64,000 bases of DNA from contig JBBRLX010000005.1 in the NCBI GenBank assembly GCA_038231135.1, positions 32,001-96,000 of the forward strand. The letters are read 5' to 3'. This DNA comes from Candidatus Eiseniibacteriota bacterium. GTDB lineage: Bacteria; Eisenbacteria; RBG-16-71-46. This document shows, in pieces, positions 1 through 64,000 of this stretch. Numbering within the stretch: position 1 is the first letter of the stretch; each line of letters starts with the position of its first letter. The notes below the pieces were generated by a model, which saw nothing but the letters and a program-made list of their open reading frames with translations, was not told the origin of the DNA and did not search any database. The position numbers and the translations under genes are program-made.

Positions 1-1
1 C

Positions 2-121
2 ATCAAGACCACGATACCGTTCCATCAACTCGCGCTGCGCGACCCGCGCTTCCAGCGCGGGGACCTCGACACCCGGTTCGTCGAGGCGCTGCTCAAGCCG
101 GAATCCACCGCGGCCCGCTGA
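2..121 (+). CDS. accC: Biotin carboxylase C-terminus (5' truncated by window)
   Basis: Frame 2 reads IKTTIPFHQLALRDPRFQRGDLDTRFVEALL...TGA, matching the AccC C-terminal 'GIKTTIPF..F..G..DT.F.E' pattern. Confidence 0.8.
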   Translation: MKTTIPFHQLALRDPRFQRGDLDTRFVEALLKPESTAAR

Positions 122-137
122 GCCGCCGGAGCCCCAG

Positions 138-824
138 GTGCCGTCGGTTCGCGTGCTGCTCACTCCCGCCGCGGAACCGGTCGAGCGTGACGCCGCCGCC
201 GTGATCGTCGACGTGCTGCGCGCCACGAGCACGCTGACCTATGCCCTGGCGAACGGCGCCGCCCGCGTGCTGCCGGTCGCCTCACCCGACGCGGCGTTCG
301 CATTACGGCGGCAGGAGCCCACGGCGCTGCTGTGCGGCGAGCGGGAGGGCCGGCTCATTCCGGGCTTCGATCTCGGCAACTCGCCCGCCGAGTACACCCG
401 CGAGCGCGTCGGCGGCCGGCCGCTGATCTTCGCCTCCACGAACGGCTCGATTGCGATGCTGAACGCGCGCGCCGCGCACCGCCGGATCCTCGGCGCGTTC
501 GTGAACGCCGGCGCCGTGGCGGCGGCCGTCGCCCGCGAGTCGCGGGTGACGATCGTCTGCGCCGGCAAGCTCGGCCACTTGAGCCTGGAAGACGCCGCGT
601 TCGCCGGCTGGCTGGCCCGCGACCTGCACGCCCGGGGCTTCCGGATCGACGGCCCCGCCGCCGCCATGGCCATCACGCTGGCTCCCCGCGACCCCGCCGC
701 GATCGCGCCCCTCCTCGAAAGCGCCGCCCACGGCCGCTACCTGCGAGCGCTCGGCGGCGAGTTCCTCGCCGACATCAGCCGCTGCGCCCAACTCGACGCG
801 ATCGACAGGGCCTTTGAAGTGTAA
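138..824 (+). CDS. comB: 2-phosphosulfolactate phosphatase (ComB family)
   Basis: VIVDVLRATST, LCGEREG, FDLGNSP, STNGS and EDA motifs. Confidence 0.88.
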   Translation: MPSVRVLLTPAAEPVERDAAAVIVDVLRATSTLTYALANGAARVLPVASPDAAFALRRQEPTALLCGEREGRLIPGFDLGNSPAEYTRERVGGRPLIFASTNGSIAMLNARAAHRRILGAFVNAGAVAAAVARESRVTIVCAGKLGHLSLEDAAFAGWLARDLHARGFRIDGPAAAMAITLAPRDPAAIAPLLESAAHGRYLRALGGEFLADISRCAQLDAIDRAFEV

Positions 825-866
825 AAGCGCATTCAAGGGGTTGCCGTTCCCCAGGCGCCTGGGCGC

Positions 867-1946
867 TCACCTGCGGTGGGCGCGCCACAGCATGATGATG
901 CCGATCACGCCAAACGCCACATCGCCGATCCACGCCGCCGCGTAGGGCGGCAGGGCCCCCGTGTGGCCGAGCGCCTGGCCGGTGCGCATGAACGCGTAGT
1001 AGACGAACGAGATCGCCACCGACAGGCCGAACGAGACCGCCGCGCTCTGCAGCCTGAGCTGGGTCGCGATCGAGGCGCCGATCATGACCACGATGAAATT
1101 CACCAGCGGGAACGCGAGCTTGAGGTGCAGGTCCACGAGGTACTTCGCCACCGCGCCGCCGCTCGATCGCATGCGCTCCACGAATCGCCGCAGCTCGAAG
1201 AAATTCATCTCGCCCGGATTGCGGTTCTCCTTCGCGAAGTCGTCGGGCTGCTCCTTGAGGCCCGGGACCACCATGCGCTCGAATGGCCGGGCGGTCTCGT
1301 GCTCGCCGTCGAACGTCCGTTCGATGCCCGACGTGAACACCCACTGGCTGCCATTCCAGGTCGCCTCCGTGGCGTCGATGCGGCGGCGCAGCCGGTCGCC
1401 CGCGAACTCCTGCAGCGACACCTCGTGCAGCCGGCGCTCGGTAACCAGGTAGAGCCGTGCGTACCAGATGCTGCCCCCGGCCGCGAGATACGTGAGATCG
1501 GGGCGCTCGGTCACCGATTCGCGGCGGATGCTCTGGATCTGCTCGTCGTAGATGTCGTCACGCTCCCGGTTCGCGACCGGCACCACCAGCTCGCTCAGCG
1601 CCAGCGCGGCGAGCGACGCGACCGCGGCGACCGCCAGCACTGGCGCCAGGATCCGCATCACCGACAGGCCCACGGAGCGCATCGCGGTGAGCTCGCCGAA
1701 CTTGTTGAGCTGGCCGAGCGCGAGAAACGTGGCGAGCAGCAGCGCGACCGGCATCACCTGCACCACCACCTCCGGCGCGCGGTACAGGTAGAACCGCGCC
1801 ACGAGGTCGAGCGAGGCGTGGTGGTCGAGGAACACGTCGATCTTCTCGAAGATGTCGACCACGATGAAGATCACGATGAACCCGGTGAGGCCGAGCACCA
1901 GATAGCCGAGGAATTCGCGGAGCAGGTAGCGGTCGAGCAGCTTCAC
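867..1946 (-). CDS. lptG: LPS export ABC permease, LptG type
   Basis: GTG start overlapping the lptF stop; KLLDRYLLREF, GELTAMRSVGLS, KLAFPL, G.LPP..AAW motifs of the YjgP/YjgQ family. Confidence 0.85.
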   Translation of the reverse strand: MKLLDRYLLREFLGYLVLGLTGFIVIFIVVDIFEKIDVFLDHHASLDLVARFYLYRAPEVVVQVMPVALLLATFLALGQLNKFGELTAMRSVGLSVMRILAPVLAVAAVASLAALALSELVVPVANRERDDIYDEQIQSIRRESVTERPDLTYLAAGGSIWYARLYLVTERRLHEVSLQEFAGDRLRRRIDATEATWNGSQWVFTSGIERTFDGEHETARPFERMVVPGLKEQPDDFAKENRNPGEMNFFELRRFVERMRSSGGAVAKYLVDLHLKLAFPLVNFIVVMIGASIATQLRLQSAAVSFGLSVAISFVYYAFMRTGQALGHTGALPPYAAAWIGDVAFGVIGIIMLWRAHRR

Positions 1947-3319
1947 GCGGCCGCGCTGAGGGGTGCGGCGACACGGGTCCGCGCCGGCCGCCGGGGCAGG
2001 ATCTCGCATGCCTGCAACGTGGATACCAGTCCCCAGCCGCCGAGCACGATGTTCGCGAGCCACATCGCGAACCACGGCGGCAGCAGCAGCCGGTTCGCCA
2101 GCTCCTCGCCGCCGACCAGGCACAGGTAGTAGAACAGGAAGAACGCGATCGACACGAACGCCACGGCGGGCCCGGCGCGCCGTACGCGCATCCCGAGGGG
2201 CGCCCCGATCAGCACGAACACGATGCACGCGAACGGCAGCGAGAACTTCTTGTGGATCTCCACCGACAGGCCGGCGATGCGCTTCTGCAATTCCTCGCGC
2301 TCGACGCGGAACTGCTCGAGCTCGGCGCTGACCGCGGGCTGGCGCGATGCCTCGACGAGCGGCTCCTCGCGGCCCAGCAGCTTGCGCCACGCGGACGCGA
2401 CCCCGTTGAGCGCCAGGCCGGCCGCGTCCCGGTCGAACGTCTGGGTCTGGAGGCCCAGCTGCCGGAGCCTGAGCCGGTGCATCGCCAGCGTCTGGTCGTA
2501 GTCGTGCCGGATTCGCGACCGCTCGTCGATCAGGGTGCGCGCGCTCATCTCGCGGTCACTGCGGTTCTGGCGCACCGACCGCTCGAGGATCCCGCCGGCG
2601 TTCGCGATGTAAAGTGTATGCTGCCGGAACACCAGCCGCCGGTACTTGCGTCCGCTGGGGTCGTCCTGGGGCACCTCGTGGATCTCGCCGTCCTCCAGCT
2701 GAAGCACCGCGGTGCGTCCGTCAGGGGTGTACGACAGGAACCCGCTGCGGGCCAGGATCGTGGTCGGCGGCCCCCCAGGGTTGAACTGGTAGATGGTGAC
2801 CCCCTTCATCTCGTTCGTCCGGCCGTTCACCGACTGCACCAGCAGGTTATAGCCTGGAAAATCCGTGATGAACGTGCCCTCCTGGAGCTTCACCGTGGGC
2901 CGCATTCTGCCGATGTCGATGAGGAGATTGGCGAATGCGTGGTTGCTCTCGGGGAGGACATAGTTGTTGAACAGGATCAGGCCGGTCGCGACCAGGGCGG
3001 CGGCCGCCAGCGGCCACATCAGGATTCGGCCCAAATTCACCCCGCTGGCCCTCAGGGCGGTGATTTCGTTGTCCTGGGACAGCCGCCCGAACGTCATGAG
3101 CACGGCCACCAGAACCGCGCAGGGCACCGACAGGGCCACGATGTAGCCGAGCGACAGCACGAACAGCTGGGCTACGATCCCGATCGCCACACCCCGGTTC
3201 ACGACCAGGTCCAGGTAGTCGAACAGGACGTCCATTTCAAGAATGAACGTCACGACCCCGAATCCGAGAAGGAATGGAACCAGGTGCAGGCGAAGGATGT
3301 ACCAGTTCAGTATCCGCAT
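1943..3319 (-). CDS. lptF: LPS export ABC permease, LptF type
   Basis: FGRLSQDNEITALRASG, LQLEDGEIH, EIHKKFSLPFACIVFVLIGAPLG, MWLANI. Confidence 0.85.
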   Translation of the reverse strand: MRILNWYILRLHLVPFLLGFGVVTFILEMDVLFDYLDLVVNRGVAIGIVAQLFVLSLGYIVALSVPCAVLVAVLMTFGRLSQDNEITALRASGVNLGRILMWPLAAAALVATGLILFNNYVLPESNHAFANLLIDIGRMRPTVKLQEGTFITDFPGYNLLVQSVNGRTNEMKGVTIYQFNPGGPPTTILARSGFLSYTPDGRTAVLQLEDGEIHEVPQDDPSGRKYRRLVFRQHTLYIANAGGILERSVRQNRSDREMSARTLIDERSRIRHDYDQTLAMHRLRLRQLGLQTQTFDRDAAGLALNGVASAWRKLLGREEPLVEASRQPAVSAELEQFRVEREELQKRIAGLSVEIHKKFSLPFACIVFVLIGAPLGMRVRRAGPAVAFVSIAFFLFYYLCLVGGEELANRLLLPPWFAMWLANIVLGGWGLVSTLQACEILPRRPARTRVAAPLSAAA

Positions 3320-3379
3320 GACCGTGCAGCCTACTCCACGTCGCCGGGTCGAAGCGAAAGTATTTGGCCTGTAAGGGCT

Positions 3380-3408
3380 TTGACCATCAAGACTTGCCCT
3401 GTTAGGGT
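3380..3408 (+). promoter_or_regulatory. Possible sigma70-type promoter for the sprA-like gene
   Basis: TTGACC-N17-TAGGGT with TG upstream of the -10; the -10 match is weak. Confidence 0.3.
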
Positions 3409-3456
3409 CCGCGTATCCCTCCCCGCCGCGGGGCCCATCCGCACCTTCGGAACTCC

Positions 3457-6400
3457 ATGCTGAGTCTTTTGAGCGTTCCCGCTCTCGCCCTTTTGATCAG
3501 TCTACCGGGCCTGTCGGGGTTCCATTTTCCAGGGTTCCGGGTCAAATCCCGGTCGGTGGCGGTCCAGGATTCCATCCCGCCCACCTGGAAGACGGCATCC
3601 CTGCTGGCGCTGCGGGACGACTTCGTGTTCGGGGACGTGGGGCTGATCCTCCGGCAGGCCGAGGGCACGGGACGGATCGGTTTCACCAGCGACGAGCGCC
3701 GCTTCCTGATCGCGGTCGACCCGGATTCCGGTGAGGTCACGGTGCTGCCCCAGCTCGGCGAGGTGGCGATCGGCGCCGGCACCCGCGAGGGTCTGACCGA
3801 GTACTCGCACGAAATGCTCCGCGCGACGTTTCGCAAGCAATGGGCCGAACGGTCGCGCTCGAACATCAATTCGCTGGGTTCCAACACCCCCGCCAGCTCC
3901 GCCCCGACCACCGGACTGACCTTTCAGCTCCCCGGGCTGCTGCCGAAGAGCGTGCAGAGCCTGCTCGGCCCCGGCAGTCCGGCGCTCAACGTGTCCGGCT
4001 CTGAGAACATCCGGCTGTCGGGGGAGAGCAACTGGACGAACCAGCAGACCGGCCCGCTCGGCCAGAAGCGCTCGCTGTTCCCGTCCCTCGACATGCAGCA
4101 GGACTTGAACATCCAGCTCGAGGGCCAGCTGTCCGACCGCATCCGGGTGAACCTGCTGCAGAACTCGCTCAACCAGATCCCGCTCGCGAACCGCATCGCG
4201 ATCAACTACAAGGGCGAAGAGGACGACCTGATCCAGCAGCTCGATCTCGGCAACACCGAGCTGAGCCTGCCGGGCACGCAGTACGTGTCCTACAGCGGGC
4301 GCAACGAGGGACTGTTCGGCGCCAAGGCGTCGAGCCGGTTTGGGCCGCTCGACATGACGGTGCTCGCGACCAAGCAGGAGGGCCGGAGCGAGCGGGCGTC
4401 CTACACCGGCGGTGCGTCGCGCCAGCAGTACACGATCTACTCACATGAGTACGTGAGGGGCGTGTACTTCTTCCTCTACGATCCCAACTTCGAGACGCTC
4501 GACATCCAGGATGCCTCGATCAAGGTGTACCGCGACGACGGCAACTACAACACCACCGACATCACGGTGCGCGGGCGGGCGTTCGTCGATCCGCGCACCT
4601 ACAGCGCGCCCAACCCGGCCGCCGTCGGCGACTCGTCCGCCGCGGGCCAGTCGCTGCACGGCAACTTCCGCCAGCTGCTGCAGGGCGCGGATCAGGACTA
4701 CGAGGTGCTCCAGAGCTTCTACGGCCCGCGCTACAAGGTCCTCAAGATGAAACAGCCGCTGAACTACGATCAGCGGCTCGCGGTGACCTACACAGCGGGA
4801 CACTTCAACGGGCTGGCCGCGGTCGGCGACTACCAGCCGTTCGGCGGCGATACCATCGCGGCGTCGGACGGCGGCCGCGAGCTGCGCATGCGGTTGATCC
4901 GCGCACCGCTCAGCAGCCTCGCGCGCGACGACCGCGGCAACTTCGCCGATTCAGTCGGATTCACGAACGTGCGCCACCTCGAGCTGGCGAATTTCTATCA
5001 GCTCCCGGGTCAGCGCATCGACGCATCCACGTTCAAGCTGCAGATCGAGCGCGGCGATGACGTGCCGGCCAAGACGTTCGTGAACGGGCCGGCCGGCGTC
5101 GCGGTCCCGTACCTCGAGGTGCTCGGCCTCGACAACTACGACGAAACGAACGGCACGCCGGTGCTGGGCCACGACAACAAGGTCGACGGCACCGCGGTGA
5201 CGAACACGACGTTCGGGCAGCCGGTGCTGTGGCTCGACGTGGACACCGGCGTGCTGCACTTCTTCGAGCCGCGGCCGTTCGCGCCGCGCCTGCACGCGCC
5301 GTTCTATTTCGACTCGGCCGCGGCCTCGGTGCTGAACCGCCGGTCGGTGCTCGACGGCGACACGTCCCAGCCGCCTGTGGACGAGCGTGCCCCGAACCCG
5401 ATCATCTACGACCGTTACAACCCGGAACGCCAGGACGACAACTACCGGCTGCTCGTTGATTTCACGGCCCAGAGCGCGGCGGGCGACATCCAGCTCGGGC
5501 GTGGCAACATCCTCCAGGGCTCGGAGGTGGTGACCGTGAACGGCCGTCCGTGGCTGCGCGACGTGGACTACAGCGTGGACTACGACCTGGGGCGCGTCAC
5601 GCTCAAGAAGCAGCTCGGGCCGGCGGACAACCTGAACATCGACTACTCGTACGCGCCGTTGTTCCAGCAGGCCGGCCGTACGCTGATCGGCAGCGCGTTC
5701 CAGCTGGACGGGGGCAACAAGAGTCTCGGCGGCGCATTCATGTACGAGAGCCGCGGCGCCCAGGATCTGCGGCCGCGCCTCGGCGAGGAGCCGTCGCGCA
5801 GCCTGATCGGCGACCTCAACGGCAAGTGGGCGTTCACTCCCGACTGGATGACCCGGCTCGCGGACCGCCTGCCGGGAGTTCGGACCACGACGCCGTCCGA
5901 GTTCGACATCGAAGGCGAGGCGGGCGCGTCGCTGCCGAATCCGAACACCCGCAACGAGGTGTTCATCGACGACATGGAAGGCGTGCGCGACGCCGTGTCG
6001 CTGACGATGGGCGCCGAGCGGTGGAAATGGTCCAGCGAGCCGACCCGCAAGGATACCTCCGGCGTGCTGACGCCGTATGACGACCTGGCGCGTTACCACA
6101 ACGCCGAGGTCCACTGGTACTCGCCGTTTGCGGTGGTCAAGGAGCGCGACCTCAAGCCGTCGCTGACCGACGCCGAGGGCGCCCAGAACAACCGCCAGGT
6201 GCTCGCGATCTCGGTGCCGCGACGGCCGCGCAGCGAGGATCCCACGCCGCCGCCGGGGGATCCGATTCCGGGCGACTCGCTGTGGGTCGGGCTGACCTAT
6301 CCGCTCGACCCGTCCGGCATCGACCTGTCGAAATCGCAGTTCATCGAGCTGTGGGTCAACGACTTCAACGACGAGCACACCGGCGTGCCGGAGCCGCGGG

Positions 6401-9400
6401 TGCGGGGCCATCACCTCAAGCTGCACGTGGATCTCGGCGCGGTGAGCGAGGACCAGCAGCGCGCCCCCGACGAGCCGCCGAACGGGCAGCTCGACAGCGA
6501 GGACAAACTCCCGCGCGACAACCAGCTGGTGGTGACCGACGCGAACAACGAGGACACGGGCTACGACGGCCGGCTGGACGCGGAGGAGCGCGATTCGCTC
6601 AAGACGCCGCGTGACCTCACCACGGCCACCCCCGAAGACCCCGAGGGCGACGACTTCTCGCGGCCGGTGGACGGGCTCGACGAGATCGACCCCCGGAGGT
6701 TCCGGGGCACGAACGGCACCGAAGGCAGCAAGGTGATCTTTCCGTACCCCGACACCGAGGACCTGAATCTCAACAACGCGATCGACCGCAACGAGAACTA
6801 TTTCGAGTACACGATCGATCTCGGCGATCCGATCCAGCCGTACCTCATCACCGACGTTCAGCGCGACTTCGGGGCGCGGTATCCCGCCACCGTCCATTCC
6901 GACAACGGCTGGCGGCGGTATCGCATCCCGATCACGGACGCGAACCGGGCGGTGTTCGGCACCCCCGACCTGGTGAACACCCGCCAGATGCGCGTGTGGC
7001 TCGACGGCATCCGGGTCACCGACGACACCACCGCCACGGCCAAGACGATCCGTCCGCTGCTGATGCTCGGCAGCATCGACATCGTGGGCAGCCGGTGGCG
7101 CGCGGAGACGCTGAGCGACTCGCTGCTCAACGAAGGCTCGACGGTGACGCTCAATTCCGTGAACACGGTCGACAACGCCGATATCTACAAGGCGCCGTTC
7201 AACCCCGGCCAGACCCGCAGCGGCAACCAGGCGGTGGCGCTGCGCGAACAGTCGCTGGCGCTGGAATTCACGCGGCTGCAGCCCGGCATGACGCTCGAGG
7301 CATTCAAGTCGCTGTCGCTCGAGGAGGACTACACGCGGTACCGCGAGCTCAACTGGTATGCCGCGGGCTTCGGCATCGACGACTACGACGCGGCCACCGA
7401 CACCTCGCTCAAGTACTTCGTGCGGTTCGCCTCGGACGAGGTGGGTCACAGCTACTACGAATACCGGGCGCCGCTGCCCAAGTCCTCGCATCCGGATACG
7501 ATCTTCTGGAAGCAGGTACTGCTCAAGATCACCGACCTGTCGAACCTGAAGCTCACCGTGAATCCGGGCTCCGGAATCGACACGATCCTCGCCGCCGGCT
7601 TCGCACCGGGGGAGGAGTTGCGGGTGGTCGGGTTCCCGTCGTTCACCCGGCTCCACCGCATCTCGTTCGGTCTGGTCAACACCGGGCCGCGCGAGTACCG
7701 GGAAGGCCAGTTGTGGTTCGACGAACTGGTGTCGACGGACGTCGAGAAGACTCCGGGCATCGCGGGGCGCCTGCTCGTGAACGGCAAGCTCGCGAATCTC
7801 ATGACCTACAGCGCGAGCTACAACACCCGCGACGCGAACTTCGTCAGCGTCGGGGAGACCCGCGGTCAGGGCACGACCAACAACCAGTTCGCGTTCAACA
7901 CCTCGATCGACACCCACCGGTTCTTCGAGGGCACCGGCATCGTGCTGCCGGTGTCGTACGGCTATTCCAACAACACCTCGAAGCCGCGGTTCACCGCGGG
8001 CGATGACATCGTGCGGTCCGGCGCCTACGCCGCCGCGAGCCAGTCGCGATCGGACAACACCAACTGGTCCGTGAACTACTCGCGCACCTGGAGCGAGCGC
8101 TCGAATCCGCTGCTGCTGTACACGATCGGCGGCATCACCGGCGGATTCAACCAGCAGACCAGCCACACCATCACGCCGAGTTCTGTGGACACTTCGACCT
8201 CGTTCAACAGCTTCGTGAACTACCGCCAGTCGTTCCGCAGGCTGCTCGCGATCCCGATCCCGGGGCTCAATCACGTGAAGTTCTTCCCGCTGCCCGACCA
8301 GGTGACGTGGTCGTTCAATCAATCCAGCCGCGAGTCGCGGACCTACGACCGGTTGCGGGACTCGACGGCGAGCCTCGTGCAGCGCAACGCCACGCACGGC
8401 AACGCGGCGGCGCTGTCGTTCGGCGCCGACGTGCGGCCGTTCGACATGTTCACCTACCACATCGACGGGCTGCGCAACCTGACGCTCGACGACGCCGTCA
8501 GCGAGCACCTGGGCAGGATCAACATCGGCCGCGTCGTCAACTTCCGGCAGAACACCAACCTCACCTACGCGCTGACCCGCGGCGCGTTCCTGCGCCCGTC
8601 GTTCGGGCTCGCGACCAACTACATCCAGGACAACGGTCCGCAGATCTCCTCGGACCTGAACGTGCGGCAGGTGACGAGCGGCCAGTCGTACAACGTGCGC
8701 TGGGAGCTGCCGTTCGAGACCCTCACCGCGCGGGCGCCGGTCGCGGTGCGCGATTCCTCGGGCCACACGAAGAGCGAGCTGCCGTGGCGGCTGTGGCTGT
8801 CGCGGCTCGGCAACGTCTCCGCCGAAGGGTCGTACAACAAGTCGTCCAGCTATTCGCGGATCTTCGGCACCCCGGACTTCTTCTACCTGTTCGGGTTCGC
8901 CGACAACCCCGCGCTGGGTCGCCACACCTCGGAGGCCTACGGCGACCAGATCGGCAAGAACTCCGACTGGCGGCTCGCGGGACGCACGCGGTTCAACCTG
9001 GGCCTCGGCACGTTCGTGACGACCCAGGTCGAATTCACGTCGCGCATCGGGGAGAACAATGGCGTGACGCAGCGCAACGACAGTTCGCGCTATCCCGACC
9101 TGTCGTTCGAATACGGCAAGCTCGTGAACGTGCTGCGGCTCGACAAGTTCCTCGTCAATCCGCAGTTGCGCACCGCCTACAATCGCAACACCCAGACCCT
9201 GTTCCAGAACGACGCGGTCACCCCGACAAACGTTTCGACCGCGAGCCAGTGGCAGCCGCTGCTGGGGCTGCGGGGCGCGCTCAAGAACGGCTCCAACCTC
9301 GAGCTGAGCATCGAGCGCCGCAACACGCAGCGCGAGAATTTCCAGCTCGGCCACTCGATCACGAACGACCGGCAGACCACCGTGAACTTCAGCCTCAATC

Positions 9401-9717
9401 GCTCGTACACGCAGGGCCAGAAGTTGAGCCTGCTCGGCAAGACCTCGACGGTGCGCAGCTCGATCAACATGGGAGTGTCGGCCACCTACGACAAGCGCAG
9501 CGGTGAGACGACGATCTTCGGCAGCGCGGATCAAACCGGCGGCGTGCGGAACCCGACGAGCAACGATCGCCTGAGCGTCCAGGGCAACGGGTCCTACGGC
9601 TTCAGCAACAACGTCACCGGCACCGCCACGCTCGGGTTCTCGCAGGACCGCGACCTGCAGCGGGCGATCGTGCGCCGCAGCATCCGCGTCGAGATGCGCG
9701 GATCGTTCACGTTCTGA
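3457..9717 (+). CDS. sprA: SprA/Sov-like giant outer-membrane translocon (type IX secretion)
   Basis: 2086 aa; QDLNIQLEGQLSD, YKGEEDDLIQQLDLGN, GLFGAK, GSEVVTVNG..DVDYSVDYDLGRV, FIDDMEG, PDTEDLN; long amphipathic beta region ending in F. Confidence 0.85.
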   Translation: MLSLLSVPALALLISLPGLSGFHFPGFRVKSRSVAVQDSIPPTWKTASLLALRDDFVFGDVGLILRQAEGTGRIGFTSDERRFLIAVDPDSGEVTVLPQLGEVAIGAGTREGLTEYSHEMLRATFRKQWAERSRSNINSLGSNTPASSAPTTGLTFQLPGLLPKSVQSLLGPGSPALNVSGSENIRLSGESNWTNQQTGPLGQKRSLFPSLDMQQDLNIQLEGQLSDRIRVNLLQNSLNQIPLANRIAINYKGEEDDLIQQLDLGNTELSLPGTQYVSYSGRNEGLFGAKASSRFGPLDMTVLATKQEGRSERASYTGGASRQQYTIYSHEYVRGVYFFLYDPNFETLDIQDASIKVYRDDGNYNTTDITVRGRAFVDPRTYSAPNPAAVGDSSAAGQSLHGNFRQLLQGADQDYEVLQSFYGPRYKVLKMKQPLNYDQRLAVTYTAGHFNGLAAVGDYQPFGGDTIAASDGGRELRMRLIRAPLSSLARDDRGNFADSVGFTNVRHLELANFYQLPGQRIDASTFKLQIERGDDVPAKTFVNGPAGVAVPYLEVLGLDNYDETNGTPVLGHDNKVDGTAVTNTTFGQPVLWLDVDTGVLHFFEPRPFAPRLHAPFYFDSAAASVLNRRSVLDGDTSQPPVDERAPNPIIYDRYNPERQDDNYRLLVDFTAQSAAGDIQLGRGNILQGSEVVTVNGRPWLRDVDYSVDYDLGRVTLKKQLGPADNLNIDYSYAPLFQQAGRTLIGSAFQLDGGNKSLGGAFMYESRGAQDLRPRLGEEPSRSLIGDLNGKWAFTPDWMTRLADRLPGVRTTTPSEFDIEGEAGASLPNPNTRNEVFIDDMEGVRDAVSLTMGAERWKWSSEPTRKDTSGVLTPYDDLARYHNAEVHWYSPFAVVKERDLKPSLTDAEGAQNNRQVLAISVPRRPRSEDPTPPPGDPIPGDSLWVGLTYPLDPSGIDLSKSQFIELWVNDFNDEHTGVPEPRVRGHHLKLHVDLGAVSEDQQRAPDEPPNGQLDSEDKLPRDNQLVVTDANNEDTGYDGRLDAEERDSLKTPRDLTTATPEDPEGDDFSRPVDGLDEIDPRRFRGTNGTEGSKVIFPYPDTEDLNLNNAIDRNENYFEYTIDLGDPIQPYLITDVQRDFGARYPATVHSDNGWRRYRIPITDANRAVFGTPDLVNTRQMRVWLDGIRVTDDTTATAKTIRPLLMLGSIDIVGSRWRAETLSDSLLNEGSTVTLNSVNTVDNADIYKAPFNPGQTRSGNQAVALREQSLALEFTRLQPGMTLEAFKSLSLEEDYTRYRELNWYAAGFGIDDYDAATDTSLKYFVRFASDEVGHSYYEYRAPLPKSSHPDTIFWKQVLLKITDLSNLKLTVNPGSGIDTILAAGFAPGEELRVVGFPSFTRLHRISFGLVNTGPREYREGQLWFDELVSTDVEKTPGIAGRLLVNGKLANLMTYSASYNTRDANFVSVGETRGQGTTNNQFAFNTSIDTHRFFEGTGIVLPVSYGYSNNTSKPRFTAGDDIVRSGAYAAASQSRSDNTNWSVNYSRTWSERSNPLLLYTIGGITGGFNQQTSHTITPSSVDTSTSFNSFVNYRQSFRRLLAIPIPGLNHVKFFPLPDQVTWSFNQSSRESRTYDRLRDSTASLVQRNATHGNAAALSFGADVRPFDMFTYHIDGLRNLTLDDAVSEHLGRINIGRVVNFRQNTNLTYALTRGAFLRPSFGLATNYIQDNGPQISSDLNVRQVTSGQSYNVRWELPFETLTARAPVAVRDSSGHTKSELPWRLWLSRLGNVSAEGSYNKSSSYSRIFGTPDFFYLFGFADNPALGRHTSEAYGDQIGKNSDWRLAGRTRFNLGLGTFVTTQVEFTSRIGENNGVTQRNDSSRYPDLSFEYGKLVNVLRLDKFLVNPQLRTAYNRNTQTLFQNDAVTPTNVSTASQWQPLLGLRGALKNGSNLELSIERRNTQRENFQLGHSITNDRQTTVNFSLNRSYTQGQKLSLLGKTSTVRSSINMGVSATYDKRSGETTIFGSADQTGGVRNPTSNDRLSVQGNGSYGFSNNVTGTATLGFSQDRDLQRAIVRRSIRVEMRGSFTF

Positions 9718-9724
9718 GGTACGC

Positions 9725-10696
9725 ATGATCGCGTCCGCCGCCGCACCGGTCTCGCGCCACGCCACCACGGGCAGCCGCGCCGCGGCCGTCCGCCGCATGG
9801 CGGCCGCGGCCGTCGCCTTCGCGGTCCTGGCGACGCTGCTCGCGGGCTGCGGTCCCACGTTCCCGGTGGACGGCGCGCGCATGCAGCAGCGCGTGGTCCG
9901 GCAGGTGGCGGCGGGCCCGCGCATCCCCGGCACGCCCGGCCACGCCGCGATCGAAGCGTGGATCGCGAGCGAGCTGACGCGGCTCGGCGCGCGCATCGAA
10001 CATCAAGCGTTCGTGGACTCCTCGCTGGGCGCGCCGATGCGGCTCGTGAACCTGGTCGGGCGCTACGGCCCCGTGGGCGGCCGGCAGATCCTGCTGCTCG
10101 CGCACTGGGACTCGCGCCCGATGTCGGACCAGGATCCCGACCTCGCGCACAAAACGGACCCGGTGCCGGGCGCCAACGATGGCGGCTCCGGCGTCGCGGT
10201 GCTGCTCGAGGTGGCGGAGCTGCTTCACCAGCGGGCGCCGGCGGTCGGCGTGGCGCTGGCGTTCGTCGACGGCGAGGACCAGGGCGAGGCGACGCGCTCG
10301 GACCAGTTCTGCTTCGGCGCCCGCGAGCTGGCCCGCCGGCTGCCACCCGGGTCCGTCACGGCGGCATTCCTGTTCGACATGGTGGGCGACCGGGACCTCG
10401 AGATCCATCCCGAGGTGACTTCCGCGCGCCGCGCGGCGAACCTCGTCGAGCTGGTGAACGATGCCGCGCGGGCGACCGGCGGGCGGCACTTCCGGCCGGG
10501 GCCGCGCTGGGAGCTGACCGACGACCATGTTCCCCTGCTCGACGCCGGCATCCCCGCCGTGGACATTATCGACTTCGACTACCCCGCCTGGCACACCCAC
10601 CGGGACTTACCGGACCAGACGGCGCCCGAGAGCCTGGCCGAGGTGGCCCGGGTCGCCGCGTGGCTGGTGTACCAGAGCCCGCTCGCCAAGCCCTGA
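9725..10696 (+). CDS. M28-family lipoprotein, glutaminyl cyclase-like
   Basis: Lipobox LLAGC; AHWDSRP..D, PGANDGGSG, DGED, DMVGD, TDDH.P, WHT..D. Confidence 0.8.
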   Translation: MIASAAAPVSRHATTGSRAAAVRRMAAAAVAFAVLATLLAGCGPTFPVDGARMQQRVVRQVAAGPRIPGTPGHAAIEAWIASELTRLGARIEHQAFVDSSLGAPMRLVNLVGRYGPVGGRQILLLAHWDSRPMSDQDPDLAHKTDPVPGANDGGSGVAVLLEVAELLHQRAPAVGVALAFVDGEDQGEATRSDQFCFGARELARRLPPGSVTAAFLFDMVGDRDLEIHPEVTSARRAANLVELVNDAARATGGRHFRPGPRWELTDDHVPLLDAGIPAVDIIDFDYPAWHTHRDLPDQTAPESLAEVARVAAWLVYQSPLAKP

Positions 10697-10889
10697 CGAT
10701 TCGGGGACGCCGCCGCTTGACGGATGGCGTATGTTGTTCGGGAGATGGAACTCGCGGTGGGACGGCAGCTGCCCGCCGATGCGCCGACCGAGGCGCCCGA
10801 ACGAACTGATTTCCCGTGGCCCGCGTGCTCCTGCGCTGGGTCAGATGCAGCTTGCCCGGCGGTGAAATCTTAATGTAGTGTGCCGTTCA

Positions 10890-10923
10890 GGAGTGGGGCA
10901 GGTGCGACCACTCCCTTTTGTTT
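10890..10923 (+). promoter_or_regulatory. rimP leader hairpin (terminator-like)
   Basis: GGAGTGG-N11-CCACTCC followed by CTTTTGTTT just upstream of rimP, resembling the known rimP leader motif. Confidence 0.65.
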
Positions 10924-10940
10924 CCCGATCCGGAGTCAAA

Positions 10941-11447
10941 TTGGAAGTCCGAGAAGAGGTTCGACGGCTGGCGCTCCCCCTCGCGGAGGAGTCCGGCTAC
11001 GAGCTGGTGGACGTCGAGCATGCGTTTCTGGGGCGGCATCGCATCCTCCGGGTGCTGCTCGACAAGCCGGGCGGCATCACGGTCGGTGACTGCGCCCGGT
11101 TCAGCCGCCGGTTGGCGGACTGTCTCGATATGAACCAGGTGATGGCGGCCAGCTACCAGCTCGAGGTGAGCTCGCCCGGCATCGAACGTCCGCTCCGGAC
11201 GCTCGAATCCGTGGCGAGGTTCGCGGGGCAGACGGCCTCGTTGACGACGCACGAAGCACGGGACGGACGCCGGAACTGGGATGGGGTGCTGCTCGAGCCG
11301 CAGGCGGAGCGGGTGGGAATCCGCCTCGAGGACGGCAGCGAATGCTGGTTCGATTGGGCCGAGGTGAAGGCCGCCCGGCTGGTGATGCCGGACCCATGGG
11401 GGCACGGGGCCCCTAGGCCCGGAGCAAAGCGGGGAGGAGCGCGATGA
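10941..11447 (+). CDS. rimP: Ribosome maturation factor RimP
   Basis: TTG start after GGAG; YELVDVE, LDKPGGIT..DC, YQLEVSSPGIERPL. Confidence 0.92.
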   Translation: MEVREEVRRLALPLAEESGYELVDVEHAFLGRHRILRVLLDKPGGITVGDCARFSRRLADCLDMNQVMAASYQLEVSSPGIERPLRTLESVARFAGQTASLTTHEARDGRRNWDGVLLEPQAERVGIRLEDGSECWFDWAEVKAARLVMPDPWGHGAPRPGAKRGGAR

Positions 11448-12826
11448 ACCACGAAATTCTGGACGCGTTGAGTCAGATCACGCGGGAAAAGAGCGTGGAC
11501 CGTGCGCTGCTCATCGAGACCCTCGAGGCCGGGCTGGCGAGCGCCGTGCGCAAGAAGTACGGCGCCACCGCGGACGTCGAGGTGCGGTTCGCGAACGAGA
11601 CCGGCACGATCGCGATCGCGCTGCGCAAGACCGTGGTCGAGACCGTCGAGGACGCTGCTCTGCAGCTCACCGTGGAGGGCGCCCGCGCCCACAAATCGGA
11701 TGCGGCGGTGGGCGACGTGCTGACGTTCCCGCTGCCGATCGCCGAGTTCGGCCGCAACGCGATCCAGACCGCGAAGCAGGTGCTGATCCAGCGCGTGCGC
11801 GAGGCGGAGCGCGACAAGGTGTTCCGCGAATACTCCGACAAGATCGGCTCGCTGGTGCGCGGCGTCGTGCAGCAGGTCGACCGCGGCAACGTGATCGTGA
11901 AACTCGACCACTCCGAGGGCTTCCTGCCGGCGCGCGAGCAGATCGCGCGCACCTACCACCGCCAGGGCGACTACGTCCGGGCCGTGGTGATCAACGTCGA
12001 CAAGTCGGCGAAGGGTCCGCAGGTGATCCTGTCGCGCACACATCCCGATTTCCTGCGCCGGCTGTTCGAGGCCGAGGTCCCGGAGATCGCGGAGAGCATC
12101 GTTGAGGTGAAGGCGGTGGCGCGCGAAGCGGGCGCCCGGTCCAAGATCTCCGTGTATTCAAACGATCCGCGGGTGGACGCGGTCGGCTCGTGCGTCGGCC
12201 TCAAGGGCTCGCGCGTGCAGAGCATCGTCCGCGAGCTGGGCGGCGAGCGCATCGACATCGTGCCGTGGTCGCAGGACCCGACGGTGTTCGTGTCGCGCGC
12301 GCTGGCGCCGGCGCGCGTGCTGGACGTGCGGTTCAACGAGCCGGAGAAGACGATGAACGTGGTGGTCGCGGACGATCAGCTGTCGCTCGCGATCGGCAAG
12401 GGTGGTCAGAACGCGCGGCTCGCGGCGCGGCTCACGGGCTGGAAGATCGACCTGATCTCGAAGACCGAGGAGAAGAAGCGCCAGGATGCGGAACGCGCCA
12501 GCCGTGTCGAGGTCGAGAAGCTCGAGCTCGGCGATGCCACCACCGAGAAGCTGATCTCGGAAGGCATCGAGACCGTGCAGGAGCTGATCGCCACACCGCT
12601 CGAGAAGCTGATCGGCATCCCGGGCATCGGCGAGAAGACCGCAGAGAAGATCCTGAGCGTCGCGAACGAGTATCTCGCCGCGCATCCGCCGGTCCCGGCG
12701 GAGCCCGCGCCGGCCGAGCTGGAGTTCACGCCCGAAATGGAGTCGGCGGGCGATGGCGCTGCGGAACGCGCGGGCGACGACGGCGTCGCCCCGGCGATTT
12801 CCGATGGAGGTGAGCACCATGCCTAA
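11444..12826 (+). CDS. nusA: Transcription factor NusA
   Basis: FGRNAIQTAKQV, AREAG.RSKI, VGSCVG.KGSRV, LSLAIGKGGQNARLA; C-terminal HhH. Confidence 0.97.
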   Translation: MNHEILDALSQITREKSVDRALLIETLEAGLASAVRKKYGATADVEVRFANETGTIAIALRKTVVETVEDAALQLTVEGARAHKSDAAVGDVLTFPLPIAEFGRNAIQTAKQVLIQRVREAERDKVFREYSDKIGSLVRGVVQQVDRGNVIVKLDHSEGFLPAREQIARTYHRQGDYVRAVVINVDKSAKGPQVILSRTHPDFLRRLFEAEVPEIAESIVEVKAVAREAGARSKISVYSNDPRVDAVGSCVGLKGSRVQSIVRELGGERIDIVPWSQDPTVFVSRALAPARVLDVRFNEPEKTMNVVVADDQLSLAIGKGGQNARLAARLTGWKIDLISKTEEKKRQDAERASRVEVEKLELGDATTEKLISEGIETVQELIATPLEKLIGIPGIGEKTAEKILSVANEYLAAHPPVPAEPAPAELEFTPEMESAGDGAAERAGDDGVAPAISDGGEHHA

Positions 12827-15125
12827 TTCGGCCACTCCCAAGAAACAGCGGGTGTACGAAGTGGCGAAGGATCTCGGCATGTCGAGCGAGGCGGTCCTCG
12901 TGATCGTGAAGCGGCTCGGTGTCGACGTGAAGAACCACATGAGCACGCTGGCGACCGACATCGTCGACAAGGTGCGCGCGGAGCTGAACCAGGAGAAGAC
13001 CGCCGTCCGCGAGGCCGACGCGCGCAAGCACGAGCACGAGCAGCAGCGCATCCGCGAGGAGCGGGCACGCGCGCAGGCGGCCGCTGCGGCCGCGCCGCGT
13101 CCCGCCGTGGCGGCGCCGGCGACCGCACGCGCGGCGGCGCCCACCACTCAGTCGCGCCCGCCGCTCGGCGCCGGTTCGGGGCCGCGGCCGCTGACCCATG
13201 CCCCGCACGGCGCGCCCAAGCGGCGCGACCGCAAGAAGAAGAAGGTCGTCGACGAGACGCTGGTGATGGAGAACGTCCGCAAGACGCTCGCGAGCCTCGA
13301 CGGCGGCGGCGCGCGGCGCCGCCGGCATCGCCGCGACGACGAGAACGGCGAGATCGCGGTCGAGGAATCGAAGATCCTGCGCGCCACCGAATTCATCACG
13401 GTGGCCGACCTCGCGAACCTCATGCAGATCCGCCCACAGGAAGTGATCGCGGCGTGCATGAAGCTCGGCCTGATGGCGACGATCAACAAGCGGCTCGACA
13501 AGGACTCGATCCTCACCGTCGCCGACGAGTTCGGCTACGGCGTGGAGTTCGTGTCGGAATACGGCGAGGAGGAGGACGAGTTCGCCGAGGAGGTCACGAC
13601 CGGCGAGCAGCTCACCCGTGCCCCGGTCGTCACGATCATGGGTCACGTCGACCACGGCAAGACCTCCCTGCTCGACTACGTCCGCAAGACCAACGTCATC
13701 GCCGGCGAGGCGGGCGGCATCACGCAGCACATCGGCGCTTACGACGTCGAGCTCGCGAACGGCCGCAAGATCTGCTTCCTCGACACCCCCGGCCACGAGG
13801 CGTTCACGGCGATGCGCGCCCGCGGCGCACAGGTCACCGACGTCGTCGTGCTGGTGGTGGCGGCTGACGACCGCGTCATGCCGCAGACGATCGAAGCGAT
13901 CGACCACGCGAAGGCGGCGAACGTGCCGATCGTGGTCGCGATCAACAAGATCGACCTGCCGTCGGCGCGGCCGGACCTGGTCAAGCAGGAGCTTGCGGCC
14001 CACGGCGTCGTCGTCGAGGAATACGGCGGCAAGGCGGTGTCGGTCGAGATCTCGGCGAAGAAGGGCACGAACGTCGACAAGCTGCTCGAGATGATCCTGC
14101 TGGTGTCGGATCTGCTCGACTTGAAGGCCGACCCCGACCGCCGCGCGCGGGGCGTGGTCATCGAGGCCCGCGTGGAGCAGGGCCGCGGCGTCGTGGTCAG
14201 CGTGCTGATCCAGCAGGGCACGCTGCACGTCGGCGACGCGTTCGTGGCCGGGCAGCACTCGGGCCGCGTGCGGGCGCTGTTCGACGAGCGCCAGAAGCTG
14301 GTGCCGTCGGCGGGGCCGTCGACGCCGGTCGAGGTGCTGGGCTGGAGCGGCACGCCGGCCGCGGGCGATCACTTCGCGAGCTTCGAGGACGAGCGCGAGG
14401 CGCGCGAGATCGCGTCCAAGCGCGCGGCGCTGCATCGCGAGCAGGAGTTCCGCGCGGCGAAGGCGATCTCGCTGAGCGACTTCTACGGCCGCGTCAGCCA
14501 GGGTGAGACCAACGAGCTCAAGCTGATCGTGAAGGGCGACGTGGACGGCTCGGTCGAGGCGCTGGCGGAATCGTTCGTCAAGCTCGGCAACGCCGAGGTG
14601 AAGGTCAACGTGATCCGTCAGGCCGTGGGGCAGATCACCGAGTCCGACGTGATGCTCGCGACGGCATCGGGCGCGATCATCGTCGGGTTCCACGTGCGTC
14701 CGGACGTCAAGGCGCGCGAGATCGCGGAGCGCGAGAAGGTCGAGATCCGCCTGTACGACATCATCTACAAGGCCGTCGAAGAGGTGAAGTCCGCGCTCGA
14801 GGGCATGCTCAAGCCCGAAATCAAGGAAGTCGTGCTCGGCGCGGCCGAGGTGCGCCAGACGTTCCGCATCTCCAAGACCGGCACGATCGCCGGCTGCATG
14901 GTGGTGTCCGGCACGATCCCCCGCACCGGCAGGGTGCGGCTGCTGCGCGATGGCGTGGTGGTGTGGACGGGCCGCATCGACGCGCTCAAGCGCTTCAAGG
15001 ACGACGCGCGTGAAGTCCAGACCGGCTTCGAGTGCGGCATCAGCCTCGACGGGATGAACGACCTGAAGGTGGGTGACGTCATCGAGTCGTTCACCACCGA
15101 AGAGGTCGCCCGCACCCTCGCCTAG
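12819..15125 (+). CDS. infB: Translation initiation factor IF-2
   Basis: ATG after [40 protein letters not shown]. Confidence 0.97.
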
Positions 15126-15137
15126 CGGGTTCCGAAG

Positions 15138-15419
15138 ATGTTCGTCGGCGTCGTGCGCATCGAGCTCCACATTCCGGGCGCCCGGTCCCTCAAGGACAAG
15201 CGCTCGGTGGTGCGCTCGCTCAAGGATCGTATCCGCCAGCGCGTGCAGGCCGCCGTGGCCGAGGTGGACCATCAGGACCTGTGGCAGCGGGCCGCACTCG
15301 GCGTCGCCGTGGTGTCGGGGGAGCGCGGGCAGGTCGATTCGATGCTGCAATCCGTCCGCCACATCGCCGACTCCGCGCCCGAGGCGCTGGTGATCGACTG
15401 GCAGGAGCAATTCCTATGA
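15138..15419 (+). CDS. DUF503 (YlxP) family protein
   Basis: SLKDKRSVVRSL..AEVDHQDLWQRA.LG; located between infB and rbfA. Confidence 0.9.
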   Translation: MFVGVVRIELHIPGARSLKDKRSVVRSLKDRIRQRVQAAVAEVDHQDLWQRAALGVAVVSGERGQVDSMLQSVRHIADSAPEALVIDWQEQFL

Positions 15420-15793
15420 AGATCCGTCCCGAACGTGTGGCGCAGCGAATCCATCGCGAGACCGCGGAGATCCTCGAGCGCCGGCTGCGCGACCCCGGTC
15501 TCAGCCATTGGATCAACATCACCGGCGTGGACGTGAACCACGACCTGTCGCTGGCGCGCATCTACATCACCGTCCTGAACGAGGGCGACGAGCGCGAGCG
15601 CACGCTGGCCGCGCTGCAGCGGGCGCAGGGCTTCGTGCGCCACGAGCTCGCGACCCGGCTGGGTCTGCGCGAGATGCCCGAGGTGCGGTTCCTGCTCGAC
15701 CCGTCGGTCGAGCGCGGCGCGCGTGTCGACGAGCTGCTGCGGCGGCTCGAGACCGGTGAGCCGCTGCCGGACGAATCCGGGGACGACGAGTGA
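15416..15793 (+). CDS. rbfA: Ribosome-binding factor A
   Basis: ATGA overlap; RPERVA, LRDP, DLSLARIY, GFVR, P...F..D.S.E.G. Confidence 0.93.
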   Translation: MKIRPERVAQRIHRETAEILERRLRDPGLSHWINITGVDVNHDLSLARIYITVLNEGDERERTLAALQRAQGFVRHELATRLGLREMPEVRFLLDPSVERGARVDELLRRLETGEPLPDESGDDE

Positions 15794-16782
15794 TCGAGGA
15801 CGCGACCCGCACGCCGGCGCCGGCGGCCGCAGGCGCCGCCGCGCCGCGCCTGGGACTGCTGATCGTCGACAAGCCGGGCGGGATGACGTCGCACGACGTG
15901 ATCGACATCGTGCGCCGGCGGTTCCGCGAACGCGCCGCGGGTCATCTGGGTACGCTCGACCCCGCGGCCACCGGGTTGCTGGCCGTGGCGCTCGGACCGG
16001 CGACCCGCTGTGCGTCGGTGTGGCAGGGCGGCGAGAAGACCTACGACGCGGTGCTGCGGTTCGGCATCGCGACCACGACCCAGGACATGACGGGCGAGGT
16101 GACCGGTACCTGGCCGGTTGCGATCGACGCCGCGGCGATCCGCGCGGCGACGTCCGCGTTCACCGGCGACGTGATGCAGGTTCCGCCGATGGTGTCGGCG
16201 GTGCGGGTCGGCGGCGAGCGGCTGTACCGGCTGGCGCGGCGCGGCATCACGGTGGACCGCGACCCGCGGCCGGTGCACGTCGCGAGCTGGGACTGGCTGG
16301 CGTTCGACCTGCCGCTCGCCCGGTTCCGGGTGCGCTGCTCGGGCGGCACCTACGTGCGCACGCTCGCGCACGATCTCGGTGCCGCACTCGGCTGCGGCGC
16401 GGCGCTCGAATCGCTGCGCCGCAGCCGCAGCGAGCCGTTCGACCTGGCGCGCGCGGTGACCACGCGCGAGCTGCAGACGCTGGACCCGGAGGACTGCTGG
16501 GAGCGCGCCGGCATCCCGCTCGACCGGGCGCTGGGCGTGCTGCCGGCGCTGGCGCTCGATGCCGCCGAAACGCTCACGCTCGGCTGCGGCGGCGCGATTC
16601 CGCTGACGGCCGCACGTGCCGCCGCGCTGCCGCTGGGTGCGGGGCCGCGCTCGATCGTGTTCCGTGACCTGGGCGGCGCGGCGCTCGGGCTCGGCGAAGT
16701 GGCCGCGGACGGCGGCGCTGGGACCGCGCGCCCGCAGGTGGTGTTCCCGTGGGTGGTGCGCGACGGCAGGCCCGAAGTGTGA
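15790..16782 (+). CDS. truB: tRNA pseudouridine(55) synthase
   Basis: DKPGGMTSHD, GHLGTLDP.ATG, QVPPMVSA, CSGGTYVRTLAHDLG. Confidence 0.95.
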   Translation: MIEDATRTPAPAAAGAAAPRLGLLIVDKPGGMTSHDVIDIVRRRFRERAAGHLGTLDPAATGLLAVALGPATRCASVWQGGEKTYDAVLRFGIATTTQDMTGEVTGTWPVAIDAAAIRAATSAFTGDVMQVPPMVSAVRVGGERLYRLARRGITVDRDPRPVHVASWDWLAFDLPLARFRVRCSGGTYVRTLAHDLGAALGCGAALESLRRSRSEPFDLARAVTTRELQTLDPEDCWERAGIPLDRALGVLPALALDAAETLTLGCGGAIPLTAARAAALPLGAGPRSIVFRDLGGAALGLGEVAADGGAGTARPQVVFPWVVRDGRPEV

Positions 16783-17708
16783 GCGCGGCCGTGGCCGTGG
16801 GCATCTTCGACGGGCTCCACCGCGGGCACCAGGACCTGCTGGGCCGGGCGCTGGAGATCGCGGCCGTGCGCCAGACGCGGACCGTGGTCGTGACGTTCGA
16901 CCCCCATCCCGACGTGGTGCTGTCGCGATCGTTCCGGGCGCCGGCGCCGCTGACCCCGCTGCCCGAGAAACGCGAGCGGCTGCTCGCGATGGGCATCGCC
17001 CAGGTCGAGGTGCTGCCGTTCACGCGCGAACTGGCCGGGCTCGATCCTGAGGAATTCGTCGACCGCCACCTGGTCGCGCGGTTCGCGCCGCACGCGCTCG
17101 TCGTGGGAGCGGACTTCGCGCTCGGCCGTGGCCGGTCGGGAACCGTGCCGCGGCTGCGCGAGATCGGCCGGACTCGGGGGTTCGACGTGCACGCGGTGCC
17201 GCTGATCGAGCTGGAGGGCGGGCCGGTGACGAGCACCCGCATCCGCGGTCTGCTCGAGGCGGGCCAGGTCGCCGCGGCCGGGCGGCTGCTGGGGCGGCCA
17301 TACGATCTTGCGGGCCGGGTGGTGACCGGCGATGGCATCGGGCGCACGCTCGGGTGCCCGACCGCGAACCTCAGGCTCCACGACGAGAAACTCGTCCCCG
17401 ACAACGGCATCTACGCGGTGTGGGCCCGGATCGGGACGGAATCCGGGCACCGCCCGGCGGCGATGAGCATCGGCGTGCGGCCCACGTTCGGCGGCCAGGT
17501 GCGCACGCTCGAAGTTCACCTGCTCGACTGGTCCGGCGAACTGGTCGGTCGCGAACTGACCGTGGAGTTCGTGGACTGGCTCAGGCCCGAGCTCAAGTTC
17601 GACGGTCCGGAGGCCCTAAGGGCCGCGATTGCGGACGATCTCGACCAAATCCGGGCCCGATTGGCCGCCGAGTCCCGGCAAATTGCCAGTCCGGGCCAGC
17701 CGTGTTAG
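16779..17708 (+). CDS. ribF: Riboflavin kinase / FAD synthetase
   Basis: G.FDGLHRGHQ, TFDPHP, VG.DF..G, STRIR, GRTLG.PTAN, G.RPTF, EVHLLD. Confidence 0.95.
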   Translation: MSAAVAVGIFDGLHRGHQDLLGRALEIAAVRQTRTVVVTFDPHPDVVLSRSFRAPAPLTPLPEKRERLLAMGIAQVEVLPFTRELAGLDPEEFVDRHLVARFAPHALVVGADFALGRGRSGTVPRLREIGRTRGFDVHAVPLIELEGGPVTSTRIRGLLEAGQVAAAGRLLGRPYDLAGRVVTGDGIGRTLGCPTANLRLHDEKLVPDNGIYAVWARIGTESGHRPAAMSIGVRPTFGGQVRTLEVHLLDWSGELVGRELTVEFVDWLRPELKFDGPEALRAAIADDLDQIRARLAAESRQIASPGQPC

Positions 17709-17711
17709 ATT
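17683..17711 (+). promoter_or_regulatory. Sigma70-type promoter for rpsO
   Basis: TTGCCA-N17-TAGATT with extended TG. Confidence 0.55.
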
Positions 17712-17822
17712 GCACGGTCGCCTGCTGTTAGGCGTGCTGCACTTCCGGCTCGGACACGCGAGAACTTGCACTCGGTGCTCACGGGCCTCCGATACTCACA
17801 ATCCATGCAGGAGGTGACCGCT

Positions 17823-18092
17823 GTGACGCTCTCCAAGGAGCAGAAGCAGGGGATCATCGGAAAGTTCAAGATTCACGAAGGGGATTCCGGTTCGCCGGAG
17901 GTACAGATCGCCCTTCTCACGGAAAAGATCCACTACCTGACCGACCACTTCAAGGTGCACAAGCGGGACCACGCCTCGCGGCGCGGTCTGCTGCGTATGG
18001 TCGGGCAACGCCGGCGGTTGCTGGATTACCTCAAGGCAACCAAGGTGGACCGTTACCGCAAGGTGGTGAAGGATCTGGGACTGCGCCGCTAG
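17823..18092 (+). CDS. rpsO: 30S ribosomal protein S15
   Basis: GTG after GGAGGTG gives 89 aa; [27 protein letters not shown]. Confidence 0.97.
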
Positions 18093-18114
18093 GGCGCGCC
18101 CGGCAGCGAGCACA

Positions 18115-18145
18115 GGGACGCGGGCCAAGGCGGCCCGCGTTTCCC
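18115..18145 (+). promoter_or_regulatory. GC-rich hairpin between rpsO and pnp (terminator or processing site)
   Basis: GGGACGCGGGCC-AAGGC-GGCCCGCGTTTCCC. Confidence 0.45.
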
Positions 18146-18257
18146 ACTGCGCGGACATTGGTTTTCGCGCACGCCGCTTTGCATACGATTGCGAGAGCGG
18201 CGACGAGTGCGTCCCGGCGGGTGCCGGACGCGTAGGCGAGAGGCAGGAAGGTACTTA

Positions 18258-20471
18258 ATGGCAGAGCAGAAGGTTCAATTGGAGCTCGGGGGTCAGACCC
18301 TCACGATCAGCACCGGCAAAATGGCGAAGCTCGCCGGTGGATCGGCCCTGGTGCGGCTGGGCGACACGATGGTGCTGGTGGCGGCGAGTGCGGCGAAGAA
18401 TCCGACGCTGGGACGCGATTTCATTCCGCTGACCTGTGATTACCGCGAGCGTACCTACGCCGCGGGCAAGATCCCCGGCGGCTTCTTCAAGCGCGAGGGG
18501 CGTCCGACCGAGAAGGAAGTGCTGAGTTCGCGGCTCATCGACCGTCCGGTCCGGCCGCTGTTCTCGAAGCAGTTCCCGTACGAAACCCAGATCATGGCGA
18601 CCGTGATGTCGTCCGACCAGGAGAACGACGCCGACGTGCTCGCGCTGATCGGCGCGTCCGCGGCGCTGTGCCTGTCGGACATCCCGTTCCCCGAGCCGAT
18701 CGCCGCCGTGCGCGTCGGCCGCGTGGACGGTCAGTTCATCGTCATGCCGACCGGCACGCAGCTCGACGACAGCGACATGGACATGGTGGTCGCCGGCACC
18801 GCCGAGAACATCATCATGGTCGAAGGCGGCTGCCGTGAGATCGCCGAGCAGGACATGATCGCGGCGCTCGAATTCGCGATGGACAACATCCGCAAGCTGG
18901 TGCAGCTCCAGGTCGAGCTGATCGGGCGCGCGCCCAAGACCAAGCGGCCGCTGCTGCCGGCGCCCGACGTCGCGGCGCTCAAGCACGATCTCGAGCAGGC
19001 GTTCCGCACGCGGCTGCGCGACGCGATCCGCATCCCGGGCAAGGAGGCGCGGCAGGAGGAGATCGACCGCATCTCGCTCGACGCGACCGCCCAGTTCAAG
19101 GACAAGCACGCCGAGCAGGAGAGCTTCATCGGCAAGCTGCTGCACGACGTCGAGCGCGAGGAGCTGCGCAACACGATCCTCGATCAGGGCATTCGCACCG
19201 ACGGCCGCGGCCTCAACGACATCCGGCCGATCACGATCGAGGTGGGAACGCTGCCGCGCACCCACGGCTCGTGCCTGTTCACGCGGGGCGAGACCCAGGC
19301 GATCGGCGTCGCGACGCTCGGCACCAAGAGCGACGAGCAGCGCGTCGAGGAGCTCGAGGGCCAGTCGTGGAAGTCGTACATGCTGCACTACAACTTCCCG
19401 CCGTTCAGCGTCGGCGAGACGCGTCCGATCCGTGGCCCGGGCCGGCGCGAAATCGGCCACGGTGCGCTGGCGGAGCGGGCGATCGAGCCGGTGATCCCGG
19501 CCGAGACGCACTTCCCGTACACGATCCGCATCGTGAGCGACATCCTCGAGTCCAACGGCAGCTCGTCGATGGCGACGGTGTGCGCGGGCTCGCTGGCGCT
19601 GATGGACGCGGGCGTGCCGATCAAGGCGCCGGTCGCGGGGATCGCGATGGGCCTGATCAAGGAGGGCGATCGCGTCGCAGTGCTCACCGACATCCTGGGC
19701 GTCGAGGATCATCTCGGCGACATGGACTTCAAGGTGACCGGCACGCGTGACGGCGTCACCGCGTTCCAGATGGACACGAAGATCGGCGGCATCTCGTTCC
19801 AGGTGATGTCGGACGCTCTCGACCGCGCGCGTCAGGCGCGGCTGTTCATCCTCGACAAGATGGCGCAGACGCTGGCGGCGCCGCGCGCAGAGATGTCGCC
19901 GTTCGCGCCCCGCATCACGATCCTCACGATCAACCCGGACAAGATCCGCGAGATCATCGGCCCCGGTGGCAAGATCATCAAGCGCATCACCGAGGAGACG
20001 GGCACGCAGATCGACATCGAGGACACGGGAGAAGTGCGGATCGCCGCGGTGAACAGCGAAGGCAGCCGCCGCGCCGAGGAGATGATCCGCAACATCACCG
20101 AGGATCCGGAGCCGGGCCGCGTGTACCAGGGCAAGGTGCGCAGCGTGGTCACGTTCGGCGCGTTCGTCGAGATCGTGCCCGGCCGCGACGGCCTGCTGCA
20201 CATCTCGGAGATCGATCACCATCGCGTGGCGAAGACCGAGGACGTGCTCAACGTCGGCGACATGGTGATGGTGAAGGTGATCGGAGTCGACCGCGACGGG
20301 AAGATCCGCCTGTCCCGCAAGGCGCTGCTGCCGGAGCCGGAGGGTGGCGTGCCGGCCGGAGCAGGGGCCGGCGGCGGAGAGCGTGGTTACGGCGGTGGTG
20401 GTGGTGGTGGCGGGCACCGGGGCGACCGCGATCGCGGGCCCCGGGATCGCGACCGGGAGCGCCGTCGGTAG
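18258..20471 (+). CDS. pnp: Polynucleotide phosphorylase
   Basis: [51 protein letters not shown] and S1 domains. Confidence 0.98.
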
Positions 20472-20498
20472 GGTTCGCAGCCTCAACGTGTTGGCGTG

Positions 20499-20532
20499 CA
20501 ACGTGGCGGGGCGACCCGCCACGTTGTGTTTT
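20499..20532 (+). terminator. Intrinsic terminator after pnp
   Basis: 12-bp stem CAACGTGGCGGG / CCCGCCACGTTG with GCGA loop, followed by TGTTTT. Confidence 0.75.
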
Positions 20533-20630
20533 AGGCGGCACGGAAGGTGCGAAGCTCATCCAACAGTAGAGATGCAACCTCCTTCGGGAATCCGATCCCG
20601 CGCTGCGCCCCCGCCGTCATCCGAGGGGTC

Positions 20631-21908
20631 ATGACCGAATCGACGTACCAGCGAACCGTACTGCCGTCGGGCCTCACCGTGCTCACCGAGTCGATGCCGG
20701 ACCGGCGCTCGGTGTCGGTGGGCGCCTGGCTGCGCAACGGGGCGCGCGACGAGCCGCGCGAGTGGCTCGGCATCTCGCATTTCATCGAGCACATGATGTT
20801 CAAGGGCACCGAGCGCCGCGACGCGCGTGCGATCGCCGCCAGCCTGGAGTCGCTCGGCGGCCATCTCGACGCGTTCACCGCGCGCGAACAGGTGTGCTAC
20901 TACGCGCGCGCGCTGTCCGAGCACCTGGAATCGGTGGTCGACGTGCTCGCCGACCTGCTCAGCCGGCCGCGGTTCGCCGCCGAGGACGTGACCCGCGAGA
21001 AGTCGGTGGTCAAGGAGGAGATCCTCGCCTGCGAGGACAACCCCGAGGACAAGGCCGGCGAACTGCTGAACGAGCAGATCTGGGGCGACCACTCGCTGGG
21101 CCGGCCGATCCTGGGCACGCTCGAGACGCTCGACCCGATCGGGCGCGACGCGCTGTGCGCGTACTACGCGAGCCGCTACCGCGGCGAGGACGTGATCATC
21201 GCGGGCGCCGGCGGGCTCGACCACGACCGGCTGGTGGAGCTCGTCGCCAGGCACTTCGCGACCCCGGCCGGAGAGTCGCGGCCGTTGTCGGAAACGCCGC
21301 CGCCGTTCACACCCACCGTCCAGCACGTGGTGCGCGACGACCTGCAACAACTCTACGTGGAGCTGGCGACCCGGGCGGTGCCGTACCAGCACCAGGACCG
21401 CGACCCGCTCGTGGTGTTGAACACGCTGCTCGGCGGCGGCATGAGCTCGCGGTTGTTCCAGAGCGTCCGCGAGGATGCCGGGCTCGCCTATTCGGTGTTC
21501 TCGGGGCTCGATTTCCACCGCGACTCGGGGCTGCTGTCGGTGCACATGGGCGTGGCCCCCGAGCGCGGCCGCGAGGCGCTGGCGCTGGTGCGGGCCGAGC
21601 TCGAGAAGCTCGCGGCCGAGGGGCCGGGCGAAGCCGAGGTCGAGGACACTCGCTCGCAGTTGCGGGGCAGCGTGATCATCGGGCTCGAGAGCGTGACGAA
21701 TCACATGTACCACCTCGCGAACGAGGAGCTGTACAGCGACCGCTACACCACCCCCGAGGAGCAGGTCGCGCGCATCGACGCCGTGACGATGGACCAGGTC
21801 CGCGACGTGGCCCGCCGGTATCTCGTCACCGGCAAGTTCGCGGTGTGCGTGCTGGGACCGGCGGGAGGGCGCCCGGTCGACGCGGAGGACTGGAAGCTCG
21901 ACGGATAG
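20631..21908 (+). CDS. M16 family zinc peptidase
   Basis: HFIEHMMFKGT (HxxEH), LGRPILG, LGGGMSSRLFQ.VRE..GLAYSV. Confidence 0.92.
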   Translation: MTESTYQRTVLPSGLTVLTESMPDRRSVSVGAWLRNGARDEPREWLGISHFIEHMMFKGTERRDARAIAASLESLGGHLDAFTAREQVCYYARALSEHLESVVDVLADLLSRPRFAAEDVTREKSVVKEEILACEDNPEDKAGELLNEQIWGDHSLGRPILGTLETLDPIGRDALCAYYASRYRGEDVIIAGAGGLDHDRLVELVARHFATPAGESRPLSETPPPFTPTVQHVVRDDLQQLYVELATRAVPYQHQDRDPLVVLNTLLGGGMSSRLFQSVREDAGLAYSVFSGLDFHRDSGLLSVHMGVAPERGREALALVRAELEKLAAEGPGEAEVEDTRSQLRGSVIIGLESVTNHMYHLANEELYSDRYTTPEEQVARIDAVTMDQVRDVARRYLVTGKFAVCVLGPAGGRPVDAEDWKLDG

Positions 21909-22008
21909 GTTTGCGCGGCCGGCACCAAACGCCGGGCCATTCGCGCTCGAGATCTGGCGCCGTTGGAAAAAACCAGCCCCCGCGAACTCTTTACAAGGGG
22001 GTACTTCC

Positions 22009-22452
22009 ATGTCCAGGCACTCGTCCCCGCATCCCAGCGACCAGGCCACATTGCGCAAACTCGTCGAGTTGTCCGCCCGGGAGCGCGCCCGCGTGGCCCG
22101 GCTGCTCGGCGAGATCGGTGAAGTCGAGGCTCGCGGGTTGTATCGATCGGAGGGCTACCCGTCGATGCTGGCCTATTGCGAGTCCCTGAACATGGACGAG
22201 CCCGAGGCCCACATTTGCGCCGCGCGGGTGGCGCGCGAATATCCGAGCGTGTTCGATGCGATCGCCGACGGACGACTGCACCTCGCCGCCGTGGGATTGC
22301 TCGCGCCATTTCTGACGGCGGAAAACGCGGTCGAGCTGTTCGCGGCGGCAACGCACAAGGGAGAATCGGAGATCGAGGCGTTGCTCACGGAGCGGTTCCC
22401 GGGTGCGACGTTCCCGCCGCAGCCCGTTTGGGATGACGACGCGAACAATTGA
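22009..22452 (+). pseudogene. Truncated paralog of the N-terminal domain of the downstream HNH protein
   Basis: E.EARGLY...GYPSM.AYC, LHLAAV.LLAP.LT.EN..EL.AAA.HK aligns with the N-terminus of 22698..24083; no HNH domain. Confidence 0.6.
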
Positions 22453-22697
22453 GTTCGGGCCCTCGACGAATTGACTTGACGTCCAACAACGTGGGGTGGC
22501 CGGCGCCGTGTCGCTGCCCCTCAAACTTGGCGCTGCCGCGCCCAGGTCGTGCGCGACAGCGTCGATTGTCTTCGGATGGCTCCGATTCTCGTAACCCTTC
22601 TCTCCAAGCGTCCTCACGAGATCCACGAGCGCGAAATCAGGCGCCGTTAGAATTGAGCTGATGAGCCCCCGCTCACCCAATTCTCGTGAGCGACCCC

Positions 22698-24083
22698 ATG
22701 ACCTGGTATGCGCTGTCTCATCTCGCCGACGGTGATATCGCTCGTGAATTGCCGGCCAAATTCGCCCGGGTCTCTCGAAACGATGCCGAGGCGCTCGCGT
22801 GGCTGGCCGAATTCGATGCGCGCCGGTTGTACCTGCCGGCGGCGCATCCCTCGATGCACTCCTATTGCGTGCACGAGATGCACATGGAGCCGGACCCGGC
22901 ATTCAAGCTCATCCGCGTGGCGCGGACGGCCTGGAAGTTCCCGGCCATCTTCCCGGAGCTCGCGGCACAGCACCTGAACCACAGCGCCGTGATCCTGCTG
23001 GCTCCAAGTCTCACGCCGAACAACGTCACCGAGTTGCTGGCGGCGGCCAAACACAAGACCAACGTCGAGATCGAACAGCTGCAGGCGCGGCAGTGCCCGC
23101 GACCCGGAGTGGGCAACCGGGAACTGGGCATTTCGGCGGATACCGATCAACAGGCCGTACGGCCTGTTAAGTTGACATCTGAGCAACAGGCCGCGGGGCA
23201 ACCGTCACTGGAATCGGGTAACGGCGTATTCGAGCAACAGGCCCCGCGGCCTGTTGAGACATCCGCACCGCGCCGCCAGCCCAACTCGCATGAATTGCGG
23301 CACGTGATCGGCGAGAGCAACTTCGACAAGCTGCAGTACGCCAAGTCCCTGGCGAGCCATCGTGCCACTGGGCGGGACGTCGAGGATCTCCTCGGGCAGG
23401 CGCTCGATCTGCTCATCCGAGAGTTCGAACGGCGCAAATTCGGAGCGACCAAGCGGCCGCGTAAGGAGCGTTCGAATTGTTCGAGCGCGAAGCCGCGGTA
23501 CGTTCCAAGACACGTGAAACGCGCCGTGTGGCAGCGGGATCACGGCCAATGCACGTTCACGAGCGAGACTGGCACGCGCTGCCCTTCGCGATCACTCCTG
23601 GAATTCGATCATATTGATCCGGTGGCGCGGGGCGGCGAAGCGACCGTGGCCGGCATGCGGCTACGATGCCGGGCGCACAATCAGTACACGGCGGAATGCG
23701 AGTTCGGCCTCGACTTCATGAAGCGCAAGCGCGAGTTAGCCCGGGAAACGGCGGCGCGAGCGCGTGCGCAGGCCGCCGAGGCAAGAGCCGCAGCCGAGGA
23801 GGAGAAGCGGAGGGCCTCGGCGGCCGCAAAGGAGGCGGCCATGAACCCGGAGCGGGATGTAACGCCCTGGCTCCGCAGGCTCGGGTTCCGCGCCGACGAG
23901 GTGAAGCGTGCGGCGGTGCACTGCGAGACCATCGCTGGCGCCTCGCTGGAGGAACGCGTACGCGTCGGGCTGGCCTTCCTTACGTCGAATCCGGCGAGCC
24001 GACCGCGATCTTCCCCATACCTCAGTACGCGAACCCCGCCTCGCCCATGCGTTTCAACGCCTCCTTCAGCCGGTCGTCGGTGA
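22698..24083 (+). CDS. HNH endonuclease with DUF222-like N-terminus and RuvA-CTD-like tail
   Basis: RYVPRHVKRAVWQRD.GQC..RC..LEFDHIDPVARGG...LRCRAHN; tail DVTPWLRRLGF..DE. Confidence 0.8.
   Translation: MTWYALSHLADGDIARELPAKFARVSRNDAEALAWLAEFDARRLYLPAAHPSMHSYCVHEMHMEPDPAFKLIRVARTAWKFPAIFPELAAQHLNHSAVILLAPSLTPNNVTELLAAAKHKTNVEIEQLQARQCPRPGVGNRELGISADTDQQAVRPVKLTSEQQAAGQPSLESGNGVFEQQAPRPVETSAPRRQPNSHELRHVIGESNFDKLQYAKSLASHRATGRDVEDLLGQALDLLIREFERRKFGATKRPRKERSNCSSAKPRYVPRHVKRAVWQRDHGQCTFTSETGTRCPSRSLLEFDHIDPVARGGEATVAGMRLRCRAHNQYTAECEFGLDFMKRKRELARETAARARAQAAEARAAAEEEKRRASAAAKEAAMNPERDVTPWLRRLGFRADEVKRAAVHCETIAGASLEERVRVGLAFLTSNPASRPRSSPYLSTRTPPRPCVSTPPSAGRR
23148..23256. repeat. Three copies of CAACAGGCC in the HNH linker, two forming hairpins
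   Basis: AACAGGCCGTACGGCCTGTT (23149-23168, perfect palindrome); CAACAGGCCGCGGGG at 23184; CAACAGGCC-CCGC-GGCCTGTTG (23235-23256). Confidence 0.85.
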
Positions 24084-25233
24084 CGCACAGCGCGATCCGC
24101 ACGTAGCCTTCGCCCGAGCGGCCGAAGCCCGAGCCGGGTGCGACCACTACGCCGGTCTTGTCGAGCAGGTCGCGGGTGAAGTCCATCGAGCTGGTGTACG
24201 AGCGCGGGATCGGCATCCACAGGTAGAGCGTGGCCTGCGGGGTGTGGATCGGGTAGCCGAGCGGCTTCACGCCGGCGAGGAACACGTCGCGGCGCGCGCG
24301 GTAGAGATCGGACGCCTCGCGGCAGTAGTCCTGGGGGCCGGTCAGCACGGCGAGCGCGGCGCGCTGGATCGCCATGAACACGCCGAAGTCCATGTTCGAC
24401 TTGATGCGCAGCAGGTTCGCCATCGCGTCGCGGTTGCCGGCGACGAAGCCGATGCGCCAGCCCTGCATGGAGTAGCTCTTCGAGAACGAATGGAACTCGA
24501 GCGTGCGCTCCTTGTCGCGGTCGAACTCGAGGAACGACCGGGTGCGATAGGCTGGATCGAGCAACAGATCGCAGTAGGCGATGTCCGACAGCACGAACAC
24601 GTCGTACTTGCGCGCCCAGGCCAGCAACTCGGTGTAGAACTCGGGGGTCTCGACGCCGCCCGTCGGATTGTTCGGGAAGTTGATGCAGATCACCTTGGCT
24701 CGCCGCGCCTCGTCGGGCGGGATCGCCGACAGGTCGGGGCGGAAGTCGTTCGCGGCCGTAAGCGGCACCTCGATCATGCGGAGCTGGGCGAGTGCGGCGA
24801 CGCCGAGGTAGGCCGGATAGCACGGCGCGCACATGAGCACGGTGTCGCCGGGGTTCGTGTGGGCGAGGAAGAATTTCGCGATGCCTTCCTTCGAGCCCAC
24901 GAGCGGCATGGCCTCGCCGGCGGGATCGATGTCGACGGCGAACCGCGAGCGATACCACTGCGCCACGCCGGCCCGGAATTCGGGCAGGCCGTTGAAGCTG
25001 GGGTACCGATGGTTCTGCACGGCGGAATCGTCGAGCGCCGCCTTCAGCGCCTCCACGGCGAGCTGGGGGGGACGAATGTCAGGGTTCCCCACACCCAGGT
25101 CGATAACGTCGACGCCCTGCCTGATCTTATCGTCGCGATCCTGAAACACCCGAGCCAGGGAGTAGGGGGGTACGTTCAGCAACCGGTCGGAGGGCGTAAG
25201 TGTGGGTTTGACAGTCGACTGGCTCGACGACAT
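24022..25233 (-). CDS. Class I/II PLP aminotransferase (LL-DAP aminotransferase-like)
   Basis: DLGVGNPD, HRYP, GSKEG, NFPNNPTG, DIAY, SFSKSYSMQGWRIG, PGSGFG..GEGYVRIAL. Confidence 0.88.
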   Translation of the reverse strand: MSSSQSTVKPTLTPSDRLLNVPPYSLARVFQDRDDKIRQGVDVIDLGVGNPDIRPPQLAVEALKAALDDSAVQNHRYPSFNGLPEFRAGVAQWYRSRFAVDIDPAGEAMPLVGSKEGIAKFFLAHTNPGDTVLMCAPCYPAYLGVAALAQLRMIEVPLTAANDFRPDLSAIPPDEARRAKVICINFPNNPTGGVETPEFYTELLAWARKYDVFVLSDIAYCDLLLDPAYRTRSFLEFDRDKERTLEFHSFSKSYSMQGWRIGFVAGNRDAMANLLRIKSNMDFGVFMAIQRAALAVLTGPQDYCREASDLYRARRDVFLAGVKPLGYPIHTPQATLYLWMPIPRSYTSSMDFTRDLLDKTGVVVAPGSGFGRSGEGYVRIALCVTDDRLKEALKRMGEAGFAY

Positions 25234-25294
25234 GATGCGGTCTCCGCGGCCGTGGAATAGCGGCATCTCGCTTGCAGTACGTAGGTTCATCAGG

Positions 25295-26215
25295 ATGATG
25301 AACGTGACGCCTCATTCTAAGAGCCGGACCCCGTTCCGGCCAAGGCCCTCGCGCCTGCTCCCCTCCCCTGGCCTTGTGAAGTGGTTGGCGCTCGCCGCGG
25401 TGATCGCGACGACGGGGCTACCCGTTGCCTTGAATTCGAGTCCGGCGTCGGGGGCGGACACCGTGTCGACCGACACCACGGACTATGAAGGGCTGCCGCT
25501 GCTGCCGCACCCGAAGTCCGACGGGGTGAAAGAGCTGCTCGGCGCCCCGGCGCGGCCGATCCGCCCCGGCGAGTCGCTCAAGTTCACGGTCCAGTATGGC
25601 GTGATCCATGCCGGTTACGCGTACCTGGAAGTGCCGGAAATCAAGGACTGGGGTGGCCACACCGTGTATTCGCTGGTGGCGCGGGCGGAGTCCAACTCGT
25701 TCTTCAGCCACATCTACAAGGTGCGGAACCGGATCGAATCGTACTGGGACAAGGACGGGCACTTCAGCCGGCGGTACGCGGAGAACCGCCACGAGGGCAA
25801 GTATCACTCGAAACAGGAGATCACGTTCGACTACGTCGCCCGGGAGGCGAAGTATGACGACGGCGCCATGCTGGCCGTGCCGGCCGAGGTCCAGGACGCG
25901 CTGTCCTCATTCTACTATACCCGCACGCAGCCGTTGCCGATCGGCGGTTCGATCGTGTTCGATTATCATGCGAGCAAGAAGACCCAGCCGCTCGAGGTCC
26001 GCATCCTGGGGCGCGAGCGGGTCAAGGTCCCGGCCGGCACGTTCGATTGCATCGCGATCGAGCCAATGCTCAAGGCGGGCGGCATCTTCAAGAACAAGGG
26101 GCGACTCGTGATCTGGATCACCGACGACGACCGGCGCATGCCGGTGCTGATGAAGAGCAAGGTCCTGATCGGGTCGATCAGCGTGGTGCTGACGGAAATG
26201 AAGCCGGGGGTGTGA
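25295..26215 (+). CDS. DUF3108 family exported protein (start uncertain)
   Basis: GESL.F.V.YG...AG, IYKV, D.LS.FY..R, E...VPAGTF.C, IWITDD.RR.PV. Confidence 0.75.
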   Translation: MMNVTPHSKSRTPFRPRPSRLLPSPGLVKWLALAAVIATTGLPVALNSSPASGADTVSTDTTDYEGLPLLPHPKSDGVKELLGAPARPIRPGESLKFTVQYGVIHAGYAYLEVPEIKDWGGHTVYSLVARAESNSFFSHIYKVRNRIESYWDKDGHFSRRYAENRHEGKYHSKQEITFDYVAREAKYDDGAMLAVPAEVQDALSSFYYTRTQPLPIGGSIVFDYHASKKTQPLEVRILGRERVKVPAGTFDCIAIEPMLKAGGIFKNKGRLVIWITDDDRRMPVLMKSKVLIGSISVVLTEMKPGV

Positions 26216-27195
26216 TGGGCCGCCACCGCGAGGCCGACCTTTCGCGGCTCGCGGTCGGCGCCGTCGCCGACCGCCCCACCAAGGTGAGCGTCGCCGAGTT
26301 CGCGCGGCCGCTCGTGCCCGCGGCCGCGCGCGCCGTCATCGACGCACTGCCGCGGCAGCTCGCCGCCGAATCGCTGCGGGCGGTGATCCAGCGCACCGTC
26401 GCCGCGCGCACCGCCGGCCGGCCGGTGGTGGTGATGTGCGGCGGCCATGTGATCAAGGTCGGCGTCACGCCGTGCCTGATCGAGCTGATCGACCGCGGAC
26501 TCGTCACGCATCTGGCGCTCAATGGCGCCGCGGCGCTGCACGACGTGGAGATCGCGCGCAGCGGCCGCACGTCCGAGGACGTCGAATCGCACCTGCACCA
26601 GGGCACGTTCGGCATGGTCGACGAGACCGGTGACTTCATGAATTCGGTCATGCTCGAGGGCGCGCGCCGCGGCGAAGGTTTGGGCGAGTGCTGGGGACGG
26701 GCCCTCGTGGAATCGCAGGCGCCGCACGCCGGCGTGAGCCTGCTCGCCGCCGCGTGGCGCCACGGCCTGCCGGCCACGGTGCACGTCGCGATCGGCACCG
26801 ACACGATCCATCACCACCCGGCGTGCGACGGCCGCGCGCTCGGCGACACCACGCTGCGCGACTTCCGCATCTTCGCTGCCACGCTCGCCGAAGCGCGCGG
26901 CGCCGTGGTGCTCAACTTCGGCTCGGCGGTGCTGCTGCCCGAGGTGTTCCTGAAGGCGCTGTCGGTGGCGCGCAACCTCGGCGCCGATCTGTCCGGACTC
27001 ACCACCGCGAACTTCGACCAGATCCAGCACTACCGCCCGCGCGTGAACGTGGTGGAACGGCCCACTGCATCGCCCGGCTCGCAGGGCTACTCCATCACCG
27101 GCCACCACGAGATCGTGATTCCGCTGTTCGCGGGCGGCCTGCTGTCGTATGCGGGGGACGCGCCGTTCGCGACCGCCGCGCAGCCGCAGGCATGA
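26215..27195 (+). CDS. Deoxyhypusine synthase-like conserved protein of unknown function
   Basis: GGHVIKVG, HLALNGA..LHD.E, TSEDV...L..G.FG...ET, TVHVAIGTD..H.H, GSAVLLPEVFLKA, GHHE. Confidence 0.65.
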   Translation: MGRHREADLSRLAVGAVADRPTKVSVAEFARPLVPAAARAVIDALPRQLAAESLRAVIQRTVAARTAGRPVVVMCGGHVIKVGVTPCLIELIDRGLVTHLALNGAAALHDVEIARSGRTSEDVESHLHQGTFGMVDETGDFMNSVMLEGARRGEGLGECWGRALVESQAPHAGVSLLAAAWRHGLPATVHVAIGTDTIHHHPACDGRALGDTTLRDFRIFAATLAEARGAVVLNFGSAVLLPEVFLKALSVARNLGADLSGLTTANFDQIQHYRPRVNVVERPTASPGSQGYSITGHHEIVIPLFAGGLLSYAGDAPFATAAQPQA

Positions 27196-27914
27196 ACCGA
27201 CCGCCGCCGCCGGACCCCGCGCGTGCGCTCGTGGTGATTCCGGCGCTGAACGAAGAAGACAGCCTGCCCGCGATCCTGGCCGAGATGCGCGCGGTGGCGC
27301 CGGACTACGCCGTGCTCGTGCTCGACGACGGTTCGCGGGACCGCACGTCGCAGGTGGCGCGCGATCACGGGGTGCGCGTGGTGCGGCATCCGTTCAACCT
27401 CGGCGTGGGCGCCGCGATGCAGACCGGGTTCCGCTGGGCGCTCGCCCACGGTTACGACATCGCGGTCCAGCTCGACGCCGACGGCCAGCACGATCCCCGG
27501 TACCTCGATGCGCTGGTCGAGCCGGTGCGCCGCGGCGCGTGCGACGTGGCGATCGGCTCCCGCTATCTCGAGTCCGGCCATTACCGCACGCCGCGGTTTC
27601 GCCGCATGGGCATGCTGCTGTTCGCCGGGATCGTGCGGCTCGCGTTGCGTCGCCGCATCACCGACACCACGTCCGGCTTCCGCGCCTACGGCCGCGAGGC
27701 GATGGAGGTGTGCCAGTACGAGTTTCCGAAGGACTTCCCGGATGCCCCGCTGCTGATCGCGCTCGCGCGGCGCGGGTTCCGGCTGGAGGAGGTGCCGGTG
27801 CGGATGCGCGAGCGCCAGGCGGGCACGTCGTTCTACACTCTGGGTAAATCGCTCTACTACCCGTACAAGAACCTGCTGGCATCGCTGATGGCCTGGATTC
27901 AGCGCACGCGCTGA
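27192..27914 (+). CDS. GT2 glycosyltransferase (DPM synthase-like)
   Basis: IPALNEE, DDGS.D.T, N.GVG.A, DADGQH, IGSRY, DTTSGFR. Confidence 0.9.
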   Translation: MNRPPPPDPARALVVIPALNEEDSLPAILAEMRAVAPDYAVLVLDDGSRDRTSQVARDHGVRVVRHPFNLGVGAAMQTGFRWALAHGYDIAVQLDADGQHDPRYLDALVEPVRRGACDVAIGSRYLESGHYRTPRFRRMGMLLFAGIVRLALRRRITDTTSGFRAYGREAMEVCQYEFPKDFPDAPLLIALARRGFRLEEVPVRMRERQAGTSFYTLGKSLYYPYKNLLASLMAWIQRTR

Positions 27915-27933
27915 TCGCGCCGAAGGAGGTCGA

Positions 27934-28299
27934 ATGGTGTTCCTATCCCGTACCCAGATCATCGTCGCGTTCGGCGCGGCCGGGCTCGCGGTCTACGTGC
28001 TCGACCTGGTGCGGCGGCGGCGGCTGTCCGAGGAGTATTCGTTCCTGTGGGTGATCGCCACGGTGTCGATCGCCGTGCTCGGGTTCTGCACGCCGCTGCT
28101 CCAGTGGCTGACGAGGCTGATCGGCGCGATGTTCGAGAGCTCGACGGTGTTCGCTCTCGGGCTCGCGTTCGCCACCGCGATGCTGCTGTACCTGTCGGTC
28201 AAGATGTCGCGGCTCAGCCAGGAGAACCAGGTGCTGGCCCGCGAGCTCGCGCTGCTGCGCTCGGAGCTGGAACAGCGCCGCGGCGCGGGAGCCGCATGA
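27934..28299 (+). CDS. DUF2304 family membrane protein
   Basis: LVRRRRLSEEYSFLW, three TM segments, LARELAL coiled-coil tail; follows a GT2 gene. Confidence 0.8.
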   Translation: MVFLSRTQIIVAFGAAGLAVYVLDLVRRRRLSEEYSFLWVIATVSIAVLGFCTPLLQWLTRLIGAMFESSTVFALGLAFATAMLLYLSVKMSRLSQENQVLARELALLRSELEQRRGAGAA

Positions 28300-29297
28300 G
28301 CCGCGGCCTCAAGCTGGCCCTCGGCATCGCCGTGTCGGCAGTGTGCGTGTGGCTGTCGATGAAGGACGTGCGGCCGGGCGAGGTGCTGGGCGCGCTGCGC
28401 ACCGCGCGGCCCGTCGGATTCCTGCTGGTCGTCGTGGCCACGCTGCTGGGGTTCTGGCTGCGCGCGTTCCGCTGGCGGTGGCTGATGCCGCCCGGCCGTA
28501 GGGTGCCGCTCGGCAGCCTGTACCGCTCGACGATGATCGGCTTCATGGCGAACAACCTGCTGCCGTTCCGGCTCGGCGAATTCGTGCGCGCGTGGGCGCT
28601 CGGCCGCCGCGAGGGCATGTCCAAGACCAGCGTGTTCGCCACCGTCGTGGTGGAGCGCGTGATCGACATGATCTCGCTGATCGCGATCTTCGGAGTGGCG
28701 CTCGTGGTGCACCCGCTGTCGACCACGACCGAGGCCGGCCGGCTCGCCCAGCTGGGCGCGCGCGTGCTGATCGTGTCGTGCTGCGTGCTCACCGCGACGC
28801 TCGTGATCCTCGAGCGGCAGCCGCGGCTGATGCACGCGCTCGTCGACCGCGTCACGGTCGCGTTCCCCGAGCGCGCCCGCGCGCGCGCCCGCCGCGCGCT
28901 CACGATGTTCCTCGAGGGGCTCGGCGTGTTCCGCGACCTGCCCCGGCTGCTGTGGGTATTTCTATTGTCGTTCGTCATGTTCGCCGTGGTCGTGCTCGGA
29001 CTGTCCGCCAGCCTGTGGGCGCTGCATCTCGACCTGCCGTGGTACGGCGGCCTCGTGATGCTGGTGATCACCTCGATCGGCATCATGGTGCCCGCGGCGC
29101 CCGGCTACATCGGCACGCTGAACGTGGCGTGCACCTACGGCCTCGCGCTGTTCTCGGTGTCCGCCCACCTCGGCGCCGCGTTCTCGTGGTTCTACTGGAC
29201 CAGCCAGTGGCTGCCGGTCACGCTCGTCGGCCTGTGGTGCCTGCGGCAGGAGGGACTGTCGCTCCGCTCGCTCGGCGAAGCGCAGGCCGCGACCTGA
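28296..29297 (+). CDS. Lysylphosphatidylglycerol synthase TM family (UPF0104) flippase-like protein
   Basis: RAFRW, IGFMANNLLPFRLGE..R, VVERVID, P.APG.IG. Confidence 0.85.
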   Translation: MSRGLKLALGIAVSAVCVWLSMKDVRPGEVLGALRTARPVGFLLVVVATLLGFWLRAFRWRWLMPPGRRVPLGSLYRSTMIGFMANNLLPFRLGEFVRAWALGRREGMSKTSVFATVVVERVIDMISLIAIFGVALVVHPLSTTTEAGRLAQLGARVLIVSCCVLTATLVILERQPRLMHALVDRVTVAFPERARARARRALTMFLEGLGVFRDLPRLLWVFLLSFVMFAVVVLGLSASLWALHLDLPWYGGLVMLVITSIGIMVPAAPGYIGTLNVACTYGLALFSVSAHLGAAFSWFYWTSQWLPVTLVGLWCLRQEGLSLRSLGEAQAAT

Positions 29298-29306
29298 CGC
29301 CCGCCC

Positions 29307-30797
29307 ATGGCTGATTCCGCGCCCGTGCCCGGCCCGCCGCGCGCGGGCGGCGCGTTCGTGCGCGACTCGGCGTCGATCGCGATCAGCCAGTACCTCGCGC
29401 GCGCCGTCGTGCTGGTGCGCGGCTGGGTGGCCGCGATCACGCTCGGCCCCGCGGGGTTCGGGGCCTGGACGCTGCTGAACCTGATCCTCGACTACGGCTC
29501 CTATGCGACGTTGGGCGCACTGCAGGGGCTCGACCTCCGGCTGCCGCCGGCGGTCGCGGCCGGCGATGCCCCGCGCGCACGCCGCCTGATGGCCGGAGCC
29601 TGGAGCATCGTGGTGGCGGGGGGCGTGGTGTTCGCGGCGGCGGTGTTCGCAGGTGTGCGCTGGGCGCCGCGGCCGGCCGCCGCTCCCGGCGGGGTGCTCG
29701 TGGCGCTGATGGTGGCCGCGGCGCTGCTGCAGCTCGCGTTCCAGTACTACGCGACGGCGTTGCGCGCGCACGGCCGGTTCCGCGCAGTCGGCACCGGCCA
29801 GGCACTCCAGGCCGTCCTGGGGGCGGGCCTCGGCATCGCGCTGGTGGGGAAGTTCGGCCTGCTCGGCCTCGTCACCGGCTGGATCGCGGGCACGCTCGCC
29901 GCCGTGGTGCACATGGCGCGGGCGTGCCCCGAGGCGCCGCTCGAGCCCGCCGGAGTGCGCGACGGCGCCGCGCTCGCTCGGCTGGGGCTGCCGATCTTCG
30001 CCTACTACGTCGCGTCGCTGGTGCTGCGCTCGGTGGACCGGCTGGCGCTGGCGCGCTACGGCAACGCGCATCAACTCGGCATCTACGGCGTGGCGCTGAT
30101 GGCGTCGGGGCTCGTGCTGTTCGCGCCCGAGGCGGCGGGCTACGTGCTGTTCCCGCGCGTCGCCGCCGCCTACCACGGCAGCGTCGATCGCGCCTTGGTC
30201 CGGGCGCACGTGCTGCGCGTGCAGCGCGCGCTCGCGGTGATGATGCCGCTCGTGGTCGGCATCGCGATCGTGTGGGCGGGCCCCGCGGTCGAGGCGCTGC
30301 TCGAGGGCTACCGGCCGGCGATCCTGCCGCTGCGGTTGCTCGCGGCCGGCGCGCTCGCGCTGTCGGCGGCCACGGTGCCCGCGTACTTCCTGCTCGGCAG
30401 CGGCCGGCAGCTCGTGCTGCTCGCGCTCGGCGGCGTGGCCGCGCTCGTGACCGCGGCGGGGGTGTTCGCGACCGCCTGGCGCGACCCCGCGCCCGCCCAC
30501 GTGGCGCTGGCGGCGAGCGCCGGGTACGCGCTGTTCGCGGTGCTGGTCCTGATGCGCGCCGCGGGCGAGCTCGATCCGGACGCCGGGCGGGTGCGGTTCA
30601 CGCTCGGCAGCCTGCTGCCGGGAGCGTGGGCCGTGCTGGTTGCGTTCGCGATCGTGCGCTGGCTGCCGGGCCACGGTGGCATGTGGGGCTTCGTCGCCAC
30701 CGACCTGTTCGGGCTCGGCTACCTGCCGGTCCTGATCGGCATGGCGCGGGGACTGGGGATGCGGTCGCTGGTGCGGGAGACGCTGGCGGCCCGGTAA
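29307..30797 (+). CDS. Wzx-like oligosaccharide flippase
   Basis: Many TM segments; LGP..FG, VDRL.L, LGIY..A, VLFPR. Confidence 0.8.
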   Translation: MADSAPVPGPPRAGGAFVRDSASIAISQYLARAVVLVRGWVAAITLGPAGFGAWTLLNLILDYGSYATLGALQGLDLRLPPAVAAGDAPRARRLMAGAWSIVVAGGVVFAAAVFAGVRWAPRPAAAPGGVLVALMVAAALLQLAFQYYATALRAHGRFRAVGTGQALQAVLGAGLGIALVGKFGLLGLVTGWIAGTLAAVVHMARACPEAPLEPAGVRDGAALARLGLPIFAYYVASLVLRSVDRLALARYGNAHQLGIYGVALMASGLVLFAPEAAGYVLFPRVAAAYHGSVDRALVRAHVLRVQRALAVMMPLVVGIAIVWAGPAVEALLEGYRPAILPLRLLAAGALALSAATVPAYFLLGSGRQLVLLALGGVAALVTAAGVFATAWRDPAPAHVALAASAGYALFAVLVLMRAAGELDPDAGRVRFTLGSLLPGAWAVLVAFAIVRWLPGHGGMWGFVATDLFGLGYLPVLIGMARGLGMRSLVRETLAAR

Positions 30798-30881
30798 CGG
30801 CCAGACGTGCTAATCTGCGGGCGATTCCGCACCCTCTAGGCGAACCCGCCACACCCCCTCGAGTCTCGAGGCCGCATCGTC

Positions 30882-31880
30882 ATGACGACCTCCACCGCCA
30901 TTCCATTCGACATCGACGACGTGCGCGCCGCAGCGCGGCGTGCGGGCCCGGCGCTGCATCGCACGCCGGTGATGTCGTCGCGATCGCTCGGGGACATGGC
31001 CGGTGTGCGGCTGTGGCTCAAGTGCGAGAACTTTCAGAAGACCGGCTCGTTCAAGCCGCGCGGCGCGCTCAACATCGTGCGCTCGCTGCCGGCGGCCGAC
31101 CGCGAGCGCGGGCTGATCACCGTGTCGGCCGGCAACCACGCGCAGGCCGTGGCGTGGGCCGCCCGGCAGGCGGACGCCGCGTGCACGGTGGTGATGCCGA
31201 CCGGCGCGCCACGGTCGAAGCTCGACGCGGTGCGCGGGTATGGCGCCGAGATCATCCTGCACCACGACCGCGCCACGCTGTTCGACCGGCTCGACGCCGA
31301 GCGCGCCCGCAGCGGCGCCGCGTTCGTCCATCCGTTCGACGATCCCGTGGGCCTCGCCGGAGCCGGAACCCTGGCGCTCGAACTGCTCGAGGACGCACCC
31401 GGGCTGGACGCGATCGTCGTGCCCGTCGGCGGCGGCGGGCTGATGGCGGGGGTGGCGCGCGTCGTGAAGTCGCTCGCGCCGCGCTGTCGCGTGGTGGCGG
31501 TCGAGCTGGCGGACGGGCCGGGACTCGCGCCGGCGCTCGCCGCCGGGAAGCCGGTACCGGTGGCGCGGCCGGCGGGGACGCTCGCGGATGGCATGACGCC
31601 GCCGTTCGTGGGGGCGATCCCACTCGCCGTCGCCCGCGCCTGTGTCGACGACATCGTGACGGTCACCGAGGACGAGATCCGCCACGCCATGCGGCTGCTG
31701 CTCACGCGCGCCAAGCTCTACATCGAGGGCTCGGGTGCCGCCGCCACCGCTGCCGTGCTGTCCGGGCGCGCCGGCGTGCCGCCCGGCGCCCAGGTCGCGG
31801 CGATCGTGTCCGGCGGCAACGTCGACCCCGAGCGGCTGTTCGAGCTGTTCGCACCGGCGTCCGGAGGCGCCGCCTCGTGA
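30882..31880 (+). CDS. PLP-dependent threonine/serine dehydratase
   Basis: LKCENFQKTGSFKPRGA, SAGNHAQ, HPFDD, PVGGGGL, SGGN. Confidence 0.9.
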   Translation: MTTSTAIPFDIDDVRAAARRAGPALHRTPVMSSRSLGDMAGVRLWLKCENFQKTGSFKPRGALNIVRSLPAADRERGLITVSAGNHAQAVAWAARQADAACTVVMPTGAPRSKLDAVRGYGAEIILHHDRATLFDRLDAERARSGAAFVHPFDDPVGLAGAGTLALELLEDAPGLDAIVVPVGGGGLMAGVARVVKSLAPRCRVVAVELADGPGLAPALAAGKPVPVARPAGTLADGMTPPFVGAIPLAVARACVDDIVTVTEDEIRHAMRLLLTRAKLYIEGSGAAATAAVLSGRAGVPPGAQVAAIVSGGNVDPERLFELFAPASGGAAS

Positions 31881-32896
31881 CCGCGACCCGCATCGTCACC
31901 CACGACGACGTGTACCGCCTGCTGCCGATGCCGGAGTGCATCGACGCGATGGACCTGGCACTCCGGAGCCTGTCCAGGGGCGACGCCGTGCTGCCGCTGC
32001 GATCGATGGTGTGGCTGCCCGACCGCACCGCGCTGCTGGGGTTGATGCCGGGCTATCTCGGCGAGCCCCGCAGCTTCGGCCTCAAGGTGGTGAGCATCGT
32101 GCCCGGCAACCACGGCACCGAATTCGATTCGCACCAGGGCGTGGTGATGCTGTTCGGCGTCGAGCACGGCGAGCCGCTGGCGGTGATCGACGCCAGCTCG
32201 ATCACCGCGATTCGCACCGCCGCCGTGAGCGGCGTGGCAACGCGGACGCTCGCGAACCCGAATGCCGGCAATCTCGCGATCCTCGGCAGCGGAGTCCAGG
32301 CGCGGAGCCACCTGGCCGCGATGCTGGCGGTGCGCCCGGTATGGCGGGTGCGGGTATGGAGCCGCAACGCCGAGCATGCGCGCGGGTTCGCCGCGGCCGA
32401 GGCCGCGCGCCACGGCATCGCGGTCGAGGTGACCGGTACCGCGGAGGCCGCGGTGCGCGGCGCGGACCTGATCTGCACCGCCACCGCCGCGCGCGAGCCG
32501 GTGCTGCACGGCGCGTGGCTCGCGCCGGGGGCCCACGTGAATGCCGTGGGCGCGTGCTTCAAGGACGGACGCGAGCTCGATGGCGCCGCCGTCGCCCACG
32601 CGCGGCTCTACGTCGACCGCCGCGAATCGGCGATGGCCGAGGCGGGCGACTTCCTGCTCGCGCGCGCCGAGGGCGCGGTCGGCGACGCGCACATCCTGGG
32701 CGAGCTGGGCGACGTGCTGTTGGGCCAGGTGCCCGGGCGCGCGGGTGCGGACGACATCACGTTGTTCGAGTCGCTCGGCATCGCGATCGAGGACCTGGCC
32801 GCGGCGCACCACATCCTGCGCCGGGCGAACGAGACCGGCACCGGCCTCGCGGTGGAGCTCGGACCGGGCCGCTCCGTTCACACCGCCCAGCCATGA
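31877..32896 (+). CDS. Ornithine cyclodeaminase / mu-crystallin family protein
   Basis: GTGA overlap; MPG, K.VS..PGN, ITAIRTAA.S, GSGVQARSH, G.HVNAVG, EAGD, F.S.G.AIED. Confidence 0.9.
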   Translation: MTATRIVTHDDVYRLLPMPECIDAMDLALRSLSRGDAVLPLRSMVWLPDRTALLGLMPGYLGEPRSFGLKVVSIVPGNHGTEFDSHQGVVMLFGVEHGEPLAVIDASSITAIRTAAVSGVATRTLANPNAGNLAILGSGVQARSHLAAMLAVRPVWRVRVWSRNAEHARGFAAAEAARHGIAVEVTGTAEAAVRGADLICTATAAREPVLHGAWLAPGAHVNAVGACFKDGRELDGAAVAHARLYVDRRESAMAEAGDFLLARAEGAVGDAHILGELGDVLLGQVPGRAGADDITLFESLGIAIEDLAAAHHILRRANETGTGLAVELGPGRSVHTAQP

Positions 32897-33852
32897 CCGC
32901 GCCCGGGATCCCGTCGATCGACGTGATCCGCGCCACGCGCGAGCGCATCGCCGGCGCCGTGCTGCGTACGCCGCTCGTGCGCCTGGACTCGGACCGCGAC
33001 GCCGAGATCTGGCTCAAGCTCGAAATGCTGCAGCCGATCGGTTCGTTCAAGCTGCGCGGCGCGACGAACGCGCTCGCCACGGCGCCCGCAGACGCGCTCG
33101 CCCGCGGCGTGTGGACGGCGAGCGCCGGCAACATGGCCCAGGGCGTCGCGTGGCAGGCGCGGCGACTCGGCGTGCCGTGCACGGTCGTGGCACCCGACCA
33201 CGCGCCCCGGATCAAGCTCGCGGCGATCGAGCGGCTCGGCGCGCGGGTGGTCACCGTGCCGTTCGCCGACTGGTGGCGAGCGCTGACCGAGCACGCGCAT
33301 CCGGGCATGGACGGCTGGTTCATCCATCCGGTGAGCGACCCGGCGGTGATCGCCGGCAACGCCACGATCGGGCTCGAGATCGCGGAGGAGCTCGCGGAGT
33401 TCGACACGGTGCTCGTGCCCTATGGCGGCGGCGGCCTGAGCTGCGGCATCGCGGCCGCGCTGCGCGCGGTGCGACCCCGGGCGCGCGTACTGGCGTGCGA
33501 GGTCGAGACCGCGGCGCCGCTCGCGTCCGCGCTCGCGGCCGGGGCGCCCGTGGCGATCGATTACACGCCGAGCTTCGTCGACGGCATCGGCGGCCGTGGT
33601 GTGCTCGCCGAGATGTGGCCGCTCGCCCGCGAGCTGCTCGCCGGCTCGATCGTCGTGTCGCTCGCCCAGATTGCCGATGCGATCCGGCTGCTGGTCGAGC
33701 GCCAGCGCGTGGTCGCCGAAGGCGCGGGCGCCGCGTCGCTCGCCGCGGCGCTCGGCGGCACCGCACCCGGCCGCCGCATCGTGTGCGTGATCTCGGGCGG
33801 CAACCTCGACCCCGGAGTGCTTGCGAAGCTGCTGCAGGGCGTGATGCCCTGA
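32893..33852 (+). CDS. Second PLP-dependent threonine/serine dehydratase-like enzyme
   Basis: LKLEMLQPIGSFKLRGA, SAGNMAQG, PYGGGGL, AEGAGA, SGGN. Confidence 0.88.
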   Translation: MTAPGIPSIDVIRATRERIAGAVLRTPLVRLDSDRDAEIWLKLEMLQPIGSFKLRGATNALATAPADALARGVWTASAGNMAQGVAWQARRLGVPCTVVAPDHAPRIKLAAIERLGARVVTVPFADWWRALTEHAHPGMDGWFIHPVSDPAVIAGNATIGLEIAEELAEFDTVLVPYGGGGLSCGIAAALRAVRPRARVLACEVETAAPLASALAAGAPVAIDYTPSFVDGIGGRGVLAEMWPLARELLAGSIVVSLAQIADAIRLLVERQRVVAEGAGAASLAAALGGTAPGRRIVCVISGGNLDPGVLAKLLQGVMP

Positions 33853-33972
33853 CGGAACGCCGCGCCGCAGGTCACTGGAGGCCTGCAAGCCCGTAGAGTC
33901 TGGTGACGGGCGCGGAACGCCCCAGCCTGCTCGTCGTCGCCGAGGCGACACGACCTCCACCGGAGAGTGCCC

Positions 33973-34647
33973 ATGGCCTACAAGCCCAAGCCCCACCTGC
34001 AATGCGACATGCCCGCCCGTCACCCGCTGCGGGTTCTGGTGCTCAATGGCTCGCTCAAGCACGAGCCCGATGTATCGAACACCGACGAACTCGCGCACGA
34101 GGTGGTGCAGAACATGGGATCGAGCTGCAGCGTGCACAGCGAATTCATTCGGATCGCCGATCGGAGCCTGCCGGTCGGGCTGGGATTCCGGGAGGGCGAC
34201 GCTGACGACTGGCCCGAGATCGTCGCCCAGATCAAGGCCGCGGACATCGTGATCTTCGCGACTCCGGTGTGGTGGGGGGGGCGTTCGAGCCTGATGCAAC
34301 GGGTGATCGAGCGCTTCGACGCGCTCGACGAGGAATACCACGCCTCGGGTCGCAGCGCCCTCTACAACAAGGTCGCGGGCATCGTGGTCACGGGCAGTGA
34401 GGATGGTGCGCTCGCCACGATGGGCTCGATCATGATGGTGCTGACGTGGATGGGGTTCACGCTACCCCCCGAGTGCGCCGCCTACTGGGTCGGCGAGGTG
34501 GGGTTCCCGCCGGCCGGTGACCGCGCCAAGCGGCTGGGCAATGCGGCCACTGCGAACATGGCGCGCAATCTGGCCCGCAATCTCGTTTACTACGCCCAAT
34601 TGCTCAAGGAGCGCCCGCTCGAGACGAAACCGGCCGTCACGACGTAA
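33973..34647 (+). CDS. Flavodoxin-like NADPH-dependent FMN reductase family protein
   Basis: LNGSLK...SNT, ADIVIFATPVWWG, LYNKVAG..VTG.EDG, YWVGE. Confidence 0.8.
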   Translation: MAYKPKPHLQCDMPARHPLRVLVLNGSLKHEPDVSNTDELAHEVVQNMGSSCSVHSEFIRIADRSLPVGLGFREGDADDWPEIVAQIKAADIVIFATPVWWGGRSSLMQRVIERFDALDEEYHASGRSALYNKVAGIVVTGSEDGALATMGSIMMVLTWMGFTLPPECAAYWVGEVGFPPAGDRAKRLGNAATANMARNLARNLVYYAQLLKERPLETKPAVTT

Positions 34648-34656
34648 CGCAACCGG

Positions 34657-35331
34657 CTACACCGCCCCGAACCGTTTCCGCACCAGGAACGCCAGGTTGT
34701 GGAAGCCGTCGCGCCACTTCTGGAGCTTCACTTCGCCCACGCGTTCGCCGTAGGGAATGTGCGACTCGCCGAACGGTACCCGCAGCCGCAGGGCCTCGAG
34801 CTTGATCTCCTCGCTGAACGCCATGCCGTCCGAGGTCAGCTTCATGCGGGGCAGCAGCGTGCGGCGGAACACCCACATGCCCGACTGGCTGTCGATCAGC
34901 GTACGGAAGAACAGCAGCCGGGTCCCGATCGTGAGCACGCTGTTGCCGAACTGGTTCATGACGCCCATTGCCGCGGGATTCGCGAGCGGAAACCGGCACG
35001 CCGACAGGAATTCCCAGTCCCGATCCACGAGCTCGCCCACCAGCCGCGGAATCTCCTCGGGCGGGTACGAGGCGTCGCCGTCGAGCGTCACCAGCACGTC
35101 GCCGGTCGCGCGCGGCAGCCCCGTCTTGTAGGCCGCGCCATACCCGCGCACCGGGGCCGGCACCACGATGGCCCCCAGGCCGGCCGCCACCCGGGCTGAG
35201 GCGTCCGTGCTGCCGTTGTCCGCGACCACCACCTCGTCGACCCCCGCGGGCATGCGGCCGAGCACCTCCCGAATGCCGTGTTCCTCGTTGAAGCACGGGA
35301 TCACCACACTGACGGTGTGATTGCGGATCAT
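34657..35331 (-). CDS. GT2 glycosyltransferase
   Basis: VVIPCFNEE, DNGSTD, RGYG.A, DGD.SY, DSQSGM, R.GEVKL...DG. Confidence 0.9.
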   Translation of the reverse strand: MIRNHTVSVVIPCFNEEHGIREVLGRMPAGVDEVVVADNGSTDASARVAAGLGAIVVPAPVRGYGAAYKTGLPRATGDVLVTLDGDASYPPEEIPRLVGELVDRDWEFLSACRFPLANPAAMGVMNQFGNSVLTIGTRLLFFRTLIDSQSGMWVFRRTLLPRMKLTSDGMAFSEEIKLEALRLRVPFGESHIPYGERVGEVKLQKWRDGFHNLAFLVRKRFGAV

Positions 35332-35599
35332 GCGGGGGAGTCTCGGAGTGGCGGCCGGAGGATCGTGGACGCGCACACTCTACCAAATCGCGATCGAGCG
35401 CCGTCACCGCGCGTCGACGCCACACGCACCGCCGAACGCCCGCACGCGCGCCGAGTCCGCACACCGTCGCGATCATGATGTTGAAAAATCGCACGCGAAG
35501 GTGCTCAAACCGTATCGATCCGGCGAGGGCTATGGTAATTTGACGTCCGCAAGGTGCGCCCATGTGGCGCATGATGTCCCCCACTCAAGCGCCGGTGCG

Positions 35600-36757
35600 A
35601 TGTCCATGGAAGAACATCCCGTCCGCCTCGTCCTCGTCGATCTGTCGCGCACCGCCGGCGTCGCCCAGCGCTCGCTGTGGGAGCTCGCGACGCGCCTGCC
35701 GCGCGAACACTACTCGGTGCGTGTGTGGCTGTCGGCGGATCCCGCCGCGGAGGGCCTCGCCGAGGCGCTCGAATCGGCCGGGTTCGGAGTCGAGCGCTTC
35801 GACGATCCGGGCCGGCGCTGGGACCTCAAGACCCCGTTCCACCTGTGGCTAAGGCTCCGCCGCGAGCGCCCGCAACTGGTCCACGTGCAGCACACCGAGC
35901 CCGCGTCGCTGCGCATCGCGCGGGCCGCAGAGTCCGACGGCGTGCCGGTCGTGATCACGCAGCACGCCACTGCGCCGGTCACACCCGAAACGGCCCGCGT
36001 CTACCAGAAAGCCGACGTGGTTGTGTCGGTCGTGCGGTCCGGCATCGAGACGCTGGTCACCGAGGCCGGCGTCGGGCGCGAGCGGGTGCGGTGGATTCCC
36101 TACGGCACCAACCCGGCCGACGAGTCGGAGCGCGGCCCCGCGCGGGCCTGCCGGGAGTACCTCGGCGCCCGTCCGCTCAAGCCGCTGTGGGTGTGCCCGC
36201 TGTGGCTCGAACGGCGGCGCGGCCACGAGGTGCTGCTCGAAGCGCTCGCCGAGGTGCGCCGCCGCGACCTCGATTTCACCGCCGCGTTCGGCGCCGACGG
36301 CCCCATGCGCACCGAGCTCGAGCGCCGCGCCGCCCAGCTCGGGATCGGCGACAACATGCGGTTCCTCGAGGTTGGCGAGCACCTGGGCACGCTGCTGTCG
36401 GCGGCGGACGCCGTGGTGTTCCCGATGATCGACGGCCCGCTGCCGCTCACGCTGCTCGACGCCATGGCGCGCGCGAAGCCCGTGGTCGCGAGCGCGATCC
36501 CGCCGGTGGCGGACGTGATCGAGGACGGGGTCGACGGCCGGCTGGTCCCGGCCGGAGCACCGCTCGAGCTTGCGGACGTGCTGGCGTCGTTCCATCACCG
36601 GCCCGACGCCGCGATTCGCATGGGGCGGCAGGCCGAGGCCCGGATGCGCGAGGTATTCGCGTGGGATCGTGTCGTCGACGCCTACGAGACGGCGTACGAC
36701 GAAGTGCTCGGGCTCGCGAGCTTCACGCCGGGCACGAGCGCGAGCTCCCGGGACTGA
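35600..36757 (+). CDS. GT4 (GT-B) glycosyltransferase-like protein with degenerate motifs
   Basis: LL.AMA..KPVVAS, VIEDGVDG.LVP, F.W...V..Y...Y; donor-binding motifs altered. Confidence 0.7.
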   Translation: MSMEEHPVRLVLVDLSRTAGVAQRSLWELATRLPREHYSVRVWLSADPAAEGLAEALESAGFGVERFDDPGRRWDLKTPFHLWLRLRRERPQLVHVQHTEPASLRIARAAESDGVPVVITQHATAPVTPETARVYQKADVVVSVVRSGIETLVTEAGVGRERVRWIPYGTNPADESERGPARACREYLGARPLKPLWVCPLWLERRRGHEVLLEALAEVRRRDLDFTAAFGADGPMRTELERRAAQLGIGDNMRFLEVGEHLGTLLSAADAVVFPMIDGPLPLTLLDAMARAKPVVASAIPPVADVIEDGVDGRLVPAGAPLELADVLASFHHRPDAAIRMGRQAEARMREVFAWDRVVDAYETAYDEVLGLASFTPGTSASSRD

Positions 36758-36817
36758 CCGCGTTGGCGCCGCACCCGGCGCTATGCTAGTGCTCCCGATT
36801 CACTCCCGAGGACTTCG

Positions 36818-37876
36818 ATGCCCCAGCGCAACGTACTGGTGCTCGCCGGCGGTCGCGGTGAGCGCTTCTGGCCATGGAGCACCGATGCGCGCCCCAAGCA
36901 GCTGCTGCCGCTCGCGAGCGGCGGGCGCACGCTGCTGGCGGCCACGCTCGAGCGCGCGCTGCGGCTCGCGGCTCCCGATCGCGTGCTGGTGCTGACGTCC
37001 TCGGCGCTGGCGGAGGCCGTGCGCCGCGATTGCGCGCCGTTCGGCGTCCAGGTCGCCGGCGAGCCCATGATGAGGAACACCGCGCCCGCGATCGGCGCGG
37101 CGGCCGAGTGGTTCGCCGCCGCGGGAGGCGACCCGGCGTTCGCCGTGCTGCCGGCCGACCACGCGATCGAGGACCTCGACCGGTTCACCGCCGACATGGA
37201 GCGCGCGTTCGGGGTGGCCGAGCGGGAGCCGGTGCTGGTGACGTTCGGCGTGCGCCCCACCAGTCCCGAGACCGGCTACGGTTACATCGAGGGCGGCGAC
37301 CGGCTCGGCGACCGGCTGTTCCGCGTGGCGCGGTTCACCGAGAAGCCCGATCGCGCGACCGCCGAGGCGTGGCTCGCGGACGGCCGTCACCTGTGGAACA
37401 GCGGCATGTTCGTGTGGCGGAGCTCGGTGTTCCTGGGCGCGCTCCAGGCGTCGCGGCCGGCGCTCGCGAAGCCGCTCGCCGCACTCCGCGCGGGCGGGGA
37501 CATGGCGGCGTTCGAGCGCGGGCTCGCCGCGGTGTTCCCCGCGCTGGAATCGATCTCGGTCGACTACGCCGTGCTCGAGCATGCGCCCAACACGCTCACG
37601 ATCGAGGCGTCGTTCGACTGGGACGACCTGGGCTCGTGGGCCGCGTGGGCCGGCCATCAGCCGCGCGACGGCGACGGCAACGTGACGTTCGGCCGCGCGA
37701 TCGCGATCGACTGCCGCAACTGCATCGTGGTGGGCGAGGGCGGGGTCGCGGCCGCGCTGGGCCTGAGCGACATGGTGGTGGTGCATGTGAACGGCGCGAC
37801 GCTGGCGTGCCGCGTGGACGACAGCGAGCGGGTGCGGCTCGCGAGCGCCGCCGCGCGCGCGGGGAGCGCGGCGTGA
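36818..37876 (+). CDS. manC: Mannose-1-phosphate guanylyltransferase
   Basis: LAGG.G.RFWP.S....PKQLL, EP..RNTAPA, PADH, PETGYGYI, FTEKP, WNSGMF, SVDYAVLE, WDDLGSW. Confidence 0.92.
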   Translation: MPQRNVLVLAGGRGERFWPWSTDARPKQLLPLASGGRTLLAATLERALRLAAPDRVLVLTSSALAEAVRRDCAPFGVQVAGEPMMRNTAPAIGAAAEWFAAAGGDPAFAVLPADHAIEDLDRFTADMERAFGVAEREPVLVTFGVRPTSPETGYGYIEGGDRLGDRLFRVARFTEKPDRATAEAWLADGRHLWNSGMFVWRSSVFLGALQASRPALAKPLAALRAGGDMAAFERGLAAVFPALESISVDYAVLEHAPNTLTIEASFDWDDLGSWAAWAGHQPRDGDGNVTFGRAIAIDCRNCIVVGEGGVAAALGLSDMVVVHVNGATLACRVDDSERVRLASAAARAGSAA

Positions 37877-38922
37877 CGCCCGACGCGAGGTTGCGCGCGG
37901 GCATCCGGCTCAGGCTCGAAGCCGGCTGGTTCCGGCGCGGCATCGCACTCGCGGCGCTGGCCGCGCTCGGCGGTTGTGGCGTGCCGCCGATCACGACCGT
38001 CGGGCCGCCGCGGCCGGTGACGGCGCGCGACACCACGATCGTACACACGACGCCGCCCCGGCCGCGCGCGGCCGGCTCGCGGTCGCATGCGCCCGCCGAC
38101 AGCCTGCCGTCGGCCGATGCGCTGGCGGTGCTGTCCACGCTGCCCGAGCCGCTCGCGCCCGGGATGCGCGTGGCGCCGCCCGTTGCGCCGCCCGTCGTCG
38201 CCCCGCCCGTGATCGTCGCGCCGCCGGTCGTAACGACGCCGTCCGATACCGGTGCCACGTCGTCGCGGGGCGCTCCCGGCGCCGCCGCGTCCGACTCCAC
38301 GCGCGCGCCGTCCGACTCCGCGGCCGCGGCCCCGGCCGCCGAGCCCGGCATGACGGCTGACAGCACGATCGCGCCCGCGGATTCCGCGGCGCTCGGCGAC
38401 AGCGCGTCGGTTCCGACCCCGTCTCCCACGCCCATGCTCGGCGAGAATCCGAATCCGCTGCTGCAGGGCGGGCTGCCCGGGGATACGGCGGGTACGGCGC
38501 CGGTCACGCCGGGCGGCGCCGCGTCGAATCCGACGCCCGCGAACATCGCCGCCCCCGGCGGTGACGGCTCGACGACGCCGACCGCCGCAAGCAGTGGCGC
38601 GTCCGCGGCGCCGGCGTGCTGGCGCGTGCAGATCCTGGCCCCGAAGGATCGCGCGACGGCCCAATCGCGGCGCTCGGCGGCCGAATCGCTGCTGCTGACA
38701 CCCATGGTGATCGAGCCGCAGGCGGGACTGTTCAAGATCCGCACGCGCGACTGTTTCGACCACACCGCCGCCGACCTGCTGCGCGATCGCGCCGTGGCGT
38801 CGGGGTTCTCGGGCGCGTTCACGCTGGAGCCGCCGAAGCCCGCCGCACCCGCGAAGCCCGCGGCGCGCAAACCGGCCCATCGCTCGCGGACCCACACCTC
38901 AACGCCGGTCCGGCGGAAGTGA
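37873..38922 (+). CDS. Lipoprotein with Pro/Ala linker and C-terminal SPOR-like domain
   Basis: Lipobox LGGC; WRVQILA..D...A, GLFKIR, A..L......GFSGAF. Confidence 0.6.
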   Translation: MTPDARLRAGIRLRLEAGWFRRGIALAALAALGGCGVPPITTVGPPRPVTARDTTIVHTTPPRPRAAGSRSHAPADSLPSADALAVLSTLPEPLAPGMRVAPPVAPPVVAPPVIVAPPVVTTPSDTGATSSRGAPGAAASDSTRAPSDSAAAAPAAEPGMTADSTIAPADSAALGDSASVPTPSPTPMLGENPNPLLQGGLPGDTAGTAPVTPGGAASNPTPANIAAPGGDGSTTPTAASSGASAAPACWRVQILAPKDRATAQSRRSAAESLLLTPMVIEPQAGLFKIRTRDCFDHTAADLLRDRAVASGFSGAFTLEPPKPAAPAKPAARKPAHRSRTHTSTPVRRK

Positions 38923-38932
38923 TCGGAATGCC

Positions 38933-40189
38933 ATGACCGCCCAGCGCTCCCCAGCTTCGAAGCCGACCGCCTCCGCACTCGTGCTGTTCGAGGATTTGCG
39001 CTGGCGCGAGCTGCGGCCGCTCACGGATCTGACGGCGGTGCCCGCGCTGGCGTTCGGTGCCTCGACGCTGGGCGAGCGCTGGCAGGCCGCGACCCGGCTG
39101 CCGTTGCGCGCGGTGGTTGCCCGCCCGGAACTGCCGTCGCCGACGCCGGGGGGCGCCGCAGCCGATTCGGCCGAGGAACTGCTCGTGATCAATGCGGCGG
39201 CACTGCCGGGTCCGTGGCTCGACGCCGTGCTCGGCGCCACCGCGCCCGCGGTGTTCGCCGCCGGCGGAGTCATCGTGGCGGCACGGGTGGCGGCGGCGAC
39301 GATCGCGCCCGCGCTCGCGGGCGCCCAGCCGATGGAGGACACGCTGGCCGCGCTCGTGACTCCCGTGGCCGTCGAGGCGCGCCGCATCGCGCGGCCGTGG
39401 GACGTGATCGCCTGGAACCCCGCAGCGATCGCGGAAGACCTGGCACTACTCGCGCCTGTCCGCGATGGGTCCGTGCATCCGCAGGCGGTGTTGCTCGGTC
39501 CCGAGCGTATCGCGATCGGCCGCGACGCCCGCATCGACCCGCTGGCGGTCCTCGACGCGCGCGAAGGCCCGATCGGGATCGGAGCCGGCGTGCGGGTGCT
39601 CCCGAATACCGTGGTCGTGGGGCCATGTTCCGTCGGGCCGGGCACCCAGTTGCTCGGCGGCTATGTGTCGCGCTCCACGTTCGGTCCCGAATGCCGGATC
39701 GCGGGCGAGGTCGAGGATTGCGTATGGCAGGGCTACGGGAACAAGCGCCATCACGGGTTCGTCGGCCACAGCGTAATCGGCGAGTGGGTCAACCTCGGGG
39801 CGCTCACCACCACGAGCGATCTCAAGAACAACTATGGGACGGTGCGGGTGTGGGTGGACGGTCTCGAGATCGACAGCGGCAGCCCCAAGGTGGGATCGCT
39901 GATCGGCGCCCACGTCAAGACCGGGATCGGCACGCTGCTGCCGACCGGGGCGAGCGTTGGGACCGGGTCCAACCTGTTCGGCGGCGGCCGGTTCGCTCCC
40001 AAGGCGCTGCCGCCGTTCGCGTGGTGGGACGGCGAACGCATCGTGGACCACCAGATCGAGCCGTTCCTGCGCACGGCCCGGATCGCCATGTCGCGGCGGG
40101 GCCGCGAGTTGACCGCGGACGACGAACTCAGGTTGCGCGGCGCCTTCCAGTCGAGCGCCGCCGAGCGCGAGTCCGCCCGCCAGCGCTGA
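38933..40189 (+). CDS. Alternative GlmU-like nucleotidyl/acetyltransferase
   Basis: LFED...LRPLT, GPI.IG, GEVE, NK.H.GFVGHS.IGEWVNLGA.TTTSDLKNNY; hexapeptide repeats. Confidence 0.82.
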   Translation: MTAQRSPASKPTASALVLFEDLRWRELRPLTDLTAVPALAFGASTLGERWQAATRLPLRAVVARPELPSPTPGGAAADSAEELLVINAAALPGPWLDAVLGATAPAVFAAGGVIVAARVAAATIAPALAGAQPMEDTLAALVTPVAVEARRIARPWDVIAWNPAAIAEDLALLAPVRDGSVHPQAVLLGPERIAIGRDARIDPLAVLDAREGPIGIGAGVRVLPNTVVVGPCSVGPGTQLLGGYVSRSTFGPECRIAGEVEDCVWQGYGNKRHHGFVGHSVIGEWVNLGALTTTSDLKNNYGTVRVWVDGLEIDSGSPKVGSLIGAHVKTGIGTLLPTGASVGTGSNLFGGGRFAPKALPPFAWWDGERIVDHQIEPFLRTARIAMSRRGRELTADDELRLRGAFQSSAAERESARQR

Positions 40190-40210
40190 CTTCCACGCGT
40201 CCGGGCAGGC

Positions 40211-40240
40211 TTGACCCCATCTCCAACCCCTCTCTAGACT
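40211..40240 (+). promoter_or_regulatory. Sigma70-type promoter for galT-glgA
   Basis: TTGACC-N18-TAGACT. Confidence 0.5.
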
Positions 40241-40298
40241 CGATCGGCTTGTGCGGAGGGTATGGTCCGCACGCCGAATATCCCGCACGAGGAGACAC

Positions 40299-41312
40299 AT
40301 GCCCGAGCTCAGGAAGGACCCTGTGGTGGGACGCTGGGTCATCATTTCGACCGAGCGCAGCCGCCGGCCCACCCACTTCACCACCACCACCACCCAGCGT
40401 AACACCTACGCCTGCCCGTTCTGCCCCGGCAGCGAGGACAAGACGCCACCCGAGGTGTACGCCTGGCGTCCCGGCCACGAGGCCCCCAATACGCCGGGCT
40501 GGCAGGTGCGTGTGGTGCCGAACAAGTTCCCGGCCCTGCAGATCGAGGGCGGGCTCGACCGGCGCGGGGAGGGGCTGTACGACAAGATGAACGGGGTCGG
40601 GGCCCACGAAGTCGTGATCGAGGGGCCTGAACACGACAAGGATCTGGCCGATCTGCCGGTGGAACACATCCAGCAGGTGCTGCTGGCCTATCGCGCGCGC
40701 GTGCTGGACCTGCACCGCGACCGCCGGTTCCGCTACGTGCTGATCTTCAAGAACCACGGCGCCCAGGCCGGCGCCACGCTCGAGCACACCCACACCCAGC
40801 TCATCGCCACGCCGATCGTGCCCCGCATCCTGCAGGAGGAGATCGACGGCAGCCGGCGCTACTACGAACTCAAGGAGCGCTGCGTGTTCTGTGACATCGT
40901 GGCGCAGGAGACGGCCGACAATAACGGCCGGCGCGTGGTGTCGATGACCGACCGGTTCGTGGTGCTCGAGCCCTACGCGCCGCGGTTTCCGTTCGAGACC
41001 TGGATCCTGCCGCGCAAGCACGACGATTCGTTCCACAATCTCGAGGACGACGAGGAGTTCCACGACCTGGCCACGGTTCTCAAGGACACGCTCCAGCGCC
41101 TGAATCGCGCGCTCGACCGTCCGCCCTACAACTTCGCCATCCACACGGCGCCGGTCGGCGACACGCCGCTCGAGCACTATCACTGGCATCTGGAGATCAT
41201 GCCCACGCTCACACGCGTCGCCGGGTTCGAGATCGGCTCCGGGTTCTACATAAACCCGACGCCCCCCGAGGACGCCGCCCAGTACCTGCGAGAGATCGCG
41301 GTCGAAGCGTGA
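40299..41312 (+). CDS. galT: GalT-family nucleotidyltransferase
   Basis: ATG after GAGGAG; ELRKDP, R..RP, CPFCPG.E..TPPE, NKFPAL, FKNHG..AGATLEHTHTQ, CVFCD, HWH.EI. Confidence 0.88.
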   Translation: MPELRKDPVVGRWVIISTERSRRPTHFTTTTTQRNTYACPFCPGSEDKTPPEVYAWRPGHEAPNTPGWQVRVVPNKFPALQIEGGLDRRGEGLYDKMNGVGAHEVVIEGPEHDKDLADLPVEHIQQVLLAYRARVLDLHRDRRFRYVLIFKNHGAQAGATLEHTHTQLIATPIVPRILQEEIDGSRRYYELKERCVFCDIVAQETADNNGRRVVSMTDRFVVLEPYAPRFPFETWILPRKHDDSFHNLEDDEEFHDLATVLKDTLQRLNRALDRPPYNFAIHTAPVGDTPLEHYHWHLEIMPTLTRVAGFEIGSGFYINPTPPEDAAQYLREIAVEA

Positions 41313-41416
41313 GCGGTTAGGCGACCGACGATGATGACGGACCCCTCGAACGTGTCCGAGAGGCGCGGGCGATGCACCGCGCGCCGGAACACGTTCGCAT
41401 GCATGACTGGGCTGCG

Positions 41417-42955
41417 ATGAGCCGGCTCTCGATCGTCCATGTCGCGGGCGAGATGGCGCCGCTCGTCAAGGTCGGCGGCCTCGGCGATGTCGTGGGCGCG
41501 CTGTCGCTGGAGCAGGCGCGCCTCGGCCATCGCGTGACCGTGGTGATCCCCGCGTACCGCACGCTCCGGGCGCCCGCCGGCTGGACGCGGTCGAACCTCG
41601 GCACCACCGACGTGCCTTGGGGCATGGCCAGCGAGCCCGCGCGGTTCGAACTGCTCGAAGCCCCGGCCGGGGCGGGCGCGGGCACGCTGCGGGTGCTGCT
41701 CGTCGGCCACGCCGGGGAGCGGCGGTTCTTCGACCGGCCCGGCGTCTACGACGATCCCGTCACCGGCGAGGGCTATGCCGACAACGCCGAGCGGTTCCTG
41801 TTCTTCAGCCGCGCGGCGATCGACGGACTCAAGCGCCTGGGCGAGCGATTCGACATCCTGCACGCCCACGATCACCAGGCCGCGTGGGCGCCGTGCTTCG
41901 TGCGGACGCATGAGGCGTACGAGCTGGCGTTCGATGGTCTCGCGACCGTGCTCACGATCCACAATCTCGGCTACCAGGGCATCTACGACTCGTGGGTGCT
42001 GGCCGTCGCCGGTTTCGGCGGCGAAGCGTTCTATCCCCAGAGCCCGTTCGAATACTGGGGCCGGGTCAACTACATGAAGGTCGGGCTCGCGTTCGCCGAC
42101 ATGATCTCGACCGTGAGCCCGCGCTACGCGCGCGAGATCCAGACCTCGGGTGAATTCGGCTTCGGCCTCGAAGGCGTGCTCGCCCGGCGGCGCGCCGACC
42201 TGCGTGGGATCCTGAACGGCATCGACATCGACGTCTGGAACCCCGCCACCGATCCGCACCTGACGGCGCACTACGACGCAACCCACCTCGAGAACAAGGC
42301 CCGGGTGCGGGCGGAGCTGGCGGCCGAGTGCGGGTTCCCCGCGAATGGCCTGCCGCTGGTGGGCATCGTGTCGCGGCTCGCGGAGCAGAAGGGCTTCGAT
42401 CTCGTCGAGGAGGCCGAGGCCGATCTGCTCAAGCTCGACGCGCGCTTCGTGGTCCTGGGTTCCGGCGCGCCGCGCTACGTGGAGTTCATCAAGGAGCTGG
42501 CGTCCGCGCATCCCGAGCGCGTGTTCTTCCGCCCCGGCTTCGACGAGTCGTTCGCGCACCGGATCGAAGCCGGGTCCGACATGTTCTTCATGCCGTCACG
42601 CTACGAGCCCTGCGGACTCAACCAGATGTACAGCCTGCGCTACGGCACGGTGCCGGTGGTGCGGGAGACCGGCGGGCTCGCCGACACGGTGGTGGAGTTC
42701 GATCCCTTGACCCGCACTGGCAACGGCTTCCTGTTCCACCGCTTCGACGCCATGGAAATGGTCGCCGCGCTGCGCCGCGCCGTGGCGATCTACCGTCAGC
42801 CCGAGCTGTGGCGCGCGCTGCAGAAGACCGGCATGGCCGAGGACTTCTCGTGGGCCCGCAGCGCCGCGGCGTACGACCAGCTCTACACCGAGGCGCGCGC
42901 GAAGGTGGCGCGCGGCGACGCCCGCACGATGGAGCGGGTGCGGGCGACGATCTAG
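41417..42955 (+). CDS. glgA: Glycogen synthase
   Basis: P..KVGGLGDV, HAHD, TIHNLGYQG, TVSP.YA.EI, GILNGID, SRL..QKG, PSRYEPCGLNQMY. Confidence 0.95.
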   Translation: MSRLSIVHVAGEMAPLVKVGGLGDVVGALSLEQARLGHRVTVVIPAYRTLRAPAGWTRSNLGTTDVPWGMASEPARFELLEAPAGAGAGTLRVLLVGHAGERRFFDRPGVYDDPVTGEGYADNAERFLFFSRAAIDGLKRLGERFDILHAHDHQAAWAPCFVRTHEAYELAFDGLATVLTIHNLGYQGIYDSWVLAVAGFGGEAFYPQSPFEYWGRVNYMKVGLAFADMISTVSPRYAREIQTSGEFGFGLEGVLARRRADLRGILNGIDIDVWNPATDPHLTAHYDATHLENKARVRAELAAECGFPANGLPLVGIVSRLAEQKGFDLVEEAEADLLKLDARFVVLGSGAPRYVEFIKELASAHPERVFFRPGFDESFAHRIEAGSDMFFMPSRYEPCGLNQMYSLRYGTVPVVRETGGLADTVVEFDPLTRTGNGFLFHRFDAMEMVAALRRAVAIYRQPELWRALQKTGMAEDFSWARSAAAYDQLYTEARAKVARGDARTMERVRATI

Positions 42956-42959
42956 GGGG

Positions 42960-43105
42960 TCGTTTCCCGCACCTTCGCAGTCTCCCCGGCGCCCTGCCGG
43001 TGTCGGCGATGAGCGTCTGCACCACGAACTGGAGGCCCGTCAGGGCCCCGCCCGACGATCCGACGATGATTAGAAGTTCGCCCACTCTTCGAGTTGAGAG
43101 CGCAT
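42960..43105 (-). pseudogene. Frameshifted remnant of a small membrane-protein gene
   Basis: GGAGG then ATG: MRSQLEEWANF, TAA, then in a shifted frame IIVGSSGGALTGLQFVVQTLIAD; one inserted base restores a continuous hydrophobic N-terminus. Confidence 0.6.
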
Positions 43106-43264
43106 GTCGGATCCTCCCGGTGACCCGCAGGACGCGGGGGTCAGACGCCTGCGCTTCGACGTGACCGCCTGCCCGACAGGAACGCGGCCATCGGGATGGC
43201 GATCGCGATCGCGCTTCCACGGCCCGCTTCAGAGGTCATCTCGCGGCCCTCGAGGGAAGCTTGC

Positions 43265-43747
43265 TCAAGTCCGTGCGGGCACCGCCTCCAGCAGCCCCGC
43301 ATGTAGCGCCCGCACCGCGTCGTCGCACCGGCCCCCGCCGATCCGGAAGATCAGCGCGGTGGGGGTGGTGCGGAGCGCGATGATCGGCACGCCGGCCTTC
43401 TCGAGCGCCGCCTCGGCGCGGGCGGCGTCCATGGCGCCGAGCCCGAGGCCGACAACGGACACGAACGCGGTGCCGTGTTCCACATCGATGCGCCACTCCA
43501 TGCCCGGGCCGCGCAGCTCGCGGAACCGCTTCTGCAGGATCTCGACGTCCGCGCGGCTGCCGATCCACACCAGCGCATGGTGCTGGCCCGCGGTCTGCTC
43601 GTGCGCGATCAGCTCCAGCTCGGGCAGCGCCGCCGCCACCAGCTCGATGATCTCGCGCGCCTCGCCGCGGCCGCCGGCGTTGCCTTCGGCGATCGCGATC
43701 GAGACGTCGTCGCGATGCACGACCGCATCGACGTGGGTGCCTTCCAT
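43265..43747 (-). CDS. Putative aspartate kinase beta subunit (in-frame internal start)
   Basis: GAGGAGG-acgac-ATG at codon 246, at the kinase/ACT boundary. Confidence 0.6.
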
Positions 43748-44482
43748 GTCGTCCTCCTCGATGATCGTGCCGGGCCGGTCGTCGAACGACGACCGTACCA
43801 CGAGCGGCACATGATCCCGCGCGGCGAGATCCACGCAGCGCGCCTGCAGCACGCGGCCGCCGAGATGCGCGAGCGTCGAGCACACCCGGTACCCCAGCCG
43901 CGGAATCGGCCGCGCCCGCGGCACGATGCGCGGATCGGCCGTGCACACCCCCGGCACGTCGGTGTAGATCTCGCAGGTCGCGGGCGCGAGCGCCGACGCC
44001 AGCGCCACGGCGGAGGTGTCCGATCCTCCGCGGCCGAGCGTGGTGATCTCCCTGGTCTCGGGGTTCACGCCCTGGAAGCCGGCGACGATCACCACGCGGC
44101 CGCGGGCGAGCTCGGTGCGGATGCGATCGGGCCGCACCTCGACGATGCGCGCGGCGGTGTGGTGGCCGTCGGTGAGTATGCCGCTCTGGGAGCCGGTGAA
44201 CGAGATCGCCTCGATGCCGAGATCGTGCAGCGCCATCGCGAGCAGCGCCATGGTGACGCGCTCGCCGGTCGACACCAGCATGTCGAGCTCGCGCCGGTCC
44301 GGCGCCTGCGACACCTGGTGCGCGAGCGCGATCAGCGCGTCGGTGGACTGGCCCATGGCCGACACCACGACCACCAGCTCGTGACCGGCGGCGCGGGCGC
44401 GCGCAATGCGGCCGGCCACGGCCAGGATCCGCTCCGGGTCCGCGACCGAGGTGCCGCCGTACTTCTGGACCGTCCTCTGCAT
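43265..44482 (-). CDS. lysC: Aspartate kinase (alpha subunit)
   Basis: [53 protein letters not shown]. Confidence 0.92.
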
Positions 44483-44613
44483 GGCGGAGTTATACGGGAA
44501 GCGGCGGGTATCCTGCACGCGGGCCAGGGGGTGGGGCTCGCAGCCGGCTCGCGCCGGCACCGGCGGGGAGTCGGATCCGGCGGCCCCCGCAGCGTTGGCG
44601 CGGGCCGCCCGCA

Positions 44614-44643
44614 TTGACGCATCCGGCCGGCGCTCGATATAGT
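44614..44643 (+). promoter_or_regulatory. Stable-RNA promoter for tRNA-Gly
   Basis: TTGACG-N18-TATAGT followed by GC-rich discriminator CCGCGCC. Confidence 0.7.
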
Positions 44644-44662
44644 CCGCGCCGTTCGTTTTCGA

Positions 44663-44739
44663 GCGGAAGTAGCTCAGCCCGGTAGAGCCCCACCTTGCCA
44701 AGGTGGTTGTCGGGGGTTCAAATCCCCTCTTCCGCTCCA
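44663..44739 (+). tRNA. tRNA-Gly(GCC)
   Basis: Acceptor GCGGAAG/CTTCCGC, anticodon arm CCACC-TTGCCAA-GGTGG, TTCAAAT T-loop, U discriminator, encoded CCA. Confidence 0.96.
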
Positions 44740-44861
44740 TTCTTGCCCTTGGGCCGGCCCAGCGCCGGCCCGGCGGTCATTTGCCGGCCTGCCCGTCGCG
44801 CCCAAGCCTCCGGAGAACGACGGCCGGCCCGTCCCAGGCCCGGCCGGGCATGGAGGTTCGC

Positions 44862-45422
44862 GTGAGCCCAGGTTCGGGCGCGTCCGGGCGTCCGGAAGTG
44901 GAACGCGCGATCGCGGTGCTGATCGCCAGTCTCGGCCTCGACACCCGCGCGGAACCCGAGCTGGAGCGCACTCCCGAGCGCGTGGCCGCGCTCTACGCCG
45001 AGATCTTCGCGGGGCTCGATCCCGCGAACGCGCCGGAGCCCGCGGTGTTTCCGCACGCGGGCGGCGACGACACGGTGATCGTGCGCGACCTGCCGTTCCA
45101 TTCGCTGTGCGTGCACCACTTCGTGCCGTTCTTCGGCACCGCGGACATCGCGTACCTGCCCGGCGATCGCATCGTGGGCATCAGCGGGCCCGCGCGCATC
45201 CTGGACCATTTCTCGCGACGCCCGCAGCTGCAGGAGCGGCTGACGCGGCAGATCGCCGATCGCCTCGAGGAGTTGCTCGCGCCCCGCGGGCTGGTGGTGC
45301 GGCTCACCGCGCGGCACCTGTGCATGGAGATGCGGGGCGTGCGCAAGGCCGGCAACGTCGAGACGCTCGTGCGCCGGGGTGCGCTCGCCGAGCCGCAGTG
45401 GGCTCGTGTCCTCGACCCTTGA
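44862..45422 (+). CDS. folE: GTP cyclohydrolase I (variant)
   Basis: GTG after GGAGG; TPERVA, SLCVHH.VPFFG, RRPQLQERLT, HLCMEMRGV. Confidence 0.8.
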   Translation: MSPGSGASGRPEVERAIAVLIASLGLDTRAEPELERTPERVAALYAEIFAGLDPANAPEPAVFPHAGGDDTVIVRDLPFHSLCVHHFVPFFGTADIAYLPGDRIVGISGPARILDHFSRRPQLQERLTRQIADRLEELLAPRGLVVRLTARHLCMEMRGVRKAGNVETLVRRGALAEPQWARVLDP

Positions 45423-46392
45423 CGAGCTGCTGATCGTCGGAGCCGGCCCCGCCGGTGTGTCGGCCGCGCTGTGGACGCGCACGTTCGGCCTGTCCGCGAG
45501 CATCGTCGACGCCGCCGCCGAGGTGGGCGGGCAGCTGCGGATCGTGCGGTTCCATCCGGGCGAGCTGCCCGGCATCGCCGCCGGCACCGGTCCCGAGATC
45601 GCCGACACGTGTGCCGCGCAACTCGCGGCGGCGAAGGTGCCGGTGTTCCTGGGCGTCGCGGCCGCAGGCATCGTGGCAACGGCCGGCGGCCTCAGCGTCA
45701 CTTCCGCGAGTGCGCCGCCGCGGCGCGCGCGCGCCGTGCTCATCGCGACGGGGCTGCGCCGGCGTCGGCTCGAAGTGCCGGGGGAACGGGAGCTCGAGGG
45801 GCGCGGTGTGTCGTATTCCGCCCGCGCCGATCGCGAGGACTTCGCCGGGGGTGACGTGGTGGTGGCCGGCGGCGGCGACGGGGCGTACGAGAACGCGCTG
45901 CTGCTGGCCGAGGTCGGTTGCCGGGTGGTGCTCGCGATGCGCGGTGCGCCGCGGGCGCGGCCGGAATTTCAGGACCGCGCGGCGCGCGACGCGCGCATCG
46001 CCGTGCGCGAGCGCACGCGCGTGGTGGCGTTTCGCGGCGCGGGCGGAGTCGCCGGTTCGGGTGGCGGACCCGCCCGCGCCGCGGGAGCGGGACCTGCTGG
46101 CGGTCACGTCCTCGAAGCCGTGGTCCTCGAGCGCGACGGCGTCATCACCACGCTGCCGGCCCGGGGCGTGGTGATCAAAGTCGGCATGGTGCCGAACACG
46201 GACTGGTGCGCGAACCTCGAGCGGGATCGCGACGGCTATCTCGTGACCGACGGCGCCGGCCGCACGAGCCTGGACTTCGTCTGGGCCGCGGGCGATGTGA
46301 CGCGCCCGTGCCGGCTCAGCATCGCGGTCGCGGTCGGTTCGGCCGCGACCGCGATGGCGGACATTCGCGCGCGGCTGCGCGGAGAACCCTGA
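45406..46392 (+). CDS. Thioredoxin reductase-like FAD/NAD(P) oxidoreductase lacking CxxC
   Basis: IVGAGPAG, GGQL, IATG, VPGE.E..GRGVSY, GGGD.A.E.A, G..PNT, WAAGDV. Confidence 0.8.
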   Translation: MSSTLDELLIVGAGPAGVSAALWTRTFGLSASIVDAAAEVGGQLRIVRFHPGELPGIAAGTGPEIADTCAAQLAAAKVPVFLGVAAAGIVATAGGLSVTSASAPPRRARAVLIATGLRRRRLEVPGERELEGRGVSYSARADREDFAGGDVVVAGGGDGAYENALLLAEVGCRVVLAMRGAPRARPEFQDRAARDARIAVRERTRVVAFRGAGGVAGSGGGPARAAGAGPAGGHVLEAVVLERDGVITTLPARGVVIKVGMVPNTDWCANLERDRDGYLVTDGAGRTSLDFVWAAGDVTRPCRLSIAVAVGSAATAMADIRARLRGEP

Positions 46393-46548
46393 CCGCCAGG
46401 AGCGGCTGCGTTCGATGGCGCTGTGTTCCATGCTCCGACATCGAACGCGGCTGTCATTTCGAGACCGGAAACCGACGAAATGCGGCTCTGTGCGGTCTGC
46501 ACGACGGTTTCCCTGGGATCCGCCCGCCCGCATCGCGTATAATCATGA

Positions 46549-46745
46549 GGCTCGCGGTAGAGGCCTGTGGTCTTCGGACCATGGGCCTCAGCGATTTCAG
46601 CCCGCAATGTTTGCTGTCGCTGCACATTGCGGTGGCTGCCCCCAAGGCCGTACTGGAACCCGTCCGGCGCACCTCCCCCTGCCGTACGCCCGGGCCCGGT
46701 ATCGGCTGCGGGGTTCCTCCAGCGGGACCCCGCAACGCTTTCATC
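46549..46745 (+). ncRNA. Candidate structured ncRNA or cis-regulatory leader (family not recognised)
   Basis: TATAAT at 46538; 13-bp cUUCGg hairpin 46560-46589; stem 46602-46632; terminator-like stem 46707-46734 then a T-rich tail. Confidence 0.5.
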
Positions 46746-46838
46746 GCCCGCCTAAAGCCCCCCGTGCCCGAGGCCGAAAACCGCCCCAAGGGCTTTCCTT
46801 GTCTGGAAACGCGCCGGCAGCGCGGGGGAACACGTCGA

Positions 46839-47645
46839 ATGGATTCGATCCGATCACGTTGGGGCTGGATTGCGCTCGCCGCGCTCGTGGCTGGTGGCTG
46901 CGCCGCGCCAGGGGCCGTGATTCACGGCAATATCCACCTGCCGCAGGGCGCCGGCATGGCCCGCCCGGCACCGGCGGCCCCGAGACACCCGAGCTCGTCG
47001 AAGTCCACGGTGGCGGCGACGCACGGGCGCACGAAGTCCGCGAACTCCCGGAGCTCCCCGAAGTCCCGGAGCTCGGTGAACCTGAAGACGGTGGCCGCGA
47101 AGTTCGAGCCTCCGCGGCCAGCGGTCGCGGGTTCCGGCGGTGAATCGGTCGGCGACGTGGTGCTGTTCCTCGACCGCATGCCCGCGCCCAGGCCAAAGCC
47201 GCGGTCGCGCGCCGCGGCACCGCCGGGGCATCCGCCGGCGCGGGTGACGATCGACGCGGCGGGCTTCACGCCCCGCGTCCAGGCCGTGACGCGCGGTGAC
47301 ACCGTGTGGTTCGTGAACAAGGACCAGCGATTCCACAACGCGTTCAGCGTGTCCCCGGTGCGGAAGTTCGACCTCGGCATGCTGGCGCCGGGCGCCGCGC
47401 GGCGCGTGATGTTCGACCGCACCGGCGCCGTGCGCGTGTTCTGCAACCTGCATGCGGATTCGTCGTCGTATGTCTACGTGGTGCCGAACGCGCAGTGGAC
47501 GCGGCCCGACGGCCGGGGCGCGTTCGAGCTGCCGCCGCTGCCGCCGGGCAGCTATCAGCTGCGCGCCTGGCATCCACGCTTCGGCGAGCGCCGCTGGACC
47601 GTGCAACTGCCCCGCACCGGCATCGCGCTCGACCTGGGGTTCTGA
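46839..47645 (+). CDS. Lipoprotein with cupredoxin-like and carboxypeptidase-regulatory-like domains
   Basis: Lipobox VAGGC; F.P.V..V..GDTV.F.N.D..FHNAFS, VFCNLH, G.F.L..LPPG.Y.L.AWH. Confidence 0.75.
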   Translation: MDSIRSRWGWIALAALVAGGCAAPGAVIHGNIHLPQGAGMARPAPAAPRHPSSSKSTVAATHGRTKSANSRSSPKSRSSVNLKTVAAKFEPPRPAVAGSGGESVGDVVLFLDRMPAPRPKPRSRAAAPPGHPPARVTIDAAGFTPRVQAVTRGDTVWFVNKDQRFHNAFSVSPVRKFDLGMLAPGAARRVMFDRTGAVRVFCNLHADSSSYVYVVPNAQWTRPDGRGAFELPPLPPGSYQLRAWHPRFGERRWTVQLPRTGIALDLGF

Positions 47646-49496
47646 GTGCGATTCCCCCTGCGCTGGCGGCTGCTGCTGCTGACCGTGCTGGCCCCGGCGG
47701 TGCTCGCGCTCGGCACGTTTTGGTACCTGAGCGGCTCCGTCACCCGGCAGGTGCGCCAGGACATCGACGATTCACTGACCCGCGCCGCGCTCATGTTCGA
47801 GAAGCAGCTGTCGGAGCGGGTGGACGCGCTCGCGGTGACGGGCCGGGTGATCGCGCGCGATCCGCGATTCTTCTCCGCGGTGGCGCTGCCCGGCGGCGCG
47901 CGCAGCGCCGGTGCGCGCACCACCATGGCCGGTGTCGCGAAGGACTTCCAGCAGCTCACGCATGCGGACGTGTTCGAAGTGCTGGATCACGATGGCCGCG
48001 TGATGGCGTCCGTGGGCGGCGTGTCGACGAGCGCCGAGGGCCGCGCGAAGCTGATCGCGTCCGTCCGTCCGGGCGAGGAGGCGACGGGACTGCTGATCGA
48101 GAGTGGATCCCACTATCAGGTCGCGTGGATCCCGGTGCGGGTCGACGGCTCGCGGGCGGGCTCGCTGCTGATCGGGCTCCAAATCGGGCCCTCGCTGGCA
48201 AACGACCTCCACCTGCTCACGCGCAGCGAGGTGACGTTCGTCGCCAGCGGCGCCTGCACGGGCTCGTCGCTCCCCGACGGACCGGATCGCCAGGCGCTGA
48301 TCGCATCGCTGAACGGGGGGCCCGCGAAATCCGCCGCCGGCAGGGCCGGGGCCCCGGGCGCGGCCCAATGGGTGACGCTGGCGCGCCCGCTGCCCGGCTC
48401 GGTGGCCGGGGACGGGCAGTGGTTCGTGCTGCAGCGTTCGCTGGCCGCGGAGACGGAGTTCCTCCGCCACGCGCAGCAGGGACTGCTCGCGCTGGCGCTG
48501 GTGGCGGTCGCGATCGCGGCGCTGATCGGCGGGCTCACGGCCGAGGGCATCACGCGGCCGCTGATCCAGCTGGTGCGCGGCGCCGAGGCGATGGAGCGCG
48601 GCAACTACGAGGTGCCGATCGACAGCGGCAGCGGCGACGAGATCGGCTATCTCGGCACGCGGTTCACCGAGATGCGGGAGCACGAACGCAACTACATCGG
48701 GAAGCTCGAGAGCGTGACCCGGCTCAAGAGCCGGTTCATCAGCGTGGCGTTCCACGAGCTGGGCACGCCGCTCACGATCATCAAGGGGTGGAACGATCTG
48801 TTCGTCGAAGGCATGCTCGGGGTTCTCACGCCGGACCAGCAGAAGGCGGTGAACGGGACCCGCGAGAGCATCGAGCACATGATGCAGATGACCGAGAACG
48901 CGGAACGCCTCGCCGAGATCGAAGGCGGCCTCGAGTTGTTCCGCGACGAGCACCAGCTCGCGCTGGTGGTGGAGGAGGCGGTGACGCTGGCGTTGCGCGA
49001 CGCCCCCGGGCGCGGGCTCACGATCGAGCGCCACATCGATGCCACGCTGGGGCCCGCGAACGTCGACGGCCAGCAGCTCATGCAGGCGGTCGCGAACCTG
49101 GTGCGCAACGCGATCCGGTTCACGCCCGACGGCGGCAGGGTCGACGTCCGCGCATTCGCCGATCGCGCGGAGTTCGTGATCGAGGTCGAGGACGACGGCG
49201 ACGGTATCGCACCCGAGCTGCAGCAGGAGCTGTTCTCCGGCGCGTACGTGCAGGTGGACGCGATGCACCACCATTCGTCGAAGACGCTCGAGTACGGCTC
49301 GGCGGGGCTCGGCATCGGCCTCGCGATCGCCCGCGGCATCGTCGAGAAGCACGAGGGCAAGATCGTGGTGGAGAGCGCGCCGGGAGCCGGCAGCACGTTT
49401 TCGATCCGGATTCCGCGGCTCACGGTGGTGCGGCTGCCCGCGACTCCCGGAGCCGGCACCGCGGCCGGCGCCGCCCCGACCGCCGCCGCCGCGTAG
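47646..49496 (+). CDS. Membrane sensor histidine kinase (periplasmic sensor, HAMP, HisKA, HATPase)
   Basis: Two TM segments; ITRPL..L, DEIG.L...F, HELGTPL, NLVRNAIRFT, DDGDGI, GLGIGL, G.GSTF. Confidence 0.92.
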   Translation: MRFPLRWRLLLLTVLAPAVLALGTFWYLSGSVTRQVRQDIDDSLTRAALMFEKQLSERVDALAVTGRVIARDPRFFSAVALPGGARSAGARTTMAGVAKDFQQLTHADVFEVLDHDGRVMASVGGVSTSAEGRAKLIASVRPGEEATGLLIESGSHYQVAWIPVRVDGSRAGSLLIGLQIGPSLANDLHLLTRSEVTFVASGACTGSSLPDGPDRQALIASLNGGPAKSAAGRAGAPGAAQWVTLARPLPGSVAGDGQWFVLQRSLAAETEFLRHAQQGLLALALVAVAIAALIGGLTAEGITRPLIQLVRGAEAMERGNYEVPIDSGSGDEIGYLGTRFTEMREHERNYIGKLESVTRLKSRFISVAFHELGTPLTIIKGWNDLFVEGMLGVLTPDQQKAVNGTRESIEHMMQMTENAERLAEIEGGLELFRDEHQLALVVEEAVTLALRDAPGRGLTIERHIDATLGPANVDGQQLMQAVANLVRNAIRFTPDGGRVDVRAFADRAEFVIEVEDDGDGIAPELQQELFSGAYVQVDAMHHHSSKTLEYGSAGLGIGLAIARGIVEKHEGKIVVESAPGAGSTFSIRIPRLTVVRLPATPGAGTAAGAAPTAAAA

Positions 49497-49526
49497 CCGG
49501 CACGCTCCTGCGGCCGCGCGCCGGGG

Positions 49527-52500
49527 TCAGGGAGTTACGACGAACCTTCGCACCAGACGCCGTCCTGAGGCGTCCAGGCGCGCGAAGTACAGCCCCGCGG
49601 GCACCGCCCCGCGCGACGCGGTGGCGTCCCAGCGAATCGAATAGGCGCCCGCGGCGAACGTGCCGTGCGCGAGCTCGGCGATCTCTCGGCCCTGCACGTC
49701 GATCACATCGAGCCGTACGCGGGTTTCGGCCGGCAGCGAAAAGCCGAACGTGGCGTGGCGGCGGAGCGGGTTCGGCGCCACCGGCGCCAGCGCGAGCGTG
49801 AGCGCGTTCGCTCCGACGGCGGTCGTGCCGCCGATCGCGAACGCGGAGTCGCTGAGATCGGCGGCGGTGTGTCCGGCGGCGTCGTGCGCGACGACTTCGA
49901 GGAACGCGGTCGATGTGGCGGCTCCGCTCACGACCCAGTCGTAGGAGCCCGAGTTCGGCACGCCGAGCGCGATCGTCTGGAACGGCCCGGCCGCGCCGGT
50001 GCGCGACAGCAGCAGGTCGACGGCGGTGACGGCGGCGTTGTCCGTCGCGCTCCAGGTCAGCGCGGCATGCTGGCCGAGCGTCAGCGTCTCGCCGCCCACC
50101 GGCGACACCACCGTGACGGCGGGCGCCACGGTGTCGGCGAACGTCGCTGCGATCACGTGATCGGCGGTCACGGCCGGGAACGTCCAATGGTCGGCCGCCG
50201 GCTGCGCCACGCCATCGACCACGAGCGGACCGCTCGCGAACCCGGCATCGGGCGCGATCGTTACGCCCGCGTCCTGGCCGGCCGCGAGGTGCTGGACGCC
50301 CCCGGGCGTGATCGTGCCGCCGGCGGTCGGCTCGGCCGCGACGAGGAAGCTGTCGGGCTGGCCGGTGACGAATGCGCCGAACGCGCCGAGCCAGGTCGCG
50401 GAGACGCCGGTGGCGCCGTGGCCGAGCACGAGCGCGGGCCACCACTGGGCGCCGTCGTAGCGGCGCACGACGAAGCTGTCGGACACGGCACCCGGGTCGA
50501 GATCGCCGGGTACGAATGTGAACGCGGCGTCGTAGCGGTCGAAACCGGGGCCGTCGGCCGCCAGGTCCCAATGGCGATGGACGTCGCGCGTGGTGTCGAG
50601 CAGCGCGGCCGCCACCGCCGGGTGTTCCGTGCCCCGCGTGGCGGCGGTGACGTCGAACGGCTGTGTGACGTGGGCGAACGTGAGCGCCACCGGTGCTGCG
50701 GTGCCCGCGTCGCCGATCTCGAACGCCGCCGGCACGGCGGAGCCGGTGTCGACGCGTTTGCGCAGTGCGCCGACGACCCAGCCGCCGGTGGCCGCCACGG
50801 TGCCCGGCACGAACAGCGTATCGGCGCCGGCGTCGAGGTTGCCGGCCGCGATCTCGAGGGTACCGCTCACGGTGTGGAGGAGTCCCGGGCCGCCGAGCGT
50901 CACGCCCAGGGGATTCTCGATGCGCAGCGTGGTCCCGGTCGCGGCGAGCGTGGCTCCGGACGCGAAGGACAGCTGCTGGGGCGCCGTGCCCGCGAGCCGC
51001 AGGGTGATCGTTCCGGGGCCGGCCAGCAGCGGCTGCACGGCGGCGGTGCTGGTCGAGACGACGTTGCCGAGCACGGTCAGCGTGCCCGCGCGCGACGCGG
51101 TGCCGGTGATGCCGCCGCCCGACACCGCCGGGTTCACGGGCACGCGCGACAGGTCGCCCGTTACGGTGAGGTTCGTCACGCCGGAATCGCTGAGCACGAT
51201 CGTGCCGCCCGCGGCGCCGGAGCCGGCGGCGCCGCCGAGCGTCAGGCTGCGCAGCGTGAGCGTACCGGTGCCAGGGGTGCCGAACAGCAGCCTGCCGCTC
51301 GAATTCGCGAAGTTCACGATGACGTCGCCCAGCTGCGTGCCGTCGACGGCGATCAGCCTGGAGCCCGCGGCGCCCGCGAACGCGAGCGCGCCGCCGGGAT
51401 CGGACTGCCACGTGCCGTTGACGAGCACGTGCGCCGGTCCCGCGGCCGCGAGCGTGATCCGGTGGCCGCCGTCGGCCAGCGTGACGCCGCCCGCGACACG
51501 CACCGCGCCGTGAGCGAGGTTCGAACCGAAACTGGCGGTGAGCGTGAGGTCGCCGTCGAGGGTCTTGGTGCCCGAACCCGATACCGCGAGCGCCGCCGCC
51601 GGCGGATGATTTGCCGCGCTGACGTTCTGATCGCCCGCGGCGTCGTATTCGACGGTGCTGCCGAGCGCGTACGTCGCGCCGCCGGCGGCCGCGATCACGC
51701 CGCCGAGCCCGGCGGGGTCGTCGATCGCGGTGGCGAGAGTGCCCGTGGACGCGACGGCGAGCGCGCCGCCGCCGCCGATGCCGAACCCGGCGCATTCGAG
51801 CCGGCCGGCCACGTTCAGCGTGCGCCCGGCGCCGACCGCCACGTTGTCCGCCAGCGTGCAGACGGCGCCGGACGCCACGGTCAGGTTCATTTCGATCGGC
51901 GACAGCGACAGCGGCGTGAGCGGCGTGCGGGAGTCGCGGCGGGCGGGCGCCAGCGTGGCGCCGCCGAGCGTGCCCGTGCCGGTCAGCAAGATCGTGAGAC
52001 TGCCGAGGTTCGCGCCGCCGGTGAGGCCGCCATACTCGAAGCTGCCACCCACCGACAGCGTGGTCGGTGTCGCGGCGGTGAGCTCGAGCCGGGCCGTGCC
52101 CGCCACCGTGAGGTCGTGCGCCACCTGGAACGCGCCACCCGCCGCGAGCCGCTTGGGATTCGCCACGCCGCCGTTCTCGCACACGAGGTTCCAGTGCGTG
52201 ACGCCGCCGCCGACCGTCTGCGTGCCGGTGCCGGCCAGCCGCGTCGTGCCGGTTGCGGCAGTGAACGTGCCGGACGTCACCGTGAACGAGCCGTCGAGCA
52301 CCAGCGAACCCGTGCCGAGGTCGATGGCGCCGCCGGCGAGGGTGAACGTACCGTTCGCGACGAGCTGGCCCGGCGCGCCGAGCGACACGGCGCCCCCGGT
52401 CAGCGTGATCGCTCCGTGGGCGGTGAAGCTGCCCCCGGTGATGGCGAGGGTGCCGCCCTGGATCGCGGTCGCGCCGGTCACCGACACGCTGCCGGCGCCG

Positions 52501-55500
52501 AACGTCACGCTGCCGGCCGTCTGCGTGTAGCCCTGACTCACCGCGATCGCCCCGCCGCCCACCGAGAGCAGCGCGTTCGCGCCCACGTCGAGGTTGCGGC
52601 ACGCGAACGCGCCGGTGACGGCGATCGTCGCGGGCGCGGCCGGCGCCAGCAGGACGTCGTCGTTCGGCCCCGGCACGCCATCGGGGCTCCAGTTCGCGGC
52701 GTCGCCCCACAACGTGGTGCCGGCGCCGCCGTCCCACACGATCGTGGGTGGGTCGAAGCCGATGGTGAAGAACGACTGGCCGGGCACCACGTCCTGGGTG
52801 GCTGTGACGGTGCCCGCGGCCGGAACGCCGGTCGTGCTGCCGCCGAGCGACACATAGCTGCCCGCCAGTGTGGCGCTCTGCGCCACGCGCGGGCTCACCA
52901 GATCGGCCACGCCGTCGTCGGATCCGAACGCGATGCCGACGCGCGCGCCGGGGTTGAGGTTCGCGGTGTTGGTCAGCGTCCACGAATGGACGTGATCGAG
53001 CGATTCGAGCGGGGACACCGGCGCGCCGCCGGTGTTGGTCGTCGTCAGCTCGGCGACGACCGTGCGCGACACGCCGCCGGTCGCGACCTGCGCCAGCGTC
53101 ACCGGCCGCAGCTCGCCATCGCGCCCGATCGGGAACGTACGCGTGACGGGGCTCGAGGTGTTGAATTCGATGCCGAGCGGGCCGCTGACGTAGCTGATCG
53201 AGCTGCCGGTCGCCACCGCCGCGGTGTTCGCGAGCGTCACGAGGTTGGACGTCGACGTCACCAGCGTGCCCTGCGACAGCGTCAGCGAGCCTGTGATCGC
53301 GAGCGCGCCGCCGGACAGCGTCACCGCGTGAGGATTGTCGATGCTCAGGTTCGCGACCGTGCGGCCGGCGGGGATCTCGGCCCCGGTGGTGCGCGCCACG
53401 CCCTCGGTGCCGTACACCAGCGTGTAGCCGCCGCTGCCGATGTTGAACGCCGGCGCCACGTCGAACGCGCCACCCGCGATGTTGAGGAACGGGCGGCCGA
53501 TCTGGACGGTGGACGAGCTGCCGCCGCCGCTGCCGAGCGTGATCTTGTAGGCGTGCGTCACGGTGCCGCGCGTCAGGTCCACGCGCCCCGCGACCAGCGT
53601 GGGAATCGTCACCCCCAGCGTGATGCCGGCGGGATTGTCGAATACCAGCCGCTCGATCGGGCCCGTGAGCACGCCGTTGCCCGCGTAGGTCTGCGCCGTG
53701 ACGCCGTCGAACACCAGCCAGCTGCCGGGCAGCGTGCCCAGGATCGCGCCGTCGTTCTGCAACGCGGCGCCCTGCTGCTGGAACGTGAAGCCGTTCAGAT
53801 CGAGCACCGCGCCGAACGGGATCGTGGTGCCGAGGAACGCCTGGGTCACGGGCGAGGCGGCGAAGATCGTCGCGGTCTTGTTGTTCGTCTGGTTGTCGAT
53901 CAGGACGTTGGGCATGGCGCCCGCGATGCGGAAATTGAACCGCGTGGTCGTGGTGCTGCGGCCCAGCATCAGGGTGCCGCCGGTGATCTCGAGCGATTCC
54001 GATGCGACGCGCCAGTCGACCGGCGTGGCCGCGGAGCTGGCCTGGCGCAGCGTGATCGTGCCGCCCGTCATGCGGAACGAGCTGATCGCGTTGCTGAGAT
54101 CGAACGAGCCGAGGTTCGAGCCGCCGTTGCCGGAATTGGCCACCGTGACGGCGCCACCCGACTGGCTCCACGACACCGCGTTCGAGGTCGCAATCCGGCC
54201 CGACACGACCAGCGAACCCGCCAGGATGTCGTAAACAGCACCCGGGCCGGAGCCGAGCGAATTGCCGGAGCCGGTGCCGACGTTCAACGTGCCCTGCGCC
54301 AGCCGCAGGGTGCCGTTCATGGTCGCAGACGCCGCCTGCGCGACGACCGTCAGGTTGGGGTCGTTGAGCCACAGCCCGGACGTCGCGGGCACAACCCACG
54401 CGGGCGCGGCGAACAGCCGGTTGGCGAGCGTGACCGTGCTCGAGATCTCGAGCATGCCGTTCGCCAGCGTGAGAAAGCCGGCGGCGTCGCCGTTCGAGCC
54501 CTGCACGGTGAACGTGCTCGTCAGGAGCTCGAGCACCGAGCCTTGCCCGGAGCCCTTGTCCACCGTGACCGCGCGCACGTCGGTGGTGGCACCCGAGCCG
54601 GAGAATTGGCTGTTGTCGGGGCCGGTGAACGTGATCGCGGCGCCGGCGGTGTTGCTGTTGGTGCTGAAGTCGAGCGTGCCGTTGTTGAGCAGCGTGCCGC
54701 CCAGGGTCAGCTGGTGGGCCACGACGGCGCCCGATGCGGCGGACGCGAACGTGCCGCCGGCGGAGATGGTTACGTTCGAGGTCACGGTCAGCGCGCGGGG
54801 CGTGACGGGCTCGTACAGCAACGTGCCCGCGACGGTGAGCGAGAACGCCGTCGCGCCGGTGTCGATCGTGACGGTGCGCCCGGCGGGGATCGTGACGTTG
54901 TCCGCCGAGGTGGGCACCACGCCGCCCGGCCATGGGGCGTTCACCGTGGTCGAGCTCCAGTTGCCGCTGCCTGCCGCGGTGATCGTGCCCGGGGGCGGGG
55001 TGGCCTGGCTGCCCGTGAGCGGGACCGACGGCGCGGCGGCCTCGTTGGCGGCCGTGATGCGGAAACTGTAGGTGACGCCGGGCGACAGGCCGGTCTGCGC
55101 CAGCGAGTACGTGAAGCCGGCCCCCGGGGTGCTCACCGACGGCACGGTCCCGATCGGCGTGAAGTTGACCCCGTCGCTGGAGCGGTACACGGTGAAGAAC
55201 GTCTCGTTCGTCGAATTGTCGGTCCACTGGACGGTCATGCCCGACTGCGACACCGACGGGAACGTGATCGACACCGGGGCAGCGGGGACGGCGGCGTATT
55301 GCGGCGTGAACGTCACCTGGCTCGCCGTCGCCGGCACCTGGGGCAGTGTGTTGCGTTCGAGGTTGTTGAACGTCGCCGTGTTCGGCGACTGCTGGGCCAG
55401 CAGCTCGGAGGGCAGCGGGGTCATCCCCATCGTGAGCCCGTTGATGCCGCAGCTGTAGGTATAGGCCGGGGCCCCGGGGGTCATGGTGCCGTAGACGAAG

Positions 55501-56066
55501 TCGATGGCGCCCGTCGCCTCATGGAGTCTCACCTGGAAATTGAGGTCGGGACTGGTGTCGAACGGCGTCTCGAGCCCAATCCACTCCACGGTCAGTACGC
55601 GGCTGCCGGGGGCGCCGGTGGTCTGATACTTGACGCTGGACGCCAGCGAGGCGGTGGTGCCCGGATTGCCCTGGGTGCTCAGGTTGTCGTACATCGGAGC
55701 CAGCATCAGCGGGCTGGGAGCGAGGTTCGAGGTGAACGCCGTGTTGCTCGACCCGTAGTCGCTGCTGCCGCCACCCGAGGCGCCCGACGACGACAGATCC
55801 ATGAAGCCGTTCGTCGATGCGCTGAACGAGGTGGACGGCTGGCCCATGTAGTAGAACGTGAATCCGATCGGGGCCGCGATGCTCCGGTTGTCGTCGGTAT
55901 TCGCGCCGTTACGCCATGCCGGCAGGCTAGACCCGGTGGTGGCTATCGAAGCGTAAGTGACACCGGTGGTGCGGGTTACCGGAGCATAGTTCGCGACGCT
56001 CTGGGCGAGTGCGGCGTCGGTTCCGATCACGAGGGCGAGCAGCGCAATGACAGCGGGCCGAATCAT
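49527..56066 (-). CDS. 2179-aa secreted surface protein with FN3, beta-rich repeats and T9SS-type/FlgD-like C-terminal domain
   Basis: Signal peptide ending ALA|Q; FN3 (W.DNS.NE..F.VYRS.DG, GL.PG.TY.FRI.A.N); tail PNP....F.L.....VRL...D..GR....AG.Y...WD....AGLYF.RL. Confidence 0.85.
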   Translation of the reverse strand: MIRPAVIALLALVIGTDAALAQSVANYAPVTRTTGVTYASIATTGSSLPAWRNGANTDDNRSIAAPIGFTFYYMGQPSTSFSASTNGFMDLSSSGASGGGSSDYGSSNTAFTSNLAPSPLMLAPMYDNLSTQGNPGTTASLASSVKYQTTGAPGSRVLTVEWIGLETPFDTSPDLNFQVRLHEATGAIDFVYGTMTPGAPAYTYSCGINGLTMGMTPLPSELLAQQSPNTATFNNLERNTLPQVPATASQVTFTPQYAAVPAAPVSITFPSVSQSGMTVQWTDNSTNETFFTVYRSSDGVNFTPIGTVPSVSTPGAGFTYSLAQTGLSPGVTYSFRITAANEAAAPSVPLTGSQATPPPGTITAAGSGNWSSTTVNAPWPGGVVPTSADNVTIPAGRTVTIDTGATAFSLTVAGTLLYEPVTPRALTVTSNVTISAGGTFASAASGAVVAHQLTLGGTLLNNGTLDFSTNSNTAGAAITFTGPDNSQFSGSGATTDVRAVTVDKGSGQGSVLELLTSTFTVQGSNGDAAGFLTLANGMLEISSTVTLANRLFAAPAWVVPATSGLWLNDPNLTVVAQAASATMNGTLRLAQGTLNVGTGSGNSLGSGPGAVYDILAGSLVVSGRIATSNAVSWSQSGGAVTVANSGNGGSNLGSFDLSNAISSFRMTGGTITLRQASSAATPVDWRVASESLEITGGTLMLGRSTTTTRFNFRIAGAMPNVLIDNQTNNKTATIFAASPVTQAFLGTTIPFGAVLDLNGFTFQQQGAALQNDGAILGTLPGSWLVFDGVTAQTYAGNGVLTGPIERLVFDNPAGITLGVTIPTLVAGRVDLTRGTVTHAYKITLGSGGGSSSTVQIGRPFLNIAGGAFDVAPAFNIGSGGYTLVYGTEGVARTTGAEIPAGRTVANLSIDNPHAVTLSGGALAITGSLTLSQGTLVTSTSNLVTLANTAAVATGSSISYVSGPLGIEFNTSSPVTRTFPIGRDGELRPVTLAQVATGGVSRTVVAELTTTNTGGAPVSPLESLDHVHSWTLTNTANLNPGARVGIAFGSDDGVADLVSPRVAQSATLAGSYVSLGGSTTGVPAAGTVTATQDVVPGQSFFTIGFDPPTIVWDGGAGTTLWGDAANWSPDGVPGPNDDVLLAPAAPATIAVTGAFACRNLDVGANALLSVGGGAIAVSQGYTQTAGSVTFGAGSVSVTGATAIQGGTLAITGGSFTAHGAITLTGGAVSLGAPGQLVANGTFTLAGGAIDLGTGSLVLDGSFTVTSGTFTAATGTTRLAGTGTQTVGGGVTHWNLVCENGGVANPKRLAAGGAFQVAHDLTVAGTARLELTAATPTTLSVGGSFEYGGLTGGANLGSLTILLTGTGTLGGATLAPARRDSRTPLTPLSLSPIEMNLTVASGAVCTLADNVAVGAGRTLNVAGRLECAGFGIGGGGALAVASTGTLATAIDDPAGLGGVIAAAGGATYALGSTVEYDAAGDQNVSAANHPPAAALAVSGSGTKTLDGDLTLTASFGSNLAHGAVRVAGGVTLADGGHRITLAAAGPAHVLVNGTWQSDPGGALAFAGAAGSRLIAVDGTQLGDVIVNFANSSGRLLFGTPGTGTLTLRSLTLGGAAGSGAAGGTIVLSDSGVTNLTVTGDLSRVPVNPAVSGGGITGTASRAGTLTVLGNVVSTSTAAVQPLLAGPGTITLRLAGTAPQQLSFASGATLAATGTTLRIENPLGVTLGGPGLLHTVSGTLEIAAGNLDAGADTLFVPGTVAATGGWVVGALRKRVDTGSAVPAAFEIGDAGTAAPVALTFAHVTQPFDVTAATRGTEHPAVAAALLDTTRDVHRHWDLAADGPGFDRYDAAFTFVPGDLDPGAVSDSFVVRRYDGAQWWPALVLGHGATGVSATWLGAFGAFVTGQPDSFLVAAEPTAGGTITPGGVQHLAAGQDAGVTIAPDAGFASGPLVVDGVAQPAADHWTFPAVTADHVIAATFADTVAPAVTVVSPVGGETLTLGQHAALTWSATDNAAVTAVDLLLSRTGAAGPFQTIALGVPNSGSYDWVVSGAATSTAFLEVVAHDAAGHTAADLSDSAFAIGGTTAVGANALTLALAPVAPNPLRRHATFGFSLPAETRVRLDVIDVQGREIAELAHGTFAAGAYSIRWDATASRGAVPAGLYFARLDASGRRLVRRFVVTP

Positions 56067-56170
56067 TCCGGGGTCCCCTTGGGAAGTTGTGTGCGATGGG
56101 TCGAATCAGGGACGAGCGGAACGGGCGGGTGTGGCAGATGTATCAAACGTTTCGTTCCACCGGTTTGGAC

Positions 56171-56186
56171 TGCAATATGCAAGCCA
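56171..56186 (-). promoter_or_regulatory. Sigma54 (-24/-12) promoter for the giant secreted protein
   Basis: Minus strand reads TGGCTTGCATATTGCA (GG-N10-GC), about 105 nt upstream of the ATG at 56066. Confidence 0.65.
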
Positions 56187-56445
56187 TCGTGCAATATTAC
56201 CGTTATCAAACCCCGGAATTCGGGCGCAGTCAGCGTTTCTCCATACACATCCAGCATTTGCGGGCACGCCGCGTCGGGTCTGATCCGGCCGATCACCTGG
56301 CGTCCAAGGTGGGGAATATCCCACATTTCGGGTGTGTAAAAACCCAGTATTTTGTTATGTTGCAATCAGTTGACGGCATCGTCGTGACTCGTTACACTTT
56401 TTCGGTTGTTTGTTCTCACCAATCGCAGTCTCGGAGCTCTGACCC

Positions 56446-57648
56446 ATGAGAAGCAGGACATCATGGTCATGGGTGACGTGTCTCGTCGCGGCCGGATGCG
56501 CGGGGGGCGCCTCCCTGGCCCACGCCATCACCTGGGCACCATACCTGAGCCTGGACGGGCGGTATGACGACAACGTATTGCATCGGCCCCAAGGGGCCGA
56601 TGACGTGGTCAGTGTGGCGACCCCGGGACTCAAGATTTTCAACCGCGATCCGATCACGTCCTATGACCTGGACGGCAGCAGCGGTTTCACCTCGTATTCC
56701 AGGACCCACTTGAAGACTTCGCGACGTGACATTGCCACGCTCGACCTGACGCACAACCCGGGCTATTTTGAGAAGCTCGACCTCAACGCGTGGTACCAGC
56801 GTTCGGCGGATCCAATCGACTTCCGCCAGGGCACGGTCACCCAGCGCGGGGACGTCAGCAGCGCCGGCGGGACGGGCGAGTTGTCGTTGTTTCGGGTGGG
56901 GGCGGCGGCGGATGTGCGCCGCTGGGATTACGCCGACGGACAGTTGGCCGATGGCCGGTCGACGAACGTGACGGGCCGGCTGTTTCCGGTGAACACCCGG
57001 AGCACGCGATTCGCGCTCGAAGCGCGGCGGAGTGAATTGGAAGTGGGAGACGGGGTGGCGCTCCAGGCTGGTTACGAGACCGCATCATTCAGGCGGCAGC
57101 ATTCCGACAACTTCTGGTCGGAGCTCGAGGCCGGCCGTGTGGAGGCGCGATTTCGCGACGGCACCCGCAAGGTGCATTCCGCGATCGCCGCGTCGTTCAG
57201 CCGGTCGAGCGGAGGCGCGAGGACGCCGGTCACCCTGTCGGTCCGGGTCGCCGACGACATCGCGACCACCGTCGATGCCGGGCTCACGGGCCGGGGCGCC
57301 GGCCGGTCCCTGGGGCTCCGCTACGAGACGCGACTCGATGCCGACGGTGGTCTCTACCGCGTGCCCACGCTCAGCCGGCGCGGGACGCTCGACGCCAGCG
57401 ACACGCTCGGCGGCCGGCTGGTGATCGACGCGAACGGCAGCTTTGCCCGCATCCGTGCGTTCCACGGGAGCGGGCCGGGAGTCGACCAATGGCGCGCGGA
57501 AGCCGGAATCTCGAAGCCGATCGGCCCGTGGCTCACGGCGCGGGTCGCCTACGACTTCCTGCGCCAGGATGTGCCGCTCCCGGGCAGCGACAGCAAGTTC
57601 GATCGAAGCCGTTACAGCATCGGGTTCACGCTGGCCCCCGCGCAATGA
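56446..57648 (+). CDS. Outer-membrane beta-barrel associated with polysaccharide export
   Basis: Signal peptide; YDDNV and D.....TPGL N-terminal pattern; amphipathic strands; first gene of the EPS cluster. Confidence 0.7.
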   Translation: MRSRTSWSWVTCLVAAGCAGGASLAHAITWAPYLSLDGRYDDNVLHRPQGADDVVSVATPGLKIFNRDPITSYDLDGSSGFTSYSRTHLKTSRRDIATLDLTHNPGYFEKLDLNAWYQRSADPIDFRQGTVTQRGDVSSAGGTGELSLFRVGAAADVRRWDYADGQLADGRSTNVTGRLFPVNTRSTRFALEARRSELEVGDGVALQAGYETASFRRQHSDNFWSELEAGRVEARFRDGTRKVHSAIAASFSRSSGGARTPVTLSVRVADDIATTVDAGLTGRGAGRSLGLRYETRLDADGGLYRVPTLSRRGTLDASDTLGGRLVIDANGSFARIRAFHGSGPGVDQWRAEAGISKPIGPWLTARVAYDFLRQDVPLPGSDSKFDRSRYSIGFTLAPAQ

Positions 57649-57730
57649 CGGGCACCGACATGACCGCTCGCATCATCCTCAGGACCGCAGCAACCTCGCC
57701 GCCCGAAGCCGCGACGGAAGGAGCCGTGAA

Positions 57731-59026
57731 GTGATCCAGGCAAGACAGGCAGTCTACGCGGGTGCGCTGGGGCTCTTGGTGCTGCTGGCCGGCTGCGCCG
57801 GTGCCCCCGTGCGCAGGACGAACACGCGTCCCGAGGCGATCATCGTGTCGCCGAAGGACGGTTCGACGGTCATGGCCGGAGAGTCGGTGGCACTGGCCGC
57901 AGACGCGCGCGACCAGCAGGAACCGGCCGCGCGGCTCCAGTACCAGTGGGACGTCGACGCGATCCGGGCGGACCACAGCCGCCGCCGGGTGCTGAGTCTG
58001 CGGGGGATCAAGACCGCGTTCGAGCCGCCCACGACGACCGTGGATCACTACGAAGTGCGGCTGATCGTCACCGATTCCGGCATGCTGCGCGACACCGTGC
58101 ACGTGCGGCTCGCCGCGATCCCGCGGCCGGCGAAGCCGGTGGCGAGCGCGACCGCGTCCCGCAGTGCCACGACTCCCGTCGCACCCCGGATCGGCAATCA
58201 CACCGCGCCGGAGAAGCCGTCGCATACGGCGAAGGCTCCCGTCCGCACCGCGTCCGCCGGTTCGAAGCCAAAGGGGAGCGGCCCCGCGCCGGCAGCCACC
58301 GCCTCCGCGGACGGCGGCCACACCGTCTCGAGCCCGACCGCGCAGCCGTCCCTGGCGGCTCGCAGCGCCACCGCGGTCCAGGTCCCGCCGCCCGCGACCG
58401 TCGACGCCGCGCCGCCGCCGGCGACCACGACCGCGGCCAGCCCGGCATCGAGCCGGGACAGCGGAGCCGCCAAGCCGAATCCGCCCTCGCCGCCGCCGGT
58501 CGCGCCGCAGACGCAGCCGGCTCCGGACGAGGCGTCCTATCCGCTCGGTCCCGGCGACGAAGTCCACGTCGCGATCTATGCCGGCGGCGAGAAGCAGGAG
58601 GATTTTTCCGGGAACGTGGCGCCGTCGGGCACGCTGACGAGCCCGCTGATCGGCGAGATCCCGGTGTCCGGGCTCACCGCATCGGAGGTGTCCAACCGGA
58701 TTCGCGAGATCCTCGCCCGCGACTACTTCGTGAATCCGCAGGTGATGGTGAGCGTCGCGTCGTTCGCCCGCAAGGTGTACGTGTCGGGCGAAGTGCGCAA
58801 TCCCGGTGGCTACTCGGTCGCGACCGGGCTGACGGTGATGAGCGTGTGCACGCTGGCCGGTGGCTTCACCGACTTCGCGTCGCTCAAGAGTGTGAAGCTG
58901 ATCCGCACCGAGAACGGCAGGACGCGGACGATCGATATCGACCTTTCCAAGGTGCGTCGCGGTAAAGCGCCGGACCTGGCCGTCATGGCGGGCGACCGCA
59001 TCGACGTGCCTCACCGCCGCTACTAG
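57731..59026 (+). CDS. Polysaccharide export OPX protein (Poly_export + SLBB) with N-terminal Ig/PKD-like domain
   Basis: Lipobox LLAGC; Y.LGPGD.V, V...G....PLIG...V.GLT, Y..NPQV.V, V.GEV.NPG.Y, AGGFT.FA, GD.I.VP. Confidence 0.85.
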   Translation: MIQARQAVYAGALGLLVLLAGCAGAPVRRTNTRPEAIIVSPKDGSTVMAGESVALAADARDQQEPAARLQYQWDVDAIRADHSRRRVLSLRGIKTAFEPPTTTVDHYEVRLIVTDSGMLRDTVHVRLAAIPRPAKPVASATASRSATTPVAPRIGNHTAPEKPSHTAKAPVRTASAGSKPKGSGPAPAATASADGGHTVSSPTAQPSLAARSATAVQVPPPATVDAAPPPATTTAASPASSRDSGAAKPNPPSPPPVAPQTQPAPDEASYPLGPGDEVHVAIYAGGEKQEDFSGNVAPSGTLTSPLIGEIPVSGLTASEVSNRIREILARDYFVNPQVMVSVASFARKVYVSGEVRNPGGYSVATGLTVMSVCTLAGGFTDFASLKSVKLIRTENGRTRTIDIDLSKVRRGKAPDLAVMAGDRIDVPHRRY

Positions 59027-59044
59027 AGGGCAATCGAGAGACCC

Positions 59045-60373
59045 ATGGCCAAACCTTCGGAGATGGACCTGAGAGACTACGGCCGCATTCTCGTGCGGCG
59101 GAAGTGGTGGGTGCTGAGTTCGTTGCTGGGGGCGCTGGTGCTCGCGTTCGTGCTGAACACCGTCACGGCGCCGGTGTACCGGGCGACCGTGCGCATCCAG
59201 ATCTCCCGTGAGCCCTCGCGTTCGCTGCTGACCGGCGCGGAGATCGAGAGTCCCAGTGCCCAGTCCGACAACCTCGCGCTGTTCACCGCGGCCGAGCTGA
59301 TCACGAACCGCAAGCTGATGGCGCGCGCCGTGAGCTCGCTGCGGCAGCGCGGCGTGCTGACCGGCGACGAGGGCACGGCCCAGTCCTGGTTGGGGCGGCT
59401 GCTGCGCGGCGTCCCGGCGTCCGCGGGCACGATCGAAGCCAGCGACACCACCGGTACTCCGGTGTCGAACGACGAGGTGGACTGGCTGCTGTCGAACATC
59501 AACGTCGAACCGGTGCGCGACACCCGGCTCGTGAACATTCACGTCGAGCTGTCGAATCCGCGCTCGGCCGAGAAGGTCGCGAACACCGTGGCCGACTTGT
59601 TCGTGCGCTACCAGGCGGAGACGCACTCGGCGGGATCGTCGAGCATGGTGACGTACCTCACGAGCCAGCTCCAGGACGTGCGCGCGAACCTCGCGCAGTC
59701 CGAGCAGGCGTCGGCGTTCGTGAAGGCACGCAGCGACCGGGTCGCGGTCCAGGCGCGTCTCGACCAGCTGCGCCAGGCGCAGGAGTCGCTCGACCTCGAT
59801 CATCTGACCATTCAGACGCCCGCGATCGACGCGTTGCGCAAGCAGCTCGCCGATTCCGAGAGCGAGCTCGCGAAGGCGCGCCAGATCTACAAGGACCGCC
59901 ATCCGCGGCTGGTGGCGCTCGAGACCGAGAACGCGTCGATCCGCAGCAGCATCAGGAACGAGCTGGCGACCGTGATGGCGCAGGTGCGCGGCGAGCTGGT
60001 CACCGCCAGCGCGGCCGAGCGCAGCGTGGCGGGTGTCCCGGCGACGCTCAGCAGCCGCAACCCGGCGACGCTCGAGAGCGACGTCGCGAACAATCGTGAC
60101 CTGTACAACGCGCTGCTCACCAAGCTCAAGGAGGCCGAGATCAGCGGCCAGGCGCACGGCCCGCTGGTCGAGGTCGTGGAGCCGGCGGCCGCGCAGCCCG
60201 ATCCGGTGCGCCCGCGCAAGCTGATGAACTTCATCGTGTGTCTGTTCGCAGGCGGCGTCATCGGCACCGGCCTCGCATTCCTGCGTGAATACCTGCGCCG
60301 CACCATCCGCACGCCGCAGGACGTCGACGAGCACCTCCAGCTGCCCGTTCTGGGCCTCATCCCGAAGGCGTGA
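59045..60373 (+). CDS. Polysaccharide co-polymerase (Wzc N-terminal / GumC-like, no fused kinase)
   Basis: DLRDY..IL.RRKW, PVYRAT, Y...HP, P..PV.P, second TM, TIRTP.DV...L.LPVLG.IP. Confidence 0.88.
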
Positions 60374-61518
60374 CCATGGACACTGCGGCGTTTCAACCCC
60401 TGGCTTCCGCGATGCTGCCGTTCCTGCAGAAGGGCGTCAGCAAGATCATCATCACCAGCAGCGGCCCCGGCGAGGGCAAGTCGACCGTCACCGCGAATCT
60501 CGGCCGCGCACTCGCGCGCTCCGGCCGGCTCAGCGTGCTGCTGGTCGACACCGACCCGTACAAGCCGGCGTTGCACAAGCGGTTCGGCGTCGAGAACCGC
60601 CGCGGCCTCGGCAACCTGCTGAGCGAGATCTACGGAATCGACCTCGCGCGCGAGAATCCCAACCAGTTCGGCATCGGCGACTGGGTCGAGCTGCTCAGGG
60701 CGCAGTCCCGCACGGGCACGCTGCTGATCCGCCAGGCCAACGACGAGTTCCAGATCGTGTTCCACCGCGGCCGCATCACCAGCCTGAGCGGCGGTTCGCG
60801 CGACGAGACCGGCCGCATCGGCCAGCTGCTGGTGCAGGACGGCCGCATCACGAACGAGCAGCGCGACGTCGCGCTCAAGGTGCAGAAGGAGGGCCAGCGC
60901 CGCATCGGCGAGGTGCTGCGCGGCCTCGGCTACGTGGGCAACGCCGATCTCGACGCCGCACTCGAGACGCAGCTCCGCGACTGCCTGCACCGCATCGTCA
61001 CGCTGCAGCGCCCGACGTATCACTTCGCGGAGACCGCGCAGGCCTACCTGCCGAATCCCGCGGCCTGGCAGGGCGACGACGACGGTTCCTCGATCGACAC
61101 GTTCATCAACGGGCGGTTCGGCGAGTACCTCAAGCACCCGTTCCTGTCGAGCCAGATCCCGAGCTACCTGACCGACACGGGCATGGACAACCTCAAGATC
61201 CTCACCACCGGCACGGTGACGTTCGATCTCGCGGACCGGCCGTTCGCGATCCTGGCCGAACGGCTGTCGCGGTCCTACGACGTCATTCTCATGGATTGCG
61301 CCCCGGTCGCGGTCACGAGCCCCACCGGCGCGCTCACCTCGGTCGCACACGGCGTGCTGCTCGTCGTGAAGGCCGAGGGCTACGATCTCCGCATCGTTCA
61401 GCAGGCGAAGGAGCAGCTCACCCGGTCCGGCGCGAATCTGCTGGGCGTGGTGCTGAACCAGGTCGACATCCGCCACGACGAAACGTTGTCCTACTACTAT
61501 GGAGCCTATCGACGCTGA
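60370..61518 (+). CDS. BY-kinase (CpsD/CapB type) with inserted DUF4388-like domain and MshEN motif
   Basis: Walker [11 protein letters not shown], Walker A' LVDTD...P, Walker B ILMDCAP, LGVVLN, Tyr tail YYYGAY; about 180-aa insert. Confidence 0.85.
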
Positions 61519-62741
61519 TGGAACGACTGACCGAAAAGCCCGGGGCCGCTCCCAGGATGGTAGCCGGTGAGCCGCCGAAGATCCGCGACACGTTCCTGCC
61601 GTTCGCCCTGCCACTGATCGGCGAGGAGGAGATCGCAGGCGTCGTCATGTGCCTGCGCTCCGGCTGGCTCACCACCGGACAGAAGGTGCGGGAGTTCGAG
61701 CAGGAATTCGCCACGTGGGCGGGCTCGAAACACGCGATCGCGGTCAACTCGGCGACGTCCGGCCTGCACCTGGCGCTCGAAGCGCTGGGCGTGGGACCCG
61801 GCGACGAGGTCATCACCACGCCCATGACGTTCACCGCCACCGCGGCGGTGGTCGAACACCTGGGCGGTGTGCCGGTGCTGGTCGATTGCGAGCCCGACAC
61901 GCTCAACATCGATCCGCGCCTGATCGAGGCGAAGATCACCCCGCGCACCAAGGCGATCATGCCGGTGCACTTCTCCGGGCAGTCCGCCGACATGGACGCG
62001 ATCATGGCGATCGCGCACGAACACGGCATCCGCGTGGTGGAGGACGCGGCGCACGCGATCCCCACGGCGTGGAAGGGACGCCGCATCGGCTCGATCGGCG
62101 ACATCACGGTGTTCAGCTTCTACGCCACGAAGAACCTCACCACCGGCGAGGGCGGCATGATCACGACCGACGACGACGCGCTCGCCGAGCGCATGCGGCT
62201 GATGTGCCTGCACGGCATGAGCCGCGACGCGTGGAAGCGCTACACGCAGGCCGGCGCGTGGTCCTACGAGATCCTCGCGCCGGGCTTCAAGTACAACCTG
62301 ACCGACATCGCCGCGGCGATCGGCATCCCGCAGCTGCGTCACGCGGCCGAGTACCACGCGCGGCGGGCCTCGATCGCGGCGCGCTACGACGCGGCGCTCG
62401 GCAAGCTCGCCGGCGTGCGCATTCCCACCACGCGCGACGCCCAGGAGCACGGCTGGCATCTGTACGTGATGCAGGTGCAGCACGACAAGCTCACGATCGA
62501 CCGGGACGAGTTCATCCAGCAGCTCGTGGCGCTCAACATCGGCGTCTCGGTGCACTTCATCCCGCTCCACCTGCATCCCTACTGGCGTGACCGCTACGGT
62601 TACAAGCCGGAGGACTTCCCCGCGGCCTACGCAGCCTTCCAGCGCATCATCTCGCTGCCGATCTACGCGAAGATGAGCGACCGCGACGTGCAGGATGTGA
62701 TCGACGCAGTCACCTGGATCGCCACCCGCTACCGGAAATGA
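61518..62741 (+). CDS. DegT/DnrJ/EryC1/StrS family sugar aminotransferase
   Basis: [51 protein letters not shown]. Confidence 0.93.
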
Positions 62742-64000
62742 AACGTCTGTTCGACATCGTCGTCGCGGCGGTGGGAATCCTGTTCCTGTCGCCGGTGATG
62801 GCGGTCGTCGCACTGCTCATCAAGCTCGAAGGCGACGGTCCCGTGCTGTTCCGGCAGCAGCGGGCCGGCCGCCGCATGAAGCCGTTCGACATCCTCAAGT
62901 TCCGCACGATGGTGACGAACGCGCCCGCGCTGGGACCCGGCGTGACGATCGGCAACGACCGCCGCATCACCCGCGCCGGCGGCGTTCTGCGCAAGACCAA
63001 GCTCGACGAGCTGCCGCAGCTGTTCAACGTGCTGCGCGGCGAGATGAGCTTCGTCGGCCCGCGGCCCGAGCTGCCGCGCTACGTCGCGCTGTACCCCGCG
63101 GAGTTCAAGGAAGTGCTGAGCGTGCGGCCCGGCATCACCGACATCGCGTCGATCGTCTACCGTGATGAGTCGGGCATCCTCGCGCGCTCGGCAGACCCCG
63201 AGGCCTACTACGAATCCGTCGTGCTCCCCGACAAGATCCGCATGGCCCGCGAGTACGTGCGCGCGTCGTCGCTGTGGTTCGACGTCAAGCTGATCTTCAC
63301 CACGCTCACGGTCCTGCTGTATCCGCGCCGGACCGCCGAGCGGGTCGTCGACCGCCTCGGCCGCCAGCGGGTGCCGCTCTCGATCGCCGTGCACGCGGCC
63401 GCCGCCGTGCTCGCGAGCGCCCTGGCCTACGCGGTGCGGTTCGACGGCCGCGCGCCGGCGTCCGAATGGCACCGGTTCTCAAGCCTGCTGCCGTGGCTCG
63501 TCGCGGCACGGCTCCTGGGGTTCCTGCCGGCCGGCGTGTACCGCAGCCTGTGGCGCTACTCGGATGCCCGCGACCTCGAGCGCACGGCGCTGGGCGTGGC
63601 GCTGGGCTCCGGCCTGTTCACGCTCGCGCTCCGCGTGATCCCCGGCGGCGCGGGAACCTCGACGGCGGTGCTGGTGCTGGACGCGCTGCTGTGCCTCGCA
63701 CTGCTCGGCGGCGTGCGGTTCGCGCGCCGCATGATGAGCCGGCTGCGCAACGAGGTGCCGCGCACGCGCCGCGCGCTGCTCGTTGCGACCGGCGACGTCG
63801 CCGACCGCGTGCTGGGCGGCATCGCCGGCGACCCGCTGTCGGGCTGCCACGTGATCGGCGTGCTCGAGGACGACGCGTCGCGCACCGGCGCCACCCTGCA
63901 CGGCGTGCCGGTGCTCGGCGCCGCATCCGACCTCGAGGCCATGATCAAGCGCGAGCAGCCCGACGAGATCCTGATCGCGGGCGGCTCGCCGCAGGCGGTG
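62738..64000 (+). CDS. Phosphoglycosyl transferase (PglC-like) fused to a CapD/PglF-like region (3' truncated by window)
   Basis: [44 protein letters not shown]; then [17 protein letters not shown]...G..LHGVPVLG with no stop. Confidence 0.85.

Follow-up and report, generated by a model that had tools for sequence, protein, structure and literature searches.

A BY-kinase-type protein with an internal PATAN–MshEN insert and a predicted c-di-GMP site

Direct activation by c-di-GMP is established for synthase-type polysaccharide systems, e.g. those of cellulose and alginate, and Wzx/Wzy pathways are mostly known as transcriptionally controlled. The locus described here raises the question of whether c-di-GMP could also act on a Wzx/Wzy pathway directly, through a tyrosine-kinase-type protein that carries an MshEN motif within its catalytic domain. 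It lies in a 64,000-nucleotide stretch of a Candidatus Eiseniibacteriota genome, here called the window. The architecture is real, conserved, and apparently undescribed. We lean slightly toward a reading in which the P-loop domain of the protein is split by a PATAN–MshEN insert, through which c-di-GMP would tune kinase control of polymer export.

The locus and the insert

The original prediction placed the gene in a polysaccharide setting, and domain scans of the neighboring genes confirm that it lies in a Wzx/Wzy operon. The flanking genes in the window are as follows.

56446..57648, + strand: probable outer-membrane beta-barrel (BBP2_2, 21.4 bits, below the cut-off of 23.7; one homolog passes with 27.8)
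57626..59026, + strand: OPX polysaccharide export protein (Poly_export and SLBB above cut-off)
59045..60373, + strand: polysaccharide co-polymerase (PCP), the membrane partner (Wzz and GNVR above cut-off); its stop overlaps the kinase start region
61518..62741, + strand: DegT/DnrJ sugar aminotransferase (PF01041, 462 bits); its start overlaps the kinase stop (TGATG)
62738..64000, + strand: priming phosphoglycosyltransferase-dehydratase fusion, running off the window

Beyond the window, the priming transferase is followed by Wzy-like, GT4, and Wzx genes. The gene upstream of the kinase encodes a Wzz/GNVR PCP at 17 of the 17 loci scanned, out of 21 insert-bearing loci, and a Wzy_C gene was recovered in all six candidates scanned at such loci. 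The operon contains no identified phosphatase gene, and no CpsB match was found. The genome holds two LMW-PTP-family matches, both unlinked to the operon. An Rfam scan of the window and five loci returned one tRNA and nothing else.

The kinase gene comprises the following features. Residue numbers are counted from the GTG at 60370; numbers in the structure model are two lower. Counts for close homologs rest on 120 listed of 448 word-search matches.

60376..61518, + strand: BY-kinase-type protein, stand-alone (F-type, CapB-like), 380 aa, with an internal insert (TIGR01007, 117 bits, cut-off 108.05)
60376..60420, + strand: helix alpha2 without the EX2RX2R oligomerization motif, reading A-x2-Q-x2-A (alignment; helix 3-18 in the model)
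60463..60486, + strand: Walker A, GPGEGKST (translation; Lys in 119/120 listed homologs)
60538..60567, + strand: Walker A', DxD, ten residues (each Asp in 120/120 listed homologs)
60622..61152, + strand: insert of about 177 aa in place of a short loop (alignments to CapAB and Wzc)
60664..61044, + strand: DUF4388/PATAN domain, aa 99-225 (PF14332, 47.1 bits, cut-off 25)
60814..60972, + strand: MshEN-type motif inside the PATAN domain, aa 149-201 (NF053729, 44.6 bits, cut-off 38)
60814-60885, + strand: MshEN motif 1
60886-60900, + strand: MshEN spacer
60901-60972, + strand: MshEN motif 2
61285..61305, + strand: Walker B, ILMDCAP (Asp in 117/118 listed homologs)
61492..61509, + strand: C-terminal tyrosine cluster, YYYGAY (Tyr376 in 118/120 and Tyr380 in 112/120 listed homologs)

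The kinase had been assigned a start at 60370. Its reading frame and translation hold, and the start is likely the ATG at 60376. The database form of the protein starts at this ATG; the GTG at 60370 shares nucleotides with the stop codon of the upstream gene.

When the protein is aligned with S. aureus CapAB by phmmer, residue 84 falls on residue 142 and residue 267 on residue 152, leaving 182 residues where CapB has 9. Therefore, the insert is about 175 residues long and lies between Walker A' and Walker B, in agreement with the original prediction; its extent moves from the proposed 60631-61170 to about 60622-61152. The assignment of the insert to DUF4388/PATAN stands, as does the MshEN motif within it, which has exactly the 24+5+24 spacing and is covered by NF053729 over 53 of 53 positions. 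NF053729 and TIGR01007 both score above cut-off in this one chain (NCBIfam).

The insert has a GC3 of 0.95, and its flanks have 0.93 and 0.89. Since the GC3 of the insert matches that of the flanks and the layout is common to hundreds of homologs, an assembly artefact is ruled out, and so is a recent insertion.

In the AlphaFold2 model, built on an 83-sequence alignment (mean pLDDT 86.1, pTM 0.81), the two kinase halves close into a single BY-kinase fold despite the insert. All 83 aligned homologs match both NF053729 and TIGR01007 at E<=0.001. The top Foldseek ranks for the model are CapAB, Wzc, and VpsO, and superposition on Wzc (3LA6) with VIA-align gives a Z of 26.2 and an rmsd of 2.1 Å over 202 residues. 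The motif forms the expected MshEN helical bundle of four helices (148-154, 160-173, 177-183, and 189-208 in model numbering), which superimposes on the MshE–c-di-GMP structure 5HTL with an rmsd of 1.6 Å over 59 residues, 36% identity, and a Z of 11.2, a value within the range that the alignment tool calls common for a helical bundle. The sequence match to 5HTL thus carries part of the weight.

Aligned through Wzc, the insert replaces residues ~587-590 of Wzc from E. coli K-12, adjoining I592 in loop L-alpha5. Simulations of Wzc are reported to show L-alpha5 moving together with alpha4 as the kinase passes between its open and closed states (PMC11206214).

The predicted ligand site

Of 22 consensus positions, the MshEN motif satisfies 19, and none of 20,000 shuffled versions of the protein satisfies more than 15. 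In MshE, c-di-GMP is contacted by R9, L10, G11, L25, L29, and Q32 and by R38, L39, G40, L54, L58, and Q61 (Wang et al., PMC5013675). R9, G11, Q32, R38, G40, and Q61 are all present in the motif studied here, together with five of the six hydrophobic cluster residues. The Gua2 cluster L10/L54/L58 reads I/L/L and is hydrophobic at each position in 120 of 120 listed homologs. The Gua1 cluster L25/L29/L39 is incomplete, with Arg in place of L25.

Position 25 is hydrophobic in only 16 of the 120 listed close homologs; 90 carry Arg or Lys there, as do 12 of 15 representatives. Arg residues at hydrophobic positions had been noted before, with a count of two. Three are found, namely I19R, L25R, and an Arg at position 44 (MshE numbering), and only position 25 touches the ligand. 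In MshE, mutation of any single conserved hydrophobic residue is reported to lower the affinity more than 10-fold (PMC5013675). Binding of c-di-GMP by the present protein would therefore probably be weaker than by MshE, because of L25R. I19R is among the changes given for the non-binder XpsE (PMC5013675), and PilF GSPII-C is described as a c-di-GMP binder with Lys at position 19 and Pro at position 38 (PMC11731258).

Among the 120 listed close homologs, G11 is retained in 119, G40, L58, and Q61 in 120 each, and Q32 in 107. In PilF, binding is reported to be measurable only with Q32, R38, and Q61 in place, and to reach high affinity only with G40 (PMC12002112). Contact positions average a conservation of 0.83, as against 0.49 at other non-core positions of the motif, in 15 representatives below 60% identity; this sequence contrast only partly separates binding from folding.

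Could the bundle serve the fold alone? On this alternative, the insert would be a PATAN protein-interaction or localization module and the MshEN-like bundle a structural element or remnant that binds no nucleotide, offering an Arg-rich surface to a partner or to the phosphorylated tail. L25R in the Gua1 cluster fits this account. MshEN-like motifs had also been said to occur in DUF4388 domains of other proteins, and non-kinase copies do carry the bundle, mostly in degenerate form. A clade of 22 rows retains the insert and has lost the Gly pair in 20, and G101, G103, D104, W105, E107, and Q112, all outside the motif, are invariant. There is also a precedent for occlusion: in full-length PilF, a perfect consensus did not restore binding to GSPII-A, where a neighboring subdomain blocked the site (PMC12002112). 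However, Gly11, Gly40, Gln32, and Gln61 are dispensable for the fold: they are jointly kept in 107 of the 120 listed close homologs and in none of 28 non-kinase DUF4388 controls, which are related to one another rather than independent. The controls come from 29 non-kinase DUF4388 loci of related genomes, with one unpublished-genome locus excluded, and the domain was found in 28; both Gly are kept in 10 of these. We consider a non-binding module rather unlikely.

The MshEN-type motif is thus described here as a near-complete predicted c-di-GMP site, not as a proven receptor. Judged from the sequence, the protein probably binds c-di-GMP, and an effect of this binding on polysaccharide export is a somewhat better than even prospect.

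The genome could supply such a ligand. It contains six GGDEF matches, at least one with canonical residues, and GGDEF is present in all 10 carrier genomes. It also contains four MshEN motifs above cut-off and three DUF4388 domains. A search with RF01051 gave no match in this genome, and none in the control genomes either.

One of the cyclases points to a second possible ligand. A GAF-like-GGDEF protein of this genome has all three Hypr signature residues (Tyr304, Ser348, and a GGDEF with Asp; PMC6456294). In its GGDEF stretch, at C4:100606-101076, Ser, Asn, and Tyr stand 26, 35, and 70 residues before the GGDEF Asp, matching the spacings that GacA, a Hypr cyclase, has for Ser348, Asn339, and Tyr304 (PMC6456294). 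In this clade, the insert might be tuned to 3',3'-cGAMP, or read both dinucleotides, with one perfect and one altered (L25R/K) half-site suiting an asymmetric ligand. The Hypr signature also occurs in 7 of 10 other carrier genomes, counted on one GGDEF stretch per genome, two for one of them, with two genomes possibly identical. The Arg/Lys at position 25 is conserved among the listed homologs, and the other three above-cut-off MshEN domains of this genome have a hydrophobic residue there. MshEN_N itself is reported to bind cGAMP weakly, with a Kd of 330 uM (PMC5013675). Against this, guanine specificity of MshEN is attributed to backbone amides at Gly11 and Gly40, which clash with adenine (PMC5013675). 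Retention of Gly11 thus argues for guanine, so we rate a cGAMP-tuned insert as improbable. In addition, Hypr activity is predicted from sequence, and the Hypr-signature gene is not genetically linked to the operon in this genome.

Catalytic residues and octamer contacts

The Walker residues are nearly invariant in the counts given above, and 118 of the 120 listed close homologs have two to five Tyr in the C-terminal tail. The residues that form the octamer contacts of CapB (E23, R26, R29, R81, and E133; PMC2422856; review PMC9800525) have fared differently. Of the 120 listed close homologs, 23 have E23, 23 have R26, and none has R29, compared with 75, 74, and 75 of 75 canonical kinases. The Walker-A' Arg (phi4-DXDXR; R81 of CapB) is Tyr in the present protein and is Arg in 0 of 120 listed homologs, compared with 70 of 75 canonical kinases. 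The position of E133, which is Glu in 75 of 75 canonical kinases, has Asp or Glu among the listed close homologs. The PPNP loop is remodelled, being kept in 3 of 120, and at 17 of 17 loci no aromatic residue stands in the PCP tail where CapA has F221. Given the lost octamer contacts and the missing F221-type aromatic residue, canonical kinase cycling is not assured. Since two BY-kinase features and one MshEN contact are absent, we refer to the protein as BY-kinase-type and to the motif as MshEN-type, non-canonical for both.

The consequences of motif loss differ between settings in the published work. When the octamer motif is lost, Wzc and VpsO are reported to be without function and phosphorylation in vivo; CapAB and VpsO motif mutants still autophosphorylate in vitro. 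CpsD of S. pneumoniae naturally lacks the octamer-motif residues and is a published exception (PMC2422856). VpsO was considered as a natural motif-less kinase and rejected, the 6U1Q chain being an engineered triple-Ala mutant.

These data bear on a further alternative, in which the protein binds c-di-GMP and is no longer an octamer-cycling kinase, acting as a ligand-gated ATPase or PCP scaffold somewhat like EcpK. The loss of E23, R26, R29, and R81, the remodelled PPNP loop, and the in vivo effect of motif loss in Wzc and VpsO are consistent with it. However, the Walker motifs and Tyr tail are invariant here and both absent in EcpK (PMC12004946), and the in vitro activity of CapAB and VpsO mutants and the natural state of CpsD speak against it as well. 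An ATPase or scaffold role seems quite doubtful to us.

In a kinase-core tree, the protein falls in a clade of 58 rows (SH-aLRT 100) in which no member has an intact EX2RX2R motif. In the raw table, the motif is intact in 3 of 42 rows with both Gly kept and in 18 of 29 with Gly lost (Fisher p 7.6e-7). Phylogenetically independent pairs give no support for co-evolution of the site and the octamer motif (5 pairs, p = 1). Co-evolution of an intact MshEN site with octamer-motif loss is thus rejected as more than a clade-level pattern, and replacement of the octamer interface by the insert is accordingly put forward as a hypothesis. In its full form, this hypothesis holds that the insert took over from the lost EX2RX2R as an assembly switch, with c-di-GMP or 3',3'-cGAMP from the Hypr-signature cyclase directly gating the BY-kinase, the co-polymerase cycle, and export; we consider it unlikely.

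For c-di-GMP tuning of kinase control, the reading we favour, the following steps can be proposed. The C-terminal tail of the neighboring PCP would provide the docking site of the kinase, which would autophosphorylate its own Tyr tail. One c-di-GMP molecule would span both half-sites, probably with lower affinity than in MshE. Loop L-alpha5, where the insert is placed, is mobile with alpha4 in the Wzc simulations, so the ligand would bias the open/closed equilibrium of the kinase or its self-association. In the clade without EX2RX2R, the insert may supply part of assembly control.

Distribution and comparison with known systems

The search for the same architecture in other genomes, suggested with the original prediction, shows that the layout occurs widely, both split and fused. 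PF14332 is present on all 120 listed homologs (of the 448 matches), and those with names come mostly from Candidatus Eisenbacteria. A profile search of 50%-identity representatives added 144 new proteins, and in 83 of these more than 120 residues separate the two kinase halves; two of the 83 were ordinary mis-sorted kinases and were removed, leaving 81 distant members. Of these, 34 exceed 700 aa, the size of fused Wzc-like proteins, and a few have shortened inserts. A fused query retrieved 44 further fused members, some from Syntrophobacteraceae, Desulfobacteraceae, and Deltaproteobacteria, and matching clusters in the Atlas belong to Eiseniibacteriota and Thermodesulfobacteriota. Among the 81 distant members, 13 have the strict four-residue site (G11, G40, Q32, and Q61), as do 4 among the 44 fused ones; with Asn/His allowed, these counts rise to 37 and 23.

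Apart from the source genome, 6 of 40 related genomes contain a full-length match; the 40 include one unpublished genome, which has no full-length match. A metagenome scan with the single protein found only two full relatives, and a plasmid collection held no record covering 80% of the protein. In the kinase-core tree (174 rows, quick search, SH-aLRT support only), eight changes of insert label are needed, and well-supported branches force two, one of which is a secondary loss. In two members of the clade (P0133, P0134), either the motif or the entire insert is gone. Three other proteins carry an MshEN motif N-terminal to the BY-kinase (P0257, P0262, and P0264), one of them fused.

The internal PATAN–MshEN insert in a BY-kinase is not described in the literature searched, mostly openly accessible articles, and is absent from the table of Wang et al. 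The claim of novelty was overstated all the same, the idea of MshEN plus BY-kinase being older. Wang et al. (2016; PMC5013675, Supplementary Table 4 and footnote) list 'MshEN_N - AAA_31' as EpsG of Methylobacillus sp., a proposed chain-length tyrosine kinase; the link was thus already in print as a prediction, and Supplementary Table 6 of that paper has no binding data for EpsG. Three things are added here: a split form whose site is the best preserved, an octamer interface that has been lost, and a cyclase with the Hypr signature encoded in the genome. M. xanthus SopA was considered as a PATAN–MshEN precedent and ruled out.

If the favoured reading is true, a receptor in the co-polymerase kinase would give a second messenger direct input to the commonest polysaccharide pathway, and a function would be assigned to the PATAN helical insertion. 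The PATAN/DUF4388 domain carries such an insertion. MshEN motifs occur in BY-kinases at two positions, N-terminal in EpsG-like proteins and internal here. The clade also offers a useful construct, soluble, 380 aa long, and with a site better kept than in any other group examined, and a natural kinase-type protein that retains catalytic residues and Tyr tail and has lost the octamer motif.

EpsG (TIGR03029) resembles the present protein in being a stand-alone BY-kinase-type protein at an EPS locus, joined to MshEN_N, and predicted to be under c-di-GMP control. It differs in that MshEN_N precedes the kinase and no PATAN domain is present, whereas the motif here is nested in PATAN within the P-loop domain; moreover, our protein scores 79.3 bits on TIGR03029, against a cut-off of 313.8. 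The PATAN domain itself scores above the Pfam cut-off (PF14332), and the bundle is degenerate in the majority of non-kinase copies that were examined.

S. aureus CapAB, E. coli Wzc and Etk, V. cholerae VpsO, and Burkholderia BceF share the fold (Z 23-26, rmsd 1.8-2.4 Å), the Walker A, A', and B motifs, the Tyr tail, and the PCP partner. Unlike them, the protein has the insert of about 175 aa in L-alpha5, has lost EX2RX2R, the Walker-A' Arg, and the PPNP loop, and has no identified linked phosphatase.

MshEN of V. cholerae (5HTL) and GSPII-B and GSPII-C of T. thermophilus PilF share the 24+5+24 spacing, the four-helix bundle, and R9, G11, Q32, R38, G40, and Q61. The present motif differs from them in L25R, I19R, and the Arg at 44, and in having no MshEN_C subdomain; it lies in PATAN within a kinase, whereas that of MshE and PilF lies at the N-terminus of a pilus ATPase. 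Finally, the pseudokinases EcpK of M. xanthus and HfsB of Caulobacter are likewise stand-alone partners of a kinase-less PCP in diderms, with a non-canonical cycle (PMC12004946). EcpK lacks the Walker motifs and the Tyr tail, and the protein described here retains both.

A predicted cGAMP synthase

The query genome encodes a GAF-like-GGDEF protein that carries the full Hypr signature of cGAMP-synthase cyclases, and the same protein type recurs at other loci.

Query genome, contig C4:100606-101076, +, GAF-like-GGDEF protein, residue equivalents Tyr304/Ser348/GGDEF
L124-L131, L135; L017:808-1887, further occurrences with the full signature

As judged from these residues, the protein is a predicted 3',3'-cGAMP synthase. 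Because Hypr-signature GAF-like-GGDEF proteins are present in the query genome and in seven of the ten other carrier handles examined (genomes with an insert-bearing kinase), the sequences suggest that the lineage uses cGAMP signalling.

Loss and degeneration of the MshEN bundle

Two members of the query clade, P0134 and P0133, are natural deletion controls: either the insert is missing altogether or its MshEN bundle has gone. At L027:9977-10633 the homolog match ends at residue 234; this gene may be broken or split.

The bundle also occurs outside kinases. In a lineage-wide DUF4388 family, an MshEN-like bundle forms the helical insertion and both RLG motifs are gone; a second non-kinase DUF4388 family retains the glycines and has lost the contact residue Q61.

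Query genome, contig C7:32690-33160, non-kinase DUF4388 family, MshEN-like bundle as helical insertion (loci L094-L123 listed with it)

The polysaccharide operon and its surroundings

The operon is flanked by two secreted-looking proteins of ~2,100 residues, and contains an RtcB-family ORF (PF01139, ~155 bits), which in L093 has the Wzx flippase on one side and a CDP-alcohol phosphatidyltransferase on the other. The upstream HAMP histidine kinase is found in L001 too (L001:1773-3587).

Window 44663-44736, +, tRNA gene
Window 47646-49496, +, HAMP histidine kinase
Window 49527-56066, -, first flanking protein (fn3, G8, Ig, and FlgD-Ig matches)
Window 56446-59026, +, beta-barrel gene and adjoining OPX gene
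L093:6942-9584 (downstream of the window); L014:7341-8807, RtcB-family ORF
L093:10379-16753, +, second flanking protein

Likeness to known systems

In the BY-kinases P0257, P0262, and P0264, one of which is a fused Wzc-like form, the MshEN motif lies immediately N-terminal to alpha2. They share this MshEN-before-kinase layout with EpsG, but score under the TIGR03029 cut-off. The OPX protein combines an Ig-like domain with a long Pro/Ala linker, and the beta-barrel/OPX pair resembles a composite OPX/beta-barrel translocon (cf. PMC9601211).
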